Below are positions 1-64,000 of a DNA stretch of 64,000 bases, piece after piece. This stretch comes from an uncultured Gemmatimonadaceae bacterium (lineage in GTDB: Bacteria; Gemmatimonadota; Gemmatimonadetes; Gemmatimonadales; Gemmatimonadaceae). The DNA lies in NCBI GenBank assembly GCA_963761305.1, contig CAVXGK010000001.1:1408001-1472000 (forward strand), written 5' to 3'. A program made the translations under genes and the position numbers. The notes below the pieces were generated by a model, which had not been told where the DNA came from, ran no database searches, and saw only the letters and a list, made by a program, of their open reading frames with translations. How positions within the stretch are numbered: position 1 is the stretch's first letter; each line of letters opens with the position of its first letter.

Positions 1-45
1 CCGTCGACACGCGCGGGAACGCCCGAATGGCCGCAAGGAGAACGT

Positions 46-933
46 ATGAGCACCGCGACAGGCACGTCCGACACCTCGATCGCCACCAAAGGCTACGTCC
101 ACGCCGACGCCCTGGTCAGCACCGAGTGGCTCGCCGAGCATCTCGATGATCCCGCTGTTCGCATCGTCGAGAGCGACGAGGATGTGCTCCTCTACGACAC
201 CGGACACATCCCGGGGGCCGTGAAGGTCGATTGGCACGCCGACCTGAATGACGCGCTCGTACGCGATTACATCTCGGCGCCGCAGTTCGAGGAGCTGCTG
301 CGGTCGCACGGCATCGATCACTCGACGACGGTCATCTTTTACGGCGACAAGAACAACTGGTGGGCGGCGTACGCGCTGTGGGTCTTCCACCTCTTCGGCT
401 TCACCAACACAAAGATTCTCGACGGCGGCCGCGTGAAGTGGGAGAAGGAAGGCCGCCCCATGACGACCGACGCGCCGAAACCGCGTCCGCGCTCGGCGTT
501 CAAGGCCGGCCGCCGCGACGACGGACCGATCCGCGCGTTCATGAACGACGTTCGAACGCACCTCGGCACCGCGGGCAAACTCGTCGACGTTCGCTCGCCG
601 GACGAGTACACTGGCAAGAAGCTGCACATGGCCGAGTACCCGCAGGAGGGCGCGCTGCGCGGTGGACACATCCCGGGGGCGAAGAGCGTTCCCTGGGCGA
701 GAGCCGCCAACGCCGACGGCACGTTCAAATCAGCCGCCGAGCTGCGCGCGATCTATCAGGACGAACAGGGGCTTTCGCCGAGCGACGACGTGATCGCGTA
801 TTGCCGCATCGGCGAACGCTCCAGCCACACGTGGTTCGTTCTCCGTTATCTGCTCGGCTACGAGAAGGTCAGAAACTACGACGGCAGCTGGACCGAGTGG
901 GGCAACGCCGTCGGCGCGCCCATCGAACGATAA
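46..933 (+). CDS. sseA: Sulfurtransferase (double rhodanese, SseA/CysA type)
   Basis: GHIPGA motifs in both domains, active-site loop [16 protein letters not shown] signature; SD AAGGAG upstream. Confidence 0.92.
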
Positions 934-947
934 GGATTCTCGAACGC

Positions 948-1478
948 ATGTCCTCCGAGCCAACGCGCACGGGCGCCGCCCCCTCGTCGATCGGCGACCT
1001 GCCGACGACGACCGGTTCGACCGCACCGGTGATCACGCGCAGCGAAGCGACCTGGCGGGGCGATCGCTCGTTCGAAGCCGGACCGGCCGGGCGGACGCAC
1101 ATCATCGACGGCGCCGCCAAGCTCGCGCCCGGGCCCGTCGAGACGCTGCTCAACGCGATCGCCACGTGTTCCAGCCTCGACGTCATCGACATCATCGCCA
1201 AACGACGAACGCCGGTCGAGAAGCTCTCGGTGAAGATCACGGCGCATCGACGCCCGGACTATCCGCGGCGCGTGATGCGCCTCGAGATGGACTTCGTCAT
1301 CGACGGCGCGAACATCGAACCGGACCACGCCGAGCGGGCGATCCATCTCTCGTTCGAGCGCTACTGCTCGGTGGCGGGGTCGCTCGGAGCGGACATCGTC
1401 GCTGAAACGCGCCTCACCCTGAACGGAGTGAGCCACGATCCGGTGCAACACCACGTCTGGAGTCCGGCGCAGGCGTAG
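948..1478 (+). CDS. OsmC family protein
   Basis: 3' part of ORF 360..1478 from ATG 948; PVETLLNAIATCS and ERYCSV two-Cys pattern. Confidence 0.85.
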   Translation: MSSEPTRTGAAPSSIGDLPTTTGSTAPVITRSEATWRGDRSFEAGPAGRTHIIDGAAKLAPGPVETLLNAIATCSSLDVIDIIAKRRTPVEKLSVKITAHRRPDYPRRVMRLEMDFVIDGANIEPDHAERAIHLSFERYCSVAGSLGADIVAETRLTLNGVSHDPVQHHVWSPAQA

Positions 1479-1502
1479 AGTCGCCGCGCCGGTGCCTGCC
1501 CG

Positions 1503-2117
1503 TCAGGCGATTCGGCGCTGATCGACCGCGGCCGGCATGCACGACGCAAAGCCGGCGTCGTGCGCGTACGTCATGAGCTGCTCCTGCATCAGGCGGCGGC
1601 CGCGGAAGAGCCGCGATCGAACCGTCCCGATCGGCACGCGGAGGATCTCCGCAGCGGCCTCGTACGACTGATCCTCTACGTCCACGAGCACGAGCGTCGA
1701 GCGGAACGGCTCGGGCACGTTCTTGAGCGCGTCGTCGATCGCCGGCCCCAGGTCGACTCGCGAAAAGATGCTCTCGACGTTGTCGCGAGCGCCTTCGTTG
1801 TAGAACGACCCGACCAGGGCCAGGTCGATCTCGCTGGACTCGATCTCGACCATCGGGCGCGCACGCTCGCGCGACCGGAGAAACACGTTTCGGCAGATCG
1901 TAAAGAGCCAGCGTCTGCAATCGCTGCCGGGCAGATAGGTATGCCAGGACCGGAACGCGCGCAGGAACGTGTCCTGAACGACGTCGTCGGCATCGGACTC
2001 ATCGCGCGTCAGGGAGAGCGCGAATCGATAGACATCGTCGATCCACGGAATCGCTTCCCGTTCAAACGTGACGGTCGGTTCCACAGAAACTCGCTGAGTG
2101 TATGGCACGCTAGTCAT
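1503..2117 (-). CDS. ECF RNA polymerase sigma factor
   Basis: DADDVVQDTFLRAF (region 2), WLFTICRN, SYEAAAEILRVPIGTVRSRLFRGR (region 4). Confidence 0.92.
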   Translation of the reverse strand: MTSVPYTQRVSVEPTVTFEREAIPWIDDVYRFALSLTRDESDADDVVQDTFLRAFRSWHTYLPGSDCRRWLFTICRNVFLRSRERARPMVEIESSEIDLALVGSFYNEGARDNVESIFSRVDLGPAIDDALKNVPEPFRSTLVLVDVEDQSYEAAAEILRVPIGTVRSRLFRGRRLMQEQLMTYAHDAGFASCMPAAVDQRRIA

Positions 2118-2261
2118 CAGTTGACGTGTAAAGTATATGGCCCAGACACCGGGAGCGCGAGGTCCCCCCTACGGCGGGGTTCGATTTCCCTCTAACCCAC
2201 AAGGACCCCTGGAGTCACATTTGGTCGCCGAAGAGCCGGCTGCAAGCCACTTAACACAGCG

Positions 2262-3764
2262 TTGTCAGAGTTAAGCCAAGGAAACGATCGAATTGTGAAC
2301 GAGCTGGAGCACGTGAACACGGAAGCCGAGTCCAGGCTCGAATGGGCGTTGTCCCAGACCGGACTCGGCGTTTGCACGGTGACGACCGACGGTGAGCTCG
2401 TCTCGTCGAGCGAGGGCATCGCGCGAATGCTCGGCTATCCGGACGAGAGCGCGACGGTCGGGCTCAACATGCAGGACCGCGTCTACGCCGATCGCACCGA
2501 GCACGCGCGAGTCCTCGCGACCGCCGACGCAACTGTTCCCGAATGGATGGAGACGCGCTGGAAACGACGCGACGGCAGTCTCATCGTCGTGCGTCTCGCG
2601 GTTCGCCGCGCGATGGATTCGGGTGACGCCGAGCTGTTCGAGATCCTCGCCGACGACGTGACCGAACGACGCCGACAGGACGAGCTGGTGCGTCGCAGCG
2701 AACGGTTGGCGTCGCTCGGCGCGGTGCTCGCCGGCGCGGCGCACGAGCTGAACAACCCGCTCGCCGCGATCATGGGCTTCTCACAGTTGCTGCTCAGGCG
2801 GCGATGGCCGCCCGAGGACCGCAGCGCCCTCGAGGCGATTCATCAGGAAGCCCTGCGCTCGGCGACGATCGTGAAGGATTTGCTCGCCCTCGCTCGACGC
2901 CGCGGCGTCGAGCGACGGGCGCCGGCGGACATGAATGAGTTGGTCACCTACATCGCGCGGATGCGGCGCTACGCCCTCGAGACGGCCGGCATCGAGTGCG
3001 AGCTCGAACTGGCGCGCAAGCTTCCACCCGTGCGCGGCGACCGCACGCAGTTGGAACAGGTGATATTGAATTTGCTCAACAACGCCGAGCAGGCGCTCCG
3101 GCCGCGAGTCGATGCGCAGCGCGCGAGGTCGCTCGGACGGATCGTGATCCGCACGCGGCTCGAGGGGCCGGAGATCGTCGTCGAGGTGGAGGACAACGGG
3201 CCGGGAGTTCCCGACGAAGCGCGCTCCGACATCTGGGACCCGTTCTGGACGACCAAGGACGAGGGTGAGGGCACCGGCCTCGGACTGACCGTCGTGCACA
3301 CGATCGTCGTCGATCACGGCGGTTCGGTGTCGCTCGATCGGGGAACGCTCGGGGGCGCGCGTTTCATCGTCCGCCTGCCGACGGTGGCGTCGAGCGAGCA
3401 CGCGGATCCTCCAGCACGCGCGCCGCGACCGCTCGACGTCCTCGTGGTCGATCCGCGCGCCGCCGACCTGCCGTTCGTCGAGCGCTTTCTCGCGTCCCGA
3501 GGCCACGCGGTGATCAACGCGGCCAGCGCCGAGGCGGCGTTGCGTCTCGCGGCGCAGAGCACCTTCGACGCCGTCGTCTGCGACGCCGAGCTGACGATTG
3601 CGGGCGGCGTGCCGATCGCCGACGTGTTGCGAGCGGCGCCGGGGTGCGCACACGCGCGCTTCGTCGTGTCGACGGAGAAATGTCCGCCGGCCGTCGACGA
3701 CGGAGTGACCTACGTCGTGCGCCCGTATGACGTCGAGGAGCTGCGGCGACTCATCGAAGGATGA
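2262..3764 (+). CDS. PAS-domain hybrid sensor histidine kinase with atypical C-terminal receiver
   Basis: H-box AHELNNPL, N-box QVILNLLNNA, DNGPG, GTGLGL; receiver-like tail. Confidence 0.88.
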   Translation: MSELSQGNDRIVNELEHVNTEAESRLEWALSQTGLGVCTVTTDGELVSSSEGIARMLGYPDESATVGLNMQDRVYADRTEHARVLATADATVPEWMETRWKRRDGSLIVVRLAVRRAMDSGDAELFEILADDVTERRRQDELVRRSERLASLGAVLAGAAHELNNPLAAIMGFSQLLLRRRWPPEDRSALEAIHQEALRSATIVKDLLALARRRGVERRAPADMNELVTYIARMRRYALETAGIECELELARKLPPVRGDRTQLEQVILNLLNNAEQALRPRVDAQRARSLGRIVIRTRLEGPEIVVEVEDNGPGVPDEARSDIWDPFWTTKDEGEGTGLGLTVVHTIVVDHGGSVSLDRGTLGGARFIVRLPTVASSEHADPPARAPRPLDVLVVDPRAADLPFVERFLASRGHAVINAASAEAALRLAAQSTFDAVVCDAELTIAGGVPIADVLRAAPGCAHARFVVSTEKCPPAVDDGVTYVVRPYDVEELRRLIEG

Positions 3765-3789
3765 TTGACCGGGTGGCCATCTTTGTCCG

Positions 3790-4755
3790 ATGTCCACCCA
3801 GGAACACGACGGCTCGCGCGGGCGAGTCATTGCCTCCTTTGCCGCGGTCTACGTCATCTGGGGCTCGACCTATCTCGCCATCCGCTACGCGGTCGAGAGT
3901 ATGCCGCCGCTGCTCATGGTCGGGAGCCGGTTTGCGTTGTCGGGCACGATCCTCTACGCCTGGTCGCGCGCGCGCGGCGCCGCGAAACCGACCGCCGCCG
4001 AGTGGCGGACCGCGTCGGTCACCGGGTTTCTTCTGATCTGCATCGGCAACGGATCGGTGGCCTGGGCCGAGCGACGCGTGCCGTCGGGATTGGCGGCGCT
4101 GCTCGTGGCCGTCGTCCCGCTATGGATGGTGCTGCTCGACTGGATTCGTCCCGGCGGGATGCGGCCGCGCGCACCGGTGGTCGCGGGCGTGATCGTCGGC
4201 CTGGTGGGTCTCGCAGTCCTCGTCGGTCGCGACTCCTTCTCGGGGGGAAATGGCGGCGTCGATGCGCTCGGCGCGGGCGTGCTCGTGGCCGCGTCGATGG
4301 GCTGGGCGATCGGTTCGGTCTACAACCGACACGGCGCCCGACCCGAGTCCGCATCGATGTCGACGGCACTGCAGATGATCGCCGGAAGCGTCGCGCTGCT
4401 CGTGCTCGGATTCCTGCTCGGCGAGCCGCGCGAGCTCGACGTGTCGTCGATCAGTCTCGCGTCGTGGCTCGGGTGGATCTATCTGGTCACGTTCGGCGCG
4501 CTGATCGGATTCACCGCATACATCTATCTGCTCAACCACGTGAGTCCGGCGAAGGCGGCGACGTACGCGTACGTGAATCCGATCGTCGCCGTCCTGCTCG
4601 GGTGGGCGGTGGCCGGCGAACCGGTGACGCCGCGAACGATGGTGGCGGCGGCCATCATTCTCGGCGGCGTCGCGATGATCACGATCGCCCGCGGGCGGCG
4701 CGTCACGAGCGCTGCGCGATCGCCGTCTGTTGGCGCGGGTCGGTTTGGCGCTTGA
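3790..4755 (+). CDS. EamA/DMT family transporter
   Basis: VYVIWGSTY, about 10 hydrophobic helices, YAYVNPIVAVLLG. Confidence 0.9.
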   Translation: MSTQEHDGSRGRVIASFAAVYVIWGSTYLAIRYAVESMPPLLMVGSRFALSGTILYAWSRARGAAKPTAAEWRTASVTGFLLICIGNGSVAWAERRVPSGLAALLVAVVPLWMVLLDWIRPGGMRPRAPVVAGVIVGLVGLAVLVGRDSFSGGNGGVDALGAGVLVAASMGWAIGSVYNRHGARPESASMSTALQMIAGSVALLVLGFLLGEPRELDVSSISLASWLGWIYLVTFGALIGFTAYIYLLNHVSPAKAATYAYVNPIVAVLLGWAVAGEPVTPRTMVAAAIILGGVAMITIARGRRVTSAARSPSVGAGRFGA

Positions 4756-5620
4756 TGACGCGGACGGCCATCAGGCTCCGGTCGGCGCGATCGATGAGTT
4801 GCATGAGCGATTCTCCGCTCTCGCGCGCCGCCCAGCCGAGTGAAAACGGAACCGGGGCGCGCTCGAGCGCCTCGATGCGCAGGCGATCGGCGACGAGTTT
4901 GGTCGCTTCGGCGTCGCGGTCGCGCAGCACGACGACGAATTCGTCGCCGCCGAAGCGCACCACGACCTCCTCGGCGCGCACGTAGCGCATGAGGAAGCGC
5001 GCCATTCGGCGAAGGACTTCGTCGCCTTCCTGATGTCCCCACTGGTCGTTGTACAGCTTGAAGTGGTCGACGTCGACGAAGATGCAGCCGCAGCGTGCGG
5101 TGGGGTCGCGACCGAGCTCGGTTTCGATCCCGGCGAGACAGCGGCGGTTGAGCGCTCCGGTGAGCGCGTCGTGCGTGCTCATCTCGAGCAGCGACGCCTC
5201 GAGGGCCTTGCGTGCCGTGATGTCGATGAGGATTCCGTGAATGAACGCGTCGCCCGTTTCCGGGTCGCGCACGAGGTTGCAGCTGTCGAGCACGGTGAGC
5301 GTTTGCCCGTCGGGCCGCCGCAACGTGATCTCGAACTCGCGCACCGAACCGTCGGCCTCCAGCATCCGAAGTTGCTCCTGTCGGCGCTCGGGTTCGATGT
5401 ACATCGACACCGCGGCGGCGTGTCCCAACTCGGCGATCGACGACACCCCGGCGATCTCGAGGAACGCCCGGTTGGCATCGAGCACCTCGCCGTCGCGCGT
5501 GGTGATGTAGATGCCTTCGCGGATGTTCTTCGCGAACTCGCGCAGGCTCTCGGGGTCGCTCAAGCTGCGAAAGCGAGTAGAACCCGCGGTCTCGGAAGGA
5601 GCCGGTGCTGTCTGGTTCAT
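4703..5620 (-). CDS. PAS-GGDEF diguanylate cyclase
   Basis: HDALTGALNRR, DVDHFKLYND, RFGGDEF; start taken at ATG 5620. Confidence 0.9.
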   Translation of the reverse strand: MNQTAPAPSETAGSTRFRSLSDPESLREFAKNIREGIYITTRDGEVLDANRAFLEIAGVSSIAELGHAAAVSMYIEPERRQEQLRMLEADGSVREFEITLRRPDGQTLTVLDSCNLVRDPETGDAFIHGILIDITARKALEASLLEMSTHDALTGALNRRCLAGIETELGRDPTARCGCIFVDVDHFKLYNDQWGHQEGDEVLRRMARFLMRYVRAEEVVVRFGGDEFVVVLRDRDAEATKLVADRLRIEALERAPVPFSLGWAARESGESLMQLIDRADRSLMAVRVIKRQTDPRQQTAIAQRS

Positions 5621-5741
5621 TTCGACGATTCGGCCGCTGAGAATCCTCGGTCGGCCGGGAGGAGGGGACGACTGTTCCCAACACGGACGACTTACGCGCG
5701 CAGGACGCAATCGGCCCTACGGTTGTCCGGCTGAGTTCGAT

Positions 5742-6959
5742 TCAATCTATCAGCCGGGCCGGCAGAATGCCCCGGTCGCCGAACTTGGCGCGTACCCGAT
5801 CCACCGTGCGCGCGAGCACGCGGTCGCGATCGGTCTCGGCAATGCGCTCGTCGCCCAACTCGAACAGCGTCATCTGATCGGCGGTGGAATCCGTGGCCAG
5901 GGACGAGAGAGCGACGCCGATCAACCGCGCCGGCACGCGCCGTTTGTCGCGCAGCTTGGCGAGCAGCTGACGCCCCACCTCGAGGATCACGCGATCGGAG
6001 ATGACCGGCGCGTCGAGTGTGCGGCTCGCCGACCGCGTCTTGAAATCGAAGTCCCGCAGCCGCACGGTGATCGTGCGGGCGGTGAGCCCGTCGGCGCGCA
6101 GATCCGACGCGGCGCGCGTGGTGAGCGCGAGCAGCTCGCGCTCGAGCTCATCGTCGCTCGCGATGTCGGCGGCGAACGTCTCGTCCCTGCTGATGCTCTT
6201 GGCATCGCCGTGCGATTCCACTTCGCGCGCGTCCATTCCGCGCACTCGCGCATGCAACCACTCGCCCTCGCGCGCGCCGAGCCACTGCGAGAGCGTGGCG
6301 ACGTCGTATGGCAGCACATCGGTCACGCGTCGCATTCCCAGTTTCGCCAAGCGCTCCTGAAAGCGCGGACCGATCAGCGGAATGTCAGACAGGTCGAACG
6401 TGTTCAGGAACGGTTGTTCTTCGCCCGGTTCGACGATGTGGACGCCGGTCGCACCGGTCCCCGGCTTCGGTTTCGCGCGCTCGACGGCAAGTTTTGCGAC
6501 GAGCTTCGACGTTCCGCCGCCGAAGGACACAGAGAGCGTCGTCGCGGCGGTGACAGCCTCGCGAATCCGTCGCGCCGTCGCGGCGAGCGGCTCGTGCCCG
6601 TACACGCCTTCGGTGCCTCCCATGTCCAGGTACCACTCGTCGATGCTCGCGCCTTCGACGACGGGCGAGAATTTCTCGAGCACGTCGCGGATCTCGCGGC
6701 TCTTTTCGGAGCAAACGCGCCGCGGAATCGGCACGCACATCGCCTGCGGACACAGTCGCAGCGCCCGGGCGATGGGCATCGCCGAGCGGACGCCGAACCT
6801 TCTCGCCTCGTACGACGCCGAGCAGACGACGCCGCGGCTCTCGCGCGTGCCGCCGACGATGAGATACTTGGCCAGGCCGGCGCCGCTTGGATCCACCATC
6901 CGTGCGACGGCCACGTAGAACGCGTCGGCGTCGGCGAGAAGGATACGGCGCGCGGTCAT
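5742..6959 (-). CDS. dinB: DNA polymerase IV (Y family)
   Basis: ADADAFYVAV, CSASYEARRFGVRSAMP, SIDEWYLD, KSISRDETF; start ATG 6959. Confidence 0.92.
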   Translation of the reverse strand: MTARRILLADADAFYVAVARMVDPSGAGLAKYLIVGGTRESRGVVCSASYEARRFGVRSAMPIARALRLCPQAMCVPIPRRVCSEKSREIRDVLEKFSPVVEGASIDEWYLDMGGTEGVYGHEPLAATARRIREAVTAATTLSVSFGGGTSKLVAKLAVERAKPKPGTGATGVHIVEPGEEQPFLNTFDLSDIPLIGPRFQERLAKLGMRRVTDVLPYDVATLSQWLGAREGEWLHARVRGMDAREVESHGDAKSISRDETFAADIASDDELERELLALTTRAASDLRADGLTARTITVRLRDFDFKTRSASRTLDAPVISDRVILEVGRQLLAKLRDKRRVPARLIGVALSSLATDSTADQMTLFELGDERIAETDRDRVLARTVDRVRAKFGDRGILPARLID

Positions 6960-7219
6960 CGGATGTGGAGATCCTGTACGAAGTGCGAGCTTTCGTCGTA
7001 GCGCGTCACGCCGAGCGTGCGCGCCATGATCTCGCCGACGACACCGGCGACGTGATCGCGGTAATCGTCGGCGTCCATTCCATCGGTCGGTTCGGTGTTC
7101 TCGACGACAAAGTCGATCACCTCCCCGGGCGTCTGGAGTGACGTCTCGTCGGAATCGGCGGCGGCAACGCCGAACTCCTCGTCGATCGCCGCAAAGAATT
7201 CTTTGAGGGCCCAACTCAT
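6956..7219 (-). CDS. Small acidic protein resembling a circularly permuted acyl carrier protein
   Basis: IDEEFGV...TPGEVIDFV (ACP C-half-like) precedes IMARTLGV...SHFVQDL (ACP N-half-like); ATGA overlap with dinB. Confidence 0.6.
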   Translation of the reverse strand: MSWALKEFFAAIDEEFGVAAADSDETSLQTPGEVIDFVVENTEPTDGMDADDYRDHVAGVVGEIMARTLGVTRYDESSHFVQDLHIR

Positions 7220-7344
7220 GTCGTCGGCGGCCCGTAGAAGAGCATCATCTCCAGTGAATGTCGTCGTCACCGGAATGCGGAGCAACGGGATCGTCACGTT
7301 CCGTCGCTTACCATGATCCCGCCTGCTTGTATATTGGGTTGAAC

Positions 7345-8115
7345 ATGACCTCGACACGGAAACCGCCGACGCGAAGTCTGCTTGAGGTCGACGCGGCCGT
7401 GCTCCCGCCGGGAAGCGCCGCCGATGCGCCGCACGGGTCGCGACCCGAGCAGGTGTACGTCCGTCTGCGCGACCTCATCGTGCAGGGCCTGCTCTCACCG
7501 GGCAGCCGCATCGTCGAAACCGAGATCGCGACGCGCCTCGGCGTGAGCCGTACGCCGGTGCGCGAAGCGTTGCAGCGGCTGCAGCAGGAAGGCTACGTCA
7601 TGGGCTCGCCCGGCGCGCAGCAGTCGCGCCTCACCGTGGCCCCGCTGACGCGCGACGATGTTTATGAATTGCTAAACATCGTCGGCGCGCTCGAGGGCAT
7701 GGGCGCGCGCGGCGCCGCGCTCATGCCCGTCGCCGATCGGCGCGTGCTGGTGCGGGACCTCAAGGCGCTGAACGCGGAGTTCCAGCGCGCCGGCAAAGCG
7801 ATGCCGATCGATCACGGCAGTCTGTACGACGCCGATCAGCGCCTCCACCGCCGCGTCGTCGAAGCGTGCGCCGGACCGCGGTTGCTCGCGCTGCACGACG
7901 CCGTGAAGCCGCAGGCCGAGCGGTACATTCGCATGTACATCAGCATGCTCACCGGCGACATCCGCACGTCGGTGTACGAGCACGACATCATCATCGCGGC
8001 GATCGACGAAGGACGCGCCGACGACGCCGAGCTCGCGGTCCAGGTGAACTGGCGCCACGCCGCGGACCGCTTGAGCAAAGTGATCGCCGTCGCCGGCGAG
8101 CGCGGCTCCTGGTAG
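7345..8115 (+). CDS. GntR family transcriptional regulator (FCD)
   Basis: HTH ETEIATRLGVSRTPVREALQRL; FCD-like D..H and EH motifs. Confidence 0.9.
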   Translation: MTSTRKPPTRSLLEVDAAVLPPGSAADAPHGSRPEQVYVRLRDLIVQGLLSPGSRIVETEIATRLGVSRTPVREALQRLQQEGYVMGSPGAQQSRLTVAPLTRDDVYELLNIVGALEGMGARGAALMPVADRRVLVRDLKALNAEFQRAGKAMPIDHGSLYDADQRLHRRVVEACAGPRLLALHDAVKPQAERYIRMYISMLTGDIRTSVYEHDIIIAAIDEGRADDAELAVQVNWRHAADRLSKVIAVAGERGSW

Positions 8116-8125
8116 CGCGCGCGAC

Positions 8126-9103
8126 TCAGCTCGCCAGTTCGTCCAACAACCGCCGATAGCTGTCGTACCGCTCCGCGGACACGACGCCCGCGCTCACACC
8201 GGCAATGACCGCGCACTCCGGCTCGGCGATGTGCCGGCAATCGGCGTAGCGACACTCGGTGCTCAGCGCGCGCATCTCGGGGAAGCAGCGATCGAGATGT
8301 TCCGGCGGCAGCGCCCACAAGCCCACCTCGCGCAGACCGGGCGTGTCGATCACGTAGCCCGGCGCACCGCCGGGCAGCGGAAGCATGATCGCGCCGACGG
8401 TCGTGTGGCGTCCTTTGTTCACCGATTCGCTGATCGCGCCGACGCGGAGGCCGGCGCCTGGAAAGATCGCGTTGAGCATCGACGATTTTCCGACGCCCGA
8501 CGGCCCGGTGATCACCGTGCGGCACGCGGCGAACGCGGGTTGCAGATCGGTGAGTCCGAAGTGGGCCTTCACGCTCACGTAATGGACGGGATAGCCGGCC
8601 TTCTCGTAAATCTGAAATCGCTCGCGCGCGGCATCCGGCTCGACGAGGTCGATCTTGTTCACGATGATGCGCGCCGTGAGATCGTTTCCCTCGGCGATGA
8701 CGAGGAAGCGGTCGAGCATACGAAGGTGCGGCTCGGGTTTGGCCGCCGCGAACATGACGACCACCTGGTCCACGTTCGCCACGACGATGCGTTCCCCGTG
8801 CCCTCCGCCCGGGACACGTCGAGCCAACGCCGAGCGCCGCGGCAGAATCTCGGCGATCGACCAGTCGGTTCCGCTATCCGAGTGCTCGAGCATCACGTCG
8901 TCGCCGACAGCGAGCTTGAGTGTCTCCGCGGCAGAGCGCACGGTGTCGCGCCGCAGCGATCCGTCGCGACGGCGGCCGGCGTTTGATTTCTTGAGACGCC
9001 CGCGGAGCGAGGCGTCGATCGTTTCGCCGGCGTCCGTTCGCACGCGCCACACGCCACCCGTGCCTTCGAGTACGACTCCGTGTTCCGGCGGCAGCTGCGT
9101 CAC
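8126..9103 (-). CDS. rsgA: Ribosome small subunit-dependent GTPase A
   Basis: NKID, GPSGVGKSS, GRHTT, DTPG, C-terminal CRYADCRHIAEPEC zinc motif; GTG start 9103. Confidence 0.95.
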   Translation of the reverse strand: MTQLPPEHGVVLEGTGGVWRVRTDAGETIDASLRGRLKKSNAGRRRDGSLRRDTVRSAAETLKLAVGDDVMLEHSDSGTDWSIAEILPRRSALARRVPGGGHGERIVVANVDQVVVMFAAAKPEPHLRMLDRFLVIAEGNDLTARIIVNKIDLVEPDAARERFQIYEKAGYPVHYVSVKAHFGLTDLQPAFAACRTVITGPSGVGKSSMLNAIFPGAGLRVGAISESVNKGRHTTVGAIMLPLPGGAPGYVIDTPGLREVGLWALPPEHLDRCFPEMRALSTECRYADCRHIAEPECAVIAGVSAGVVSAERYDSYRRLLDELAS

Positions 9104-9516
9104 GCGGTTTCGTCTCCGCCTTCGTCGCGCATCGCGTCCCACCAGCGGCGCACCGGCGGGGCGCCGCGTCGTTCCTCGATCAAACGGTCGAGCAGCGCTT
9201 TCACGTCGCCGATCGGGGTCTCGCCGAGCGCGTCGCGAGCGGCGTCTTCGGTCGCGCCGGAGGCGAGGTAGTCGCTCTCGAGATGTCCTTCCGGCGTCTG
9301 CGCACCGATGCGCGCCCACTTGATGAAGAGAAAGAACGCGCGCCAATCGTCGCCGGCGGGTTCTGCCGCGCGTTCAACCATGATCTCCACGCTGTACGAG
9401 AAGCCATCGATGCCTTCGAACGCCGCGGGCCGATCGTGCACGGCCGCGTAGCCGCCGATCGTGGACTCATCGCCCTTGGTGTGATCGGGCGGACGATACC
9501 GCGCGTGCGACATCAT
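9100..9516 (-). CDS. Conserved hypothetical protein
   Basis: 3' part of ORF 9100..10128 with normal composition; 4-bp overlaps with both neighbours. Confidence 0.7.
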   Translation of the reverse strand: MMSHARYRPPDHTKGDESTIGGYAAVHDRPAAFEGIDGFSYSVEIMVERAAEPAGDDWRAFFLFIKWARIGAQTPEGHLESDYLASGATEDAARDALGETPIGDVKALLDRLIEERRGAPPVRRWWDAMRDEGGDETA

Positions 9517-10451
9517 CTCTTTCGCCTGCCGAACGCTTCGCGAATCACGCTCCCCGTGATGAACGCGACGTTCGCCGGCCGCTCGGCCAAGCGGCGCATG
9601 AGATACGGATACCACTGCGTGCCGAACGGGACATAGACGCGCATGCGGTAGCCGTCCCGCACGAGCTGCTCCTGCATGTCGCGCCGGACGCCGTACAGCA
9701 TCTGAAACTCGAATCTCGAACGGTCGATCTGATGCTCGGCGACATACCGCTTGGCGTCGTCGACGATCCGCGGATCGTGCGTCGCGATACCCGGATAGTT
9801 GCCCTTGTCCAACAGCATGCGCATGCACAAAACGTAGTTCCGGTCGACCTCTTCCTTTTCGGGAAACGCCACGGACGCCGGCTCCTTGTACGCGCCTTTG
9901 CACAGGCGCACGCGGCAACCGAGCTGCACGGCGCGTTCCACGTCCGACCGCGTCCGGTACAGGTAGCTCTGCAGCACAATCCCGACGTGATCCTTGTAGG
10001 CCGGATAGAGGCGGTCCGCGAACAGATTGAGCGTGCGCTCGGTGTAGGCGCTGCCTTCCATGTCGAGCCGCACGAACGTGGAGAGATCGCGCGCGCGGTC
10101 GAGGACGTCGTGCATCACGGAGATGCACAGCTCCTCCGAGATGTCGAGGCCCATCGCCGTGAGCTTGAGCGACACGTTCGCGTCGAGCTTCTTCTGATGG
10201 ATGCGGTCGAGCACGGCGAGGTACTGGGCGCCGGCGGCGCGCGCCTCGCGTTCGTTCGTCACGCTCTCACCGAGCAGGTCGAGCGACGCGGAGATTCCCT
10301 TCGCGTTCAGCGCGGCGACGGCCGTGACCGCTTCGTCCAGCGTCTCGCCGGCCACGAACCTGTTCGCGAATCGTTTCGCCAGCCGGTTGTTGCGAACGAA
10401 GCGAAAGACCCGCGGCCGGTTGGAGAGGTACAGCAGGGTGGACCGCAACAT
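9513..10451 (-). CDS. Monofunctional proline dehydrogenase
   Basis: RFVAGE, LDLLGE, VRLDME, VRLCKGAYKEP, ATHD, EFQMLYG, YVPFG, RRLAERPAN. Confidence 0.95.
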   Translation of the reverse strand: MLRSTLLYLSNRPRVFRFVRNNRLAKRFANRFVAGETLDEAVTAVAALNAKGISASLDLLGESVTNEREARAAGAQYLAVLDRIHQKKLDANVSLKLTAMGLDISEELCISVMHDVLDRARDLSTFVRLDMEGSAYTERTLNLFADRLYPAYKDHVGIVLQSYLYRTRSDVERAVQLGCRVRLCKGAYKEPASVAFPEKEEVDRNYVLCMRMLLDKGNYPGIATHDPRIVDDAKRYVAEHQIDRSRFEFQMLYGVRRDMQEQLVRDGYRMRVYVPFGTQWYPYLMRRLAERPANVAFITGSVIREAFGRRKR

Positions 10452-12304
10452 CAATCGCGCGGCGCGTGCGACTCGAGCGTCACGGGCTTGGTGATGCGCA
10501 CGATCGGGAAGTCGGCGTGCGCCGCGAGAATGCCGTCGAGGAACGACCACTGCGCGAGGCCGTCTTCCGACTCGGGCTCGAGCAAGTAGAACGCGGCGAG
10601 GCCGCGCGGCTGCCCGGCACGGACGACGTAGCTCTTGGCCGGCAGCGTGCGCGACGCGGGCACGCCCCAGTGTCCAGTGACATCCTTGAGCTCGCGCGCC
10701 GTCTCGGATCGTCCGCGGTCGATCACGCTGTCGACGGCGAACGCCTGCACCGTGGCCGACGCCGGCGCGCCGAGCTGCTCGACGGCGATTCCATGGATTT
10801 TGAGGATCGGCAGCAACGCGGCGGCGGTCGTCGAGTCGAACGCGTAGCCGAACGGCAGCGTGGATGTGAGCGTCGGCGTGAACGACGCCACCACCGGCAT
10901 GCGAACCAGTTTCACGACGCCGATTCGCTGGCGATTGCCGAGTCCTGCCTCGCGTTTCGTGGAATCGGTGAGCGGTACGACCACCTCGACGCGCACGTCT
11001 TCGATGCGCGTCGTGTCCATGCGCGACTTGAGCGACAGCGGCGGCGAGCTGCCCGGCTTCGCCGCCCACGACGCGACCTTGGCGTCGCCGGCCGGGCCGA
11101 GCGCGCGAATCTCGCGGCCGTGCTGGGCAACGTACGAGAGGATCTCGCTCACGAAGTCGTAGGTCGATGCGACGCGACGCGCGAACGGATCGTGCGAGAA
11201 CGCTTCGCTCAGAATCGCGAGGCGATTGCGCAGGCCGTAGTAGTTCGTGCCGTAGCGCGCGAGCGATTCGTAGGTCGAGAACGCCCAGCCCTTGGATGGA
11301 ATGGAGTCGGCGATCATTTGCTCGAGGCCGGGGCCTCTTCCACCGAAGCCGCCACCACCGCCGCCGCCACCCGCTCCACCCGCGCCACGACCGGCCGCGC
11401 GTCCGGCGCTGTCGGGCGGCGCGCCGCGTCGTCCGCCGGCGCCCCGGGCGCCGCGGGGAACGTCCGTGCGGCTGAAATCGCCGTAGTCCTGGATGTAGAA
11501 CCCTTCGCGGTCGAGCATCCGCTTGCGAATCTCGGCCATCATGCTCGATGAATACGACAACACGTTGACTGCCGTCGGCGTGAGCGGCGGCGCATAGGTG
11601 AGCGCGTAGCCGTGGATGCTGCCGTCGGTGGTGTGGAGATCCATGAAGAGATCCGGATTCCACTTATTGAGCATTTCGAACGCGCCTTTGGTCTCCGGCG
11701 CGTCGGCGCCGATGTAGTCGCGATTGAGATTCCAGCCCGACGCGTTTTGCCGCGTGCCGACGAGCTCGGGTCCGTTCTGCGCGCCGCGATTGCGCGCCTG
11801 CGGTCCCCACTTCTCGTTGCCGTCGGCGTTGTAGATCGGCTGCACAATGAGCACGATCGAGTCGAGCACGTTCTTGTGCTTGTCGAACAGGAGGTCGCGC
11901 AGCAACGACTGCATCGCCTCTTTGCCTTCGACTTCACCGGCGTGGATGTTCGCCTGGATGTACGCGATGGGGCGGCCGAGCCGGCGCGCTTCGGCCGGCG
12001 TCGTGACCAGCGGCCGCGACGCGATGACGTACGGCAGCTCGCGTCCTTCGATCGTCTTGCCGATGGAGCCGGTGGCGATCTTCGCGCCGAGCAGCTTCAG
12101 CGAATCGATGAACGTGACGACGTCGTCGTAGTGCGACGTCTCGGCGAAGTTGGTACGTTCGGCGCGCGTGAGCGGCCGTTTGCCGACGAAGCTCTCGAGC
12201 GTGTATTTGCTCTTGGTCGGAATACTGTAGTTGTCGACCTGCTGAGCGACGCAGGGCCACGCTGACAGCAGGAGCACGGCCCCGAACGACGCGGCACGGC
12301 GCAT
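10451..12304 (-). CDS. Secreted M14 family zinc carboxypeptidase
   Basis: Signal peptide; HAGE (HxxE), NADG, NLNRD, DLH motifs. Confidence 0.88.
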   Translation of the reverse strand: MRRAASFGAVLLLSAWPCVAQQVDNYSIPTKSKYTLESFVGKRPLTRAERTNFAETSHYDDVVTFIDSLKLLGAKIATGSIGKTIEGRELPYVIASRPLVTTPAEARRLGRPIAYIQANIHAGEVEGKEAMQSLLRDLLFDKHKNVLDSIVLIVQPIYNADGNEKWGPQARNRGAQNGPELVGTRQNASGWNLNRDYIGADAPETKGAFEMLNKWNPDLFMDLHTTDGSIHGYALTYAPPLTPTAVNVLSYSSSMMAEIRKRMLDREGFYIQDYGDFSRTDVPRGARGAGGRRGAPPDSAGRAAGRGAGGAGGGGGGGGFGGRGPGLEQMIADSIPSKGWAFSTYESLARYGTNYYGLRNRLAILSEAFSHDPFARRVASTYDFVSEILSYVAQHGREIRALGPAGDAKVASWAAKPGSSPPLSLKSRMDTTRIEDVRVEVVVPLTDSTKREAGLGNRQRIGVVKLVRMPVVASFTPTLTSTLPFGYAFDSTTAAALLPILKIHGIAVEQLGAPASATVQAFAVDSVIDRGRSETARELKDVTGHWGVPASRTLPAKSYVVRAGQPRGLAAFYLLEPESEDGLAQWSFLDGILAAHADFPIVRITKPVTLESHAPRD

Positions 12305-12369
12305 GAACGAATCCCCGGCGGTTGGACGGGGAATTGTACCCGATCGAGTCGTGGCGACGCTACTCTGAA

Positions 12370-12990
12370 TTACTCGGACGGCTTGCCGTTCGTGGCGCCG
12401 CGCTGGAGGAGACCGCGCGCGCGCGTCTGCGCGGCCACGGTGGGGTCGGCGCCGCGGTCGATGTCCGCGCGCACGTTGCGCTGAAAGAGCGCGAACTCCT
12501 GGTCCTTCACGCCCGACCGCTCCAGCTGGATGACGAGGTTCGTGGCCGTCGGCGCGTCGATCTGCAGTCCGATCAAGTCGGTGAGCACAGCGAGCGGCAT
12601 CGTGACGGGACGCTTGCCCGCGGCGGCACGGACGCGCGCCAAGTCGTGGTCGGACACACCCGCTTCGATCGCCGTCGACGCCGCTTTGATCTCGTCGGCC
12701 GAGGCGTTGGTGCCCAGGACCGCGCGCGCCCTGGTCATGCGCACCCGGAGCTGCTGCACCGCGGTGACGATCTTGGGACCGTCGGAACCTTTGGCGGCGC
12801 CTTCGAGCGCTTTGTCGACGAGAGGCGCCGTGGGGAGCTTCGACGCGCGCGCCGAATCAACGATCGCATCGACCGCCAGTTGGGTGGGCTTGTCGAGACG
12901 AGCCACCAATCGCGGATCACCGCTGGCCTGCGCCGCGGCGACTCGCGCGACGAGCGAGAGCGCCGTCACGATGCGCAGAGACGCCTTCAT
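12370..12990 (-). CDS. Secreted hypothetical helical protein (third gene of ECF module)
   Basis: Signal peptide MKASLRIVTALSLVARVAAAQA; overlaps upstream gene by 4 bp. Confidence 0.75.
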   Translation of the reverse strand: MKASLRIVTALSLVARVAAAQASGDPRLVARLDKPTQLAVDAIVDSARASKLPTAPLVDKALEGAAKGSDGPKIVTAVQQLRVRMTRARAVLGTNASADEIKAASTAIEAGVSDHDLARVRAAAGKRPVTMPLAVLTDLIGLQIDAPTATNLVIQLERSGVKDQEFALFQRNVRADIDRGADPTVAAQTRARGLLQRGATNGKPSE

Positions 12991-13568
12991 TTTTCTTCTG
13001 GGACCACGATTGCCGAATTCGGAAGCCCGTAATCGTTGTCCACCACGCGCGGCGCAGTCGGATCGGCGACCCACACGCTGTCGTCGACGACGAACGAATA
13101 CCGATGATGGCCGACCGGAACCGGCGCCGTCACCGACCACACGCCACCGCCGCGATGCTGGGCCTGATAACCGGCGTGCTTCGCGTCCCAGCCGTTGAAG
13201 TCGCCGACGACGGCGACCTTTTTCGCGTCGGGCGCCACGAGCACGAACTGCACGCGCTGCGGCTGCGCCTTGTTCTGCGCCGGGAAGAGCGCGCTGGCGA
13301 TCGGTTTGGCGGCCCGGTCGATGTCCACCGCGGCGTGCATCGCGCCGAGCACGGCGAACAACGCGAGCGACGCGGCGAGCAGGCCCCACGTCAGCGGCGT
13401 GACCGTCACCGTGCGCGGCGTCGTGAGACGCACCCACAGCTTGATTCGCTCGTGACCGGGCAACCGACGCACCGCGGCCATCACCCGCGCGTCGAATGAC
13501 GCGCTCAAGCGCACCGGCGCGCGAAGCACGCGCGCGATTTGGCTGACCTTCACATCGTCATCAGACAC
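12987..13568 (-). CDS. Single-pass membrane protein with C-terminal CBM48/AMPK-beta-like glycogen-binding domain; probable anti-sigma factor
   Basis: TM segment, then VQFVLVAPDAKKVAVVGDFNGWD...GVWSVT...YSFVVD..WVADP; GAGGTG SD before GTG 13568. Confidence 0.8.
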   Translation of the reverse strand: MSDDDVKVSQIARVLRAPVRLSASFDARVMAAVRRLPGHERIKLWVRLTTPRTVTVTPLTWGLLAASLALFAVLGAMHAAVDIDRAAKPIASALFPAQNKAQPQRVQFVLVAPDAKKVAVVGDFNGWDAKHAGYQAQHRGGGVWSVTAPVPVGHHRYSFVVDDSVWVADPTAPRVVDNDYGLPNSAIVVPEEK

Positions 13569-14139
13569 TGTGCACCTCACTCAGCAGCTCGCGCAGACGT
13601 TCGCACGCGCGCATGACACGCATCTTGAGCGCCGAAACCCCGACGCCGGTGAGCAGCGACATCTCGTCGTAGCCCATTTCCTCCACATACTTCAACAGGA
13701 AGGCTTCGCGTTGGTCCTGACGCAGTTGCTGCAGGGCGCGATCGATCTCTTCGCGCCAAGCGCTCTGCTCGGCCGGATGATCTTCTGCCGCGCTGAGCAA
13801 CGCCGTCTCGTCCGCCACGAACGTCCGCGCCCGTCGTCCCCGTCGGGCCCCAACTGTTCGACACCGATTGACCAGAATGCGAAACAACCAGGCGCCAAAC
13901 CGTTCGGGGTCCTCGCACTGCCGCAACGACCGGTAGGCCCGCGTGAACGCGTCCTGCAATGCTTCTTCAGCGTCCTCGCGGTTGCCGAGCATGTGAAACG
14001 CGTACCGGGCATACCGGTCGCGATACCGCTCGACCAGCGTACCGAACGCGTCCACGTCGCCGCGCAACACCTGAGATACGACGATTGCGTCCGAGCTAGC
14101 TTCCACGTCGAATGACCTACGGTGATCGGAGAGGGTCAC
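13561..14139 (-). CDS. ECF RNA polymerase sigma factor
   Basis: DAEEALQDAFTRAY, FGAWLFRILVN, YDEMSLLTGVGVSALKMRVMRA; start uncertain (GTG 14139 or 14106). Confidence 0.88.
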   Translation of the reverse strand: MTLSDHRRSFDVEASSDAIVVSQVLRGDVDAFGTLVERYRDRYARYAFHMLGNREDAEEALQDAFTRAYRSLRQCEDPERFGAWLFRILVNRCRTVGARRGRRARTFVADETALLSAAEDHPAEQSAWREEIDRALQQLRQDQREAFLLKYVEEMGYDEMSLLTGVGVSALKMRVMRACERLRELLSEVHSV

Positions 14140-14213
14140 AATTGCTGTACGTGGTGGTAAATCAGGCACTTGCGGCTGTCGCAGCACTAAGGAATCTCGC
14201 CGCTGCCTCAATT

Positions 14214-16355
14214 CTACCGCGAGCCGGGGTAAAAGCTCCGTCCTGCCGCTGCCATGTCCATCAATAGCCTGGCCGGCTCGAATCGCTTGGCAAATCGTAC
14301 GTTGAGGTCCTCCAACCGTTCTACGACCCGGCTCACACCGACGCTGTCCATGTAACGGAACGGTCCGCCTCGGAACGGCGGGAACCCGACACCGAACACC
14401 GCGCCAATATCGCCGTCGCGGGGTGAGCGAAGGATATCCTCCTCGAGGCAACGCGCCGCCTCGTTCAACATCGCCAACACGCAGCGGTCCGAAATCTCGG
14501 CCTTGTCGATCGGGCGCCGTTCGCCGCCGATGACCGCGTATACGCTCTGGTCGACCGGCCCTTTCGTTCCGTCGGGGCCGTATCGATAGAAGCCGTTGGA
14601 ACCCTTCCGACCGGTGCGGCCAGCCAGCACCACGCGCCGCATCGATTCCGGCGGCGTCATGCGCACGCCGAACGCTTCGGACAGCACCGTCGCGACTCGT
14701 CCGCCGACGTCGATCCCCACTTCGTCGAGCAGCGTGATCGGCCCAACCGGGAAGCCAAAGTCGACCAGCGACTCGTCGATCGTCTCCACCGCCGCGCCTT
14801 CGTCGAGCATGCGGCCAGCTTCGCTCATGTACGCCGACAGCGTGCGCGTCGTGTAGAACCCCGGTCCGTCGTTGACGACGATGACCGTCTTGCCGAGTCG
14901 CTTGCCGTACGCCACCGCGGTGACCGTCGATTGGCGGGACGTCGCCGGCGTGACGATCACTTCGAGCAGCGGCATGCGGTGCACCGGCGAGAAGAAGTGC
15001 ATTCCCAGCACGCGCTCGGGATGGCGCGCCGCTTCGGCGATGCGCGTGATCGGAATCGTGCTCGTGTTCGACGCATACACCGCCGACGCGTCGAGCACCG
15101 GCTCCACTTCGGCGAGCACCTGATGCTTGAGGGCGAGGTCCTCGAACACCGCTTCGATGACGAGATCCACCGCCTCGAATCCCGAGTAGTCGGTCGTCCC
15201 GCCGACGAGACTCATCGCGTCGTCGAGCTGGTGCGGCGTGATTTGCCGCCGCGCCACACGCTCCTGCACGACGCCGCGAATCGCCGCGAGTCCGTGTCCG
15301 ATGCGCGTCGCGTCGGTGTCCTTCAATCGGACGAGCGTTCCCTGCTGGACGGCGATCGCGGCGATGCCCGCGCCCATGAATCCCGCGCCCAGGACGGCGA
15401 GCCGGTCGATCTCACGCGGCTGCGGCGCCGGGTCGGGAACGCCGCGATCCTTTTTGAGCGAGGTGTTGGCGAAGAAGAGAAACACGAGTTGGCGCGAGAC
15501 CTCGGTCATCGCCATTTCGCCGAAGTGGCGTGCTTCTTCGGCGAACCCGTCGCCGTTGCTCGAGTAGCCGGCGACCACGGCGTCGAGCGCGGCGAGCGGC
15601 GCCGGATAGTGGCCGTGCGTTTTTTCGAGCACGCTTTGCCGAGCCTTCTTGAATACCACGCCGCGGCCGATCGGATTGCTCTCGAGGAGCAAGCTCGCCG
15701 GGCCGGCGCCGCGGCGCCGGGCAGGTTTGAGCGCGCCGCTCGCCAGCGCCCGCGCCCGTCCGAGGGCGAGCTCGCCGAGGATCGACGGGTGCACCATTTC
15801 GTCGACGAGTCCCATCTGCAGCGCGCGGCGCGCGCGAATCGTGCGGCCGGTGAGGATCATGTCCAACGCGGCTTGCAGGCCGACGCGCCGCGGCAGACGC
15901 TGCGTGCCGCCCATGCCGGGGATGAGCCCCAGCTGCACCTCGGGCACGGCGAACGTGGTGTGCGGGTGATCGGTGCAGATGCGGTACGCGCACGCCAGCG
16001 CGACCTCCAGGCCGCCGCCGAGGCACGCGCCGTGGATCGCCGCGACGACGGGGACGCGCAGCGACTCGAGTCGCGCCAGGAGATGCTGCCCCGTCCGGCT
16101 GACGCGCTCGGCCTCGCCGGCCGACCGGAGATCCAGAAACTGGTCGATATCGGCCCCGGCGATGAAGCCGTCGGGCTTTCCCGAAATCAATATCATCGCG
16201 TGAATGAGCGTATCCTCATCGACGCGCTGGAACACGTTCTCGAAATCGCCGACCAGGTCGAGGCCGAGCGTGTTGACCGGGTCGTCGCGGCAATCGATCG
16301 TCACGACGAGGACGTCGTCGATCAGTTCGGTGGTGAGGGTCGGCGGCCCGGTCAC
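14214..16355 (-). CDS. fadJ: Fatty acid oxidation complex alpha subunit (enoyl-CoA hydratase / 3-hydroxyacyl-CoA dehydrogenase)
   Basis: FIAGADI, CLGGGLE, PEVQLG, GAGFMG, ASNTS, GMHFFSPV. Confidence 0.93.
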   Translation of the reverse strand: MTGPPTLTTELIDDVLVVTIDCRDDPVNTLGLDLVGDFENVFQRVDEDTLIHAMILISGKPDGFIAGADIDQFLDLRSAGEAERVSRTGQHLLARLESLRVPVVAAIHGACLGGGLEVALACAYRICTDHPHTTFAVPEVQLGLIPGMGGTQRLPRRVGLQAALDMILTGRTIRARRALQMGLVDEMVHPSILGELALGRARALASGALKPARRRGAGPASLLLESNPIGRGVVFKKARQSVLEKTHGHYPAPLAALDAVVAGYSSNGDGFAEEARHFGEMAMTEVSRQLVFLFFANTSLKKDRGVPDPAPQPREIDRLAVLGAGFMGAGIAAIAVQQGTLVRLKDTDATRIGHGLAAIRGVVQERVARRQITPHQLDDAMSLVGGTTDYSGFEAVDLVIEAVFEDLALKHQVLAEVEPVLDASAVYASNTSTIPITRIAEAARHPERVLGMHFFSPVHRMPLLEVIVTPATSRQSTVTAVAYGKRLGKTVIVVNDGPGFYTTRTLSAYMSEAGRMLDEGAAVETIDESLVDFGFPVGPITLLDEVGIDVGGRVATVLSEAFGVRMTPPESMRRVVLAGRTGRKGSNGFYRYGPDGTKGPVDQSVYAVIGGERRPIDKAEISDRCVLAMLNEAARCLEEDILRSPRDGDIGAVFGVGFPPFRGGPFRYMDSVGVSRVVERLEDLNVRFAKRFEPARLLMDMAAAGRSFYPGSR

Positions 16356-17650
16356 GCGCGCTCCACGACCATCGCGTGGCCCAGGCCGCCGGCGGCGCAG
16401 ACGGTCATCAGGCCGAACTGTCCGCTGCGCCGCGCCAGCTCGTTGACCAACGACATGAGGATCCGCCCGCCCGTCGCGCCGAACGGATGTCCGATGGCGA
16501 TCGAGCCGCCCATCACGTTGAGTTTGGCGCGGTCGATCTCACCAACCGGATCGGCAAACCCGGCGCGTTCGGCCCATTCGTACGACGTGAATCCGGCGAG
16601 ATTGCAGAGCACCTGCGCGGCGAACGCCTCGTGCATCTCGACGAGATCCATCTCGGGGAGCGTCAAACCGGCGCGCTGCAACGCGAGCGGCGCCGCGAGC
16701 ACCGGCGCCATGAGCAGCTGTTCGCCGGGATCGACGGCCGCGTACGCATACGAGCGGATGAAGGCGAGCGGCCGGTACCCGAGCGTGCGCGCCCGCTCTT
16801 CGCTCATCAGCAGTACGGCGCTCGCGCCGTCGGTGAGGGGCGACGAGTTCCCGGCGGTCACCGATCCGTAGCGCTTGTCGAACACCGGTTTGAGCGCGGC
16901 GAGCGCGTCGATCGACGTATCCGTGCGAATGCCGTTGTCCGTGGCGAGCGAATCGCTGTACTTCGGCGGCACGTAGACCGGAAACATCTCGCCTGTGAGA
17001 CGACCGTCCTCGGTGGCAGCGGCGGCCATCCGATGCGAGCGGAGCGCGAACTGGTCCTGCGACTCGCGCGAGATGTGGTTGATCTTGGCCATCTTCTCGG
17101 CCGATTGCCCCATCGTTTCGCCCGTCGACGGCTCGGCGATGGCCGGCGTGATCGGCACGAGATCGCGGGGACGAATCGAGCTCACGATGCCCAGCTTCGC
17201 CGTCGTGCTCTTGGCGCGGGAAAGCGCCATCAGTTTGTCGGACATCGAGCGCGAATGGAGAATCGGCACGTTCGACAACGACTCCGCGCCACCGGCGATC
17301 AGGACGTCGTGATAGCCGATGAGGATCTGGTCGGCGGCGTCGGTGATGGCCTGGTTCGCCGACGCGCACGCGCGGCTCACCGTGTACGCCTCACAGCCCC
17401 GCGACAGCATCGGCAGCAGCGAGACCTCGCGCGCGATGTTGGGCGCCGTCACCGCGGGCACGACGGTCCCGTAGATGATGGCCTCCACCAGCCGGCCTTC
17501 CAGGCTCGTGCGCTGAATGAGCTCGGCGACCGCCAGCTTTCCCAGCTCGATCGCGCTGAGGCTTTTGAAGACCGTCCCCGCGCGCGCGAACGGCGTGCGG
17601 ACACCGGCGACGATTGCTACGCGGCGGCCCGACGTGCCGAGGGCTGGCAT
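16352..17650 (-). CDS. fadI: Acetyl-CoA C-acyltransferase (3-ketoacyl-CoA thiolase)
   Basis: PNIARE, SRACASA, HEAFA, GHPFGATG, CAAGG. Confidence 0.93.
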   Translation of the reverse strand: MPALGTSGRRVAIVAGVRTPFARAGTVFKSLSAIELGKLAVAELIQRTSLEGRLVEAIIYGTVVPAVTAPNIAREVSLLPMLSRGCEAYTVSRACASANQAITDAADQILIGYHDVLIAGGAESLSNVPILHSRSMSDKLMALSRAKSTTAKLGIVSSIRPRDLVPITPAIAEPSTGETMGQSAEKMAKINHISRESQDQFALRSHRMAAAATEDGRLTGEMFPVYVPPKYSDSLATDNGIRTDTSIDALAALKPVFDKRYGSVTAGNSSPLTDGASAVLLMSEERARTLGYRPLAFIRSYAYAAVDPGEQLLMAPVLAAPLALQRAGLTLPEMDLVEMHEAFAAQVLCNLAGFTSYEWAERAGFADPVGEIDRAKLNVMGGSIAIGHPFGATGGRILMSLVNELARRSGQFGLMTVCAAGGLGHAMVVERA

Positions 17651-17678
17651 GCGTGGAAACTGGCTTACCTTTGACCCA

Positions 17679-19310
17679 ATGCAAGGTCAGCTCCCGACTC
17701 GCGGCGAGCGATTCGCGGCGCTCGGCGCCCGAGAGTTCGACCTGCTCGTGATCGGCGGCGGGATCACTGGATGCGGCCTCGCGCGCGAGGCGGCGCTGCG
17801 CGGACTGAACGTCGCGCTCGTGGAGAAGAACGATTTCGCGAGCGGAACGTCGAGTCGCTCGTCGCGGCTCATTCACGGCGGTGTTCGGTATCTCGAGCAC
17901 GGACAGATTCATCTCGTCTTCGAGGCGAGCGCCGAACGGCGGCGGCTGCTGCAGCTCGCGCCGCACCTCGTGCATCCGCTCGCGTTTACCTGGCCGGTGT
18001 ATCGCGGCGCCCGCATCCCGCGCTGGAAGCTCGGCGCGGGACTCACGGTGTACGACGCATTGGCGCTGTTTCGCAACGTTCGGCGTCACCGGCGGTTGAG
18101 CGCGCGTGGCGTGCTGGAGCGGGAACCCGGGCTCAGCGGCGAGGGACTGCGCGGCGGTGCGCTGTACTACGACGCGGCCACCAACGACGCACGGCTCACG
18201 CTCGCCAACGCGATCGGCGCATCGGAGCGAGGCGCGGTCGTGCTCAATCACGCGCGCGTCGATTCGCTGATCGTGCGCGATGGGCGCATCGTCGGCGCGC
18301 GCGTCGCGGACGGTCTCTCCGGCCTGCGCACCGACGTACGGGCGAGAGTCGTCGTCAACGCGACCGGCCCGTGGAGCGACGCCGTGCGTTCGCTCGATCC
18401 GACGGCCGAGTCGGCGAGCGGCGCGAAAGCGATGCGCGGAAGCAAAGGCACTCATATCGCCGTTCCGCGCGAGCGAATCGGCAACCACGACGCGCTCACG
18501 CTGCTGTCGCCGGTGGACGGACGCGTGATGTTCGTGCTGCCGGCGGGCGTGTTCGCGATCGTGGGTACCACGGACACGTTCACCACGTCGTCGCCCGATG
18601 AGGTGCGCGCGACCGAAGCCGACGTGGCGTACCTGCTGGCGACGGCCAACCAGTTCTTTCCGCGCGCGGCGCTCACACGGCAGGACGTCGTCGCCGCGTG
18701 GGCCGGCATCCGACCGTTGCTTCCGTCGGCGGGCGACACGCCGGGGGCGGTGTCGCGCGAGCACGCGGTCGCCGTGAGCCGCGGCGGACTCGTCTCCATC
18801 ACCGGCGGCAAACTGACGACGTATCGCGTGATGGCGGGTGCCGTGTTGCGCGTCATGTCGCGCGCGCTCGGAAAAGGGAACGGCTCGGTGAGCGATGCGC
18901 CGCTGCCCGGTGGCGAGGTCCAATCGTTCGTGGAATTGGTCGCCGAGATTTCGCGGGAGACCGGCGACGCGTCGCTGAGTGAGCATCTGGCCGGATCGTA
19001 CGGCTCGCGCTGGCGCGACGTGTGGGCAGAGATCGACTCGTCCGACGGCCGCGCACCGTTGCTCGATGGCCGGCCTTACACGATCGGCGAGCTTCGCTAC
19101 TGCGTTCGGAACGAGATGGCGTGCACGCTCGGCGACCTGCTGATCCGCCGCACGAGGGTCGCCTTCGAGACGCGAGATCACGGCGCGTCGATCGCCGGAC
19201 GCGCGGCGGCGGGCGTCGCGAGTGCGTTGGGCTGGGGTCAACGCGCGATCGCGGCCGCGGAGGCCGCGTATGCCACGGAACTGTCGCGAATCTTTGCAAT
19301 CGAACCGTAG
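17679..19310 (+). CDS. glpD: FAD-dependent glycerol-3-phosphate dehydrogenase
   Basis: GGGITG, DFASGTSSRSSRLIHGGVRYLE, GGKLTTYR; start ATG 17679. Confidence 0.92.
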   Translation: MQGQLPTRGERFAALGAREFDLLVIGGGITGCGLAREAALRGLNVALVEKNDFASGTSSRSSRLIHGGVRYLEHGQIHLVFEASAERRRLLQLAPHLVHPLAFTWPVYRGARIPRWKLGAGLTVYDALALFRNVRRHRRLSARGVLEREPGLSGEGLRGGALYYDAATNDARLTLANAIGASERGAVVLNHARVDSLIVRDGRIVGARVADGLSGLRTDVRARVVVNATGPWSDAVRSLDPTAESASGAKAMRGSKGTHIAVPRERIGNHDALTLLSPVDGRVMFVLPAGVFAIVGTTDTFTTSSPDEVRATEADVAYLLATANQFFPRAALTRQDVVAAWAGIRPLLPSAGDTPGAVSREHAVAVSRGGLVSITGGKLTTYRVMAGAVLRVMSRALGKGNGSVSDAPLPGGEVQSFVELVAEISRETGDASLSEHLAGSYGSRWRDVWAEIDSSDGRAPLLDGRPYTIGELRYCVRNEMACTLGDLLIRRTRVAFETRDHGASIAGRAAAGVASALGWGQRAIAAAEAAYATELSRIFAIEP

Positions 19311-19368
19311 ACCGCGCTGTCGAAGCGTTGGCGTGGCACGCGCGGATCGAGCGGTTCGCCCGAATGGT

Positions 19369-19413
19369 CAACAATCTTGGCCAACGACAGAATTCTTGGA
19401 TCAAGATTCTTGT
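19369..19413 (+). promoter_or_regulatory. Three repeated sites CA(A/G)-N5-TTG, probable upstream activator sequences
   Basis: CAACAATCTTGG (19369), CAGAATTCTTGG (19388), CAAGATTCTTGT (19402); AT-rich island about 70-110 bp upstream of a -24/-12 promoter. Confidence 0.6.
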
Positions 19414-19478
19414 CTTCGCACCCGTCAATCTGACACCTGATTTCTCGTAAGACGTTGTGCTGGAGCGACTTGGCTGGG

Positions 19479-19494
19479 CGGCACGAACGCTGCT
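19479..19494 (+). promoter_or_regulatory. Sigma54 (-24/-12) promoter
   Basis: CGGCACGAACGCTGCT: GG(19480-81)-N10-GC(19492-93), close to consensus TGGCACG-N4-TTGCW; a sigma54 activator gene lies in the downstream cluster. Confidence 0.75.
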
Positions 19495-19563
19495 ATAGGG
19501 GACGCCGGCCGGACCCCTCCCGGCCGCAGTTTCCAACCCGTTCCGCGAGCCCAGGGCCTCCCC

Positions 19564-20154
19564 ATGCGTCGTCGCATTCTTCTCATCGCCAGCGCTTTCG
19601 TCACGGCCATCGCCGCCGCGTGCGTCTCGAGCGATTCACCCGTTTCCCCACCGAGCGCCCCGGCTCAACCGGCTGCGTCGAACGCGAATCTCGCCAACCT
19701 CCTCGGGCTCGGCGGGTCGACCATCGTTACGCCGTTGCTCCGCGCGAAGCCGCTCGAACAATCTCTCTCGGCGTCGGCGACGATCGGCCCGCTCGGTGGA
19801 ACGCTGGCCATCCCGGGGGCGGGCGTACTCGTGGTCGTCCCGCCGTTGGCGGTGTCGTCCGCGCAGAAGATCACCGTCACCGCCGTCGCGGGATCGAACG
19901 TCGCGTACGAGTTCGCGCCGCACGGCCTCAAGTTCAACCTGCCGCTCGTGGTGACGCAGGACCTCTCCGCCACGCAGGCGCGCAAGGAAGGGTTGGTGAG
20001 CCCGCTGTCGCTCTTCGCGGGATACTATCCCGATTCGACGAAGATCACGTCGATCACCGAGATACTGAACGTCAACGTCAACCTGTTGAACCAGGCGGCG
20101 GTGTTCTCGGTGTGGCACTTCTCGGGTTACATCCTGGCGGACGGCCGAGACTAG
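19564..20154 (+). CDS. Lipoprotein with ZU5-like domain and C-terminal HFS motif
   Basis: Lipoprotein signal ending AAAC20; IGPLGGTLAIPGAGVLVVVPP, EFAPHGLKFNLPL, WHFSGY. Confidence 0.75.
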   Translation: MRRRILLIASAFVTAIAAACVSSDSPVSPPSAPAQPAASNANLANLLGLGGSTIVTPLLRAKPLEQSLSASATIGPLGGTLAIPGAGVLVVVPPLAVSSAQKITVTAVAGSNVAYEFAPHGLKFNLPLVVTQDLSATQARKEGLVSPLSLFAGYYPDSTKITSITEILNVNVNLLNQAAVFSVWHFSGYILADGRD

Positions 20155-20178
20155 CAGTCGCCGAGGTGTCTTCCGGCC

Positions 20179-21237
20179 ATGAACCTCGAGCCGATACGTG
20201 GATATGCCGGACAGGCAGCTGAAGAAGCGCGGCGCCTCAGTGAGCTGGCGCGCGCCGCCGGACTCGGTGACTCACCGGACGACGCTGTTCGGTGGCACCG
20301 AGACGCGCTGTCGCTGCTCGGTGCGAGCGAACCGACCACGCTCGTCGCCGACGTGCTGCGTTGGCAAGGGACCGTCCTTCGCGATCGCGGACTTCCTGGC
20401 GAGGCCAATCCTCTCTATCACCGAAGTCTCACACTGTCGCGCGAGCTGGGTTACCAGAGCGGGATCGCCCACGCGCTGAACTGCCTGGGGATCCTCTCGC
20501 TCAACGCCGGCGACCTGGCCGGCGCCGGCGATCTGTTCAGCCAGGCGCTCACGGCTACCGAGTCGTGCGGCGAGCCACGGCTCGTCGGCATGATTCAGCA
20601 GAACCTCGGCGTGATGGCCGACATTCGCGGGAATCCCGCATCCGCGATGGCGCACTATCGCGTCGCGCTGCGAACCTTCGAGGCGGCGAACGACCGCCAG
20701 CAGGTGTGCCGGGTCTTGAACAACCTCGGCATCGCCTACGCCAAGGCCGGGCGCCACGCCGAGGCGCGCGACGCGTACGCCCGCGCGCTCGACATCGCGA
20801 AGGACCGAGGCGAGCTGCTCTTCGAAGGCATCATCGAGGGGAACGTCGCCGAGTTGGAATTGATGTGCGGACACGTGGCCGCGGCACGTCCGTCGATCGA
20901 GCGGGCGCTCGAGATCGCCGAGCGCCGCGGTGACAATGCGCGACGCGCGATCGCGCTCAAGCTCCTCGGCGCGTGTCAGCGAATGACCGGCGACGTGCCG
21001 GCCGCCGAGGAGACGTTGGGCAGGGCCGCGCGGCTCGCCGTCGTGGCCGGGGACGCGTTGACGAGCGCTGAAATCCGCTTCCAACTCGCCTGCGCGCTGG
21101 CGGCGGGCGGCCGCCGAACAAGTGCCGAAGAGACCTGGACCCGCTCGTTGCTCGCTTTTGAGCGGATAGGTGCCCGCCGGTGGGCAGCCAGGGTGAGAGC
21201 GCGATTAACCGCCGGGGAGAACGGACGATACTTCTAG
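20179..21237 (+). CDS. Stand-alone tetratricopeptide repeat protein
   Basis: About 40-aa repeats: ALNCLG, QQNLGV, LNNLGI, EGNVAE; no signal peptide. Confidence 0.88.
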   Translation: MNLEPIRGYAGQAAEEARRLSELARAAGLGDSPDDAVRWHRDALSLLGASEPTTLVADVLRWQGTVLRDRGLPGEANPLYHRSLTLSRELGYQSGIAHALNCLGILSLNAGDLAGAGDLFSQALTATESCGEPRLVGMIQQNLGVMADIRGNPASAMAHYRVALRTFEAANDRQQVCRVLNNLGIAYAKAGRHAEARDAYARALDIAKDRGELLFEGIIEGNVAELELMCGHVAAARPSIERALEIAERRGDNARRAIALKLLGACQRMTGDVPAAEETLGRAARLAVVAGDALTSAEIRFQLACALAAGGRRTSAEETWTRSLLAFERIGARRWAARVRARLTAGENGRYF

Positions 21238-21282
21238 GCGCGGGGACTCGCCCGCTAAGCCTAACTCCCAAAGAGGTTTCGG

Positions 21283-22308
21283 TTGCTTCACGACGAGGAT
21301 CGCTCGGCTGAGCCGTCGGACCGCGCACGCGATTTCGGGTTTCAGAACATCGTGGGTTCCAGCCCGCTGCTGCGCGAAGCTGTCAGCCTCGCGATGCAGG
21401 TGGCGGGGACTCGGCGCACGACCGTTCTGCTGATCGGCGAAACCGGAACGGGCAAGGAGTTGTTCGCCCGCGGCATCCACTACGCCGGTACGGCGGCCGA
21501 CGAGCCCTTCGTCGCCATCAACTGCGCGGCGATTCCCGAGGCGCTGCTCGAGTCCGAGTTGTTCGGCCACGAACGCGGCGCGTTTACGGGCGCGCACGCG
21601 CGCAAGCAAGGGCTCCTCGAGCTCGCCGGATCGGGCACGCTCTTTCTCGATGAAGTGCATCACCTGCCGCGAATGCTGCAGCCCAAGCTCCTGCGCGCGC
21701 TGGAATCGCGCCAGGTCAGACGCCTCGGGGGCTTCGAGGAGATCGCGATCAACTGCCGCATCGTCGCCGCGGCGAGCCCGCTTCTCGAGCAGGTGGTCGG
21801 CAGCGGAGAGTTTCGCGAAGACCTCTACTACCGGCTCAACGTCTTCGGCATCACCCTGCCCGCGCTGCGCGACCGTCTCGAGGACATCGAGGTGATCGCG
21901 CGCCATTTTCTCGCGCACGAAACGCGCGAGCACGGAAAGTCCAAGGCGTTCTCGTCGGACGCGTGCACTGCGCTTCGCGTGCACCGCTGGCCGGGCAACG
22001 TGCGCGAGCTGAAGAACGTCGTCGAGCGTGCGGCGATCCTGAGCGGTGATTCCTCGATCGTCCGCGCCGAACACCTGATGATCCAACGCCGCGCCGCTCG
22101 GCAGGCCGCGCCGGACGCGGTCGGCGAGATTCGGATTCCGACGACGGGCAAGCTGCTGGAAGAGATCGTGGCCGAGGCGGTGGCGCTCACGCTCAAAATC
22201 ACCAACGGGAATCAGGCGGCGGCGGCACGGCTGCTTGGCATCTCGCGGCCGACGCTCGCGAAGAAGATGACTCGGCCCGCCGATCCCTCTCGAGTGTCGG
22301 TGGCGTGA
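21283..22308 (+). CDS. Sigma54-dependent transcriptional activator lacking N-terminal regulatory domain
   Basis: GETGTGKE, ESELFGHERGAFTGA, LFLDEV, FREDLYYRL, WPGNVREL, Fis-type HTH NQAAAARLLGISRPTL; GAGG SD before TTG. Confidence 0.93.
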   Translation: MLHDEDRSAEPSDRARDFGFQNIVGSSPLLREAVSLAMQVAGTRRTTVLLIGETGTGKELFARGIHYAGTAADEPFVAINCAAIPEALLESELFGHERGAFTGAHARKQGLLELAGSGTLFLDEVHHLPRMLQPKLLRALESRQVRRLGGFEEIAINCRIVAAASPLLEQVVGSGEFREDLYYRLNVFGITLPALRDRLEDIEVIARHFLAHETREHGKSKAFSSDACTALRVHRWPGNVRELKNVVERAAILSGDSSIVRAEHLMIQRRAARQAAPDAVGEIRIPTTGKLLEEIVAEAVALTLKITNGNQAAAARLLGISRPTLAKKMTRPADPSRVSVA

Positions 22309-23966
22309 TCGCAGGGAACGGCGTCCCCTCCCTCACCGGCGCGGCGTCGTATCTCGTCGCCGAAGCCGAAGCGGCCGAGCGCGCCGGGCAGCGCGAGCTC
22401 GCGCGGCGGCAGTACGAGCGTGCGTTGCGGCTCCTTCGCGAGAGCAGCGCCGCGTCGACCATACTCCGCCGTATCGCGCGTTCGTATCGCGAAGACGGCC
22501 AGCTGGACGTGGCACTCGATTGTCTCGATGCCGCTCTCGGCTCGGCCGAGGCGCACGGCGCGATGTCCGACATCGCGCATGCCAAGAACCTGGCTGGAAA
22601 CATCCTGCTGACGCGCGGCGACTACGCGGCGGCCGAACCGATGTACGCACGCGCCCTGTCACTCGCCGTCGAGTCGGGCGAGCGCCAGCTCGAGGCGATG
22701 ATCGCGCAGAACCTCGGCGTCATCGCCAGCATGCGCGGCGACCGGCTGACAGCGCTCGAGCATTACGCGTCCGGGCTGGTCGTGTATCGCACGCTCGGGA
22801 TGTTCCGGCAGGTCGGCCACGCGCTCAACAACATGGCGCTCGAGTACACGTCCCTGGGACGGCTCGACGAAGCGCAGGCGGCATACGACGAGGCGATCGT
22901 GCATTGCGCCGCGGCGGGCGACGTGCCCAACCGATTGCTCGCGCAGACCAACGCGGCGCATCTGCGCCTGGTTCGCGGCGACGTCGCCGGCGCCGAGACG
23001 ATCTGTCGCTCAGTGCTGGCCGAAGCCACCGACGCGGGCGACGAGCGCGCACTCGGCGAAACGCTCAAGCACATGGGCGTCATCGCCCGGTCGCGCCGCG
23101 AGTACGACGCCGCCGAACGGCATCTCCGCGACGCGTTCGACAGCGCGATGCGGCGCGAGGATCTGCTGCTCGCCGGCGAGACGGCGCGCGAGCAGGCCGA
23201 CTTGTTCGAACGGATGGATAAGAGCCGGGAGACGTTGCAGGCGCTCACGCAGTCCCACCGGTTGTTCACCAAACTCCAATCACAGCGCAACCTCGCCGAT
23301 CTCCAGCAGCGCGTCGCGCGGCTCGAGGAGCGGTTCTACTTCGTCGTCGCGCGGTGGGCCGGATCGATCGAGTCGAAGGACGCGTACACGCTCGGCCACT
23401 GCGAGCGCGTCGCCGACTACGCGTGCGCGCTGGCTCGCGACATCGGCTTCGACGAGATGACGTTGTTCTGGTTCCGCATCGGCGCGCTGCTGCACGACGT
23501 CGGCAAGATCGTGGTGCCGACGGAGATCCTGAACAAGCCCGGGCGGTTGACGCCGGAAGAACGCTTGGTGATGGAACGGCACCCCGCGGCCGGCTCGGAG
23601 ATGTTGGCGGACATCGATTTTCCGTGGGACATCCTGCCGATCGTCCGCAACCATCACGAGCGATGGGACGGCGACGGGTATCCCGACCGCCTGGCGGGCG
23701 AAGGGATTCCGCTCGCGGCGCGGGTCGTCTGCGTGGCGGACGTGTTCGATGCCCTCACGACCGACCGGCCTTACCGAAAAGGATTCTCGCGGCGCGACGC
23801 GTTGGCGACGATGAACAACGATCGCGGAAAGATCTTCGATCCGTACTTGTTGGCGCGGTTCAACCGCATCATCGAGGAGACGCCCGCTACTTCTCGCCGG
23901 CGCCCACGTCGTGGATCGTACGGAGCTCGACGACGCGGAGCTGACGCACCATCGTCGGCAGCCTGA
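22305..23966 (+). CDS. TPR + HD-GYP cyclic dinucleotide phosphodiesterase
   Basis: N-terminal TPRs; YTLGHCERV, LLHDVGK, HHERWDGDGYP, ADVFDALTTDRPYR; GTGA overlap with activator gene. Confidence 0.92.
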   Translation: MIAGNGVPSLTGAASYLVAEAEAAERAGQRELARRQYERALRLLRESSAASTILRRIARSYREDGQLDVALDCLDAALGSAEAHGAMSDIAHAKNLAGNILLTRGDYAAAEPMYARALSLAVESGERQLEAMIAQNLGVIASMRGDRLTALEHYASGLVVYRTLGMFRQVGHALNNMALEYTSLGRLDEAQAAYDEAIVHCAAAGDVPNRLLAQTNAAHLRLVRGDVAGAETICRSVLAEATDAGDERALGETLKHMGVIARSRREYDAAERHLRDAFDSAMRREDLLLAGETAREQADLFERMDKSRETLQALTQSHRLFTKLQSQRNLADLQQRVARLEERFYFVVARWAGSIESKDAYTLGHCERVADYACALARDIGFDEMTLFWFRIGALLHDVGKIVVPTEILNKPGRLTPEERLVMERHPAAGSEMLADIDFPWDILPIVRNHHERWDGDGYPDRLAGEGIPLAARVVCVADVFDALTTDRPYRKGFSRRDALATMNNDRGKIFDPYLLARFNRIIEETPATSRRRPRRGSYGARRRGADAPSSAA

Positions 23967-24369
23967 GATAGGCGATCTCGCCGACCGCTTTGCCGAGCAG
24001 CGCGCGTCCGATCGGCGACGACATCGTGACCTGCCCTTCCTCGAAGTCGATCGAGTCGCCGAAGACGAGATAGTAGGTCTCGCGTCCGCCGGCCTTCTGG
24101 TCCTCGAGGACCACGCGCGACCCGAGGCCCACCCGGTCGTCGGGAATTTGCGACGGATCGATCGCCGAGAGCTTGCTCAAACGCTCGTGCAGCTGCCCCA
24201 GCCGCGCCTGCACGAACTGCTGGCGCTCGAGAGCGGCCTTGTACTCACTGTTCTCGCGCAGATCGCCCATCTCGACCGCTTTCCGAATCTCCTGCGGGAG
24301 CGTGACGTTGAGCTCGTATTGCAGGCGTTCCGCTTCCGCGGCGAGTTTTCGCTTCAGCTCTTCGATCAT
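23887..24369 (-). CDS. greA: Transcription elongation factor GreA/GreB family
   Basis: GDLRENSEY, SSPIGRALLG; start ATG 24369. Confidence 0.9.
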   Translation of the reverse strand: MIEELKRKLAAEAERLQYELNVTLPQEIRKAVEMGDLRENSEYKAALERQQFVQARLGQLHERLSKLSAIDPSQIPDDRVGLGSRVVLEDQKAGGRETYYLVFGDSIDFEEGQVTMSSPIGRALLGKAVGEIAYLRLPTMVRQLRVVELRTIHDVGAGEK

Positions 24370-24452
24370 ATCGCCGGGTCGCGAGCATTTTGAGGATGGT
24401 GAAACGTTGCGCGCCCGGCCGACAGGGCCGGGCGCGCAGTCACAATCCCAAG

Positions 24453-25676
24453 TTACCCCGCGTGCGCGCCGCTGGCAAACGAGGAATCGGATGCCCGGGC
24501 GAACTCGGCGCGCAAACGTTCCATCATGGCGTCGCGGCGGTCGTACAGACGCTTGAGCGGCCGCGCCGCGTGGCGTGCCTTCGCGTACGACGTGAGCAAC
24601 GGCAGCGCGACCGTCGAATCCATGTAGCACACGACCGCGTCGGGCAGCCGGTCGGGATCGATCTTGCCCCAGCTCACCGCCTCGGCGGGCGTGGCGCCCG
24701 AGAGCCCGCCGGTGTCCGGCCGCGCGTCGGTGATCTGCAGAAAGTAGTCGTGCCCCTTCTCGTCGATGCCGAGCACTTCCTGAATCTGCGGCTCGGTCTG
24801 GAGCATGAAGTTCTTCGGGCTGCCACCGCCGCAGATCAGCACGGCCGACTTGCCGCCCGAGCGCTTCGCGTCGAGCACGATCGACGCCGTCTCGTTCACG
24901 TCGAGGTTCGGATCGATCGTGCACTTGTTGCCCTCGAGCGCCAGCGCGGCGACGTTCATCCCGATCGACGAGTCGCCGGGCGACGACGTGTAGATCGGTA
25001 CGCCGGCATTGTACGCCGCCGAGATGAGCGACTTCTGTCCGATGCCGAGGGCGCGTTCGCGCTCGCGCACGTACTTGCCGCAGAGGTTGTGGAACTCGGC
25101 GCTCGACATCGAACGCTGGAATTCCGGGCCTTGAATGACGGTCCGGAAAAAGGCGTCGGTCGACAGCAGGACGTCATAGTCAAAAAAGATGTCGTAGATC
25201 CGCACGACGCCTTCGTCGCGCAGGACGACGTCGGACTCTTGCGGATTCCCGCGGTGCATCGCCAGCCCGAGCCCGAAGTGCGTGTCGTGGTAGAGATTCG
25301 CGCCGGTGGAGATGATCCAGTCGACGAACCCGGCCTCGATGAGCGGAATGAGCGCCGCCATGCCGAGGCCCGCGGGCGTGAGGGCGCCGGTGAGCGTCAT
25401 GCCGACGGTCACGTCGGGCTCCAGCATTTTCTTGGTGTACAGTCCACAGGCTTCACGAAGACGCGCCGCGTTGTAGGCGAGGAACGCGTTGTCGATCAGA
25501 TCGGCCGCCGTCTCGGCGCCGCTGATCGGCGTCGGTTCGATGCGCGGCCCGCGAAGGAACTTGCTGGTCTCGCGGGCGTCGTGCCGCGTGCCGCTTCGCT
25601 CGCGTTCCTCGGCGGCGGCCTTCTGCGCGCCCTTCGGGCCCGCGGCCGATGGTTTGTTGTCGGAACGCTTCGCCAT
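24453..25676 (-). CDS. Deoxyhypusine synthase-like protein (probable homospermidine synthase)
   Basis: [35 protein letters not shown] (catalytic Lys). Confidence 0.9.
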
Positions 25677-25677
25677 G

Positions 25678-26622
25678 TCAGCGTCCGTTCTGCGCTTCCC
25701 ACGCCTGAATCACGGCGTGGGCGGCTTCTTGCGGGTCGTCCGTGAGCAAAATCAAATCCAGGTCTCCCGGTGAGATCTTCGATTCGCCGAGCACGCGAGA
25801 CTGAATCCAGCGGATCAGTCCCGCCCAGTAGTGCCGGCCGAACATCACGACGGGGAATTGATAGATCTTGCCCGTCTGGATGAGCGTGAGCGCTTCGAAG
25901 GCTTCGTCGAGCGTGCCGTAGCCGCCCGGAAATATGATGAACGCGTTCGAGTACTTGATGAACATCGTCTTCCGGACGAAGAAGTAGCGGAAGTTGATGA
26001 GCGTATCGAGATAGGGGTTGGCGCCCTGCTCGAACGGGAGCTCGATGTTGCAGCCGATCGACGTGCCGCCGCCCATCTTGGCGCCTTTGTTCGCCGCCTC
26101 CATGATCCCCGGCCCCGCGCCGGTGATGATGGCGAATCCGGCCTCGGCCAGGAGACGCGCGACCTCCTGCGCCGACTGATACTGCGGATCGTCGGGGTGC
26201 GTGCGCGCCGAGCCGAAGATCGCCACACCCTTCTGCACGTGCGCGAGGTTGTCGAACCCGTCGACGAACTCGCCCATGATGCGCATCACGCGCCAGGGAT
26301 CCGTGCGCGTGAAATCCTCGCGACTGCTCCCGGATTGCAGCAGCTTTTCGTCTTCGGTGACGGGCGGCATGTAGCTGCGAATCGCGTCGTCGACGATCCG
26401 CGGCGGCGTGGTCGGACCACCCGGCGCTCGCTCCGACGGCGGCGTGCGTCCCGCTGCTCGGTGGCCGGCTTCCGTCCGTTCGCGGTACCCTTCCTGCGCC
26501 CCTCTCGATGCTTCGGCGAGAAGTTCCGGGCTCGTCTTGTTGCCGCCAGCCGTCCGGGGTGACTTGGGCTTCGTGGGGCGCTGAGCCTTCGCTTTCGTCT
26601 CGCGTGGTTTGCGGTCTGGCAT
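25678..26622 (-). CDS. LOG family protein (TIGR00730-like Rossmann fold)
   Basis: [33 protein letters not shown]; start ATG 26622. Confidence 0.9.
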
Positions 26623-26698
26623 GGCGTTGATCTTATGGGGTTGAGGGAGGAGTGCACAGAGGCGAGCTTTGCGACACAGCCTCCCCTTCATCGCCGCA

Positions 26699-28120
26699 GT
26701 GTCCGTAGTCATCCTCCTCGCCGACGGCGCGCGCCCCGACACACTGTCGACCGCGCTCGACTCCGGTGCGCTGCCGGCGCTCGCGCGCCTGCGCGCGGCG
26801 GGGGGCCTGCACACGATCACGTCGTGCTTTCCCTCGGTCACCGGACCGGCCTACGCGCCGTTTCTCCTGGGCCGCTTCCCCGGACCGGTCGGCCTGCCGG
26901 GGCTGCGTTGGTTCGACCGCGCGCGCACGGCGTGCAGTTTTCCCGACTACTCGCGGAGCTACGTCGGCTATCAGATGAGCGCGGTGGACGGCGATCTCGA
27001 CGCGTCCGCGCCGACGATCTTCGAGCTCACCGGCACGAGTCTCGGCGCGCTCAGCGTGATCACGCGGGGGCTGCCGTCCCACCAACGCATCGGGTCGATC
27101 ACGACGCTCTCGGCGATTCGCGGCGCACGCACTCACTTCTCCGGCGACCTCGCCGGCTGGCTCGAGATCGACCGCATCGCCGCGGGTCAGCTCGTGCGGC
27201 GGATTCGGATGGAGCAGCCGGATTTCGTGTTCGCCGCACTGACCGGCGTCGACAAGGTGTCGCACGCGCGCGGTCAGGACTCGCCGATGACGATCGACGC
27301 ACTGCGCATCGTGGACGACACCGCGGCGCGGATCCGCGACGACGCCGAGCGCAGCGGACGCTGGGACGACATGCACCTGTGGATCGTGAGCGATCACGGT
27401 CACTCGCGTGTGACCTCGCACGAAGACCTTGCCGGCCTGATCGACGACACGGGCCTCCGCACCATGTCACACCCGTGGGTCGTGACGCTCGGCGCGGAGG
27501 TGGCGGTGATGGTGAGCGGCAACGCGATGGCGCATCTGTATTGCGACGTTCGGTCGCGCGCGCGTCCGTCGATGGATGCCCCGAGGTGGCGCGCACTGTG
27601 CGACATGCTGCTCACACGCCCGTCGGTGGATCTGCTCGCCGTGTGCCGCGGCGAGCGGGTGGTCGTTCGGACTGCCGATCGCGGCGACGCCGTCCTGTGG
27701 CGGACGAATCGAGGATACCACTATCAGCGTGAGGGCGGCGACCCGCTCGGCATCGGCCGCGACGTGTGCGCGGTGACGAGCGACGAAGCGTACGATCTCA
27801 CGATCGACACCGACTATCCGGATTCGATCGTGCAGCTGGTGAACCTCGTCTGCTCGCCGAGGTCCGGCGAGATCGTGCTGTCCGCGGCGCGCGACTGGGA
27901 TTTCCGCGCGCGCTACGAGCCGATCCGCCACGTGAGCTCGCACGGCGCGCTGCACCGCGAGCACATGCTCGTTCCGCTGCTGACGAATCGCCCGGTCGCG
28001 TCGGCGCCCCGTCGCACGGTCGACGTCATGCCGAGCGCACTCGCGGCGCTCGGCGCGCCGATGCCGGCGATGTTGGATGGCCGCTCGTTTCTTGCGCCGC
28101 GCGAGGCGTTCGTCACGTGA
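26699..28120 (+). CDS. Alkaline phosphatase superfamily protein (nucleotide pyrophosphatase/phosphodiesterase type)
   Basis: LLADGAR, FPSVTGP (Thr nucleophile), DKVSH, SDHG, SHG; start approximate. Confidence 0.85.
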   Translation: MSVVILLADGARPDTLSTALDSGALPALARLRAAGGLHTITSCFPSVTGPAYAPFLLGRFPGPVGLPGLRWFDRARTACSFPDYSRSYVGYQMSAVDGDLDASAPTIFELTGTSLGALSVITRGLPSHQRIGSITTLSAIRGARTHFSGDLAGWLEIDRIAAGQLVRRIRMEQPDFVFAALTGVDKVSHARGQDSPMTIDALRIVDDTAARIRDDAERSGRWDDMHLWIVSDHGHSRVTSHEDLAGLIDDTGLRTMSHPWVVTLGAEVAVMVSGNAMAHLYCDVRSRARPSMDAPRWRALCDMLLTRPSVDLLAVCRGERVVVRTADRGDAVLWRTNRGYHYQREGGDPLGIGRDVCAVTSDEAYDLTIDTDYPDSIVQLVNLVCSPRSGEIVLSAARDWDFRARYEPIRHVSSHGALHREHMLVPLLTNRPVASAPRRTVDVMPSALAALGAPMPAMLDGRSFLAPREAFVT

Positions 28121-28130
28121 CGTGCTTCGT

Positions 28131-28403
28131 ATGACGCCCGGCGCGATCGAGAAGCGATCGTGGTCCTCCGTCGCGGCCAGGCTCGCGTGGCGGGGCGTGC
28201 GACATCCGCGCACGGGCCTGGCGCTCATCCGCGTCGGCTGGCGCTTCCGCGCGCGCGACTGGTATCGCCGGTTTCCATTTCTCCCGCTGCCCGACCGCAC
28301 GTACGTGCGCTGGCGGATGTACACCGCGTACGGCGACGAATCGGCCGTGCCGAGTGCCGACGACGTCGAGCGGTACGCGGCGTGGGCCGTGCGAAAACCG
28401 TGA
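28131..28403 (+). CDS. Small basic hypothetical protein
   Basis: W.R.PFLPLP..Y..WR..TAYG pattern; fills the gap and overlaps the queG start. Confidence 0.7.
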   Translation: MTPGAIEKRSWSSVAARLAWRGVRHPRTGLALIRVGWRFRARDWYRRFPFLPLPDRTYVRWRMYTAYGDESAVPSADDVERYAAWAVRKP

Positions 28404-29428
28404 TCGAATCGCTGATCAAAGCGCAGGCGTACGGGCTCGGCTTCGATCTGGTCGGGATCGCGCGCCTCGGGCCGGCGGAGACCGCGGCGGCGTTTGATAC
28501 GTGGCTCGAGCGCGGTTACGAGGGCGAGATGCACTACATGTCGCGCACCGCCGCCAAGCGCCGCGACTCACGACTGCCCTTCCCCGCGGCGAAGAGCGCG
28601 ATCGTCGTCGGCGTGGACTACGGCGGACGTGAACCATTGGGGCCCGTCGCTCGGTACGCGCGGGGCGAGGACTATCACGACGTGCTGCTCGATCGTCTCC
28701 AGACGCTGCATGGTTGGATCGAGAACACGGTCGGTGCGCGCGTAGCGGGGAAGGCGTACGTCGACACGGGTCCGATTCTCGAGCGCGACCTGGCGCGCCG
28801 CGCGGGACTCGGTTGGTTCGGCAAGAACACGATGCTCATCAATCCGAAGCGCGGGTCGTTCTTTTTCCTGGCCGAACTAGTATTGGATCTCGAGCTCGAG
28901 CCGGACGCGCCGTTCGCGACCGATCATTGCGGAACGTGCCGCCGGTGTCTCGACGCGTGTCCGACCGGCGCGCTGGTCGAGGAGCGCGTGCTCGACTCGA
29001 CGCGGTGCATCTCGTACCTCACGATCGAGCTGAAGGGACAGATCCCGGAAAACCGGCGTGCGGGGATCGGCGAACTGCTCTATGGCTGCGACGTCTGTCA
29101 GGACGTGTGTCCGTGGAACGAAAAGTTCTCGGCGCCGTTGCGCGAGGACGCGTTTCGTCCACGCGCCGCGATCGCCGAGAAGGACGCCCACACACTGGCG
29201 CGGGAGATCCTCGCAACGAGCGATGGGGATTTTCGCACGACGTTCAAGAGTTCGCCGATGAAGCGGGCGAAGTTGAGAGGATTGAAGCGCAACGCGGCCG
29301 TGGTCCTTGGGAACGTCGGCAACCGCGATGATGCCCCGACGCTGACTGCGACGCTCGAGGACTCCGATCCCCTCGTGCGCGAACATGCGGCTTGGGCCCT
29401 GGCCAGAATCTTAGACCAGGTGCCGTAG
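28400..29428 (+). CDS. queG: Epoxyqueuosine reductase
   Basis: ARYARGEDYH, VDTGPILER, AGLGWFGKN, CGTCRRCLDACPTGA, CISYLTIE, GCDVCQDVCPWN. Confidence 0.95.
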   Translation: MIESLIKAQAYGLGFDLVGIARLGPAETAAAFDTWLERGYEGEMHYMSRTAAKRRDSRLPFPAAKSAIVVGVDYGGREPLGPVARYARGEDYHDVLLDRLQTLHGWIENTVGARVAGKAYVDTGPILERDLARRAGLGWFGKNTMLINPKRGSFFFLAELVLDLELEPDAPFATDHCGTCRRCLDACPTGALVEERVLDSTRCISYLTIELKGQIPENRRAGIGELLYGCDVCQDVCPWNEKFSAPLREDAFRPRAAIAEKDAHTLAREILATSDGDFRTTFKSSPMKRAKLRGLKRNAAVVLGNVGNRDDAPTLTATLEDSDPLVREHAAWALARILDQVP

Positions 29429-29631
29429 CAGTCTCCGTCCCGCCGCGACGACGAGGTATTCGACGAGGACGACTCGTGGGCTTACGACGGGCTGAGCGGC
29501 GACGACGATCAATTCGAGATGAGCCGAATTGGAAGCGATGCTGGCGCCGCCGGTGTTCGAGCCGATCGAGCGGTGGCAGCCCTGAAGCGAGACGCCCTCG
29601 TCGTCGCTCGCAACGTTGGACGACCGCGCCG

Positions 29632-30024
29632 CTACGTCCGCTTTGCCGTGAACGTGCCGCTCGCCTGCCCGCCGAGATCGACCGAGCCTTTGAGCGCATC
29701 CTTGCTCTCGATCGTACCGGTGTAGGTCACGGCGATCGCGGTGCCCTGCACGTTCGCCTGCATCGTAAACGAGAACTTTCCGTCCTTCACCGAGCCCTTG
29801 AGCTCCGCCTCGCCGAGTACCTGTGACGAGTAGTGGCCGGTGAGCGAATCACCCTTCTGCGTCAACGTCACGGTCGGCGTGCCGGTCCCGGCATCGGTGT
29901 TGACCGTGAAGAGCCATTTTCCGGTGAGATCGACGCTCGGACTCGCCTGCGCGGCGCTCGTCGACGCGATCGAGGCCGTCGCCAGCACGACAAGGGGCAT
30001 GATCAATCTCAGAATCGATCGCAT
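29632..30024 (-). CDS. Small secreted beta-rich hypothetical protein
   Basis: Signal peptide; DLTGKW...G.FTAKR pattern. Confidence 0.8.
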   Translation of the reverse strand: MRSILRLIMPLVVLATASIASTSAAQASPSVDLTGKWLFTVNTDAGTGTPTVTLTQKGDSLTGHYSSQVLGEAELKGSVKDGKFSFTMQANVQGTAIAVTYTGTIESKDALKGSVDLGGQASGTFTAKRT

Positions 30025-30057
30025 ACGAGAGCTCCGAAAAGGGAAAGGGGTGCCCGG

Positions 30058-31002
30058 TCAACGCATGTCACCCAACAACACCCGCCAGTCCTCGAGATAC
30101 GCCGGCGTCCCGTTTTCCAACCGAGGCGTCACACCGTTTCCGACGACGCTCGGATGATACGGATTGTCGCCGACTTTCCTCGCCGGCTCGAGGGTCAGCA
30201 CGCGAATGTGATCGCCCGGAATGTGCAGCGCCGCGTACGCGCGCTGGATCAGCTCCGCGGTGTTCTCCTTGCGATGAAAGGCGCCGTACCAACGGTCGGG
30301 CGGCGTCGCACCGGGTCCACGCGTGACCCACGGCGCGAGCGTGTGGAAACGCCCGTAGTTATCCCACGGGCTCGAGAAGAGAATCACCCGTGCGACGAGC
30401 GTGCGCTGCGCGATGTACGCGGCCATGCCGGCGCCTTGCGACAGGCCGGACACGGCGATGGCCGTCCAATTCGGCTGTCCGTCCTTGAGGTAGCGCGACC
30501 ATCCTTCGCTCGGGTGATCGCGGTCCAGCGCCGCAAGCAGGGCGCCCAGTCGCGCGGCGATCGACTCGTTCGGTTTGTCGTCGATCAGCGACGTCGCGTC
30601 TTCGCCGAAGATGCGCTTCCGGCGTACTTTCTCCGCGCAACCCGGGTCGGGGTCGCGCGGACAGAGCTGCTGCACGGCGGGCACGTCGTCGTACTCGAGC
30701 CCGATGACGCGGTAGCCCTGACGCGCCGCGAGATCCTCGAACGCCGTCGTGTTGATCGGCCGTCCGTCGGTGCCAGGAAGAAACACGAGCAGCGGCGCGT
30801 CGGTCTTCACGCCACGCGCGTAGACGACGTAGTTGACCGCGTCGAAACGATGCGACGTCGAGTCGACCGCGGACGGCGCGATGCGATAGCGAACGAGGTC
30901 GTCGGTGGCCTCCTGGGCGCTGAGCGACGCGACGAGCGGACCGCCGGCGCAGAACGCCAAGGGAGTCGCACCCACGAATCCGAGTAGCGTGAACGCTCTC
31001 AT
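30058..31002 (-). CDS. Secreted alpha/beta-hydrolase-like protein
   Basis: Signal peptide; LLVFLPGT, GLSQGAG nucleophile elbow, C-terminal His. Confidence 0.75.
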   Translation of the reverse strand: MRAFTLLGFVGATPLAFCAGGPLVASLSAQEATDDLVRYRIAPSAVDSTSHRFDAVNYVVYARGVKTDAPLLVFLPGTDGRPINTTAFEDLAARQGYRVIGLEYDDVPAVQQLCPRDPDPGCAEKVRRKRIFGEDATSLIDDKPNESIAARLGALLAALDRDHPSEGWSRYLKDGQPNWTAIAVSGLSQGAGMAAYIAQRTLVARVILFSSPWDNYGRFHTLAPWVTRGPGATPPDRWYGAFHRKENTAELIQRAYAALHIPGDHIRVLTLEPARKVGDNPYHPSVVGNGVTPRLENGTPAYLEDWRVLLGDMR

Positions 31003-31148
31003 GCGCTCGAATCTGATTCGTCACGGCGCGGCCGGGGAGGGGTCCACTCGCTTGCGCGTCGTAGAGGGTTGCACGCTGACGCAGATTTGTCCCGTCGCGC
31101 GATTCTAGCCCGCGCGGGAACCGATCAGCCCTTTCAGCATTCGCCAAC

Positions 31149-32189
31149 GTGAATCCCTCCATCGAGCTCGGCCTCGATACTTTCGGCGACGTCACGCGCG
31201 GAGCGGACGGCAAGCCCGTGTCGCACGCGCAGGCCATTCGCGACGTGATCGACGAAGCCGTGCTCGCCGACGAGGTCGGTGCGGATTTCATCGGCGTCGG
31301 CGAGCATCATCGCGACGATTTCTCCATCTCGGCGCCCGAAGTCGTTCTCGCCGCGATCGCGGGGCGCACGCGCCGCATCAAACTCGGATCGGCCGTGACG
31401 GTGCTCAGCTCCGACGATCCGGTGCGCGTCTTCGAGCGTTTCGCCACGCTCGACGCCGCCTCCAACGGCCGCGCCGAGGTGATCCTCGGCCGCGGATCGT
31501 TCACCGAGTCGTTTCCGCTCTTCGGCTATCCGCTCTCGCAGTACGAGGTGCTGTTCGAGGAGAAGCTGGAGCTGTTCGCGGCGCTCCTCGAGTACGATCG
31601 CACGGGCGAACCGGTGAATTGGCAGGGCTCGACGCGCGCGTCGCTCGAAAAGACCCGCGTGTTTCCGACGACGGAGCGCGGTCTCAAGGTGTGGATCGGC
31701 GTGGGAGGAAGCCCGGAATCGGTGGTTCGCGCGGCCCGCTATCGGCTTCCGCTCACCCTGGCGATCATCGGCGGTGATCCGAAGCGCTTCAAGCCGTTCG
31801 TGACGTTGTATAAACAGGCGCTCACACAAATGAACACGACGATGCTGCCGATCGGCGTCCACTCACCGGGTCACATCGCGGACACCGACGAGCAAGCGCG
31901 CGAGGAGATGTGGCCGGCGTTCAAGGCGATGCACGACCGCATCGGCGCCGAGCGCGGCTGGGGGCCGATCAGCCGCTCGCAGTTCGATCAGGAAGTCGAA
32001 CGCGGCTCGCTGTACGTCGGATCGCCGGAGACCGTCGCGCACAAGATCGCCGCGACGGCGCGCGCGCTCGAGATCGAACGGTTCGACATGAAGTACAGCG
32101 CGGGTGCGCTGGCGCACGACAAGATGATGCGCAGCATCGAGCTGTATGGGCGTTCGGTGATTCCGCGAGTGCGCGAGCTGCTGCGGTAG
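31149..32189 (+). CDS. LLM class flavin-dependent oxidoreductase
   Basis: GVGEHH, SAVTVLSSDDPVRVF, GRGSFTESFPLFG. Confidence 0.92.
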   Translation: MNPSIELGLDTFGDVTRGADGKPVSHAQAIRDVIDEAVLADEVGADFIGVGEHHRDDFSISAPEVVLAAIAGRTRRIKLGSAVTVLSSDDPVRVFERFATLDAASNGRAEVILGRGSFTESFPLFGYPLSQYEVLFEEKLELFAALLEYDRTGEPVNWQGSTRASLEKTRVFPTTERGLKVWIGVGGSPESVVRAARYRLPLTLAIIGGDPKRFKPFVTLYKQALTQMNTTMLPIGVHSPGHIADTDEQAREEMWPAFKAMHDRIGAERGWGPISRSQFDQEVERGSLYVGSPETVAHKIAATARALEIERFDMKYSAGALAHDKMMRSIELYGRSVIPRVRELLR

Positions 32190-32217
32190 GCATTTGACGG
32201 CGAACCGCTGGCGAAGC

Positions 32218-33624
32218 ATGCTAGGCTCGGAGGGTGAGCCACTGCCGCTGAGCCAGACGGACACGCGCGACACAACCGGTCAGTTACCGCGCTCGCTCGG
32301 AGTCGTGAGCACCGCGGGACTCCTGGTCGGAATCACGATCGGCAGCGGCATCTTTCGCGTACCGAGCATCGTGGCGGGAGAGCTCGGCTCGGTCGGCGGC
32401 GTCACGCTCGTGTGGCTCGCCGGTGCCGCCATTTCGCTCGCCGGCGCGCTGACGCTCGTCGGGTTGGTGTCGGCGCTTCCCAGTACGGGCGGCGCATACG
32501 TCTACATCCGCGAGGGATTCGGTCCCCTCGCCGCGTTTCTATACGGATGGATCAAGCTGATCGTAACGGGACCCGCCGCCGTCGCGGCGGTCGCGCTGAT
32601 CTTCGCCGAATACGCGCGGGCGTTCACGCCGCTGAGCGACCGCCAGGTACAAGTCGTGGCCGCCGCACTCTTGGTCGTGCTCACCGTGGCGAACATCCGC
32701 TCGGTGCATTGGAGTGCCTGGCTGCAAAACGCGTCGACGATCACCAAGGTCATCGCGTTGGCCGCGCTCGCGGTGTTGATCTTCGGCCTGGGAAATTCGG
32801 CGCACGGAACGTTTGCACAGCCCGTCGCGTGGGGCGGATTCACCGCCGGCGGCTTCTGGACGGCGCTGATCTCCGTGCTCTGGACCTATACGGGCTGGGT
32901 CGACATCACGTACGTCGCCGGTGAAGTGCGCGATCCGAGCACGACGTATCCGCGCTCGCTTCTCGCCGGCATGGCGATCATCGTCTTCGTCTACCTGGCG
33001 ATCAACGCGGCGTATCTCTACGTACTGCCGCTGCCGGCGATGGCAACGTCGACGCTCGTCGCCGCGACGGCCGCCGAGCGCGCGATCGGAACGCACGCCG
33101 CGACGTTCGTCGCCCTGCTGGTGATGATCTCGACATTCGGTTCGCTCAACGGCTCGATTCTCACCAGCCCCCGCGTGTATTTTGCGCTCGCCGACGACGG
33201 CCTGTTCTTCCGTTCGGTCGCCGCGGTGCACCCGCGCTACCGCACGCCCTATGTCGCGCTCCTCGTCTATATGGTCCTGGGCCTGGCAGGCATCGCCACG
33301 CGCACCTTCGAGCAGTTGGCCGAGTTGTTCGTGCTCGGCATCTGGCCGTTCTACGCGCTCTCGGTGGCGGCCGTGTTCCTGATGCCGCGCCGCCGGCCCG
33401 AGCTCGCCCCACTCTGCCGCGGCTGGGGTTACCCGGTGCTGCCGATCGCGTTCCTCATTGTGTCCGTCGCGATGCTCGCCAATGGACTGGTGCACCGCCC
33501 GTTCGAGACGGCGCTCAGCCTCGGGATCATTCTCGTCGGCGTGCCTGTGTACTTCGCGTGGCAGGCGATGAAGACTCGAGGCGCGCTCGCGCGGGCCGCC
33601 GTAGTGGATTCGTCCGAGCGATGA
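32218..33624 (+). CDS. APC family amino acid permease
   Basis: IGSGIF, GGAYVY, WTYTGW, VHPRYRTP, about 12 TMs; start uncertain. Confidence 0.9.
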   Translation: MLGSEGEPLPLSQTDTRDTTGQLPRSLGVVSTAGLLVGITIGSGIFRVPSIVAGELGSVGGVTLVWLAGAAISLAGALTLVGLVSALPSTGGAYVYIREGFGPLAAFLYGWIKLIVTGPAAVAAVALIFAEYARAFTPLSDRQVQVVAAALLVVLTVANIRSVHWSAWLQNASTITKVIALAALAVLIFGLGNSAHGTFAQPVAWGGFTAGGFWTALISVLWTYTGWVDITYVAGEVRDPSTTYPRSLLAGMAIIVFVYLAINAAYLYVLPLPAMATSTLVAATAAERAIGTHAATFVALLVMISTFGSLNGSILTSPRVYFALADDGLFFRSVAAVHPRYRTPYVALLVYMVLGLAGIATRTFEQLAELFVLGIWPFYALSVAAVFLMPRRRPELAPLCRGWGYPVLPIAFLIVSVAMLANGLVHRPFETALSLGIILVGVPVYFAWQAMKTRGALARAAVVDSSER

Positions 33625-34790
33625 TCCACTTCGTCGTCGGTGAACCGGGAAGCTTCTCGATTCGATTCTATTTGGACGAGGAAGGCCGCGGACTGCGCGA
33701 CCGCATGCGAGTCGTTTCGTACGACGAGCTGTCCCGGCTCGACCGGTTGCCGCTCGGCACGTGGGTGTTCACGGAGCTCGATCGCTTCAGCGACGCGCGG
33801 GGCGAGCTGGCGAATCTCGCCTGCGACCGCCTCTCGGCCGCCGGCGGCGACGTCCGCGTCATGAACCGGCCGCAATGCGTTCTGTTGCGGCTCGATTTGC
33901 TGCGCGCCGCTCACGCCGCGGGCCTCAACCGTTTTCGCGCCTGGCCGGCGACCGGAGTCGTGCTCCGCCCGAACGCGCGCGTCGCGCCCGGCGATGCCGA
34001 CGCGATCGCCGCCGCGTCGCTTCGCTATCCGGTGTTTGTCCGCCAGGCGAACCGGCACACGGGCAACCTGACACCCCTGCTCGATTCGCCGAAGCAGCTG
34101 GAGCGGGCCATGGCGTCGCTCATGGCGTCGCGCATTCGTATCGACGAACTCCTCGTCGTCGAGTTCTGCGACACGAAAGACGCGCACGGCGTGTACCGAA
34201 AATGCTCGGCGTACAAGATCGGCGACCGCGTCATGCCGCGGTACCTGGAATGCAGCCGCGATTGGATGGTGAAGTGGGACGCGCGGATCTTCGACCGCGA
34301 GCGCGCCGACGAGGAGACGCGCTACCTGGAGACGAATCCGCACGACGCGTGGATCCGCGAGATTTTCCGCGTCGCGCGGGTCGACTACGGCCGCATCGAT
34401 TACGGCGTCCTCGATGGCGAGCCGCAGGTCTGGGAGATCAACACGAATCCCACGATCGGCCGCGGACCCGGTCCCAAGGTACAGCAGGCCCCGGACGTCG
34501 TCGCGTACAAAGCGATGATGGCGCCGGCGTTCCGCGCGTTTTATGAGAAGTTTGAAGACGCGTGGCGGGCCGTGGACAGCGCGGCCGATCCGGCGGCCGG
34601 CATCGCTCTGAACGCGCCGCCGGCGCTATTGCGTGCGCTGGCGAACGAAGCGAAACGGCAACGCCGAACCCGCCAGGTCGGCTCGCTCGTGAACGCGATC
34701 GCGCGACAGCCGTGGGTGCGGCCGATGACGCATCTCGTGAAACGCGGACTGGCAACGGTAGCGGCAACGCGACTCCGCCGCGGACGGTAG
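33621..34790 (+). CDS. ATP-grasp-like protein
   Basis: YPVFVR..N.H.G, VVEF, DYGRIDY...WEINTNP; ATGA overlap with permease. Confidence 0.65.
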   Translation: MIHFVVGEPGSFSIRFYLDEEGRGLRDRMRVVSYDELSRLDRLPLGTWVFTELDRFSDARGELANLACDRLSAAGGDVRVMNRPQCVLLRLDLLRAAHAAGLNRFRAWPATGVVLRPNARVAPGDADAIAAASLRYPVFVRQANRHTGNLTPLLDSPKQLERAMASLMASRIRIDELLVVEFCDTKDAHGVYRKCSAYKIGDRVMPRYLECSRDWMVKWDARIFDRERADEETRYLETNPHDAWIREIFRVARVDYGRIDYGVLDGEPQVWEINTNPTIGRGPGPKVQQAPDVVAYKAMMAPAFRAFYEKFEDAWRAVDSAADPAAGIALNAPPALLRALANEAKRQRRTRQVGSLVNAIARQPWVRPMTHLVKRGLATVAATRLRRGR

Positions 34791-35013
34791 ACCCCCGACG
34801 AGCCTCAGCCCGTCATTCATCGCCCCGAGTGCGTTTTTCGGACGGCGGCCGGGCTCATTGGATCAAGGTCCCTCTGCATCATCGCCGAAGCAGCGGCCGA
34901 TGTGCGCCCTCCTCTTGCTTAAGTGTGATGCGGCATATGGAAGGCGATGACTCGCGACCGCGAGGCGACCTCGAGGCGCCGCGCGGCTGAAAATCTGTTG
35001 GACGGGTAGGGAG

Positions 35014-36252
35014 ATGACGACCTCGTTGATCGACAGCGTGAAGAACTTGGCCACCCCGGATCTCTGCTCGCGCCTCGCGTCGAGTCTGGGCGAGCCCGTG
35101 CACGGCGTCACGAGCGGCTTGACCGGTGGCCTGAGCTCGATGCTCCTGGGCCTCGTGGGCAAGACCGGCGATCCGGCGGCGATGCGATCGGTGTTCAACA
35201 CCGTGACCGACCCCGCCAACGACGGTCAACTGCTCGACAATCCGGCGGCGCTCGTCGGCGCTCCGGAAGGGCCGGCGTCGTCGCTCGGCGGCCAGTTCCT
35301 CTCGAACATCTTCGGTGGGCGCGCCTCCGCGGTGAACGACATCCTCGCCCGGGGCAGCGGACTGCGCCTCGCCTCGGTGTCGTCGCTCATGCGACTCGCT
35401 TCGCCGCTTCTCCTCGGCGTTCTCGGCCGCCGCGTGCGAGACGAAGGATTGAATGCGGGTTCTCTCACGAAAATGCTCGTCGACGAGCGCGAGGGCATCG
35501 AACGCGCGGCGCCAGCCGGCGTCGCCGACGCGCTCGGCCTGCACGAGCCCTCGGTTCCCGTGTACAGCGAGCAGGAGGCGCGGAACGAAGTGCCGCCGCG
35601 CGAACGCCCGCGGGTCTACGCGCCCGAGGAGCAGCCGAGCGGCATTCGCTGGCTGTGGCCCGCGCTGGTCGCCCTCGCCGCCATCGCGCTCTTCCTTGGC
35701 ACGCGCGCGAAGCATCGCGCTCCGACGCCCGTGGCCGACACGACCACCGCGCCGGCCGCTCGGACGTCCGGCGGCGAAATCGCGCCGTTGGCATCCGGCA
35801 TTCAGCAAGTCCGGCTTCCGAACGGCATCGTCATCTCGGTTCCGGGCACCAGCGCCGAAACGAAGCTCGTCGCCTTCCTGAACGACTCGACGCGAAGCGC
35901 CGACGATACGTCGTGGATCGTGCTCGACCGCATCCACTTCGCGAGCAATTCCGCGCAGCTCGATCCCGACGCCGAAGCCCAGGCGAAGAACATCGGCGAA
36001 ATATTGAAGGCGTATCCGAACGCCAACGTGCGGCTCGGTGGCTTCACCGACAGCACCGGGAGCGTCGCCGCCAACATGCACTTATCGCACAGCCGCGCGG
36101 ACGCCGCGCAAAACGAGATCGAGCACGACGGCATCGAAGCGGCGCGTGTTCCGGCCGAGGGCTACGGCCCGAAGGATCCGGTGGCGGACAACTCGACGGA
36201 CGACGGCAAAGCGCAGAATCGCCGCGTCGCGCTGCTGGTGGTCAAAAAATAG
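35014..36252 (+). CDS. DUF937-like N-terminus + TM + OmpA-like peptidoglycan-binding domain
   Basis: GGFTDSTG...N..LS..RA, GYG, NRRV; helical N-terminal region, one TM. Confidence 0.88.
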   Translation: MTTSLIDSVKNLATPDLCSRLASSLGEPVHGVTSGLTGGLSSMLLGLVGKTGDPAAMRSVFNTVTDPANDGQLLDNPAALVGAPEGPASSLGGQFLSNIFGGRASAVNDILARGSGLRLASVSSLMRLASPLLLGVLGRRVRDEGLNAGSLTKMLVDEREGIERAAPAGVADALGLHEPSVPVYSEQEARNEVPPRERPRVYAPEEQPSGIRWLWPALVALAAIALFLGTRAKHRAPTPVADTTTAPAARTSGGEIAPLASGIQQVRLPNGIVISVPGTSAETKLVAFLNDSTRSADDTSWIVLDRIHFASNSAQLDPDAEAQAKNIGEILKAYPNANVRLGGFTDSTGSVAANMHLSHSRADAAQNEIEHDGIEAARVPAEGYGPKDPVADNSTDDGKAQNRRVALLVVKK

Positions 36253-36370
36253 GTGGGCAGGTGGACGGGCAGGCGGCTGGACGGATGAACAGCGAAAGGG
36301 GCGCAGCGAGGCGGCCGACAACGGCCGCCTCGCCGCGTTTTCGGACCGAGCCCCTTGCGCCGCGTCGATT

Positions 36371-36389
36371 TGTTCTACATAATAAAACA
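36371..36389 (+). promoter_or_regulatory. Imperfect palindrome overlapping padR start (candidate operator)
   Basis: TGTTCTA-CATAA-TAAAACA, AT-rich, contains CATAAT. Confidence 0.4.
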
Positions 36390-36724
36390 TGACGCCGCCC
36401 ACCCTCGGATCGCTCGAGCTCACCGTCCTCCTCGCCGTCGCGCGGATCGGCGAGGGCGCGCACGGTCTCGCGATTCGCCGCGACGTCTCGTCGCGCACGA
36501 AGCACGACTATTCCGTCGGCGCCGTCTACACCACGCTCCAGCGGCTCGAGACAAAAGGGTTCGTCTCCTCGCGAACGACCGATCCGCTGCCCGTGCGCGG
36601 CGGCCGCTCTCGCCGTGAATTCAAGCTGACCGCGAGCGGCCGGCGCGCGCTGCGCCAGGCCGAACGCGTGGCCGCGTCGGTGTGGGCCGGCATCGGCACC
36701 ACCATATCACCGGAGCGCGCATGA
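36389..36724 (+). CDS. PadR family transcriptional regulator
   Basis: LGSLELTVLLAV, GAVYTTLQRLETKG, GGRSRR.F.LT. Confidence 0.9.
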   Translation: MTPPTLGSLELTVLLAVARIGEGAHGLAIRRDVSSRTKHDYSVGAVYTTLQRLETKGFVSSRTTDPLPVRGGRSRREFKLTASGRRALRQAERVAASVWAGIGTTISPERA

Positions 36725-37362
36725 CTGCCCCGCCACGCACCATCGAACGACTTCTCGCCGGGCTGGGCGCCAAGCCCGACTTCCGCAACGCGGTGCTCGG
36801 CGATCTGGCCGAGGAGTTCGCCTCTCGGGTCGAGGCGGACGGGATCGAGAGCGCCACGCGTTGGTATCGGCGCGAAGCCGTACGCGCCGTGCCGCACCTG
36901 CTTCGCTCGTGGCTCCGTGGGGCTCGCCTCGGCGACATCGGTCATATCGCGGGCGTGATCGCCACCGCGTATACGGGGATGGCCGTCATCCTCCTCATTC
37001 TGGGAGGAGTGACTATGGGCGTCGTTCGAGCGGTGGGCTACCAGGGGCCTCTGGTTCCGTTGTCGATCGTGGAATCGACCGGGGTTCTGAGCTGCCTGAT
37101 GTTATTCAGCCTCGTCTTGGGAGCGTTGGCCGGCTACTTGGCAGCGTGGCTGGACTCGAGGGCGCCTCTAGTTACGGCGGCGGCATTCGGTGCAGGCATC
37201 CTGCTCGTGCAGTTTGTGGTGCGACACGTATTCGCCGGACCAATGCTGATGCCGTATCCCACGTGGTACCTCATGGGCGTGCCGCTCATGGGGTTCATCG
37301 GGACGATCCTCGGCGGCATTCTTCGCGTTCGCGCGTCGGGACCCGCGAGCGTGGCGACATAG
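36721..37362 (+). CDS. Membrane protein with permease-prefix-like N-terminus (PadR partner)
   Basis: VLGDLAEEF...A.RWYRRE, four TMs; ATGA overlap with padR. Confidence 0.8.
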   Translation: MTAPPRTIERLLAGLGAKPDFRNAVLGDLAEEFASRVEADGIESATRWYRREAVRAVPHLLRSWLRGARLGDIGHIAGVIATAYTGMAVILLILGGVTMGVVRAVGYQGPLVPLSIVESTGVLSCLMLFSLVLGALAGYLAAWLDSRAPLVTAAAFGAGILLVQFVVRHVFAGPMLMPYPTWYLMGVPLMGFIGTILGGILRVRASGPASVAT

Positions 37363-37564
37363 ACCCTCCGCTGGGCCTGTGGACATAGACCGCCGTTCCG
37401 AGCACGCGTCGTGGCATCTCCCTCACGACGGCGGCACGTCGCTCGAACGCAGCGTCGCAGCGACCACGGCCAGGTGGCGGCGACCACTGGTCAGCCGACT
37501 CTCACCCTCGACCACTTCATTCCGACCAGGAGCGAGTTGATCCGGAGCGCGGTGCACGACGACG

Positions 37565-38021
37565 CCGAACATCGGCTAGGCGAGCGGTCGGGTGGTTCCA
37601 GGCGACTCCGAACATCGGCCACCCGACCGGTCACGTGGATCCACGCGACTCCGAACATCGGCCACCCGACCGGTCACGGGGATCCAGACCACTCCGAACA
37701 TCGGCCACGCGATCGGTCAGGTGGATCCGGACCACTCCGGACATCGGCCACGCGACCGATCACGTGGATCCACGCGACTCCGAACATCGGCCACCCGACC
37801 GGTCGGTGGATCCAGACCACTCCGCACATCGGCCACCCGACCGGTCACGTGGATCCACGCGACTCCGAACATCGGCCACCTGACCGGTCACCTGGATGCA
37901 GGCCACCCGAAACATCGGCCCCCCGACCGGTCACGTGGATCCACGCCACCCCGAACATCGGCCACCCGACCGGTCACGTCGGCCACCCGACCGGTCGGTG
38001 GATCCAGGCGACTCCGAACAT
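37565..38021. repeat. 43-bp tandem repeat array, 10 units plus a truncated 11th
   Basis: Consensus CCGAACATCGGCCACCCGACCGGTCACGTGGATCCACGCGACT; units start at 37565, 37608, 37651, 37694, 37737, 37780, 37822, 37865, 37908, 37951, 38014. Confidence 0.95.
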
Positions 38022-38175
38022 TGCGCACGCGGCTGAGCCAACCTGCCACTCCATCTCGAACACTGATCGCGTCACCGCCACCGCGGATCAGCACACCCCG
38101 AACGCCGGCCGCGAAATGCTTCTGGTCATCACGATCGGTGAGGTTGTGCGGCCGGCCGTGGTACGACACGGCGCA

Positions 38176-38772
38176 CTACTGCGGCCTGTGGAAGAGACCC
38201 ACGTAGACCGCCTTGCCGAGCACGTGACCCTGCATCGCCTTCATGACGGCGGCCCGCGTTTCGAGCGCGGCGTTGATCGCCGGCGTCGCTGACGACGGAT
38301 TCACGTCGAGCTTCGCGTCGAGCGCGTACACCTCGAACGTGTAGTGATGCAACGGGCCCGTCGCCGGCGCTCCGGGTCCGCGATAGCCGGGGCCGGACGC
38401 GCTGATCTGGTGTGTGCCGTCGGGCTGATCGCCGGGCTTCATCGCTTCGGGCAATCCGATCGCCGACGCGGGGATGTTCCAGACGATCCAGTGCGGCTGC
38501 GTCTCGGTACCGCGCTGAATCGCGACGTCGGGATCGAGCATGTTGACGACGAAGCTCACCGTACCGGCAGGCACGTTCGTCCATTTGATCTCGGGCGAGA
38601 CCTGTTCGCCGGCCTGCGTGAATTTCGGCGGAATCTGGCTGCCGTCCGGCCACGCGGGAATCGTGAGCACCATCGCCGGACGCGGGGCGGCCGGCGGTGT
38701 GGCCTGTGCCGACAAAGTGGTCGCGCCAGCGATCAACGAAAGCGTCGCCGACAGCGCTCGGGCGAATCTCAT
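38176..38772 (-). CDS. YbhB/YbcL (PEBP, Raf-kinase-inhibitor-like) protein, secreted
   Basis: SPEIKW, DPD, HWIVWNIP, YRGPGAP...HHYTFEVYALD. Confidence 0.9.
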   Translation of the reverse strand: MRFARALSATLSLIAGATTLSAQATPPAAPRPAMVLTIPAWPDGSQIPPKFTQAGEQVSPEIKWTNVPAGTVSFVVNMLDPDVAIQRGTETQPHWIVWNIPASAIGLPEAMKPGDQPDGTHQISASGPGYRGPGAPATGPLHHYTFEVYALDAKLDVNPSSATPAINAALETRAAVMKAMQGHVLGKAVYVGLFHRPQ

Positions 38773-38857
38773 GGGTGGCGTCTCGTGTTTGAGTTTTCGC
38801 CGACAAAGCTGCGCCGCCCGACTCGTTCGCGACAGACGCGCGGCGTACTTTAGTCGC

Positions 38858-40540
38858 GTGACCTCTCGGCGCGAGTTTCTCGAGGCATCGGCCTTCTTCG
38901 CGGCAGCGGCTTCGTTGGCGCGACATCCGACGCTCGCGGGCACGCCCGCTCCGCGCGGTTTCCTCGACATTCATCGCGCGCCGGACGTCGTCGTCGTACA
39001 AACCGCCGATAGCGATCTTCGTCTCGTGAATTCCGGCGGCGATCGTTGGACGAGCGGTGCCGTTGTCGTCACGACGACGCAGCGCGCTGACTCGCTGCAC
39101 CTCTCGCTCGCCGCGCCGAGTGTCGCCGTCAAGCGCGTGCACCTGCGCTGGCGCGGCGATCTGTCGGCGTCACAACTCATCCTCGGCGACGCGTGGGAGC
39201 GCGGCTACGGCGATCTCGAATGGCGCGGGTGGGTGCCGGACCGAGTGATGCCGTGGTACGTCGCGACGAATGACGGATCGCTCACACACACCTACGGCGT
39301 TCGAACCGGAGCGAGCGCTTTCTGCTTCTGGCAGGTGGACCCGGCGGGCATCAGCCTGTGGGCCGACGTGCGGAGCGGCGGAGTGGGCCTACAACTCGGC
39401 GATCGCACGCTGGATGTCTGCGACATCGTCTGTGGGGCCGGACAGCCGGGCGAGTCGGCATTCACCGCGATCCATGCGTTCTGCCGTCAGATGTGCGCGG
39501 CCCCTCGGATTCCGTCGTTTCCACCCTATGGAAGCAACGATTGGTACTGGGCGTACGGAAAGAACACCGCCGAGACGGTGCGTGCGGACGCCGCACACAT
39601 CGTCGAATTGTCGCCGACGGGCACCAACCGGCCATTCGTAGTGATCGACGACGGCTGGCAACCCGGTCGCGGCGCGGACAAGACCGGCGCCGGCACGTGG
39701 GACCACGGCAACGAAAAGTTCGGTGACATGGCGGCGCTTGCGGCGGACGTTCGCCGCGCCGGTGCGCGCCCCGGCGTCTGGGTTCGGCCGTTGCAGGCGC
39801 CGGCGAACGCGCCCGACTCGTGGCGTCTGCCGCGCGATCACGGAACGCTCGATCCCACCGTTCCCGACGTTCGGCAGAAGGTCGTCGACGATCTCACCCG
39901 AATCAGACGCTGGGGCTTCGAGTTGATCAAGCACGACTACACCACGTACGACATTTTCGGCCGTTGGGGATATCAGATGGGTTCCGCGATGACGCGCGAC
40001 GGTTGGACGTTCGCCGCCGGATCGTCGCGCACGACCGCCGAGGTGATCAACGATCTCTATGCGGCGATTCGGAATGGAGCCGGCGACGCGCTCGTCATCG
40101 GGTGCAACACCGTGAGTCATCTGTCGGCCGGCGTGTTCGAGATCTGCCGCGTCGGCGACGATACGAGCGGCACCGAGTGGTCGCGGACGCGGAAGATGGG
40201 CGTCAACACGCTCGCGTTCCGCGGTGCGCAGCACGGCGCCTTCTACGTTGCCGATGCCGACTGCGTCGGCGTCACCAACGCGGTGCCTTGGGCTATGAAC
40301 CGGCAATGGTTGGATCTCTTGTCGCGCAGCGGCACGATGCTCTTCGTTTCGCTGGCGCCCGACGCACTCGGTGCCGATCAGCGCCGCGACCTGAAGGCGG
40401 CCCTCACGCGAGCGGCCGCGCCCCAACCGCTCGGCGAGCCGCTCGACTGGCAACACTCCGTGTATCCCGCGCACTGGAGACTCGACGGCCGCGAGGTCAT
40501 GTACGATTGGGTTGGCGCCGACGGCGCCGGTCCGCCGTGA
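38858..40540 (+). CDS. Tat-exported GH36/GH27-like alpha-galactosidase
   Basis: SRREFL Tat motif; NDWY, IDDGWQ, IKHDY, RVGDD; GTG start 38858. Confidence 0.78.
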   Translation: MTSRREFLEASAFFAAAASLARHPTLAGTPAPRGFLDIHRAPDVVVVQTADSDLRLVNSGGDRWTSGAVVVTTTQRADSLHLSLAAPSVAVKRVHLRWRGDLSASQLILGDAWERGYGDLEWRGWVPDRVMPWYVATNDGSLTHTYGVRTGASAFCFWQVDPAGISLWADVRSGGVGLQLGDRTLDVCDIVCGAGQPGESAFTAIHAFCRQMCAAPRIPSFPPYGSNDWYWAYGKNTAETVRADAAHIVELSPTGTNRPFVVIDDGWQPGRGADKTGAGTWDHGNEKFGDMAALAADVRRAGARPGVWVRPLQAPANAPDSWRLPRDHGTLDPTVPDVRQKVVDDLTRIRRWGFELIKHDYTTYDIFGRWGYQMGSAMTRDGWTFAAGSSRTTAEVINDLYAAIRNGAGDALVIGCNTVSHLSAGVFEICRVGDDTSGTEWSRTRKMGVNTLAFRGAQHGAFYVADADCVGVTNAVPWAMNRQWLDLLSRSGTMLFVSLAPDALGADQRRDLKAALTRAAAPQPLGEPLDWQHSVYPAHWRLDGREVMYDWVGADGAGPP

Positions 40541-40544
40541 CCGG

Positions 40545-42308
40545 CTAGAAAGGCGTACCGACGGCGCCGAGCATGACTCGCCGAACGAGAGGCAGCGGGA
40601 GCGGGCCGATCTTCAAGAAAGTGTCATGGAAGCCCGCCAAAGAGTACGCCGATCCCTGCTTCGCCTTGTAGTCGTCGCGAAGCTTGAGAATCATGAGCTT
40701 GCCCATCGTGTAGTAGCCGTAGAACGCATCCCCCGCCCCACGCTTCGCCTCGGCGACGGCCACCGGATGCGGCTGGTGCCCTTGCGTCTGGAACAACGTC
40801 GTCGCGCTGTCGATCGACAGGCCTTTCGTGTGCAGCTCGATCCCGACGATAAAGCGCACGTCGCGAAGGAGGGCGTCCTGGAGCTGGGCCAGCCTGTACT
40901 TGGGATCGTTGGCGTGAAATCCCTCGTCGAGCATCATCTTCTCGTCGTAGTGCGCCCAGCCTTCGACGTTCGTGTTGGCACCGAACACCTTGCGCACGCT
41001 GGTCGGGAAGTTCTTGGCGTACAAGAACTGGATATAGTGACCCGGATAGACCTCATGCACTGAAACGTTCGAGATGGCGGCGTAGTACCACGCCGCCATG
41101 TACGCGTCCTGTTCCTTCTTGGAGGTCCGCGGATCTGGCAGCGTCACGTTGTAGAAACCTTGCAGCTTCGCCGTCTCGAACGGCCCCGGCGTGTCCATCG
41201 ACGCCGTCGTCGTCGAGCGCATGAAGGGCGGTGTCTCCTTGACGTGCGCCGGGTCGGACGGCGGAATCGTCAGGATGTGGTGCGCGTCGATGAAGCCCCG
41301 TATCGAATCGAGCGTCCCCTGCGTCGCCTCGAGCAGCTTCGCCGCGGGCGGATGGTCGGCTTGCAGCGACGCGAGCACGGAGTCCGCGGGCTTGGTGGCG
41401 TCGAGCTGCGCCGCCGCGACCTTGAACGCGTTTTCGTTCCTGGCGCGGTCCGCCTCGGCGATCGCCAGCAACGAGTCGAGCGGCAGGTCGACCATCTCGC
41501 TCGCGCCGAGCATCTTGGCGTACGTGTCCGCGCCGAGCGCGAACGAGCCGTTCGACTTGGGGAGCAATTCGCGCTGCAGAAACGTCTTGTAGTCGCCGAG
41601 CGCCTTCATCACGCCAGCGTTGGACTGAGCGAACTCGCCGAGCAGCTTCTTGTCCGAAACGTCCTTGAACGCGGCGGGCAGGTCGTTCTTGAAGAACGAG
41701 ATATTGCCGTCAATCTGCTCGATGGCGATCTGCGTGAAGATCTTCGGCGGGTTGGTGAGATTCTTTCGCGCTTCCGCGAACGCGCCGGGCATCGCCTTTT
41801 CACGCTCGATCAGCGACGCCAATCGCTGATCGCCGGGAGCGTATGGCCGCTCCATGATGACGTAGGCGGCGTTCGTGATCCCGCTGCTGTAAGTGTCCGG
41901 ATTCTTCGCCCACGATTGGATCACGCGGTCGGCGAGAATGGTCGCGTCCATCTGGTGGATGAGCCATTCGCGATCGAGCTGCTGGTCGAGCGAGAGCGTG
42001 GCCGAGTCGGTCGCCACGAGTCGCGCGCGAAACGCGCTGTCCGCCTTCGCTTCGCCGTCGTATGACGCCGCGGTGAATCCGTCGAGTCGGCCGTCGAACG
42101 TGTGGATGCCGAGCTGCGTCGCGGCGGACGGATGCCGCTGGTAGTAGTCGGACAGAACTTCCGACGCGAGCGCGGTGAACGCGGAGTCTCCCTTCCCGGT
42201 GGCGGCGACGTTGGCCTCGGAGCCCCCGCTGCACGAGATCGCGGCGGCGGCGGAGACGAAGGCGAGTGCGAAAACCGGAAGCCGAAGGCGCATGATCGAT
42301 GTAGGCAT
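40545..42308 (-). CDS. DUF885 family lipoprotein (metallopeptidase-like)
   Basis: Lipobox AISC; HEVYPGH, EGWAHY, YYTMGKL. Confidence 0.88.
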   Translation of the reverse strand: MPTSIMRLRLPVFALAFVSAAAAISCSGGSEANVAATGKGDSAFTALASEVLSDYYQRHPSAATQLGIHTFDGRLDGFTAASYDGEAKADSAFRARLVATDSATLSLDQQLDREWLIHQMDATILADRVIQSWAKNPDTYSSGITNAAYVIMERPYAPGDQRLASLIEREKAMPGAFAEARKNLTNPPKIFTQIAIEQIDGNISFFKNDLPAAFKDVSDKKLLGEFAQSNAGVMKALGDYKTFLQRELLPKSNGSFALGADTYAKMLGASEMVDLPLDSLLAIAEADRARNENAFKVAAAQLDATKPADSVLASLQADHPPAAKLLEATQGTLDSIRGFIDAHHILTIPPSDPAHVKETPPFMRSTTTASMDTPGPFETAKLQGFYNVTLPDPRTSKKEQDAYMAAWYYAAISNVSVHEVYPGHYIQFLYAKNFPTSVRKVFGANTNVEGWAHYDEKMMLDEGFHANDPKYRLAQLQDALLRDVRFIVGIELHTKGLSIDSATTLFQTQGHQPHPVAVAEAKRGAGDAFYGYYTMGKLMILKLRDDYKAKQGSAYSLAGFHDTFLKIGPLPLPLVRRVMLGAVGTPF

Positions 42309-42394
42309 GGATCGATCATATCTGCCGCCGCCGATGTCCGACAGTGCCGTTGCGGCGCGGGGCGAACGTCGCGGGTACGCCATAGATTGGCATC

Positions 42395-43375
42395 GTGGCG
42401 TCCAGGACTCGTGTCGTGAAGCGCGCGTTGGCCGGTGTGGTCCTCGCCGCGATTTCGATCCCGTCGAGATTGCGCGCTCAAACGCCGGCGCCGGACTCGT
42501 TGCGATTGGTCCTGATGACCGGCGCGACGTGCCACAGCCTCCCGGATCCCGGCTCACCAATCGCCCAGCGGTATCACCTCGGGGACGTCATCGGAGCGTC
42601 GAAGTCCACCAGGGGACTCGGCGGCCGCATTTGGTATTTCGATTCGTGGCGCGTGATGGGCATCTCGCCCATCTGCTGGCTGCCGGCGAACGTCACCGTT
42701 CCATTCAGCCGTGAGCATCCAGAGTCCGGGTTCGCCTCCGTGGCCTCGTACGTCATCGGCCGCGACACCGCGTCATTCGAAACGCTCGTCGACGCCGAGA
42801 ATTTTCTCGTGGACCCGAATCACTACGGGGGCCCCGGCGACTCGCCGCTCGGCACGTCGGGACTCTTGCAGTTCAGACGCCTCCAACTCATCGAACGGGC
42901 CGCGAGGCTGATCGACGCGCACGGGCTCGAGGATGCGCCGCTGAAACGTGCGTGGGTCATCGCCCATCGCGATGTTCTCTATTTCTACGAGCCGGACGCG
43001 ATGTGGTTCATGGCGAACGAGCGATACTGGGCGCTCTACGACGCCAACCAACGCGCGCCGTGGGCTGAAGAGTTGGCGTCGTATGCGTCTCAGCGAATTC
43101 CTCCGAGCGACGAGTGCGGCTCGGATTGTTTTCTGTCAAAGATCGCGGACGGCCCGCAGCAATACTGGACGAGGTTGCCGAACGGTCCATCCATCCGCAA
43201 GGCGCTCGCGCTCGCGCTGCAGCTGGCCGACAACGCGATCGAAGCAATCGACGAAGAGGCGCCGACCCACGCCGCGATCGACGGCGTTCGCTCCTCGCTC
43301 GCGCGCGTCGGCGGGCCGGAGAAACTCGCACTGCTCGATCGGCTCGCGAGGCTCGACCGCGCCGTGAAACCGTGA
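42395..43375 (+). CDS. Secreted hypothetical protein (possible SH3-like N-terminal domain)
   Basis: Signal peptide-like N-terminus; normal composition; -10 hexamer just before start. Confidence 0.7.
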   Translation: MASRTRVVKRALAGVVLAAISIPSRLRAQTPAPDSLRLVLMTGATCHSLPDPGSPIAQRYHLGDVIGASKSTRGLGGRIWYFDSWRVMGISPICWLPANVTVPFSREHPESGFASVASYVIGRDTASFETLVDAENFLVDPNHYGGPGDSPLGTSGLLQFRRLQLIERAARLIDAHGLEDAPLKRAWVIAHRDVLYFYEPDAMWFMANERYWALYDANQRAPWAEELASYASQRIPPSDECGSDCFLSKIADGPQQYWTRLPNGPSIRKALALALQLADNAIEAIDEEAPTHAAIDGVRSSLARVGGPEKLALLDRLARLDRAVKP

Positions 43376-43376
43376 G

Positions 43377-44582
43377 TCAGCGTCCGTACTTCTTCATGGC
43401 GGCCATCAACCGGTCGACCGGTAACGCGTACACGCGCGTGTCGTCGATGCCGGTCATCGTCGCGGCCGCGAGGAGCGCATTGAGAATCGACTCTTCCGTC
43501 GCCTGAACGGTCGCCGTGAACAGCGGATTCATGCGCGCGTTCGGCACCATGTCCACGTGCGCCACGTCGGTCGCCGTCGCCGCGTTCGCGTTGGCGGTCG
43601 AGAACGCGACGAAGATGTCGCCCGAACTATTCTCGCCCTTGCCGCCCATCCGACCGACGCCGAGCGCGACGCGCGTCACGAGACGCTTGAGCTGATGTGG
43701 GAGCAGGGGCGCGTCCGTCGCCACGACGACGATGATCGAGCCGGCGCCGTCGTCGTCGTGGATCTCTTGGCCCGCGCCCGCCTTCGCGTCGCAGCGCGGA
43801 ATGGTCGGGCGGAGCGACGCGTCGCTCGAGGCAATGCAGCGCGTGAGATCCGTGATCTCTTCGCCGACCGGGACGCCCGCGACACGCAGCTCATGACGCA
43901 CCCCGTAGTTGCACTGCACGAGCACGCCGACGGTGTAGCCTCCGGCTGCCACGTCGAGCTTGCGCGACGCAGTGCCGATGCCGCCCTTGAATCCGTGGCA
44001 GACCATCCCGGTGCCGCCGCCGACCGCGCCCTCGAGCACGGGGCCTCCGGTTGCGCCGTCGAGTGCCGTGAAGACGTGCTCCGGCTTGACGTGAAATCCG
44101 TTGATGTCGTTCAGAGAACCGTCGAACGTTTCGGCGACGACCGGCAGCCCCCACGGTTGCAGGCCCGGCCGTTTGACCTGCCACTGCAAGATTGCGTCGC
44201 GCACGACGCCCACCGAATGCGTGTTGGTGATCGCGACTGGTCCCTCGAGGAACCCCGATTCCTGCAACCACGTCGTGCCGGTCATCTCGCCGTTTCCGTT
44301 CAGGGTGAACCACGCGCCCATCACCGGGTCGGCGTTCGCCTTTCCGCGCGGATGGATCACCGTCACACCGGTGCGAACGGGACCCTTGCCGACGACCAGG
44401 CGACCGTTCCCTTCGATGAGCGTCGTGTGCCCCACCTCGACGCCCGCGACGTCGGTGATCGCGTCGAGTGTGCCGGCGGTACCGCCGATCCTGCTGGACA
44501 ATCCGAGGTCGCGTGCGCGCGGCTTGGGCTGTGCCGACGCTGAAATGGCCAGCGACAGCAACAACACGGCGGTTGCTCTCAT
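43377..44582 (-). CDS. DmpA/P1 (S58) family aminopeptidase
   Basis: AITDVAGVEVGH, NGNGEMTG, GGGTGM, G|SIIVVVATDAP autocleavage site, SGDIFVAFST. Confidence 0.92.
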   Translation of the reverse strand: MRATAVLLLSLAISASAQPKPRARDLGLSSRIGGTAGTLDAITDVAGVEVGHTTLIEGNGRLVVGKGPVRTGVTVIHPRGKANADPVMGAWFTLNGNGEMTGTTWLQESGFLEGPVAITNTHSVGVVRDAILQWQVKRPGLQPWGLPVVAETFDGSLNDINGFHVKPEHVFTALDGATGGPVLEGAVGGGTGMVCHGFKGGIGTASRKLDVAAGGYTVGVLVQCNYGVRHELRVAGVPVGEEITDLTRCIASSDASLRPTIPRCDAKAGAGQEIHDDDGAGSIIVVVATDAPLLPHQLKRLVTRVALGVGRMGGKGENSSGDIFVAFSTANANAATATDVAHVDMVPNARMNPLFTATVQATEESILNALLAAATMTGIDDTRVYALPVDRLMAAMKKYGR

Positions 44583-44735
44583 AAGAGGACGGCGGGTTTG
44601 GGTTCGGACGATCATACCGGCGTCCGCGTCCAACCGACAGACCGCGTTGACTGGCGCGGAGGAATGTGGCGCCAACTGCGACGACGCCTAGATTCGGACC
44701 ACCCGTTTCCCGACCACCAGACGAGAGAGTCTTTC

Positions 44736-46769
44736 ATGCGCCCACGCGCCACCGCCATCGCGATGATCGCGATCCTCGCGACCGCGACCACGTTCTCACT
44801 CTCCGCGCAGGCCACGGCGAAGCGCGCCGTCCGCGTCGGCGACATGTACCGGCTGCGCAACGTCGGCGCGCCCGAGATCTCGCCCGACGGTCAGTGGGTC
44901 GCCTACACCGTCACCACGCTCGACTCGGCGAAAGACAAATCGAATACCGATGTCTGGATGACGAGCTGGGACGGCGCGCAGAGCATTCAGCTCACGTCGT
45001 CGCCGGACGCCGAGACCACGCCGCGCTGGAGTCCTGACGGGAAATACCTGTCGTTCCTCTCGTCGCGCGAAGGCGGCAAAGGCTCGCAGCTCTGGCTGCT
45101 CGACCGTCGCGGCGGTGAAGCGCAGCGCGTCACTGAGCTGAAAGATGGCATCGACGACTACGCGTGGGCGCCGGACAGCAAGCGCATCGCGTTGATCATG
45201 CGCGCGTCGCTCGACACGACCGATTCGGCGAACGCGAAACCCAAGCCGATCGTCATCGACCGATATCACTTCAAGGACGACGACAACGGCTACCTCGATT
45301 CGACGCGTGCGCATCTCTACGTGTTCGACATCGCCGCCAAGAAAGCGACGCTGATCACCCCCGGCACGTTCGAGGAATCGCATCCGGCGTGGTCGCCGGA
45401 CGGACAGTCGATCGCGTTCGCGAGCACGCGGCCGCAAGGCGTCGACCCGGACCGCACGAACAACTCCGACATCTTCGTCGTCGACGCGCGAGCCGGCGCG
45501 ACGCCGCGGCGTCTCACCACCTTCGACGGCCCGGACGACGGGCCGCTCTCGTGGAGCGCCGACGGCAAGACCGTCGCGTATCTCCAGGGCAGCGAACCCA
45601 GGTTCTTCGCCTACGACGAGCAGCAGCTCGCGGTGGTGAACGTGAGCGGCGGTGCGCCACACCTTCTCACAGCCTCGCTCGACCGTCCGATCTCGTCGCC
45701 GCAGTTCAGCGCCGACGGAAAATCGATCGTCTTTCTCTACGCCGACGATCGCGCGCAGTACGTCGGCCGGATCGCGTCGACGGGCGGCACCGTGCAACCC
45801 CTGCTGACCGGACGCCGCGTCGCCAGCGGCCTCTCGCTCGGTAAGGACGGCAAGATCGCCGTGCTCGCCGGAACCGCGACGCAGCCCGGCGAGATCTTCG
45901 CGCTCGAGAACGGAACGCTGCGCCAGCTCTCGCACCACAACGACGCGTGGCTCGCCGGGGTGAAGCTGGCGACGGTCGAAGACATCGCGTTCAAGACGAA
46001 GGACGGGAACGACGCGCACGGGTTGCTCATCAAGCCTGCCGACTACACGGCAGGCACCAAATATCCGATGCTGCTGCGCATTCACGGCGGCCCGTCGGGA
46101 CAGGACCAGCATTCGTTCAGCTTCGAGCGCGAACTGCTCGCGGCGAGCGGCTATCTCGTGCTCAACGTGAACTACCGCGGCAGCAACGGGCGCGGTGAAG
46201 CGTACCAGCGGGCGATCTATGCCGACTGGGGCAACAAGGAAGTCGTCGATCTCCTCGCCGGCGTGGACTACGTCGTCGCGTCCGGAATCGCCGATCCCGA
46301 TCGGCTCGGCATCGGCGGCTGGAGTTACGGCGGCATCCTCACCGACTACACGACCGCGACGACGACGCGCTTCAAGGCGGCGATCTCCGGCGCGGGTAGC
46401 GCGCTCCAGTCATCGATGTACGGTGTCGATGAGTACGTCTATCAGTACGACACCGAGCTAGGCCCGCCGTGGAAGTCGCAGGACTTGTGGATCAAGCTGT
46501 CGTACCCGTTCTATCACGCCGATCGTATCACCACGCCCACGCTCTACATGGGCGGCGACAAGGACTTCAACGTGCCGGTGGTCGGCGGCGAGCAGATGTA
46601 CCAGGCGCTGCGCACGTTGAACGTGCCGACGCAGCTCATCATCTACCCGGACCAGCACCACGGTCTCACGCGGCCGAGCTTCAATTACGACCGGCTGTCG
46701 CGATACGTGGCCTGGTATGACAAGTTTCTGAAGTCGGCTCCCGTTCAGGCGGGAACGGTGCGCCCCTGA
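44736..46769 (+). CDS. S9 family peptidase with beta-propeller
   Basis: WSPDG repeats, IHGGP, NYRGS, GWSYGG, catalytic D and H. Confidence 0.92.
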   Translation: MRPRATAIAMIAILATATTFSLSAQATAKRAVRVGDMYRLRNVGAPEISPDGQWVAYTVTTLDSAKDKSNTDVWMTSWDGAQSIQLTSSPDAETTPRWSPDGKYLSFLSSREGGKGSQLWLLDRRGGEAQRVTELKDGIDDYAWAPDSKRIALIMRASLDTTDSANAKPKPIVIDRYHFKDDDNGYLDSTRAHLYVFDIAAKKATLITPGTFEESHPAWSPDGQSIAFASTRPQGVDPDRTNNSDIFVVDARAGATPRRLTTFDGPDDGPLSWSADGKTVAYLQGSEPRFFAYDEQQLAVVNVSGGAPHLLTASLDRPISSPQFSADGKSIVFLYADDRAQYVGRIASTGGTVQPLLTGRRVASGLSLGKDGKIAVLAGTATQPGEIFALENGTLRQLSHHNDAWLAGVKLATVEDIAFKTKDGNDAHGLLIKPADYTAGTKYPMLLRIHGGPSGQDQHSFSFERELLAASGYLVLNVNYRGSNGRGEAYQRAIYADWGNKEVVDLLAGVDYVVASGIADPDRLGIGGWSYGGILTDYTTATTTRFKAAISGAGSALQSSMYGVDEYVYQYDTELGPPWKSQDLWIKLSYPFYHADRITTPTLYMGGDKDFNVPVVGGEQMYQALRTLNVPTQLIIYPDQHHGLTRPSFNYDRLSRYVAWYDKFLKSAPVQAGTVRP

Positions 46770-46790
46770 CTGCGGTGCGACCGGCGCGCG

Positions 46791-47897
46791 TCAGCCGTGC
46801 GACGCGTGCCAGTCGGCGAGGGCCGTCTTCTCGATGTCGGACGTAATGGTGAACCGCGGCTTGAGCCGCCGCGCCTCGGGCACGGTGGGCCACCAGGCCA
46901 GCGTGTCGCGCACCGTCGTCTCGAGCGGACGAAACGTCAGCCCCGCCGTGATCGCTTTGCCGTTGGCGATGCTCATCATTCCGTCGTCGTTGCCCCGGAG
47001 CAGCGCCCACGGAATCGCTTCGTCGATCTTGTGCGCGGCGAGGAAGTCGTAGTCGTCGACGAACGTGAACTTCACGTCGGCATTGATCGCCGCCCGCGCC
47101 GCTTCGTAGAACGCGCGCGCCGTCATCGGGTGTTCGGGCCCGACGGCGTTGAACACGCCCGACCGTTTGTCTTCGACCAGACGCACCATGAATTCGGCGA
47201 GGTCTCGCACGTCGATGAACTGTGCCGGATCGTCGTGTCGCCCAGGCGCGAGCACCTCGCCGCCTTGCGACAACCGCACTGGCCAGTACGGAAAACGGTC
47301 GCTCGGATCGTTCGGCCCGACGATGTACGTCGGCCGCACGACGAGTCCGCGGTCGCCGAACGTGTCGAGCACGATCCGCTCCGCTTGCGCCTTCGCCACG
47401 CCGAATGCTTCCGAGCCGTCCTTCGGATCGTGCAGATCGTAGTGAACGGGTACGATTTCGTCGACGCCACGCGCATGATACGGGTAGTACACGCCGGTCG
47501 ACGACGTGAACAGGTAGCGTCCGACGGAATCCTTGAGCAGCGCCGCGGATTGCCGCACCCAGTCGGCGACGTTCGCCGAGTCGTCGATGCACACGTCCCA
47601 CTTCTTCCCTTCGAGCGCCTCGAGCTTGCCGTTGCGGTCACCCTCGAGGTGGATCACGGAATTCGGAAGATCCGCCTGGTGTCGGCCGCGCGTGAAGGTC
47701 GTGACGCGATGCCCGCGCGCGGCGGCATGGCGAACGAAGTACGGACCGATGAAGCCCGTACCGCCCAGCACGAGGATGTCGAGTTTGTCCGGCGCGCGTG
47801 CAGGCGCGGCGTCGCCGAGGGCAACGCTTCGGCGGAGCGTAGCAAGGGCTCCGCCGGCAAGCGCCGCCGAGAGCAGGAAGTCGCGTCTGGTCTGCAG
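46791..47897 (-). CDS. Tat-exported NAD-dependent epimerase/dehydratase family (atypical SDR); probable CTG start
   Basis: ILVLGGTGFIG Rossmann motif; frame stays open upstream of 47771 through QTRRDFLL to CTG 47897, preceded by GGAGA. Confidence 0.82.
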   Translation of the reverse strand: MQTRRDFLLSAALAGGALATLRRSVALGDAAPARAPDKLDILVLGGTGFIGPYFVRHAAARGHRVTTFTRGRHQADLPNSVIHLEGDRNGKLEALEGKKWDVCIDDSANVADWVRQSAALLKDSVGRYLFTSSTGVYYPYHARGVDEIVPVHYDLHDPKDGSEAFGVAKAQAERIVLDTFGDRGLVVRPTYIVGPNDPSDRFPYWPVRLSQGGEVLAPGRHDDPAQFIDVRDLAEFMVRLVEDKRSGVFNAVGPEHPMTARAFYEAARAAINADVKFTFVDDYDFLAAHKIDEAIPWALLRGNDDGMMSIANGKAITAGLTFRPLETTVRDTLAWWPTVPEARRLKPRFTITSDIEKTALADWHASHG

Positions 47898-48111
47898 AAT
47901 GTCTCCGCAATGGAGTCGGTGGGAAGCTTGCAGCGGCTCCGGCGCGGCGAAAGCGGCTACACGAAAGACTTACAGACCGCTCACGATTTCCACAGCGCGA
48001 AATGAGCCGTTGCGATACGCGGCCTGCTATGACAAGTTCCTAAAGGTCGTTTGGCGTCTCGGGGCCGTGCCGGCGTGACGCGGCCGGACGCCGACTCGTC
48101 ATATTTGACGC

Positions 48112-50082
48112 ATGCCGGATCGGGATCGGTCGACCCAGTCGCAGCTCGAAGCTCGTCTCGTCCGGGTGGAGCGAGCGCTCGACGCCATCACGAGAGAGGT
48201 GACGGCCATTCGAGCCGACCTCGCTCCGACGAGCCCCGCGCCGTCCGCAGCGGAGTCCGCGTCCGAGCCGCAGACACGGCCCGGGCCGCCGCCGCGAACC
48301 GCGGCCCCGCCGCCTAGACCAACAGGACCGCGCGCGCCCACCGACGGGCTCGATCTCGAGCGCCTGCTAGGACGCTACGTAATGTTGGGCATCGCCGTGC
48401 TCGCCGCCGTCGCCGCCGTCGGGACCTTTCTGCGATGGGCGATCAGCAAGGGCTATCTCACGCTATTACCCGGCGCGCGAGTGATCATCGCGCTCGTCTT
48501 TGCCGTGGGGATTGGGGTGTGGGGCGCTCGGATTCGCCGACGCGAGCGTCCGTTCGGCTCGAGCATGATCGGGCTCGCCCTTGTGATCACGTTGGTCTGC
48601 GCGTACGCCGCCGGACCGGGCCTTCATCTCGTACCCTCCTCCGTCGCGTTCGCGGGCTCCATCGCTGTGTCGTGGGGACTGGCGCTGTTCGCGCATGCCG
48701 AGAAGGACGAACCGCTCTGGTGCGTCGCCTTCGGCGGCGCGGCGGTCGTGCCGTTCGTGACGAGCAGTGGCGACGGCAACTTCTACGCGCTCGCCGGCTA
48801 CGGCGCGTTTCTGCTCTTCGCGGCGTGCTTCGCCATCAGCCATCGCCCCTGGCCTGTGGCGTGGCGCGTCTTCTATCTGGCGACAGGACTCTACTCGGCG
48901 ACGGTGACCGTCATGTCGCGGGCCGAGGGAATGCGCGGCTTTCTCACGGCGTTCGCGTTTCCCTTCGTGCTCGCCGTGGCCGGCGTGCTCCCGTTCGCTC
49001 CGGTCACTCACAAGCGCGCCGCGCTGCGCTGGCTGGCCATTCTCGCGGTAGCCGCAGGTTTCGCCACGCCGCACGGGCAGCACACGGCGAACGAGTCCGC
49101 GCAGATCGCCGGGGTCGTGCTCGGCGCGGCGGCTCTTTGGCTCCTTCTCGTCGACCGCCTCAGCGCCACGAAGCAGTCGAGCATCCTGGTTTCCAATCAG
49201 GACAATACGACGGTGCTCGACTGGTTCGACGCGGCGCTCATTCCGCTCACGCTCTGCCTGCAGGCGGGCGGCGCCATCGAACCGTTCGCGTCCCAGGCCG
49301 TGATCGATGGTATCGCCGCGCTGCTGTTCGTGCTGTTCGTCGCACGCCGAGAATTGTGCACCGCCCGCGACGCCGCGGCGGCGGCCTGCGCGATCGTGGC
49401 GGTCGTCGCCATATCGCAACTGAAGTTGGAGGAGCCTACAGGTCGCATCCTCGCGCTGCTCGGCCTCGCCACGATCTTGCTGCTGCTGAGCAAGGCATGG
49501 CCGAGTGTGTCGTGGATCGTTTCGACCGCGATGGTGACGGTAACCGCCGCCGCGTTCAGTCTCCTGGCGCTCGTCGCCCGGCCGTCGTTCATCGATCCGC
49601 CGTTCACGACCGAGGCGTCGCGCACCGCGCTGTGGGTTCTGATCTTCCTCATCCTCACGGCGCGTTTCCGGGGATGGATTCCCGGCGTCGCGGCGTCCGC
49701 CGACGTGACAGCGGAGAACGATGCGAAGAGCGACGACACTCTCCTTCCCGATCTGCTTGGCGCGTCGCCATGGGCGTGGGCGTTTCTCTGGGTCTTGATC
49801 GAGTTGGCGAAGGCGTACGGCCGGAGCACATCGACGCTCCTCCTCGTCATCTACTTCGCCTCGACCGCCATCGCCGCCGTCGCGGTCGGGCACGTCCGGC
49901 GCTCGGCCCAACTACGCCACGTCGGCCTCGCGTTGGCGCTGCTCGCCGCGGCCACCGCCGTGCACGGCGCCGCGACGTATTTCGACGTCGGAGCGCGCGT
50001 GCTCGCGTATCTCGTCACGAGCGCGCTTCTCCTCGGCATCGCGTACTGGTACCGGCGCCGCGGCGTCGAGTCCGCGGCCTGA
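48112..50082 (+). CDS. DUF2339-like polytopic membrane protein
   Basis: N-terminal coiled coil, Pro-rich linker, LERLLGRY, many TMs. Confidence 0.8.
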   Translation: MPDRDRSTQSQLEARLVRVERALDAITREVTAIRADLAPTSPAPSAAESASEPQTRPGPPPRTAAPPPRPTGPRAPTDGLDLERLLGRYVMLGIAVLAAVAAVGTFLRWAISKGYLTLLPGARVIIALVFAVGIGVWGARIRRRERPFGSSMIGLALVITLVCAYAAGPGLHLVPSSVAFAGSIAVSWGLALFAHAEKDEPLWCVAFGGAAVVPFVTSSGDGNFYALAGYGAFLLFAACFAISHRPWPVAWRVFYLATGLYSATVTVMSRAEGMRGFLTAFAFPFVLAVAGVLPFAPVTHKRAALRWLAILAVAAGFATPHGQHTANESAQIAGVVLGAAALWLLLVDRLSATKQSSILVSNQDNTTVLDWFDAALIPLTLCLQAGGAIEPFASQAVIDGIAALLFVLFVARRELCTARDAAAAACAIVAVVAISQLKLEEPTGRILALLGLATILLLLSKAWPSVSWIVSTAMVTVTAAAFSLLALVARPSFIDPPFTTEASRTALWVLIFLILTARFRGWIPGVAASADVTAENDAKSDDTLLPDLLGASPWAWAFLWVLIELAKAYGRSTSTLLLVIYFASTAIAAVAVGHVRRSAQLRHVGLALALLAAATAVHGAATYFDVGARVLAYLVTSALLLGIAYWYRRRGVESAA

Positions 50083-50101
50083 CGCACTGCTCCATCCTAC
50101 G

Positions 50102-50377
50102 TCAGATCGTGCGCTCTAAGGCCCTCAGCGTCGTGAGCAGCGGCCTCAACTCGCCATCCGCCAGCTCCGGGTGCCCAAGCTCGTCGCGTTCGACGCGGTG
50201 CAGAAAGCGCGCGATCTGCGTGTCCGACGCGCCGCGCGCGAGCAGACTGTAGACCTCGTGCGCGAATCGGTCGTACTCGTGCTGCGGCTCCACCGCGACG
50301 CCCAGCCCGAGAGGATTCCACTGATCGACCATTGCACGAGCAATGCTGCGCTCGACCTCTTCGCGTGGCGTCGGCAT
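50102..50377 (-). CDS. Small hypothetical protein (WNP.G...EYD motif)
   Basis: AAGGAG SD; helical 91 aa. Confidence 0.7.
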   Translation of the reverse strand: MPTPREEVERSIARAMVDQWNPLGLGVAVEPQHEYDRFAHEVYSLLARGASDTQIARFLHRVERDELGHPELADGELRPLLTTLRALERTI

Positions 50378-50486
50378 GAGCGGCTCCTTGGGGGCGGGTT
50401 GTGCGCCTCAACATACGACCTGCCGGCGTCGACGGTGAGCTTGCAAGGGAACCGACCGACGCGAGCCCGCCTGTACGTCCGCCGGT

Positions 50487-53246
50487 TCACGACTCCCTCA
50501 GTGCCACGATCGGCGCAACTCGCGCCGCGCGGTACGCGGGCACCAGCGTCGCCGCGACGGCACTGGCGACCAGAACCCCGATTGCAACCGCGATCGACAA
50601 CGGATCGGCGGTGCCGACGCCGTGCAGCTGCGCTCTCAAAAGCCGCGTGAGTGCCATGGCGAGCGGTAGGCCGACGACGAGGCCCACGAGCACCAGCGTC
50701 ATCGCGTCGGTCAGCACGAGACGCACGACGTCCTGACGCTGTGCGCCCAGCGCCGCGCGCAGCCCGATCTCTCCCGTGCGTCGCGCGACGGAATAGCTCA
50801 TCACGCCGTACAGTCCGATCCCCGCCAGCGCGAGCGCCAGGATCCCGAACGCCGTCGCCAGGCGCGCGAGCAGAATCTCCTCGCGGATGTAGTCGCGGAT
50901 CAGCGTCGGCAGCGGATCGATCCCGTCGATCGGCAGCGAGGGATCGACGGCAACGATCGTCTTGCGAATTTGCTCGACGAGCGCGCCCGGCTCGCCGAGC
51001 GTACGCACCTCGAGCCGCAGTGCTCCGACCGTGCCGAGCTGGTTCGAGCTGGTGTCGGTGTGGACGTACGGGAAATACATCCGTCGATCCGGCTTTGCGG
51101 TGAGCCCGTGGTCCCTCACGTCCGCGATCACGCCGACGATCTGCACGGCGATCGAGTCGTTGAAGTGAATGAACTTGCCGATCGCATTTTCGCGCGGAAA
51201 ATAAGACTCGGCGAAGCTTCGATTCACGATTGCCGTGCGCGCCGGCTTGTTTTCGTCGCTCGCCACGAGATCGCGGCCGGCGATGACGCGTCCGCCGATC
51301 GCAGCCGCGTAGTTGGGTCCGACGTTGTCATACGCGACGGTCGTGTCATCCGAGGAACCCGCCGAGAACCCGGGCACCTCGATCGACATGTGCGAGTCGG
51401 TGCCGGAAAAGAGGCCGTTCTCCGAGTAGCTGACGCCGGCCACGCCGGGAATCGCCGCCACCTTGTCGCGCAGCGTATGAACCAGCTCGGCGAGCGGCGT
51501 GCCGACATAGCCGTGCGTGAGGATGTCGACGTCCGCGATCACGAGGTGGTCGCGATCGAGCCCGAGGTCGGTGTCCTGCAGGTTGCGGAGGCTGCGCACG
51601 AGAATCGCCGCGCCGACGAGCAGCACGACCGAGAGCGCGACCTGCCCGGAGATGAGCAGGCTGGCCAACGGACGCCGGCGCGCGCCTCGCCCGAGCGACC
51701 CGCTGGCACCGGGCTGCGCGCCGGATCGCATTGTCGCCGCGAGATCCACGCGCGAGGCGTGCAGCGCCGGCGCGAGACCGAATACGCCGACGGCGAGCAC
51801 CGACACGGCCAGCGTGAACGCCAGAATCGTCGGGCTCCAGCCGCTGCCGGCACGCGCGGCGGCGCCGCCCGCGGCGAGCGTGATGAGCCACCGGCTGGCG
51901 ACCCGCGCGAAGACCAATCCGGCGGCGGCGCTGAGGACCGCGAGTACGCCGGCTTCGGTGAGCAGTTGCCGCAGAAGCCGGGCACGGTTCGCGCCGAGCG
52001 CGAGACGCACCGACATCTCGCGGCCGCGCGCGATCGCGCGCGCGAACAGGAGATTGGCGACGTTCGCGCAGATGATGCAGAGCAGCAGCGCGACGCCGAT
52101 CATCAGTGTGAAGAGCGGCGCCTCGAACGTGGCGCGCACGCGCGAGAAACCCTTCGCGCCCGACGAGACCCACGTTTGCTGGTTGCTTTGGCGGAACTCC
52201 GACGCGGCCCTCGGACCGGCGTTGGCCACGATGCTGCGCGCGATGAGTGGTCCGATTTCGGCCGCGGCCTGGCCGAGCGTCGCGCCGGGCTTGAGTCGTC
52301 CGAGCAACAAGAGCCAGCTCTGCCCGCGATCGCGCAGCGCCGTCTCGTGCGGTTTCATGAGATCGTGCGCCCCCAGCGGGATCCACACGTCCGGATGCTG
52401 TTCGACGATGTCGCCGTTGAACGACGGCGGCGCGACGCCGACGATCGTGCAGCGTACGTCGTCGATCGTGATCGACTGCCCGATCGCCGAACGGTCTTCG
52501 CGAAATCGCCGGGTCCAATAGCCGTAGCTGATCGTCACCGGCACTCCGCCACCGGTCGACGAGTCGGCGCTCGCGTCGAACGCGTGACCCGCGACGGCGC
52601 GCACGCCGAGAAGCGAGAAGTAATTGCCGGAAACGAATCGGCCGCTCGGATGCTCCAGCCCCGCGACGGTGGCGCCGATGCGTGCGTCGAGGCGATCGGT
52701 CCGGCCGGATGCGAGGACGCCGGTGAATACGTCGTTCTGGTCGCGGAGGTCGCGGTACAGCGGCACCGACAGCAAATCCGTGCGCGGTGAGCCGCCCGAG
52801 TGCGAGTTCACGCGCGTCGGATCGCCGATGGCGACGAGCTGCTCGGGATGCGACACGGGCAGGCCGCGCACGAACACGGCGTCGATCATCGAGAAGATCG
52901 CGGTGTTGGCGCCGATGCCGACCGCCAGCGCGCCGACGACGAGCGTTGCGAAGCCGGCGTTTCGCCGCAGCGTGCGGAGAGTGAACGCGAGGTCCTGCAG
53001 GACCTCGCTCATATAGTTCGCCCGTCGCATCGAGAGCTCCCGCTGTTCGTCCATGGTGACGCACGACGTTCGCACTGACTCCAAGTCGCCGAATTGGCGC
53101 TCGGCTTCTCGCCGCGCCGCGTCGAGCGGCAGGCCGTTCGCGACGAGCTGCCGAACGCGCGTCTCGAGGTGAAACGCGAGCTCGTCGTCCACCTCGCGCG
53201 CGAGGCGCGCGCGAGTCGCGGGCAGGCGAAACACGCGGCGCATCAT
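50487..53246 (-). CDS. ADOP-type duplicated MacB/FtsX ABC permease
   Basis: EVDDELAFHLE prefix, IGANTAIFS, CANVANLL, RLALGA, GLYGVMSYSV.RRT.EIG.R.ALGA. Confidence 0.92.
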   Translation of the reverse strand: MMRRVFRLPATRARLAREVDDELAFHLETRVRQLVANGLPLDAARREAERQFGDLESVRTSCVTMDEQRELSMRRANYMSEVLQDLAFTLRTLRRNAGFATLVVGALAVGIGANTAIFSMIDAVFVRGLPVSHPEQLVAIGDPTRVNSHSGGSPRTDLLSVPLYRDLRDQNDVFTGVLASGRTDRLDARIGATVAGLEHPSGRFVSGNYFSLLGVRAVAGHAFDASADSSTGGGVPVTISYGYWTRRFREDRSAIGQSITIDDVRCTIVGVAPPSFNGDIVEQHPDVWIPLGAHDLMKPHETALRDRGQSWLLLLGRLKPGATLGQAAAEIGPLIARSIVANAGPRAASEFRQSNQQTWVSSGAKGFSRVRATFEAPLFTLMIGVALLLCIICANVANLLFARAIARGREMSVRLALGANRARLLRQLLTEAGVLAVLSAAAGLVFARVASRWLITLAAGGAAARAGSGWSPTILAFTLAVSVLAVGVFGLAPALHASRVDLAATMRSGAQPGASGSLGRGARRRPLASLLISGQVALSVVLLVGAAILVRSLRNLQDTDLGLDRDHLVIADVDILTHGYVGTPLAELVHTLRDKVAAIPGVAGVSYSENGLFSGTDSHMSIEVPGFSAGSSDDTTVAYDNVGPNYAAAIGGRVIAGRDLVASDENKPARTAIVNRSFAESYFPRENAIGKFIHFNDSIAVQIVGVIADVRDHGLTAKPDRRMYFPYVHTDTSSNQLGTVGALRLEVRTLGEPGALVEQIRKTIVAVDPSLPIDGIDPLPTLIRDYIREEILLARLATAFGILALALAGIGLYGVMSYSVARRTGEIGLRAALGAQRQDVVRLVLTDAMTLVLVGLVVGLPLAMALTRLLRAQLHGVGTADPLSIAVAIGVLVASAVAATLVPAYRAARVAPIVALRES

Positions 53247-53247
53247 G

Positions 53248-53595
53248 TCACGCCGTCTCCGGCGACACGGCCGCCACGGCGCGGCCGACGGCGCGGGCGT
53301 AGCGCTCCCACGACGTCACCTGCGCGCGCAACTGCGCGCGTCCGGTCCGCGTGAGCTGGTAGTACTTCGCGCGGCGGTTGTTGTCGGAGTAGCCCCAATC
53401 GCCGGTGAGCCAGCCGTTCTTCTCGAGGCGGTGGAGCGCGGTATACAACGGTCCTTCTTCGACCAGCAGCTCGCCCTCCGTGACCGTCTTGACCCACTCG
53501 GCCACCGCGTAGCCGTGCCGCGGTCCCCACATCAGGGCTTTCAGAACGAGCAGGTCGAGCGTCCCGCGAAGAAGTCCGCCTTCCGAATCGAGCAT
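53248..53595 (-). CDS. PadR family regulator (acidobacterial type)
   Basis: LLRGTLDLLVLKAL, HGY, EEG.LY.ALHRLE, NNRRAKYY. Confidence 0.92.
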   Translation of the reverse strand: MLDSEGGLLRGTLDLLVLKALMWGPRHGYAVAEWVKTVTEGELLVEEGPLYTALHRLEKNGWLTGDWGYSDNNRRAKYYQLTRTGRAQLRAQVTSWERYARAVGRAVAAVSPETA

Positions 53596-53603
53596 CGCGC
53601 AAA

Positions 53604-53628
53604 CCCCTCTGTGTTAGAGGGGAACGTA
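53604..53628 (-). promoter_or_regulatory. Inverted repeat (probable PadR operator) with adjacent -10 hexamer
   Basis: CCCCTCT-N5-AGAGGGG (53604-53622); TACGTT on minus strand at 53628-53623. Confidence 0.65.
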
Positions 53629-53757
53629 GAATCGGGGCCGATCGCACGCAAGCGTTAGACGTCAGACGGCTTTCGCACGGGACGAGATACCATGATCGAA
53701 TTTGCAACGGAGCAATTCCTGTCCACCGGTCCACGGGTCCACGCGGCACCGCCTGCG

Positions 53758-54648
53758 TCACTGCGGAAGCAGGCGAATCGCGCCTTTGAACGTTCGCACG
53801 GTCATGTGCGCGTCGCCGGCGCCCAATCGCACGGTCAACGAATGCGCGTCGCTCGACGCGGGGCGCACCTGCGAGAACCCGTTCGCGATCGCGCCCATCA
53901 CCGTCAACAGCTCGAGCCTGCTCGACGCCGTCCGCGGCAGCGCCAGATCGACAGTTCCGGCGTGATCAGAGAACTCGAACACGCTGCCGGGCGCCGGCGT
54001 TGCGGCGTAGCGAATGTCGCCGGTCACGGAGCCGAACACGCCGCGGAGGATCGACGATGCCGCGACATCCAGCGGGCCTCCGACGGTCGATGCGTCCACG
54101 TCCTGCGGCGATCCGCGCACCACCATGCGTCCGCGGCCGGTGCGCGCCTTGACCAGCATCGACGTCACGTTCAAGTCCACGTCGCCGCGAATCGACTCCG
54201 CGTCCACGTGCTCGGCATCCCCCGACAGGCGAATCGCGCCCGACACGGTATAGAACCAACCGCCGATGCCCTCGGCGGCGATCGACGCATCGACGGCTTT
54301 CACCGCGAGCTCGGCGCGTCGTGGAACGTTGATGACCAGCTCCGACGGTTGTTCCGGCGAATCGATGTTTCGCGGTTCGACGCCGAGCTTGTATGACGAG
54401 TCGCCCTTCCCGCCGAGCAAAAAAAACTTGCCGGTTGCAGCGATGCGTCCGCGGACGACGATCGAGTCGCGGTCCCACGCAACGATGCGAACGGAGCCGC
54501 TGGTGACGTACATCTTGATGCCGACGTCGGACGTCGCTTTGCGAGCGCCGAGCACCTTGAGCCCGGGCGTCGTCCCCTGTGCGGTCAATCGTGTCGGCGC
54601 CGTCGGAATCCCGGCCCAGAGGAGCGCGATGAGAATTCGATGGCTCAT
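53758..54648 (-). CDS. DUF4097-like beta-strand repeat protein, secreted
   Basis: Signal peptide; repeated TVSGAI / SIRGDV / TVGGPL / SVTGDI units. Confidence 0.8.
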   Translation of the reverse strand: MSHRILIALLWAGIPTAPTRLTAQGTTPGLKVLGARKATSDVGIKMYVTSGSVRIVAWDRDSIVVRGRIAATGKFFLLGGKGDSSYKLGVEPRNIDSPEQPSELVINVPRRAELAVKAVDASIAAEGIGGWFYTVSGAIRLSGDAEHVDAESIRGDVDLNVTSMLVKARTGRGRMVVRGSPQDVDASTVGGPLDVAASSILRGVFGSVTGDIRYAATPAPGSVFEFSDHAGTVDLALPRTASSRLELLTVMGAIANGFSQVRPASSDAHSLTVRLGAGDAHMTVRTFKGAIRLLPQ

Positions 54649-54650
54649 CG

Positions 54651-55352
54651 TCAGCTCGCGTTGCTGATCTTTTTCAGCACGTCGACCTTCTCACGATAAG
54701 ACGAAGCGAGCATCGCACGCAGCGCGGGATTCTTCGGGTCGTGCGCGATCGCCGCCTGCAATTCGGCGATCGCGAGATCGACCGTCTTCAAGTCCTCGTC
54801 GATCGACGCCTGCGTTTCCGGCGCCAACCGTGCGCGCTCCAGCTTGAGCTCGTCGAGCAATTGATCGGCTTCCACCTGATAGCTCTTGATCGAATCGTCG
54901 GCGAAGCGCAACACGCTGTCGGCGCTCGTCGAGCTCACGGCGGCCGGTGCGACCGTGCGCACGATCGGCGGGACGATTTGAATCACGGTGATCGCCGTGA
55001 CGGCGGCGACGGATGCGGCGACGCCGAGCACCCACGGATCGACGCGCAATCGCCACGACGAGACTACGGTCGACCCGTGCTCCAGCGCCACGACCTTGTT
55101 GCCGTCGATCTGCCGCCGAATGCCGGGCCACAGATCGTTCAGCTCCGGCGCGAACGTCACGGACGCGGCGCGCGATTCATCAATGCGTTTCATGAGAGCC
55201 GTCAGTCGAGCTACGTCGGCGGCGCAGGCGGGGCACGCGGCGAGGTGCCCGCTCACGCGCGCGCGGTCGGCGTCGTCGAGCGTGCCGTCGGCCGTGCGTT
55301 GGCGCTCGTCCTCGGACAGGTGAACGTTCGGGGGAGGAGAAAGGTGCGTCAT
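54651..55352 (-). CDS. Zinc-binding (ZAS) transmembrane anti-sigma factor
   Basis: HLAACPAC (HxxxCxxC), TM, helical C-terminus; overlaps sigma gene. Confidence 0.85.
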   Translation of the reverse strand: MTHLSPPPNVHLSEDERQRTADGTLDDADRARVSGHLAACPACAADVARLTALMKRIDESRAASVTFAPELNDLWPGIRRQIDGNKVVALEHGSTVVSSWRLRVDPWVLGVAASVAAVTAITVIQIVPPIVRTVAPAAVSSTSADSVLRFADDSIKSYQVEADQLLDELKLERARLAPETQASIDEDLKTVDLAIAELQAAIAHDPKNPALRAMLASSYREKVDVLKKISNAS

Positions 55353-55906
55353 GGGGAGAGAGCCGAGAGCAAGGCGCGCCGCGCGCGCCAGAGTTGAGCG
55401 CGCGCGGTCCCTGCGGCGATGCCGGTCAATTCGGCGATTTCCTCGTGCGAGTAGCCGCAGATGTCGTGGAGCACGAGTACGGTGCGCGCGCCCGTCGGGA
55501 GGCGTGCGATCGCCGCCTCGAGATCGATCCGGTCGTCGGCGCCGAGGGCGGACCCGGCCAGCCGCGGCGCGGGCAGGTCGTCGGTCAGCGGAGCGAAATC
55601 GCGCCGCCGATCGGTGCGGAATCGGTTGAGCACGACATTGACCGCAAGTCGATGCAGCCAGGTGCCGATGCCGCTCTCACCGCGGAACGACGGCAGCCGC
55701 TCCCACGCGCGGACGAACGCGTCCTGCACCAGCTCTCTCGCCTCGCCCTCGTCGCGCGTCATGCGGCGGCAGAGGAGATGGATCGCGGGGGAATGCGCGC
55801 GATACAGCGACTCGAAGGCCGCCACGTCGCCGGCCTGCGCGCGTCGAACGACGTCGTCGACGACGGCGTCGTTCGAACGCATGACGGCATTGGTCGAGTC
55901 GACCAT
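55349..55906 (-). CDS. ECF RNA polymerase sigma factor
   Basis: ELVQDAFVRAW, TWLHRLAVN, YSHEEIAELTGIAAGTARAQLWRAR; start approximate. Confidence 0.9.
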   Translation of the reverse strand: MVDSTNAVMRSNDAVVDDVVRRAQAGDVAAFESLYRAHSPAIHLLCRRMTRDEGEARELVQDAFVRAWERLPSFRGESGIGTWLHRLAVNVVLNRFRTDRRRDFAPLTDDLPAPRLAGSALGADDRIDLEAAIARLPTGARTVLVLHDICGYSHEEIAELTGIAAGTARAQLWRARRALLSALSP

Positions 55907-55937
55907 CAGCCGGCGAGTGGCTGCCGCGCGGCGCACG

Positions 55938-56444
55938 TCAACGCTTCGCCAAGTCGGTGAGCGTGGAATCGACTTCGCGTTGCGAAACCGATCGTGGCAC
56001 GACACCGCCCGAGGTGCGCTCGGTGGGAATGCGGACCGAGCCGACGTTGCCGTCGCGATCGAGCGCGATCAGCGCCGTCGTGCTGAGCAAAGACACGCGC
56101 ACGACCCACGCGCCCTCGGTTGGCCACGAACGTCGCACCGAGAACACGCCAGGGCGCGTCGTAGCGGTCAGTTCGAGCGGCACGGTGCGGCGTGCGCCGT
56201 TCACGAGACCCTCGGCCGAGGCCGTGACGTCGGCCAAGTTAGGAACACCCTCGCGCGACATCGTGTGGATGTAAAACGCCACACCACGCGATGCCGGGTC
56301 CCAGGGGTTCACCGGTGATTCGATGGAGAGCCACGGTGGCCACTTGACGATTCGCGCCGACGAGAGCGTCGATCGGCTGGGTGTGGCCGCGATGAGCGAC
56401 AGCGCCACCGCGCCGACCAATGGAACGAGTGCACGACGAAGCAT
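55938..56444 (-). CDS. Secreted hypothetical protein
   Basis: GGAGG SD, signal peptide MLRRALVPLVGAVALSLIAA. Confidence 0.75.
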   Translation of the reverse strand: MLRRALVPLVGAVALSLIAATPSRSTLSSARIVKWPPWLSIESPVNPWDPASRGVAFYIHTMSREGVPNLADVTASAEGLVNGARRTVPLELTATTRPGVFSVRRSWPTEGAWVVRVSLLSTTALIALDRDGNVGSVRIPTERTSGGVVPRSVSQREVDSTLTDLAKR

Positions 56445-56556
56445 GGAACCTCCGTTCGGTTGGGGCCAGAAGCCTTCAACCGATTGGATGCCCGGATGCC
56501 TCAATGTGCTTACGCGTGGCTGAACCGGTGGACCGGCGGGCCGGTCAACGACGCGG

Positions 56557-56766
56557 CTACTCGGGGGGCGGGTCGTCGACCGAGGTGGATTCGCTGAAGC
56601 CGCCCTCACACTCGAGTTCGTCGAGTTCGTCGAGTTCGTCGAGTTCGTCGAGCAATTCGAAGCAGTCGTCGTCATCGAGGTCGTCCAGGTCGTCGAGCTG
56701 ACGCTCGAAATCAGTTTCGATGCTCTCGGTCGCGGCGTGTGCCGGCGTGTGGTTGGAATTGGCCAT
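56557..56766 (-). CDS. Possible small, highly acidic protein with (LDE)n repeat
   Basis: 69-aa ORF from ATG 56766; 9-bp tandem repeat keeps the frame; no clear SD. Confidence 0.4.
   Translation of the reverse strand: MANSNHTPAHAATESIETDFERQLDDLDDLDDDDCFELLDELDELDELDELECEGGFSESTSVDDPPPE
56612..56652. repeat. 9-bp tandem repeat (TCGAGTTCG) x4.5
   Basis: Read directly from sequence. Confidence 0.9.
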
Positions 56767-56999
56767 GTGTCGGGATCCGGTTCGGGTGGACCACATGATC
56801 GGGTCTCCCGGCCGAAGCCGCGGCACCATGGCGTTGCGGGTCACCCCATTTCATTTCACGTCGCCGCCGGGTGCGCACCGGCGGCGCGGCGCGTAGCTTG
56901 GAGCCGTTGCTCGGACGTGCCGTTCGTTTCGACCCAACCGCGTGCGTCGTCGTACCACGCGGCGCTCCACCCGCGCCGCCTTCACCTGAGATCGCTGAT

Positions 57000-58760
57000 A
57001 TGAGAATGCACAGGTCCGCCCCCTCGCTGACCGCCGTTCGTCTGGCCGCGGCCGGCCTCGCGCTGCTGTCGCTGCCCGCCCTCGCCCAGACGGATCCCCG
57101 CGTCGGGCTGCACGCCGGCTGGTGGGACGCCGGGCAAGCCGCACGCGGTATGGAGCTCATCGGCAGCGGCAGGAAGGCCGAGGGCTTCTACAATCCCGCG
57201 AATCCGGGCGACTTCGGTTTCCTGAACGGCGACCTCGCGTTCAAGGGGAACATCATCGTCCAGGGCGGATTCCACGGCTTTCAGGTCTGGGACGTCGCCG
57301 ACCCGCACAATCCGAAGCTGCGGAGCACGTTCGTCTGCCCCGGCGGCCAGGGCGACCCGACGCTCTATGGAAACCTGCTCTTTTTCTCGGTCGAAGAAAC
57401 GCGCGGACGTCTCGACTGCGGCGGACAGGGCGTGCAGGACACGGTGAGCAAGGAGCGCTTCCGCGGCGTACGCATCTTCGACGTCACCGACATCGATCAT
57501 CCCAAGCAAGTCGCTGCCGTGCAGACCTGCCGCGGCTCGCACACGCACACGCTCGTTGTCGACCCGAAGGACTCGAAGAACGTCTACCTCTACGTCTCCG
57601 GAACCGCCGGCGTCCGCTCGCCCAACGAGCTCACCGGTTGCTCGGGACGTCCGCCGGAACAGGACAAGAACACGTCGCTGTTCCGCATCGACGTGATCCA
57701 GGTGCCACTCGACCATCCGCAGGACGCCAAAGTCGTGAGCAATCCGCGCATCTTCGCCGACGCGGCGGGCAACGTGGAAGGTCTGTGGAAGGGCGGCTCG
57801 CACGGCGAAGGCACGCAGGCCACGAACGTCACGGACCAGTGCCACGACATCACCGTCTACTCGGCGATCGGCATGGCGGCGGGCGCGTGCTCGGGCAACG
57901 GCCTGCTGCTCGACATTCGCGACCCGGTGCATCCGAAGCGTCTCGACGCGGTGTCCGATCCGAACTTTGCGTACTGGCACTCGGCGACGTTCAGCAACGA
58001 CGGCTCGAAGGTGTTGTTCAGCGACGAGTGGGGCGGCGGCACGCAGCCCAAGTGCCGCGCGACCGACAATCCGAAGTGGGGCGCCGACGCGATCTTCACC
58101 ATCGATCACGGCAAGATGACGCAGCGCGGCTACTTCAAGATGCCGGCGCCGCAGACGGACCAGGAGAACTGCGTCGCGCACAACGGCTCACTCATCCCCG
58201 TGCCCGGCCGCGACATCCTCGTGCAGGGTTGGTATCAGGGCGGCGTGTCGGTGTTCGACTTCACCGATCCGTCGAATCCGAAGGAGATCGCGTTCTTCGA
58301 CCGCGGCCCGATGGATTCGACCAAGCTCTACCTGAGCGGCTTCTGGGCCGGCTACTGGTACAACGGCTTGATCTACGGATCGGAGATCGGCCGAGGACTC
58401 GACGTCTTCGAGCTCAAGCCGACCGACAATCTGTCGCAGAACGAGATCGACGCCGCCAAGCTGATTCACGTCGACTTGCTCAACGTCCAGAACCAACAGC
58501 GCTACACGTTCCCGGCAAGCTTCTCGGTGCCGCGCGCGTATCTCGACCAGCTGGCGCGCAACAACGGGCTCGCCGCCGATCGCATCACCGCCGCGCGCGA
58601 TGCGCTCGACAAGGCGCAGTCGGCGACCGGCGGCGCGCAACGCACCGCGCTCGCCCAACTCGCGTCGAAGCTCGATGTCGACGCACAGTCCGCGAAGGAC
58701 GCGGCAAAGGTGCGCATGCTCGCCCGGTCGGTGCGCGAGTTGGCGAACGCGAAGCACTAG
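57000..58760 (+). CDS. Secreted LVIVD-repeat beta-propeller protein
   Basis: Signal peptide; CPGGQGD, TCRGSHTHT, CHDITV, YWHSATF, DEWGGG, CVAHN, QGWYQGG. Confidence 0.82.
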   Translation: MRMHRSAPSLTAVRLAAAGLALLSLPALAQTDPRVGLHAGWWDAGQAARGMELIGSGRKAEGFYNPANPGDFGFLNGDLAFKGNIIVQGGFHGFQVWDVADPHNPKLRSTFVCPGGQGDPTLYGNLLFFSVEETRGRLDCGGQGVQDTVSKERFRGVRIFDVTDIDHPKQVAAVQTCRGSHTHTLVVDPKDSKNVYLYVSGTAGVRSPNELTGCSGRPPEQDKNTSLFRIDVIQVPLDHPQDAKVVSNPRIFADAAGNVEGLWKGGSHGEGTQATNVTDQCHDITVYSAIGMAAGACSGNGLLLDIRDPVHPKRLDAVSDPNFAYWHSATFSNDGSKVLFSDEWGGGTQPKCRATDNPKWGADAIFTIDHGKMTQRGYFKMPAPQTDQENCVAHNGSLIPVPGRDILVQGWYQGGVSVFDFTDPSNPKEIAFFDRGPMDSTKLYLSGFWAGYWYNGLIYGSEIGRGLDVFELKPTDNLSQNEIDAAKLIHVDLLNVQNQQRYTFPASFSVPRAYLDQLARNNGLAADRITAARDALDKAQSATGGAQRTALAQLASKLDVDAQSAKDAAKVRMLARSVRELANAKH

Positions 58761-58780
58761 TCGCACGACGAGCAACGGGG

Positions 58781-58925
58781 CTTCTCCGTTCGTGTCCGTT
58801 CGATCGGTCTGTGTCCGTGTCACAATTGTTATGGTTGGAGTTGGCGCGTAGGACTCGACCGCCAAGCAGGCATCAACGATTGAAACACTGACACAAGCGG
58901 ATTGAACGGAAAAAAACGGGGAAAG
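58781..58925. repeat. Long imperfect inverted repeat (about 53-bp arms)
   Basis: 58781-58833 matches the reverse complement of 58871-58925; inner stem TTGGCG/CGCCAA. Confidence 0.8.
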
Positions 58926-58931
58926 AACTCC

Positions 58932-59942
58932 ATGGTCGATCCGGTTCGGTGGGGGATATTGGGTACCGCCAATATCGCGGTCGCGAAGGTGATACCCGCG
59001 ATTCAGGCCACGGCGCATTCGCGCGTCGACGCGATCGCGTCGCGCGATGTCGCGAAGGCGCGCGCGGCCGCGGCGACGGCGGGAATTCCCCGGGCGTACG
59101 GGTCCTATGAGGAGCTGATCGCCGACCGCGAGATCGACGCGGTCTACATTCCGCTGCCGAATCATCTGCACGTGCCCTGGTCGATTCGTGCCGCCGACGC
59201 CGGCAAACACGTGTTGTGCGAGAAGCCGATCGCGATGTCGGCCGGCGAAGCGCTCGCGTTGCGCGATGCTCGCGACCGGAACGGCGTCGTGATCGGCGAG
59301 GCGTTCATGGTCCGCACCCATCCGCAATGGCTCGAGGTCAAGCGGCTGGTCGCCTCGGGCGTGATCGGCGATCTGCGGTTGGTGAGCGGACACTTCAGCT
59401 ACTTTCGCCGCGATCCGGCCGACATTCGAAGCCGCATGGAATTTGGCGGCGGTGCGCTGATGGACATCGGGTGCTACCCGATCACGCTCTCGCGCTGGCT
59501 GTTCGGCGACGAGCCGACGGAAGTGATCGGCCAGATCGAACGTGATCCGGAGATGCAGGTCGACCGGCTCGCGTCGGCGCTGCTGCGATTTCCGAGCGGC
59601 CAAGCCACGTTCGCCTGCGCGGGACAGCTCGTGCCCTATCAGAAACTGCTCATGTACGGCACGTCGGGGCGCATCGAAGTCGAGATTCCGTTCAACGCGC
59701 CGGCCGACCGGCGTTGCCGAGTGTTCGTCGACGACGGGAGCCAGCTCGGCGGACTCGCCGCGAGGCCGATCGAGTTCGACGCGGTCGACCAGTACACGCT
59801 GCAAGCCGACCGCTTCGTCGACGCGATTCGCGGTACAGGGGAGGTTCCGGTGTCGATCGACGACGCGATCGCCAACATGGCCGTCGTCGATGCGATCTTC
59901 CGGTCGGCGGAGACGCGAAGCTGGGAAGCGCCGCGAGCCTGA
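58932..59942 (+). CDS. Gfo/Idh/MocA family oxidoreductase
   Basis: WGILGTANIA, YIPLPNHLH, GKHVLCEKP, GGGALMDIGCY. Confidence 0.92.
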   Translation: MVDPVRWGILGTANIAVAKVIPAIQATAHSRVDAIASRDVAKARAAAATAGIPRAYGSYEELIADREIDAVYIPLPNHLHVPWSIRAADAGKHVLCEKPIAMSAGEALALRDARDRNGVVIGEAFMVRTHPQWLEVKRLVASGVIGDLRLVSGHFSYFRRDPADIRSRMEFGGGALMDIGCYPITLSRWLFGDEPTEVIGQIERDPEMQVDRLASALLRFPSGQATFACAGQLVPYQKLLMYGTSGRIEVEIPFNAPADRRCRVFVDDGSQLGGLAARPIEFDAVDQYTLQADRFVDAIRGTGEVPVSIDDAIANMAVVDAIFRSAETRSWEAPRA

Positions 59943-60022
59943 CTCGCGTGGCAGGGCTGCTCGCGCGAACGCGCGCGAAAGGCTAGAATCCCCGCGACGG
60001 TCCCACCCGGAGACAACAGCGC

Positions 60023-60580
60023 ATGTCTGAGTTTTCGCGCAGACAGTTCGTGGCCCTCGCCGGAACCGCGGCGGCCGGCGCATGGCTGGCCACGACGCGG
60101 AGCGAGTTTCTCGCCGCGGGGCTCCATGCCGCCCGCGCGTCTCGATTCGAGACGTTGAGCGACGCCGACGCGGCGGAGCTCGAAGCCGCCGCCGCGCAGA
60201 TCATCCCGACCGACGAAACGCCGGGCGCGCGCGAGGCTCGTGTCGTCTACTTCATCGACAAAGCCATCTCGACCTTCGCCAAGGACCAGAAGGAGGCCGT
60301 CGCGTCGGCGGCGAAAGAGCTGCGAACGCACGCCGCCAAGGTGCAGCGCGGGGCCAAGTCGTTTGCCGCGCTGTCGTCCGACAAGCAGATCGCGATTCTC
60401 ACCGCGATGGAGAAGGACAAGAAGAGCGGGTTCAGCGTACTGCGAGGCGCGACGATCGCCGGCATGCTGGCCAACCCCGAGTGGGGCGGCAACTACCAGA
60501 AGATGGGTTGGCGATGGATCGGCTTCGACGACCGCTTCTCGTGGGGCCCACCGTTCGGTTGGTACGATCAGAATGTCTGA
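60023..60580 (+). CDS. Tat-exported gluconate 2-dehydrogenase subunit 3-like protein
   Basis: SRRQFV Tat motif; IIPTDETPGA.EA.V..FID, P.WGGN...GW..IGF. Confidence 0.87.
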   Translation: MSEFSRRQFVALAGTAAAGAWLATTRSEFLAAGLHAARASRFETLSDADAAELEAAAAQIIPTDETPGAREARVVYFIDKAISTFAKDQKEAVASAAKELRTHAAKVQRGAKSFAALSSDKQIAILTAMEKDKKSGFSVLRGATIAGMLANPEWGGNYQKMGWRWIGFDDRFSWGPPFGWYDQNV

Positions 60581-62258
60581 ACACTCGCATCCGGCGCTCG
60601 CGCCGCTCCAGCAGTCGACGGTTACGTACCGCCCGGACGACGAGGTCGACTTCGTCGTCGTCGGATCCGGCGCCGCCGGCGGCGTCGTCGCGAAAGAACT
60701 GTCGACGGCGGGATTCCGCGTCGTCGTGCTCGAGCAAGGACCGTGGCGGTCCGAAAAGGACTTCGTGCACGACGAGATCAAGATGTTCAACCAGAGTGCG
60801 CTGTCGAACGACTGGCAGGTCTCGCCGAACACGTTTCGCAAAACGGAAAAGGACAAAGCCGAGAAGCGCCCGTGCCTCGTCTACGCCCGCGGCGTCGGCG
60901 GGACGAGCGTTCACTTTTCGGCGAACTTCTGGCGATTTCGCGAGATCGACTTCAAGGAAGCGAGCGTGAAGGGTCCGCTGGCCGGCACCGGGTTCGCCGA
61001 CTGGCCCGTCACGTACCAGGATCTCGAGCCGTACTACACGAAAGTGGATTGGGAAGTCGGCGTCGCCGGCGCGCCCGGACCGTTCGATCCGCCGCGCTCG
61101 CGGCCGTATCCGATGCCGGCGCATCCGCCCAAGTCCACCGGCGTACTGCTCGAGAAGGGCGCTCGAAAGTTGGGCTACAAGCCCTTCCCCGCGCCGATGG
61201 CGATCGCGTCCAAGCCATACAACGGACGCTCGCAGTGCGTGCAATGCGGATTCTGCGAAGGGTTCGGGTGTGAGGTCCGCGCGAAGTCGAGCTCGCTCGT
61301 CACCGTGATTCCAAAGGCCGTTGCCACCGGCCGCTGCGAAATCCGCACGAATTCGTACGCGCGCAAAATCGAAACCGACGCGAAGGGACGCGCCACCGGC
61401 GTGAAGTACTTCGACGCCGACAAGAAGGAAGTCTTCCAGCGCGCGAAAGCCGTCGTCGTTTGCGCCAACGGCGCCGAGACGCCGCGGCTGCTCTTGAATT
61501 CCAAATCGAATCTTTTTCCGAACGGACTCGCCAACTCGAGCGGCGTGGTCGGCAAGTATCTCATGCCGAACGGCGCCGGGTTGGCGGTTGGCGTGTTCGA
61601 TCACGAGGTCAACGGCTACAAGGGCATCGTCGCGACGCGCGTCGTGTGGGATTTGTACGAGCTCGACCCGAAGCTCGGCTTGGTCGGCGGCGGCGGGTTC
61701 GACTATCGATTCGACATCACGCCGATCCAGTTCGCGTCGGACTCGGGACTTCCGCCCAAGGCTCCGCGATGGGGCAAGGAGTACAAGCGCTGGGTCGCGC
61801 AGACCTACACGCGCTCGGTGCTCTGCTTCGGCCACACCACGTCACTGCCCGTCGAGACGAACAGCATCTCGCTCGACCCGACGGTCAAGGACGCGTGGGG
61901 CGTGCCGGCGATCCGCATGACCTACTCGGATCATCCGCAGGATCTCAAACTCTACAAATACTTCACCGAGCGCAGCGAAGAGTTGCTGCATGCGTCGGGC
62001 GCGGCGCAGACGTGGCAGCTGCCTGTCGAGAGCACCGAGTTCGCCGTACACCTGCTCGGCACGTGCCGCATGGGGAACGACCCCAAGACGTCGGTCGTCG
62101 ACAAATACAACCGCGCGCACGACGTGAGGAATCTGTTCATCGTCGACGGGTCGAGCCTCGTCACCAGCGGCCGCGGCCAGCCGACGATGACGATTCAGGC
62201 GCTGGCGTTTCGCGCGGGTGACAACATCGCGCAGTTCGCCAAGCGCCGAGAGATCTAG
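60573..62258 (+). CDS. GMC family flavoprotein oxidoreductase
   Basis: GSGAAG, GVGGTSVH, CVQCGFCEGFGC, HLLGTCRMG, PTMTIQALA; start ATG 60573. Confidence 0.92.
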   Translation: MSEHSHPALAPLQQSTVTYRPDDEVDFVVVGSGAAGGVVAKELSTAGFRVVVLEQGPWRSEKDFVHDEIKMFNQSALSNDWQVSPNTFRKTEKDKAEKRPCLVYARGVGGTSVHFSANFWRFREIDFKEASVKGPLAGTGFADWPVTYQDLEPYYTKVDWEVGVAGAPGPFDPPRSRPYPMPAHPPKSTGVLLEKGARKLGYKPFPAPMAIASKPYNGRSQCVQCGFCEGFGCEVRAKSSSLVTVIPKAVATGRCEIRTNSYARKIETDAKGRATGVKYFDADKKEVFQRAKAVVVCANGAETPRLLLNSKSNLFPNGLANSSGVVGKYLMPNGAGLAVGVFDHEVNGYKGIVATRVVWDLYELDPKLGLVGGGGFDYRFDITPIQFASDSGLPPKAPRWGKEYKRWVAQTYTRSVLCFGHTTSLPVETNSISLDPTVKDAWGVPAIRMTYSDHPQDLKLYKYFTERSEELLHASGAAQTWQLPVESTEFAVHLLGTCRMGNDPKTSVVDKYNRAHDVRNLFIVDGSSLVTSGRGQPTMTIQALAFRAGDNIAQFAKRREI

Positions 62259-62263
62259 AGGCC

Positions 62264-62298
62264 GAGTGCGGAGTGCGGGGTGCGGAGTGCGGAGACGC
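62264..62298. repeat. 7-bp tandem repeat (GAGTGCG) x about 5 between convergent genes
   Basis: GAGTGCG GAGTGCG GGGTGCG GAGTGCG GAGACGC. Confidence 0.75.
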
Positions 62299-62306
62299 GC
62301 GATCAG

Positions 62307-63773
62307 TTACGGCGCCGAGCGCGGGATCGGTGCGTCGCGCATCGCCGCGTTGTAGGCGAACGTCGCGAACACCGTCGCGGCCTGCGCCACTTCCTCCGGC
62401 GTCATGCGTTCCATCGTGTCCATGTTCGTGTGATGGATGCGCACGTCGTAGGTCGAGAATTCCTGCACCGGATTAAAACCCGGCACGCCGACGGCGATGA
62501 AGCTCAGATGGTCGGTGTTGCCGATGCCGGCGTGCAGATTTCGTTTGGCGCCGACGTCCTTGAACGGCTCGAGCCATTGATCGAAGATCGACTTCGCGGC
62601 TTCGTTGCCCTGGGCATAGAAGCCGTACACGCGCCCGTATCCGGGATCGATGTTGAAGTAGACGTCGAACTTGTCGCGCGCCGCTTTGTTCGCGTCGCCG
62701 GCGAGATGCTGCGCGACCCAAGCGCGTGAGCCGTAGAGCCCTTCTTCTTCGCCGCCCCACAGCGCGACGCGAATCGTGCGGCGTGGACGGGCGCCGACGG
62801 CCTTGAGAATGCGCATCGCTTCGAGCACGGTCGCCACACCGTCGGCGTTGTCGGTGGCGCCGGTGGCGGAGGCCCACGAGTCGAGGTGGCCGCCCATCAT
62901 GACGACCTCGTCCTTGAGGGCCGGGTCAGAACCCGGCAGTTCAGCAATGACGTTGTAGCCGCTCGTGTCGGCCGTGAAGTACTTGGCGTCTATCTGAACG
63001 CGCACCTTGACGGGTACGTGGTCCTGTAAGAGACGGATGATGTTGTTGTAGTTCTCGCCCGCCACGACGACCGACGGCACCGCGTTCGCGCCCACGTCGC
63101 GCGTCTGCACGAAGATCGTGCCGTGTTCGCCTCGGCTCGTCTTGAGCACCGCGCCGACGCCCGCGTCGTGCAGGATCGTCTGGATCTTCTGCGCTTCGCT
63201 GGGTCCGCCGCCACGTCCGCCTCCCCGCCCGCCGCCGACCGGCGGAATCGGCGTGTAGACGTCCATCTTCGGGTCGAACGGGTCGGTGCGATCCTCACGA
63301 ATGAAGTTCGTCATCATCGGCTGGCTGAGGACGATCGCGCCCTTGAGCACGCCGCGCATCTTCTCCAGCGAGTCGGACGAGATGCCGGCGATGAGAATCG
63401 GCGTGCCGACGATGTCGCCATGCGTCGGCGCGGACCAGGCGTCGGGATAGCCGATCATCGGGGCAAACCGCGGCGACGTCATCTCGAGCGTGTAGTTTTC
63501 GAGCTCCCATCCGCGCCCGAACGGCCATGACTCAATGTGGACGTCGGCCAGTCCCCACGACGACAGATGATCGCGCGCCCACGTCGCGGCCCGCATGAAC
63601 GCGGGCGACGCAGTGAGCCGAGGACCGATCACCGTCGCCAACGTGTCGACCATCGACCAGGCGTGAGAGTTCTTCAGGCCTTCGTCGCGGATCTTGGTGA
63701 GAACCGGGTCGGGGGCTGGCTGTTGAGCGGCCAGCGTGAGCGGAGTGGCGAGGAGCCAGACGAGAGAGCGCAT
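62307..63773 (-). CDS. Secreted M28 family peptidase (carboxypeptidase Q-like)
   Basis: IGPRLT, GGHLDSW, GATDNADG, GEEEGLYGS, TDH, HHTNMD; start ATG 63773. Confidence 0.9.
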   Translation of the reverse strand: MRSLVWLLATPLTLAAQQPAPDPVLTKIRDEGLKNSHAWSMVDTLATVIGPRLTASPAFMRAATWARDHLSSWGLADVHIESWPFGRGWELENYTLEMTSPRFAPMIGYPDAWSAPTHGDIVGTPILIAGISSDSLEKMRGVLKGAIVLSQPMMTNFIREDRTDPFDPKMDVYTPIPPVGGGRGGGRGGGPSEAQKIQTILHDAGVGAVLKTSRGEHGTIFVQTRDVGANAVPSVVVAGENYNNIIRLLQDHVPVKVRVQIDAKYFTADTSGYNVIAELPGSDPALKDEVVMMGGHLDSWASATGATDNADGVATVLEAMRILKAVGARPRRTIRVALWGGEEEGLYGSRAWVAQHLAGDANKAARDKFDVYFNIDPGYGRVYGFYAQGNEAAKSIFDQWLEPFKDVGAKRNLHAGIGNTDHLSFIAVGVPGFNPVQEFSTYDVRIHHTNMDTMERMTPEEVAQAATVFATFAYNAAMRDAPIPRSAP

Positions 63774-64000
63774 GAGCCGAGAGGCGAAGGTGACGAACGG
63801 CGAGGGCAACGAAGAGCGAAGCTAACGAAGCGCGAGGATAACAAACCCCGAGAACGGCGAGGCGGCGAGAGGGGGCGGGAAGACGCGTCGCGCCGCGTCT
63901 CGGACGTGGGTGGCTCCAAGCGGAGAGATCTTAGCCCCGACCCTTTTCCAGACCGGTCGCCGCGCCAACTGGAATCGAATGTCGCAGGACGTCACGATGA

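Follow-up and report, generated by a model that had tools for sequence, protein, structure and literature searches.

A ZU5 lipoprotein encoded with TPR proteins, a sensor-less sigma54 activator, and an HD-GYP enzyme: a candidate peptide-signalling unit in Gemmatimonadaceae

What could bring together, in one tightly packed unit, a lipoprotein predicted to be exported, a TPR protein, a sigma54 activator devoid of input domain, and a fusion of TPR and HD-GYP? The question is raised by a locus of an uncultured Gemmatimonadaceae bacterium, a member of the phylum Gemmatimonadota, which we take to be diderm. The locus lies in a 64,000-nucleotide stretch of DNA (GCA_963761305.1 CAVXGK010000001.1:1408001-1472000), hereafter called the window. 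A sequence-only reading had proposed that the lipoprotein cuts itself and yields a peptide sensed by the TPR proteins. In our analysis, a caged-peptide signalling unit is the best explanation overall, and we give it an even chance of being right.

The locus, its promoter, and its regulators

All four co-oriented ORFs were recovered at the positions given by the sequence-only reading (Table 1), with intergenic distances of 24, 45, and -4 bp. The expected co-occurrence elsewhere was borne out by the comparison of gene neighbourhoods: the lipoprotein, activator, and TPR-HD-GYP genes are together in 20/20 loci of the genus, while the standalone TPR gene is missing in four of them, where the identity of the activator is undiminished, and broken in one. 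The gene greA is downstream of the unit in all 20 loci and glpD upstream in 18, the remaining two being near contig ends. The unit had been described as inserted between these genes; the flanks are right, and the recent insertion is not, since the flat GC content across the locus and the conserved neighbours in the genus rule out a recent horizontal event. A role in defence was also rejected, as PADLOC returned generic domain matches only. NCBIfam contained nothing useful for the lipoprotein family, and none of the four proteins reached the curated cut-off of a full-length family in this resource, the HDIG domain being the exception.

Table 1. Features of the unit, numbered from the first nucleotide of the window
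Feature	Position	Strand	Remarks
Distal palindromic upstream activator site	19367-19381	.	family consensus GTAAAAAATTTTTAC
Possible middle site between the palindromes	19386-19399	.	visual inspection; window and L021-L025 only
Proximal palindromic upstream activator site	19400-19414	.	33 bp from the distal palindrome
Sigma54 -24/-12 element	19480-19493	+	GG-N10-GC; found in 21/21 upstream regions examined
Lipoprotein gene	19564-20154	+	ORF of 196 aa
Tail SGYILADGRD after the predicted HF/S cut	20122-20151	+	last beta-strand (188-195), candidate signal
Standalone TPR gene	20179-21237	+	ORF of 352 aa
Sigma54 activator gene	21283-22308	+	341 aa, TTG start
TPR-HD-GYP gene	22305-23966	+	ORF of 553 aa

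The -24/-12 promoter and the repeated upstream sites that had been described before the lipoprotein gene were found again, and the 33-bp spacing of the palindromes is kept in 18 of the 21 upstream regions. Random 150-bp windows contain a stricter version of the -24/-12 pattern in 4.6% of cases. The genome encodes rpoN, and no sigma70-like promoter was seen at the unit. When a matrix was trained without the window and its five closest relatives, the unit's promoter ranked 1 of 463 and the distal palindrome was recovered. The palindrome pair is the only such pair in the genome, and the search for a wider regulon there gave no second site in which promoter and palindromes are both strong; the next-best candidates (C1:1283600 and C2:403561, inspected by eye only) have weak promoter scores. 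The operon's own promoter is apparently the sole strong target of the activator in this genome. This dedicated promoter and the putative activator sites are compatible with feedback, and the locus supplies a complete transcription loop of promoter, putative activator sites, and activator. That the sensor-less activator reads the two palindromes is highly probable, and the DNA side of the predicted feedback is well supported.

The activator is an AAA+ protein with an intact GAFTGA and a Fis-type HTH. It was rightly described as lacking an input domain: it matches Sigma54_activat and HTH_8 alone, and two in-frame stops directly precede its ORF. The sequence of its sensor-I region is AAASP in this clade, and its identity across the genus is 77-94%. 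A c-di-GMP site of the FleQ type was considered and rejected, because alignment with the FleQ-like chain u103197 showed that the nucleotide-binding motifs of FleQ are not kept (FQN in place of FRS, RG of RN, and HFLAH of ELISR). The TPR and activator ORFs share their frame, 45 bp apart, and might be seen as the halves of a split TPR-activator fusion in an ordinary regulator cluster. We find this very improbable, since three in-frame stops separate the two ORFs, the genes are separate in intact loci of the genus, and the TPR was lost alone in four loci; the absence of the sigma54-activator family from the annotation of 31 longer homologues (0/31) is weak evidence in the same direction.

The TPR-HD-GYP protein matches TPR_12 (TPR at about 1-345) and HD_5 (HD-GYP at about 355-514). 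Its HD-GYP domain is intact, in line with the original description, as the metal ligands, the GYP, and the RxYR motif are retained in 20/20 orthologues. Two substrates had been left in play, and the RxYR motif points to c-di-GMP more than to cGAMP. The loop Glu of PmGH (E185; 4MCW) aligns with Tyr361, and the enzyme is probably of the two-metal type, but there is an invariant Glu, Glu356, five residues before this Tyr.

A ZU5 lipoprotein and its last strand

The lipoprotein is the only one of the four proteins with a hydrophobic N-terminus, a basic-hydrophobic leader whose invariant Cys20 points to a lipoprotein signal. After the signal peptide, Cys20, and a linker comes a ZU5 beta-sandwich (residues 51-196), matched by Pfam ZU5 at 24.4 bits (cut-off 21), as are 19 of the 32 family members. 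The AF2 model (mean pLDDT 85.5, mostly >90 from residue 51 on) superposes on the ankyrin ZU5 with Z 12.3 and rmsd 2.2 over 116 aligned residues, and Foldseek gave an E of 5e-6. Lower matches are UNC5b (Z 9.0), CARD8 (6.2), and Nup98 (4.7), and GAIN structures score Z 6-7.7. The residues C20, H185, F186, S187, and Y189 are unchanged across 108 homologues, and the model places H185-F186-S187 in the turn that leads from strand 178-185 to strand 188-195. The claim of a ZU5 lipoprotein with an HFS motif stands on this fold match and on the position of the motif, which is where MAIN and GAIN domains cut; the exact HF/S cut is predicted from MAIN domains. Since ankyrin and UNC5b, which are top fold matches, are not known to cut, the fold alone does not prove self-cleavage. 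By analogy with the cutting families, the lipoprotein very probably cuts itself at HF/S.

The motif had been placed 10 aa from the C-terminus. It is indeed near the end, and the ten residues that precede the stop codon are to be counted from the HF/S junction. This tail is an integral strand of the beta-sandwich, and its length and S-x-Y pattern can be explained by the fold alone. In most members of the family the predicted remainder after the cut consists of 7 to about 20 residues and nothing else, 7-mers accounting for 73 cases. The genes are found in tandem arrays of up to six, and there are two-domain precursors with two HFS sites. The lipoprotein is present in 99 of the 151 family genomes searched, 13,613 representatives match its profile at E 0.001, and a scan of named genomes with a single distant member as query gave 6 loci.

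Coupling and possible co-evolution with TPR proteins

Across the phylum, a TPR or activator gene lies directly downstream of 95 of the 111 arrays with a terminal ZU5, in 61 genomes and 28 genera; the next gene is the TPR in 91 of them, and in four it is the activator followed by TPR-HD-GYP. Among held-out loci, the same neighbourhood is found directly 3' of the lipoprotein in 83/116, the TPR accounting for 81/116. Of 16 long proteins in which the ZU5 is internal, none is directly upstream of either gene. The order lipoprotein-(TPR)-activator is found in 9 genera, and the coupling holds in loci lacking both the activator and the sigma54 site.

These neighbourhoods bear on a different explanation, in which the lipoprotein is an output only, i.e., an envelope protein induced by the operon, whose tail never leaves the fold while the TPRs respond to something different, for instance a small molecule or a second protein. 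The neighbourhood would then result from shared inheritance, and a genome-specific tail would be a sorting or protease signal. Orphan lipoprotein loci do exist, as 16/111 discovery and 33/116 held-out loci lack the TPR or activator neighbour directly downstream, and both the second copy of L034 and L046 carry the sigma54 site and the palindromes with no TPR neighbour. Against this stands the persistence of the coupling across 28 genera, in loci with neither activator nor sigma54 site.

The standalone TPR protein matches TPR_12, has no hydrophobic leader, and was assigned to the cytoplasm. Its model (pLDDT 94) has 8 helix pairs and a cap, with a ladder of Asn (N101, N142, N182, and N222, plus R61) on the first helix of each TPR pair. 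The arrays of genes 2 and 4 had been called homologous and Asn-rich: the homology is real (31% identity over 262 aa, ungapped), and the richness comes down to single Asn spaced by about 40 aa. The fold matches peptide receptors (APPBP2 at Z 29.8, Rap at 24.8, LGN at 23.0, and NprR at 21.9, as well as AimR and PlcR), and it matches equally well domain III of MalT (Z 29.7), which binds a sugar. Profile searches returned LGN (E 8e-27) and RapJ (E 6e-12), and by sequence the protein is closer to LGN and kinesin light chain than to Rap.

Two observations suggest a reading of the tail in trans. The first is a genome dialect. Tails of paralogues from the same genome are more alike than their bodies predict in 45 of 56 genomes; this excess identity surpasses the average over 14 body windows in 43/56 genomes and 29/35 genera, and is the highest among all windows. 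Identical 7-mers are shared by 16 array pairs, and in 15 of these the 21 nucleotides differ at 2-5 positions, so that recent conversion is not the cause. The second is the tracking of the groove. Among 152 pairs, the tail correlates with TPR groove positions, a set of helical offsets picked after column 132 had been seen, with a partial r of 0.17, compared with -0.12 to 0.095 in 14 control windows, and 9 groove positions are among the top 20 TPR columns (3.4 expected). With the TPR taken as a whole, the tail gives a correlation of 0.23, no higher than that of controls, which reach 0.26. Pairs and genomes are related, and p-values are for this reason overstated. The co-variation check proposed by the sequence-only reading gave an indirect sign for the groove and failed as a single-residue rule. 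A basic residue at column 132 accompanied 7-residue tails in 82/84 discovery pairs, ranking first, and was rejected as proof: it held in 60/77 held-out pairs, tied with other columns, gave p of 0.125-1 in independent pairs, and reflects just 2 changes on the tree. Neither charge pairing with tail position 2 nor raw mutual information gave a clear signal. We consider it fairly probable that the tail is a TPR ligand.

The structural role of the strand in the model, the rank of MalT domain III, and the failure of the single-column rule all favour a lipoprotein that is output only. This reading is nevertheless unlikely in our view, because the tail follows the groove positions more than the 14 body windows do, and because H, F, and S never vary among the 108 homologues though the tail is the only part that could be released. 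A further scheme dispenses with release and uptake: a precursor stalled in export or lipidation would remain in the cytoplasm, where its tail, whether cut or not, would be seen directly by the TPRs. These would then set c-di-GMP and the transcription of the operon, thereby monitoring export or the envelope. It explains the same coupling and groove signal, and agrees with the lack of a transporter as constant neighbour, since family-5 binding proteins adjoin only 3/82 of the neighbouring ORFs scanned. Yet the arrays of up to six genes and the two-HFS precursors resemble means of adjusting the dose or the variety of a signal, and a dialect of tails across the genome would suit kin recognition. 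We hold this monitor to be quite improbable.

A possible circuit and its place among known systems

The caged-peptide explanation would involve the following steps: 1) export and lipid anchoring of the lipoprotein, as its sequence predicts; 2) self-cutting of ZU5 at HF/S, in the manner of MAIN and GAIN domains, the 10-residue tail staying as last strand; 3) freeing of the tail by unfolding or proteolysis in the envelope, of the same cell or of a neighbour; 4) import by an oligopeptide transporter, for which the genome, encoding three family-5 binding proteins and PTR2 transporters, offers candidates; 5) binding of the tail, in extended form, to the Asn ladder of the TPRs, as gene coupling and co-evolution suggest; 6) setting of c-di-GMP hydrolysis, in either direction, by the tail bound to the fused TPR-HD-GYP; 7) binding of the activator to the two palindromes, driving the operon's own sigma54 promoter in a feedback; and 8) control of the activator in trans by one of the TPRs, as in activators of the PspF type, which is the weakest step and somewhat less likely than not. 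A fuller version, in which the strand is a free "Stachel" acting as a pheromone or damage signal of Gemmatimonadota, has in our view a little less than an even chance. The lipid-anchored ZU5 cage would cut itself and hold a 7-10 residue peptide until envelope stress or protein degradation; once imported, the peptide, in a dialect specific to each genome, would be recognised by TPR receptors in the cytoplasm, set c-di-GMP, and, in this family, auto-induce the sigma54 operon via the sensor-less activator. A diderm phylum would then use a logic resembling that of RRNPP, with the domain family of adhesion GPCRs as its basis.

No description of the four-gene system was found in the open-licence literature, in agreement with the earlier claim that none was known. 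The function of the gene system is inferred; the unit may be an undescribed means by which a short peptide relays a signal to the cytoplasm. Its parts have known relatives. The gene 4 product shares its metal ligands, GYP, and RxY[K/R] with HD-GYP phosphodiesterases of c-di-GMP, from which its TPR input domain sets it apart; the main text of the paper on these enzymes mentions neither TPR nor Gemmatimonad (bioRxiv 10.1101/2021.11.05.467447). Group 4 enhancer-binding proteins such as PspF and HrpR/S are usually regulated by protein binding in trans, and the activator resembles them by the lack of a regulatory domain, the intact GAFTGA, the HTH, and the paired upstream sites (PMC7175178). It differs in that the unit has no PspA- or HrpV-like gene, the candidate partner being the TPR protein.

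Cytoplasmic receptors of re-imported peptides have been reported from Gram-positive Firmicutes, and the RRNPP criteria specify a propeptide of 10-100 aa, Sec export, and an adjacent TPR receptor of 250-500 aa (PMC10075063). Like Rap-Phr, NprR-NprX, PlcR-PapR, and AimR, the unit has a precursor gene beside a TPR gene (352 aa, 24 bp gap), the TPR fold of Rap, NprR, AimR, and PlcR, and a proposed feedback on the precursor gene. By the published criteria it falls outside RRNPP, since the precursor is a folded lipoprotein of 196 aa with its own predicted protease site instead of a 10-100 aa propeptide (PMC10075063); its host belongs to a presumably diderm phylum, and the outputs also differ, being an HD-GYP fused to TPR (553 aa) and a separate sigma54 activator.

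The fold of the lipoprotein is that of the ZU5 superfamily (ankyrin, UNC5, PIDD, NLRP1/CARD8 FIIND, and Nup98). Bacterial ZU5 domains have been placed in large (polymorphic) toxins and surface proteins, in passages where neither a standalone lipoprotein nor a partner with TPRs is mentioned (PMC3482391). A close precedent is the MAIN domain, the microbial GAIN-like domain that is cut between F and S of HFS in a beta-turn, with products that remain associated; like the lipoprotein, for which export is predicted, MAIN proteins are exported bacterial proteins with this motif (bioRxiv 10.64898/2026.05.12.724683). Their N-terminal part is a large cargo, an adhesion or an enzyme, and they end in a C-terminal wall anchor, whereas the lipoprotein has 196 aa, an N-terminal Cys20 lipobox, and no cargo, and only the short tail could leave. 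In that preprint, Brogan and Rudner left open whether the C-terminal fragment of microbial GAIN-like proteins signals, and its main text mentions none of TPR, lipoprotein, Gemmatimonad, ZU5, and HD-GYP (bioRxiv 10.64898/2026.05.12.724683). In the GAIN domain of adhesion GPCRs, the last strand left by self-cutting, the Stachel, has been proposed to be the agonist once uncaged (bioRxiv 10.64898/2026.05.12.724683). There it is tethered to a membrane receptor, while the strand of the lipoprotein would be free and its proposed receptor separate and cytoplasmic. The unit is thus a candidate peptide signal in a presumably diderm soil phylum, and a candidate equivalent, in bacteria, of the adhesion-GPCR tethered agonist.

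Conservation of the four-gene unit and of the lipoprotein-TPR pair

The four-gene unit is real and conserved. The sequence-only reading is confirmed for the four ORFs, their spacing (24, 45 and -4 bp) and their domains. GC content does not shift along the unit, and by the names of homologues the genome belongs in or near Gemmatimonadaceae. A search of 24 other genomes from the genus detected the lipoprotein in 22. Taking the best locus of 20 of these 22 genomes, lipoprotein, activator and TPR-HD-GYP genes occur in order, followed by greA, in 20/20. The proposed co-occurrence held for these three genes; the standalone TPR is intact in 15/20 loci, fragmentary in L024 and missing from L028, L034, L035 and L037 (L numbers denote individual loci). 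A 21st locus, L060, carries all four genes. Tandem duplication affected the lipoprotein-TPR pair in L038, and TPR-HD-GYP is duplicated in L033; frameshifts in three loci are possibly assembly errors. The order lipoprotein-(TPR)-activator extends, among the loci compared, to nine genera of the family. In L026, L032, L036, L038 and L039, glpD is separated from the promoter by inserted permease genes of MacB/FtsX type, and two genes after greA, presumably a deoxyhypusine-synthase-like and a LOG-family gene, are strongly conserved in the genus.

Locations of the unit and of features discussed in the text
Feature	Location	Strand
Lipoprotein gene	window:19564-20154	+
Standalone TPR gene	window:20179-21237	+
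Activator gene	window:21283-22308	+
Activator sensor-I region	window:21760-21800	
TPR-HD-GYP gene	window:22305-23966	+
Two genes after greA	window:24453-26841	-
TPR-HD-GYP-GGDEF-AAA-TPR gene and following activator (own genome, outside window)	G000:C1:954219-960077	
Orphan lipoprotein gene	L034:5444-6205	
Orphan lipoprotein gene	L046:2991-3656	

A 32-sequence profile matched 63/121 genomes of the phylum and 99/151 of the family, tallies that include the unpublished genomes G087, G205 and G206, which enter none of the other counts given here. Coupling was counted in loci L021-L130 minus four duplicates, the own-genome copy and L086: 139 ORFs end in a ZU5 domain, of which 26 inside tandem arrays and two at contig ends were set aside. 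A TPR gene lies within 450 bp downstream of 91 of the remaining 111, activator then TPR-HD-GYP follow in 4/111, and neither in 16/111. Among control regions encoding long proteins with an internal ZU5 and enough downstream sequence, a TPR gene came next in 0/16; of the 20 chosen, one had no match, two ended at a contig edge, and in L149 the ZU5 turned out to be terminal and followed by a TPR. In a held-out set (113 loci in 81 further genomes, part of the family-genome matches and drawn among those listed), 83/116 lipoproteins were coupled and 33/116 uncoupled; orphans, lacking a TPR or activator gene directly downstream, are therefore common.

Some loci are more elaborate. In L097, L059, L051 and L128, three to six ZU5 lipoproteins are encoded in tandem ahead of TPR genes. 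Several loci also encode all-TPR proteins of 650-820 aa and activators with an N-terminal region of ~140 aa (no Pfam match in 4/5 tested). Receiver-domain genes lie directly upstream of the lipoprotein in L056 and L102, with a GGDEF gene also in L056; these again tie the pair to c-di-GMP.

Activator, promoter and HD-GYP output

That the activator has no input domain was borne out, two in-frame stops lying just 5' of its start. It fits the group 4 sigma54 activators, which PMC7175178 describes as controlled in trans by protein binding. Of 31 longer homologues, none showed a fusion of TPR and activator. FleQ-type nucleotide motifs are not kept in the window activator. Its sensor-I region reads AAASP throughout the genus clade and AAT[NH] in most activators, a variant that could affect ATPase control.

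A GG-N10-GC element lies 53-112 bases 5' of the lipoprotein start codon in all 21 parsable upstream regions (L038 left out), and two palindromes stand upstream of it, spaced 33 bp in 18/21. A matrix built from 14 loci that excluded the window and its five nearest relatives gave the window promoter the top rank among the genome's 463 candidates (score 32.1; the second, at 26.3, had a weak promoter score), and its palindrome pair is the sole strong one at 33-bp spacing. The complete pattern occurs at loci carrying a 77-94% identical activator and at two same-genus orphan lipoprotein genes; where the activator is 51-58% identical, most loci have a sigma54-like site with no more than one palindrome. 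The genome has rpoN. We infer that the activator would drive the operon that encodes it. The two orphans, in L034 and L046, have the same site and palindromes and no TPR neighbour, and are likely further members of its regulon.

In the HD-GYP domain no metal ligand is lost in any of 20 orthologues, and GYP and RxYR are likewise retained in 20/20; RxY[K/R] marks c-di-GMP specificity, according to bioRxiv 10.1101/2021.11.05.467447. Because the Glu of the PmGH loop aligns to Tyr, the sequence suggests a two-metal type with pGpG as product. Some loci have lost the standalone TPR and kept the activator. The fused TPR may therefore act on both outputs, or a different input may control the activator.

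For import, the genome encodes PTR2 transporters and three family-5 binding proteins with adjoining permease-like ORFs (read by eye), none inside the unit. Genes for family-5 solute-binding proteins (oligopeptide type) also lie near lipoprotein loci L095, L107 and L112, of three genera, as a raw count. Elsewhere in the genome, a 1567-aa TPR-HD-GYP-GGDEF-AAA-TPR protein is followed by a second sensor-less activator, without GAFTGA; a two-domain ZU5 lipoprotein precedes a similar unit in L041-L043, and no gene of that kind was found here.

A predicted self-cut and the possible reading of the tail in trans

The lipoprotein, the single family member in its genome, starts with a basic-hydrophobic leader followed by Cys20; no such hydrophobic leader was found in the TPR, activator or TPR-HD-GYP proteins. 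Cys20, H185, F186, S187 and Y189 are invariant in 108 homologues. The AlphaFold2 model (mean pLDDT 85.5 overall) is a beta-sandwich from residue 51, with F186-S187 in the turn that joins strands 178-185 and 188-195. Its top structural match is ankyrin ZU5 (Z 12.3, rmsd 2.2, 116 aligned), followed by UNC5b (Z 9.0), GAIN domains (6-7.7) and CARD8/NLRP1 (5-6.2). A preprint on bacterial MAIN (microbial GAIN-like) domains describes HFS cut between F and S, the pieces remaining together (bioRxiv 10.64898/2026.05.12.724683). Given these matches and this precedent, self-cutting at HF/S is likely. In the model the tail after this predicted cut is a structural strand, whose release would need unfolding or proteolysis. 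The two-domain precursors of L041-L044, with HFS at the end of each domain, could yield two peptides from one protein; in L079 a 7-residue tail is tandem-duplicated in DNA (SRYVIAF, then SDYVIAW).

The standalone TPR was modelled as eight helix pairs plus a cap (pLDDT 94), with N101, N142, N182 and N222 on the first helices of successive pairs, the helices that line the concave groove; these Asn are retained in 89-99% of 85 neighbour TPRs. Its fold matches are APPBP2 (Z 29.8), MalT domain III (29.7) and Rap (24.8), then LGN (23.0), NprR (21.9), AimR (20.3) and PlcR (18.5). Most of these bind peptides; by analogy with MalT, a small ligand is possible.

The proposed co-variation of tail and TPR groove failed as a single column (test A) and showed modestly across groove columns (test C). 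Test B asked whether same-genome paralogues share tails beyond what their bodies predict (240 domains). The tail had the highest excess identity in array pairs (z 0.87 vs 0.56 for the best of 97 other windows) and in same-genome non-array pairs (0.58; best other window 0.26), signals that relatedness inflates, as it does those of test C. The excess was positive in 45/56 genomes and exceeded the average over 14 body windows in 43/56 genomes and 29/35 genera; in 15/16 array pairs with identical 7-mer tails, the coding sequences still differ at 2-5 of the 21 nucleotides. In test C (152 lipoprotein-TPR pairs, overall ZU5 and TPR identity removed), the correlation of tail similarity with the groove columns (r 0.17) exceeded that of every one of 14 control windows (-0.12 to 0.095), and the groove supplied nine of the top 20 TPR columns where 3.4 were expected; with the whole TPR the correlation (0.23) fell inside the control range. 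Test B indicates that the tail is read by something outside the fold, without singling out the reader; test C gives modest support to the TPR groove in that role.

Comparison with known systems

We give the caged-peptide model, our best reading of the unit, about an even chance. No description of the lipoprotein-TPR pairing was found in the open-licence literature, and as far as this literature shows the four-gene unit is undescribed; the lipoproteins could figure among the 15,000 proteins of the MAIN preprint's supplementary tables. The lipoprotein has its fold and motif in common with MAIN and GAIN domains, but its architecture is different. On the caged-peptide model the unit would work like an RRNPP (Rap/NprR/PlcR-type) peptide-signalling system, but it departs from the RRNPP propeptide criterion.

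Follow-up and report, generated by a model that had tools for sequence, protein, structure and literature searches.

Self-cleavage by bacterial ZU5- and GAIN-like domains is already in print, and as chemistry it is not new. ZU5 autopeptidases were predicted by Zhang et al. in 2012 in large surface proteins and polymorphic toxins of bacteria, where they form part of large polypeptides of the RHS, enzyme or adhesin type (PMC3482391). The MAIN domains described by Brogan and Rudner in 2026, such as that of B. subtilis YfkN, are exported bacterial GAIN-like β-sandwiches with HFS in the last turn; nearly all of those assayed were cleaved, with the cut placed at HF/S by Edman sequencing and the two halves staying associated (bioRxiv 10.64898/2026.05.12.724683). 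MAIN proteins have an average mass of 158 kDa and are built from a signal peptide, a large ectodomain of enzymes or adhesins, the MAIN domain itself and, at the C terminus, a wall anchor. The preprint proposes force release of the two fragments; it states that no signalling is tied to the C-terminal fragment, and whether bacterial GAIN-like domains ever signal through the cut strand is a question that it does not settle. After cleavage of a GAIN or MAIN domain the strand is still held tightly, and the GAIN domain of BAI3 is uncleaved despite its site. The literature cited here also includes PMC8195603, PMC7483925 and PMC3321182.

In RRNPP(A) systems (Rap–Phr, AimR–AimP), the gene of an exported precursor adjoins that of a cytoplasmic TPR protein with a conserved Asn, and the signal is a C-terminal peptide of 5–10 residues (PMC3601992, PMC6458997). 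RRNPP receptors use groove Asn residues to hold the peptide backbone, and Rap pairs an Asp with an Arg at peptide position 2. In Vibrio RcbA/RcbB, a c-di-GMP enzyme is under the control of the TPR domain fused to it, and a second TPR protein of the operon controls that domain in turn; the enzyme is a cyclase rather than a phosphodiesterase, and the abstract names no lipoprotein or peptide (PMC12282931).

Here we analyse a 196-residue lipoprotein encoded in a window of 64,000 nucleotides (the whole stretch of DNA that was analysed) from an uncultured Gemmatimonadaceae bacterium. It very probably shares the chemistry of the MAIN domains without their architecture, having an N-terminal lipobox and a 10-residue tail in place of a large ectodomain and a C-terminal wall anchor. 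As read from the sequence, the N-terminal lipid anchor and the lack of cargo set this design apart; across the family, the piece that a cut would free is a strand of 7–10 residues. The bacterial ZU5 members of Zhang et al. (PMC3482391), unlike this lipoprotein, are parts of large proteins, and the CxH thiol site proposed for them is absent from it: no Cys follows residue 20, and Val-Trp precede His185. With the adhesion-GPCR GAIN domains it shares the fold, an HX/S or T site and a hydrophobic last strand as putative signal; compared with them, it lacks the helical subdomain as well as the 7TM receptor, its strand is untethered and its putative receptor is cytoplasmic.

The new evidence presented here is gene context. 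The best single account of the pairing of lipoprotein and TPR genes, to which we give a probability of roughly 45%, is that the lipoprotein tail may be a stored signal peptide read by the neighbouring TPR proteins. Peptide signalling by such a stored-tail module would be of a kind about which little is known. Provided that the inference is right, its logic is that of RRNPP signalling, of which it is nonetheless no member: the precursor is a folded 18-kDa lipoprotein rather than a 39–57-aa pro-peptide matured by host proteases, its gene comes first, the putative outputs are an HD-GYP protein and a sigma-54 activator, and the host is diderm. No description of the lipoprotein–TPR–HD-GYP module was found in the open-licence PMC and bioRxiv literature. 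The main text of the MAIN preprint has no mention of ZU5, lipoprotein, TPR or Gemmat, and its supplementary tables may list family members.

Architecture and fold of the lipoprotein

The lipoprotein gene (P0001, 196 aa) occupies positions 19564–20154 of the forward strand, which also carries the features that follow. The signal peptide and lipobox (19564–19623) end at Cys20, the sole Cys of the protein and invariant in both family alignments. A Pro/Ser/Ala-rich linker, composed of residues 21–54 (19624–19725) and predicted to be mostly disordered (pLDDT below 50 at residues 6–30 and 33–49), leads into a ZU5-fold β-sandwich of residues 55–196 (19726–20151), in which the motifs IGPLGGTL, VVVPP and FAPHGLKFNLPL start at residues 74, 90 and 117. 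H185-F186-S187 (20116–20124) contains the predicted self-cleavage site F186/S187. The tail from Ser187 to Asp196 (20122–20151), of 10 residues and a computed 1,066 Da, consists of the last strand and a short extension and is, from its sequence and the family tails, a candidate signal peptide. The reading frame, Cys20, the motifs, the HFS position and the tail length are all as the preliminary description, made from the letters alone, had given them.

That description had also proposed a ZU5-like fold, and this assignment holds. The Pfam ZU5 profile (PF00791) scores 24.4 bits against a gathering cut-off of 21, over residues 70–107 and profile positions 1–38 of 97 only, that is, the N-terminal motif. 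No NCBIfam family is matched, and a PDB sequence search with the lipoprotein returned a single weak match, UNC5B (E 0.66). An AlphaFold2 model built from 61 sequences is confident over residues 51–190 (pLDDT ~90–98) and places HFS where strand 178–185 turns into the last strand, 188–193. With this model, Foldseek gave 12 matches at E ≤ 0.001, led by ankyrin ZU5. VIA, which is independent of Foldseek, likewise ranked ankyrin-B ZU5 first (Z 12.3, r.m.s.d. 2.5 Å, 116 aligned residues), with ankyrin ZU5 scores of 12.3, 11.3 and 10.7; UNC5B (8.9 in VIA), ZO-1 and the GAIN domains (6–8) follow in both searches, and the best enzyme outside the ZU5 and GAIN groups reaches 6.5. Lower VIA scores were obtained for CARD8 (6.3), NLRP1 (4.9–5.3) and Nup98 (4.7). 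The lipoprotein shares with the ZU5 superfamily (PIDD, the FIIND of NLRP1 and CARD8, Nup98, ankyrin, UNC5) both a sequence match above cut-off and, in its model, the fold.

The placement of HFS at the scissile position of known self-cleaving domains is likewise borne out. NLRP1 is cut between F1212 and S1213, and F1212A and S1213A are autoproteolysis-dead mutants. In VIA, the range aligned with the cleaved N-terminal fragment of NLRP1 extends as far as model residue 186, which faces chain residue 1212, this register being read from the ends of aligned ranges and not from a full alignment. The range ends at the same model residue against rat NLRP1 chain C, against residue 382 of GPR56, which we take to be the residue at its known cleavage site, and against four more GAIN entries.

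Named relatives of the lipoprotein belong to the Gemmatimonadaceae, and the matches in the ESM Atlas are clusters from Gemmatimonadota, besides one in which 30% of the members carry ZU5. The family profile reaches S-layer, RHS and enzyme-bearing proteins of other phyla, with HF[ST] at the profile end in 21 of 42 long hits. One protein so reached, from Paenibacillus, is anchored in the S-layer and has HFT at the equivalent place (hhalign 94.6%), a connection to the YfkN MAIN domain that is indirect; the close-family profile gives only one weak long hit. Given this distribution and the ZU5 and MAIN precedents, the domain and its chemistry are of a known kind.

Conservation of the HFS site

HFS is kept in 120 of the 120 close homologues listed and in 146 of 150 cluster representatives (the best 150 of 968), which answers the earlier call for a homologue alignment. 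In the four exceptions the query match ends at residue 90–105 of the searched part, and they look truncated or frameshifted. His, Phe and Ser are near invariant among these 150, and the flanking columns vary; H, F, S and G188 are invariant in an alignment of 118 full-length representatives, from which 33 fragments, fusions or odd rows were excluded, at a mean column identity of 27%. HFS within the last 20 residues occurs in only 8 of 15,782 six-frame ORFs of at least 150 aa in the same genome and, given the near-complete conservation in homologues, its placement is not due to chance. The 230 distinct hits in fetched loci read HFS in 218 cases, GFS in 2 and HLS, HYS, HFC, HFT, HVT and QLT once each, the other 4 being fragments or other readings. 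In the 226 intact genes the nucleophile column is Ser (222), Thr (3) or Cys (1); at the level of sequence it holds no residue other than the three able to do self-cleavage chemistry.

On this analysis, the lipoprotein very probably cleaves itself at F186/S187, and if nothing beyond the cleavage is borne out, a known class of domains gains in it a new, minimal member. By analogy with MAIN and GAIN chemistry, His185 would activate Ser187, and an N-to-O acyl shift followed by hydrolysis would leave a new N-terminal Ser; after the cut, the last strand would remain seated in the sheet. The ZU5 domains of ankyrin, UNC5B and ZO-1 are not known to cleave themselves, and HFS could be no more than a structural turn, as in those domains, a reading that draws on ankyrin and UNC5B being the closest solved folds, on the uncleaved BAI3 domain and on some relatives without the site. 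We consider it improbable: the three site residues are near invariant while their flanks are not, the Ser column admits only Thr or Cys as substitutes, and cleavage was the rule among the MAIN domains assayed.

Shear or envelope strain might pull the fragments apart, as suggested in the preliminary description and in the MAIN preprint; the fold and site are those of GAIN and MAIN domains, for which force release is proposed, and the linker, predicted to be disordered, tethers the domain to the membrane. A force sensor needs a handle on each fragment, whereas the C-terminal one has 7–10 residues and no binding domain, and the lipoprotein lacks adhesion domains on both sides of the cut. We hold a role in force sensing to be highly improbable.

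Gene neighbourhood

Three genes on the same strand follow the lipoprotein gene. The first, separated from it by 24 nt, encodes a stand-alone TPR protein (P0272, 352 aa; 20179–21237) in which no signal peptide was seen and which carries an Asn ladder (N101/N142/N182/N222). After 45 nt comes a sigma-54 enhancer-binding protein (21283–22308) with GAFTGA and HTH elements and no N-terminal sensor domain, its AAA domain starting at residue 23. The third gene overlaps the activator gene by 4 nt and encodes a TPR-HD-GYP protein (P0273, 553 aa; 22305–23966), a predicted c-di-GMP phosphodiesterase with intact HD and HHExWDGxGYP motifs and the ladder N95/N136/N176/N216. From inspection by eye, we take the flank at 9513–17650 to hold proline dehydrogenase-like, peptidase, ECF sigma with anti-sigma-like, fatty-acid oxidation and thiolase genes, and the downstream flank at 23911–25676 to hold greA and a deoxyhypusine synthase-like gene; these flanks look like housekeeping genes. 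A domain scan also placed a glycerol-3-phosphate oxidase-type gene at 17517–19310.

The arrangement recurs. Downstream of the lipoprotein gene, 19 close loci hold a TPR-HD-GYP gene in 19 cases, the activator in 18 and the stand-alone TPR gene in 15; among their conserved genes no transporter or membrane protein was seen. For 208 distinct Gemmatimonadota genes with at least 1.4 kb of downstream sequence, taken from the best matches listed rather than drawn at random and including kin that are not independent, the next gene encodes a TPR-HD-GYP protein in 97 and a TPR protein in 71 (168 in total). It is not of this type in 40; a TPR-type gene lies within 2.5 kb in 190 of the 208 and in 18 none does. 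The reverse search started from 20 strong TPR loci not fetched before, and a ZU5-like gene lies directly upstream in 16 of them (15 by profile, 1 by eye); of the other four, one has such a gene 3.6 kb away and in three none was found. Only 12 ORFs in the 5.2-Mb genome match the partner TPR profiles. The family is present in 125 of 301 Gemmatimonadota genomes, or in 224 of 401 with a second profile, both tallies including a few unpublished genomes, which no individual claim made here depends on.

Several loci depart from this plan. In L108, L117, L151 and L203 the TPR and TPR-HD-GYP genes are preceded by ZU5 lipoprotein genes in arrays, of six at most, with differing tails in L108 and L151. At G000:C1:954222-961409 (L134), a 1,578-aa TPR-HD-GGDEF-AAA-TPR gene lies beside that of a sigma-54 activator devoid of a sensor domain, and the upstream side holds no ZU5 gene; the N-terminal TPR of the 1,578-aa product has lost the Asn ladder, and a divergent lipoprotein encoded upstream resembles a solute-binding protein. 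A TPR gene 25 kb beyond the window was rejected as a family partner, being without the ladder in the family alignment; nor did a lipobox pattern recover a lipopeptide there.

Candidate sigma-54 control region

An inverted repeat at 19369–19412 (11-nt arms 19369–19379 and 19402–19412, 91% complementary) is a candidate enhancer for the sigma-54 activator. Nearer the gene, on the forward strand at 19479–19494, lies a sigma-54 (−24/−12) promoter-like site that agrees at 10 of 12 positions with the consensus. Both elements are conserved: at the repeat, boxes resembling AAGAATCTT align across 10 upstream regions, and the GGCA and TGC of the promoter-like site are invariant in all ten. Over the family, 36 of 185 upstream regions score at least 10/12, against 1.6 expected from shuffles. 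A scan for sigma-70 promoters gave none.

This promoter-like site would also suit a lipoprotein through which the sigma-54/c-di-GMP circuit acts on the envelope, in ligand binding or adhesion, with a cut that serves maturation only, a strand that never leaves and a gene linkage that reflects co-regulation. GAIN and MAIN cut products do associate stably, and the tail pattern goes with the fold in general: HF[ST]xY[AV][VI] is also found in unrelated large ZU5 proteins, so the fold alone explains tail conservation. That the covariation described below is not significant in a strict test points the same way. Co-regulation leaves unexplained why two separate ZU5 subfamilies should invariably be partnered by TPR proteins from a single Asn-ladder family, why tandem lipoproteins with different tails precede one TPR gene (for example in L108) and whence the charge pattern at TPR column 103 arises; we regard it as rather unlikely.

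Proposed signalling route

If the tail is a stored signal, the strand would be freed on unfolding or turnover of the lipoprotein and could enter the cytoplasm via an Opp/Dpp-type permease. Release and import together would be the weakest step of the route; the genome holds rpoN and three SBP_bac_5 peptide-permease binding-protein genes, none of the three in the locus. The Asn-lined TPR groove would bind the tail, with tail position 2 as specificity residue. Binding may alter the activity of the TPR-HD-GYP protein and so tune c-di-GMP breakdown, and the stand-alone TPR protein may act in trans on the sensor-less activator and thereby on the operon's own sigma-54 promoter, as feedback. Counting against a stored signal, cut strands of GAIN and MAIN domains stay bound, and nothing hangs on the tail to pull the strand out. 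The preliminary description had named the last β-strand peptide as the output; the TPR, HD-GYP and sigma-54 neighbours favour that part of its proposal, and the peptide output itself is put forward here conditionally.

A wider reading, which we hold to be doubtful on balance, is a phylum-wide diderm peptide signalling in which a GAIN-like domain would make, store and release a 7–10-residue agonist, cytoplasmic TPR receptors, either fused with c-di-GMP enzymes or linked to sigma-54 activators, would decode it, and position 2 would act as a kin or paralogue code. If true, this would be an untethered bacterial counterpart of the adhesion-GPCR tethered agonist combined with RRNPP-like logic, a new peptide-signalling system for an abundant, barely studied phylum and a bacterial origin for agonist-strand signalling. 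The lipoprotein family offers the simplest test case, in that the strand is the sole thing the cut can free and the adjoining genes supply, in variants that match, a candidate receptor whose output can be assayed as c-di-GMP hydrolysis or sigma-54 transcription.

Tail sequences and TPR partners

The model of the stand-alone TPR protein has 17 helices, and its top Foldseek matches are LGN/Pins structures, including LGN TPR–peptide complexes. Rap, NprR, PlcR and AimR are not among the matches listed, out of a total of at least 500; this excludes nothing. The ladder Asn residues recur at 40-residue spacing and are kept in 149, 150, 152 and 137 of 153 partner TPRs, and we infer from this repeat spacing that they face the TPR groove. 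In its model helices and Asn ladder, the TPR partner resembles the cytoplasmic RRNPP(A) receptors with five to nine TPRs and conserved groove Asn. The ladder is also kept in full in two of three further TPR-HD genes for which no ZU5 gene was found. Loss of the ladder as a rule for partner-less TPR-HD proteins was discarded: it is true of one gene in the genome and in part of L276, and not of L269 or L271.

The tails have exactly 7 residues in 157 of 219 cases and follow the pattern S-x-Y-[AIMV]-[VIL]-[AS]-[WY], with 13 residue types at x. In the clade of the window lipoprotein, the Ser start is fixed and the length of the C-terminal extension ranges between 8 and 18 residues, which favours reading from a new N-terminus.

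The charge of tail position 2 was compared with every variable TPR column by phylogenetic contrasts over 146 pairs (153 aligned, minus two mixed tandem tails and five divergent or broken rows). Of 202 columns, the three with the most negative values are 249, 103 and 332 (r −0.43, −0.38 and −0.26; spread 0.09), although 103 and 332 had first drawn attention in a part of these data; among stand-alone TPRs alone the three rank 2, 11 and 4 of 214. For TPR-HD pairs, an acidic residue stands at column 103 with 44 of 48 basic tails and with none of 18 acidic tails, and a basic one with 8 of the 18. Where the loci had played no part in the choice of column 103, it is Glu in 11 of 11 partners of Arg tails and in 2 of 5 others; column 332 was dropped as a specificity residue, with no replication in new loci. 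The signal is mostly one large switch away from Arg, ZU5 column 114 likewise anti-correlates with tail position 2 (r −0.28), and a strict independent-pairs test gave 3.6 concordant and 0 discordant of 8 pairs (p 0.125, not significant). The sequences are suggestive, short of proof, of a charge anti-correlation between tail position 2 and TPR columns, resembling the Asp–Arg pairing of Rap. The lipoprotein of the window is neutral for this pattern, its tail having Gly at position 2 and its two partners Asn and Thr at column 103.

A cell-autonomous sensor of export or folding would have the TPRs bind the C-terminal strand of an unexported or unfolded cytoplasmic precursor. It needs no release or import step and fits relatives that keep the tail and partner without HFS; in the duplicated-tail genes of L095 and L226, moreover, TPR column 103 fits the terminal heptapeptide and not the one after HFS. 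It gives no reason for a catalytic Ser, Thr or Cys in 226 of 226 intact genes, and the fixed Ser start of the window clade, ahead of an extension of 8–18 residues, speaks for reading from the new N-terminus; we consider it quite unlikely. Duplicated tails, with a second S-x-Y heptapeptide after the first, occur at L095:6025-6681, L156:3032-3751 and L226:2681-3481.

Divergent relatives

A second, divergent HFS subfamily is present in the genome (hhalign 94%) and in 33 of 101 family genomes. HFS is found in 25 of its 25 loci, and a GGDEF-AAA-TPR gene adjoins in 16 of the 25. One member, on the reverse strand at G000:C2:2702333-2703064 (L133:3834-4562), is a ZU5/HFS lipoprotein downstream of a GGDEF-AAA-TPR gene.

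The 16 upstream genes reached from the TPR side have HFS in 7, Ser without His in 2 and the site not in place in 7. In 5 of the 7 site-less, deep-branching genes a Pro-rich loop stands before the last strand instead, and all 7 keep the tail and the TPR partner; self-cleavage is thus not essential to the pairing everywhere. For these deep-branching families, the cut would be made by a host protease or would be dispensable. Among the relatives without HFS (L272, L283, L284, L286, L287, L277 and L278), the five with the Pro-rich loop have a tail that reads Arg-Tyr/Phe-[AV]-Leu-Ala-Asp and still precede TPR genes.

Tails of the second subfamily are longer and often contain two Cys (C-D-x4-5-C), which could form a disulfide loop. 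Tandem forms (P0192, P0227, P0251, P0237 and P0145) consist of a lipobox, a second-subfamily ZU5 domain with HFS, a linker and a first-subfamily ZU5 domain with HFS. In these proteins a complete ZU5 domain would be released by cleavage at the first site, an arrangement that recalls the two ZU5 domains of PIDD.
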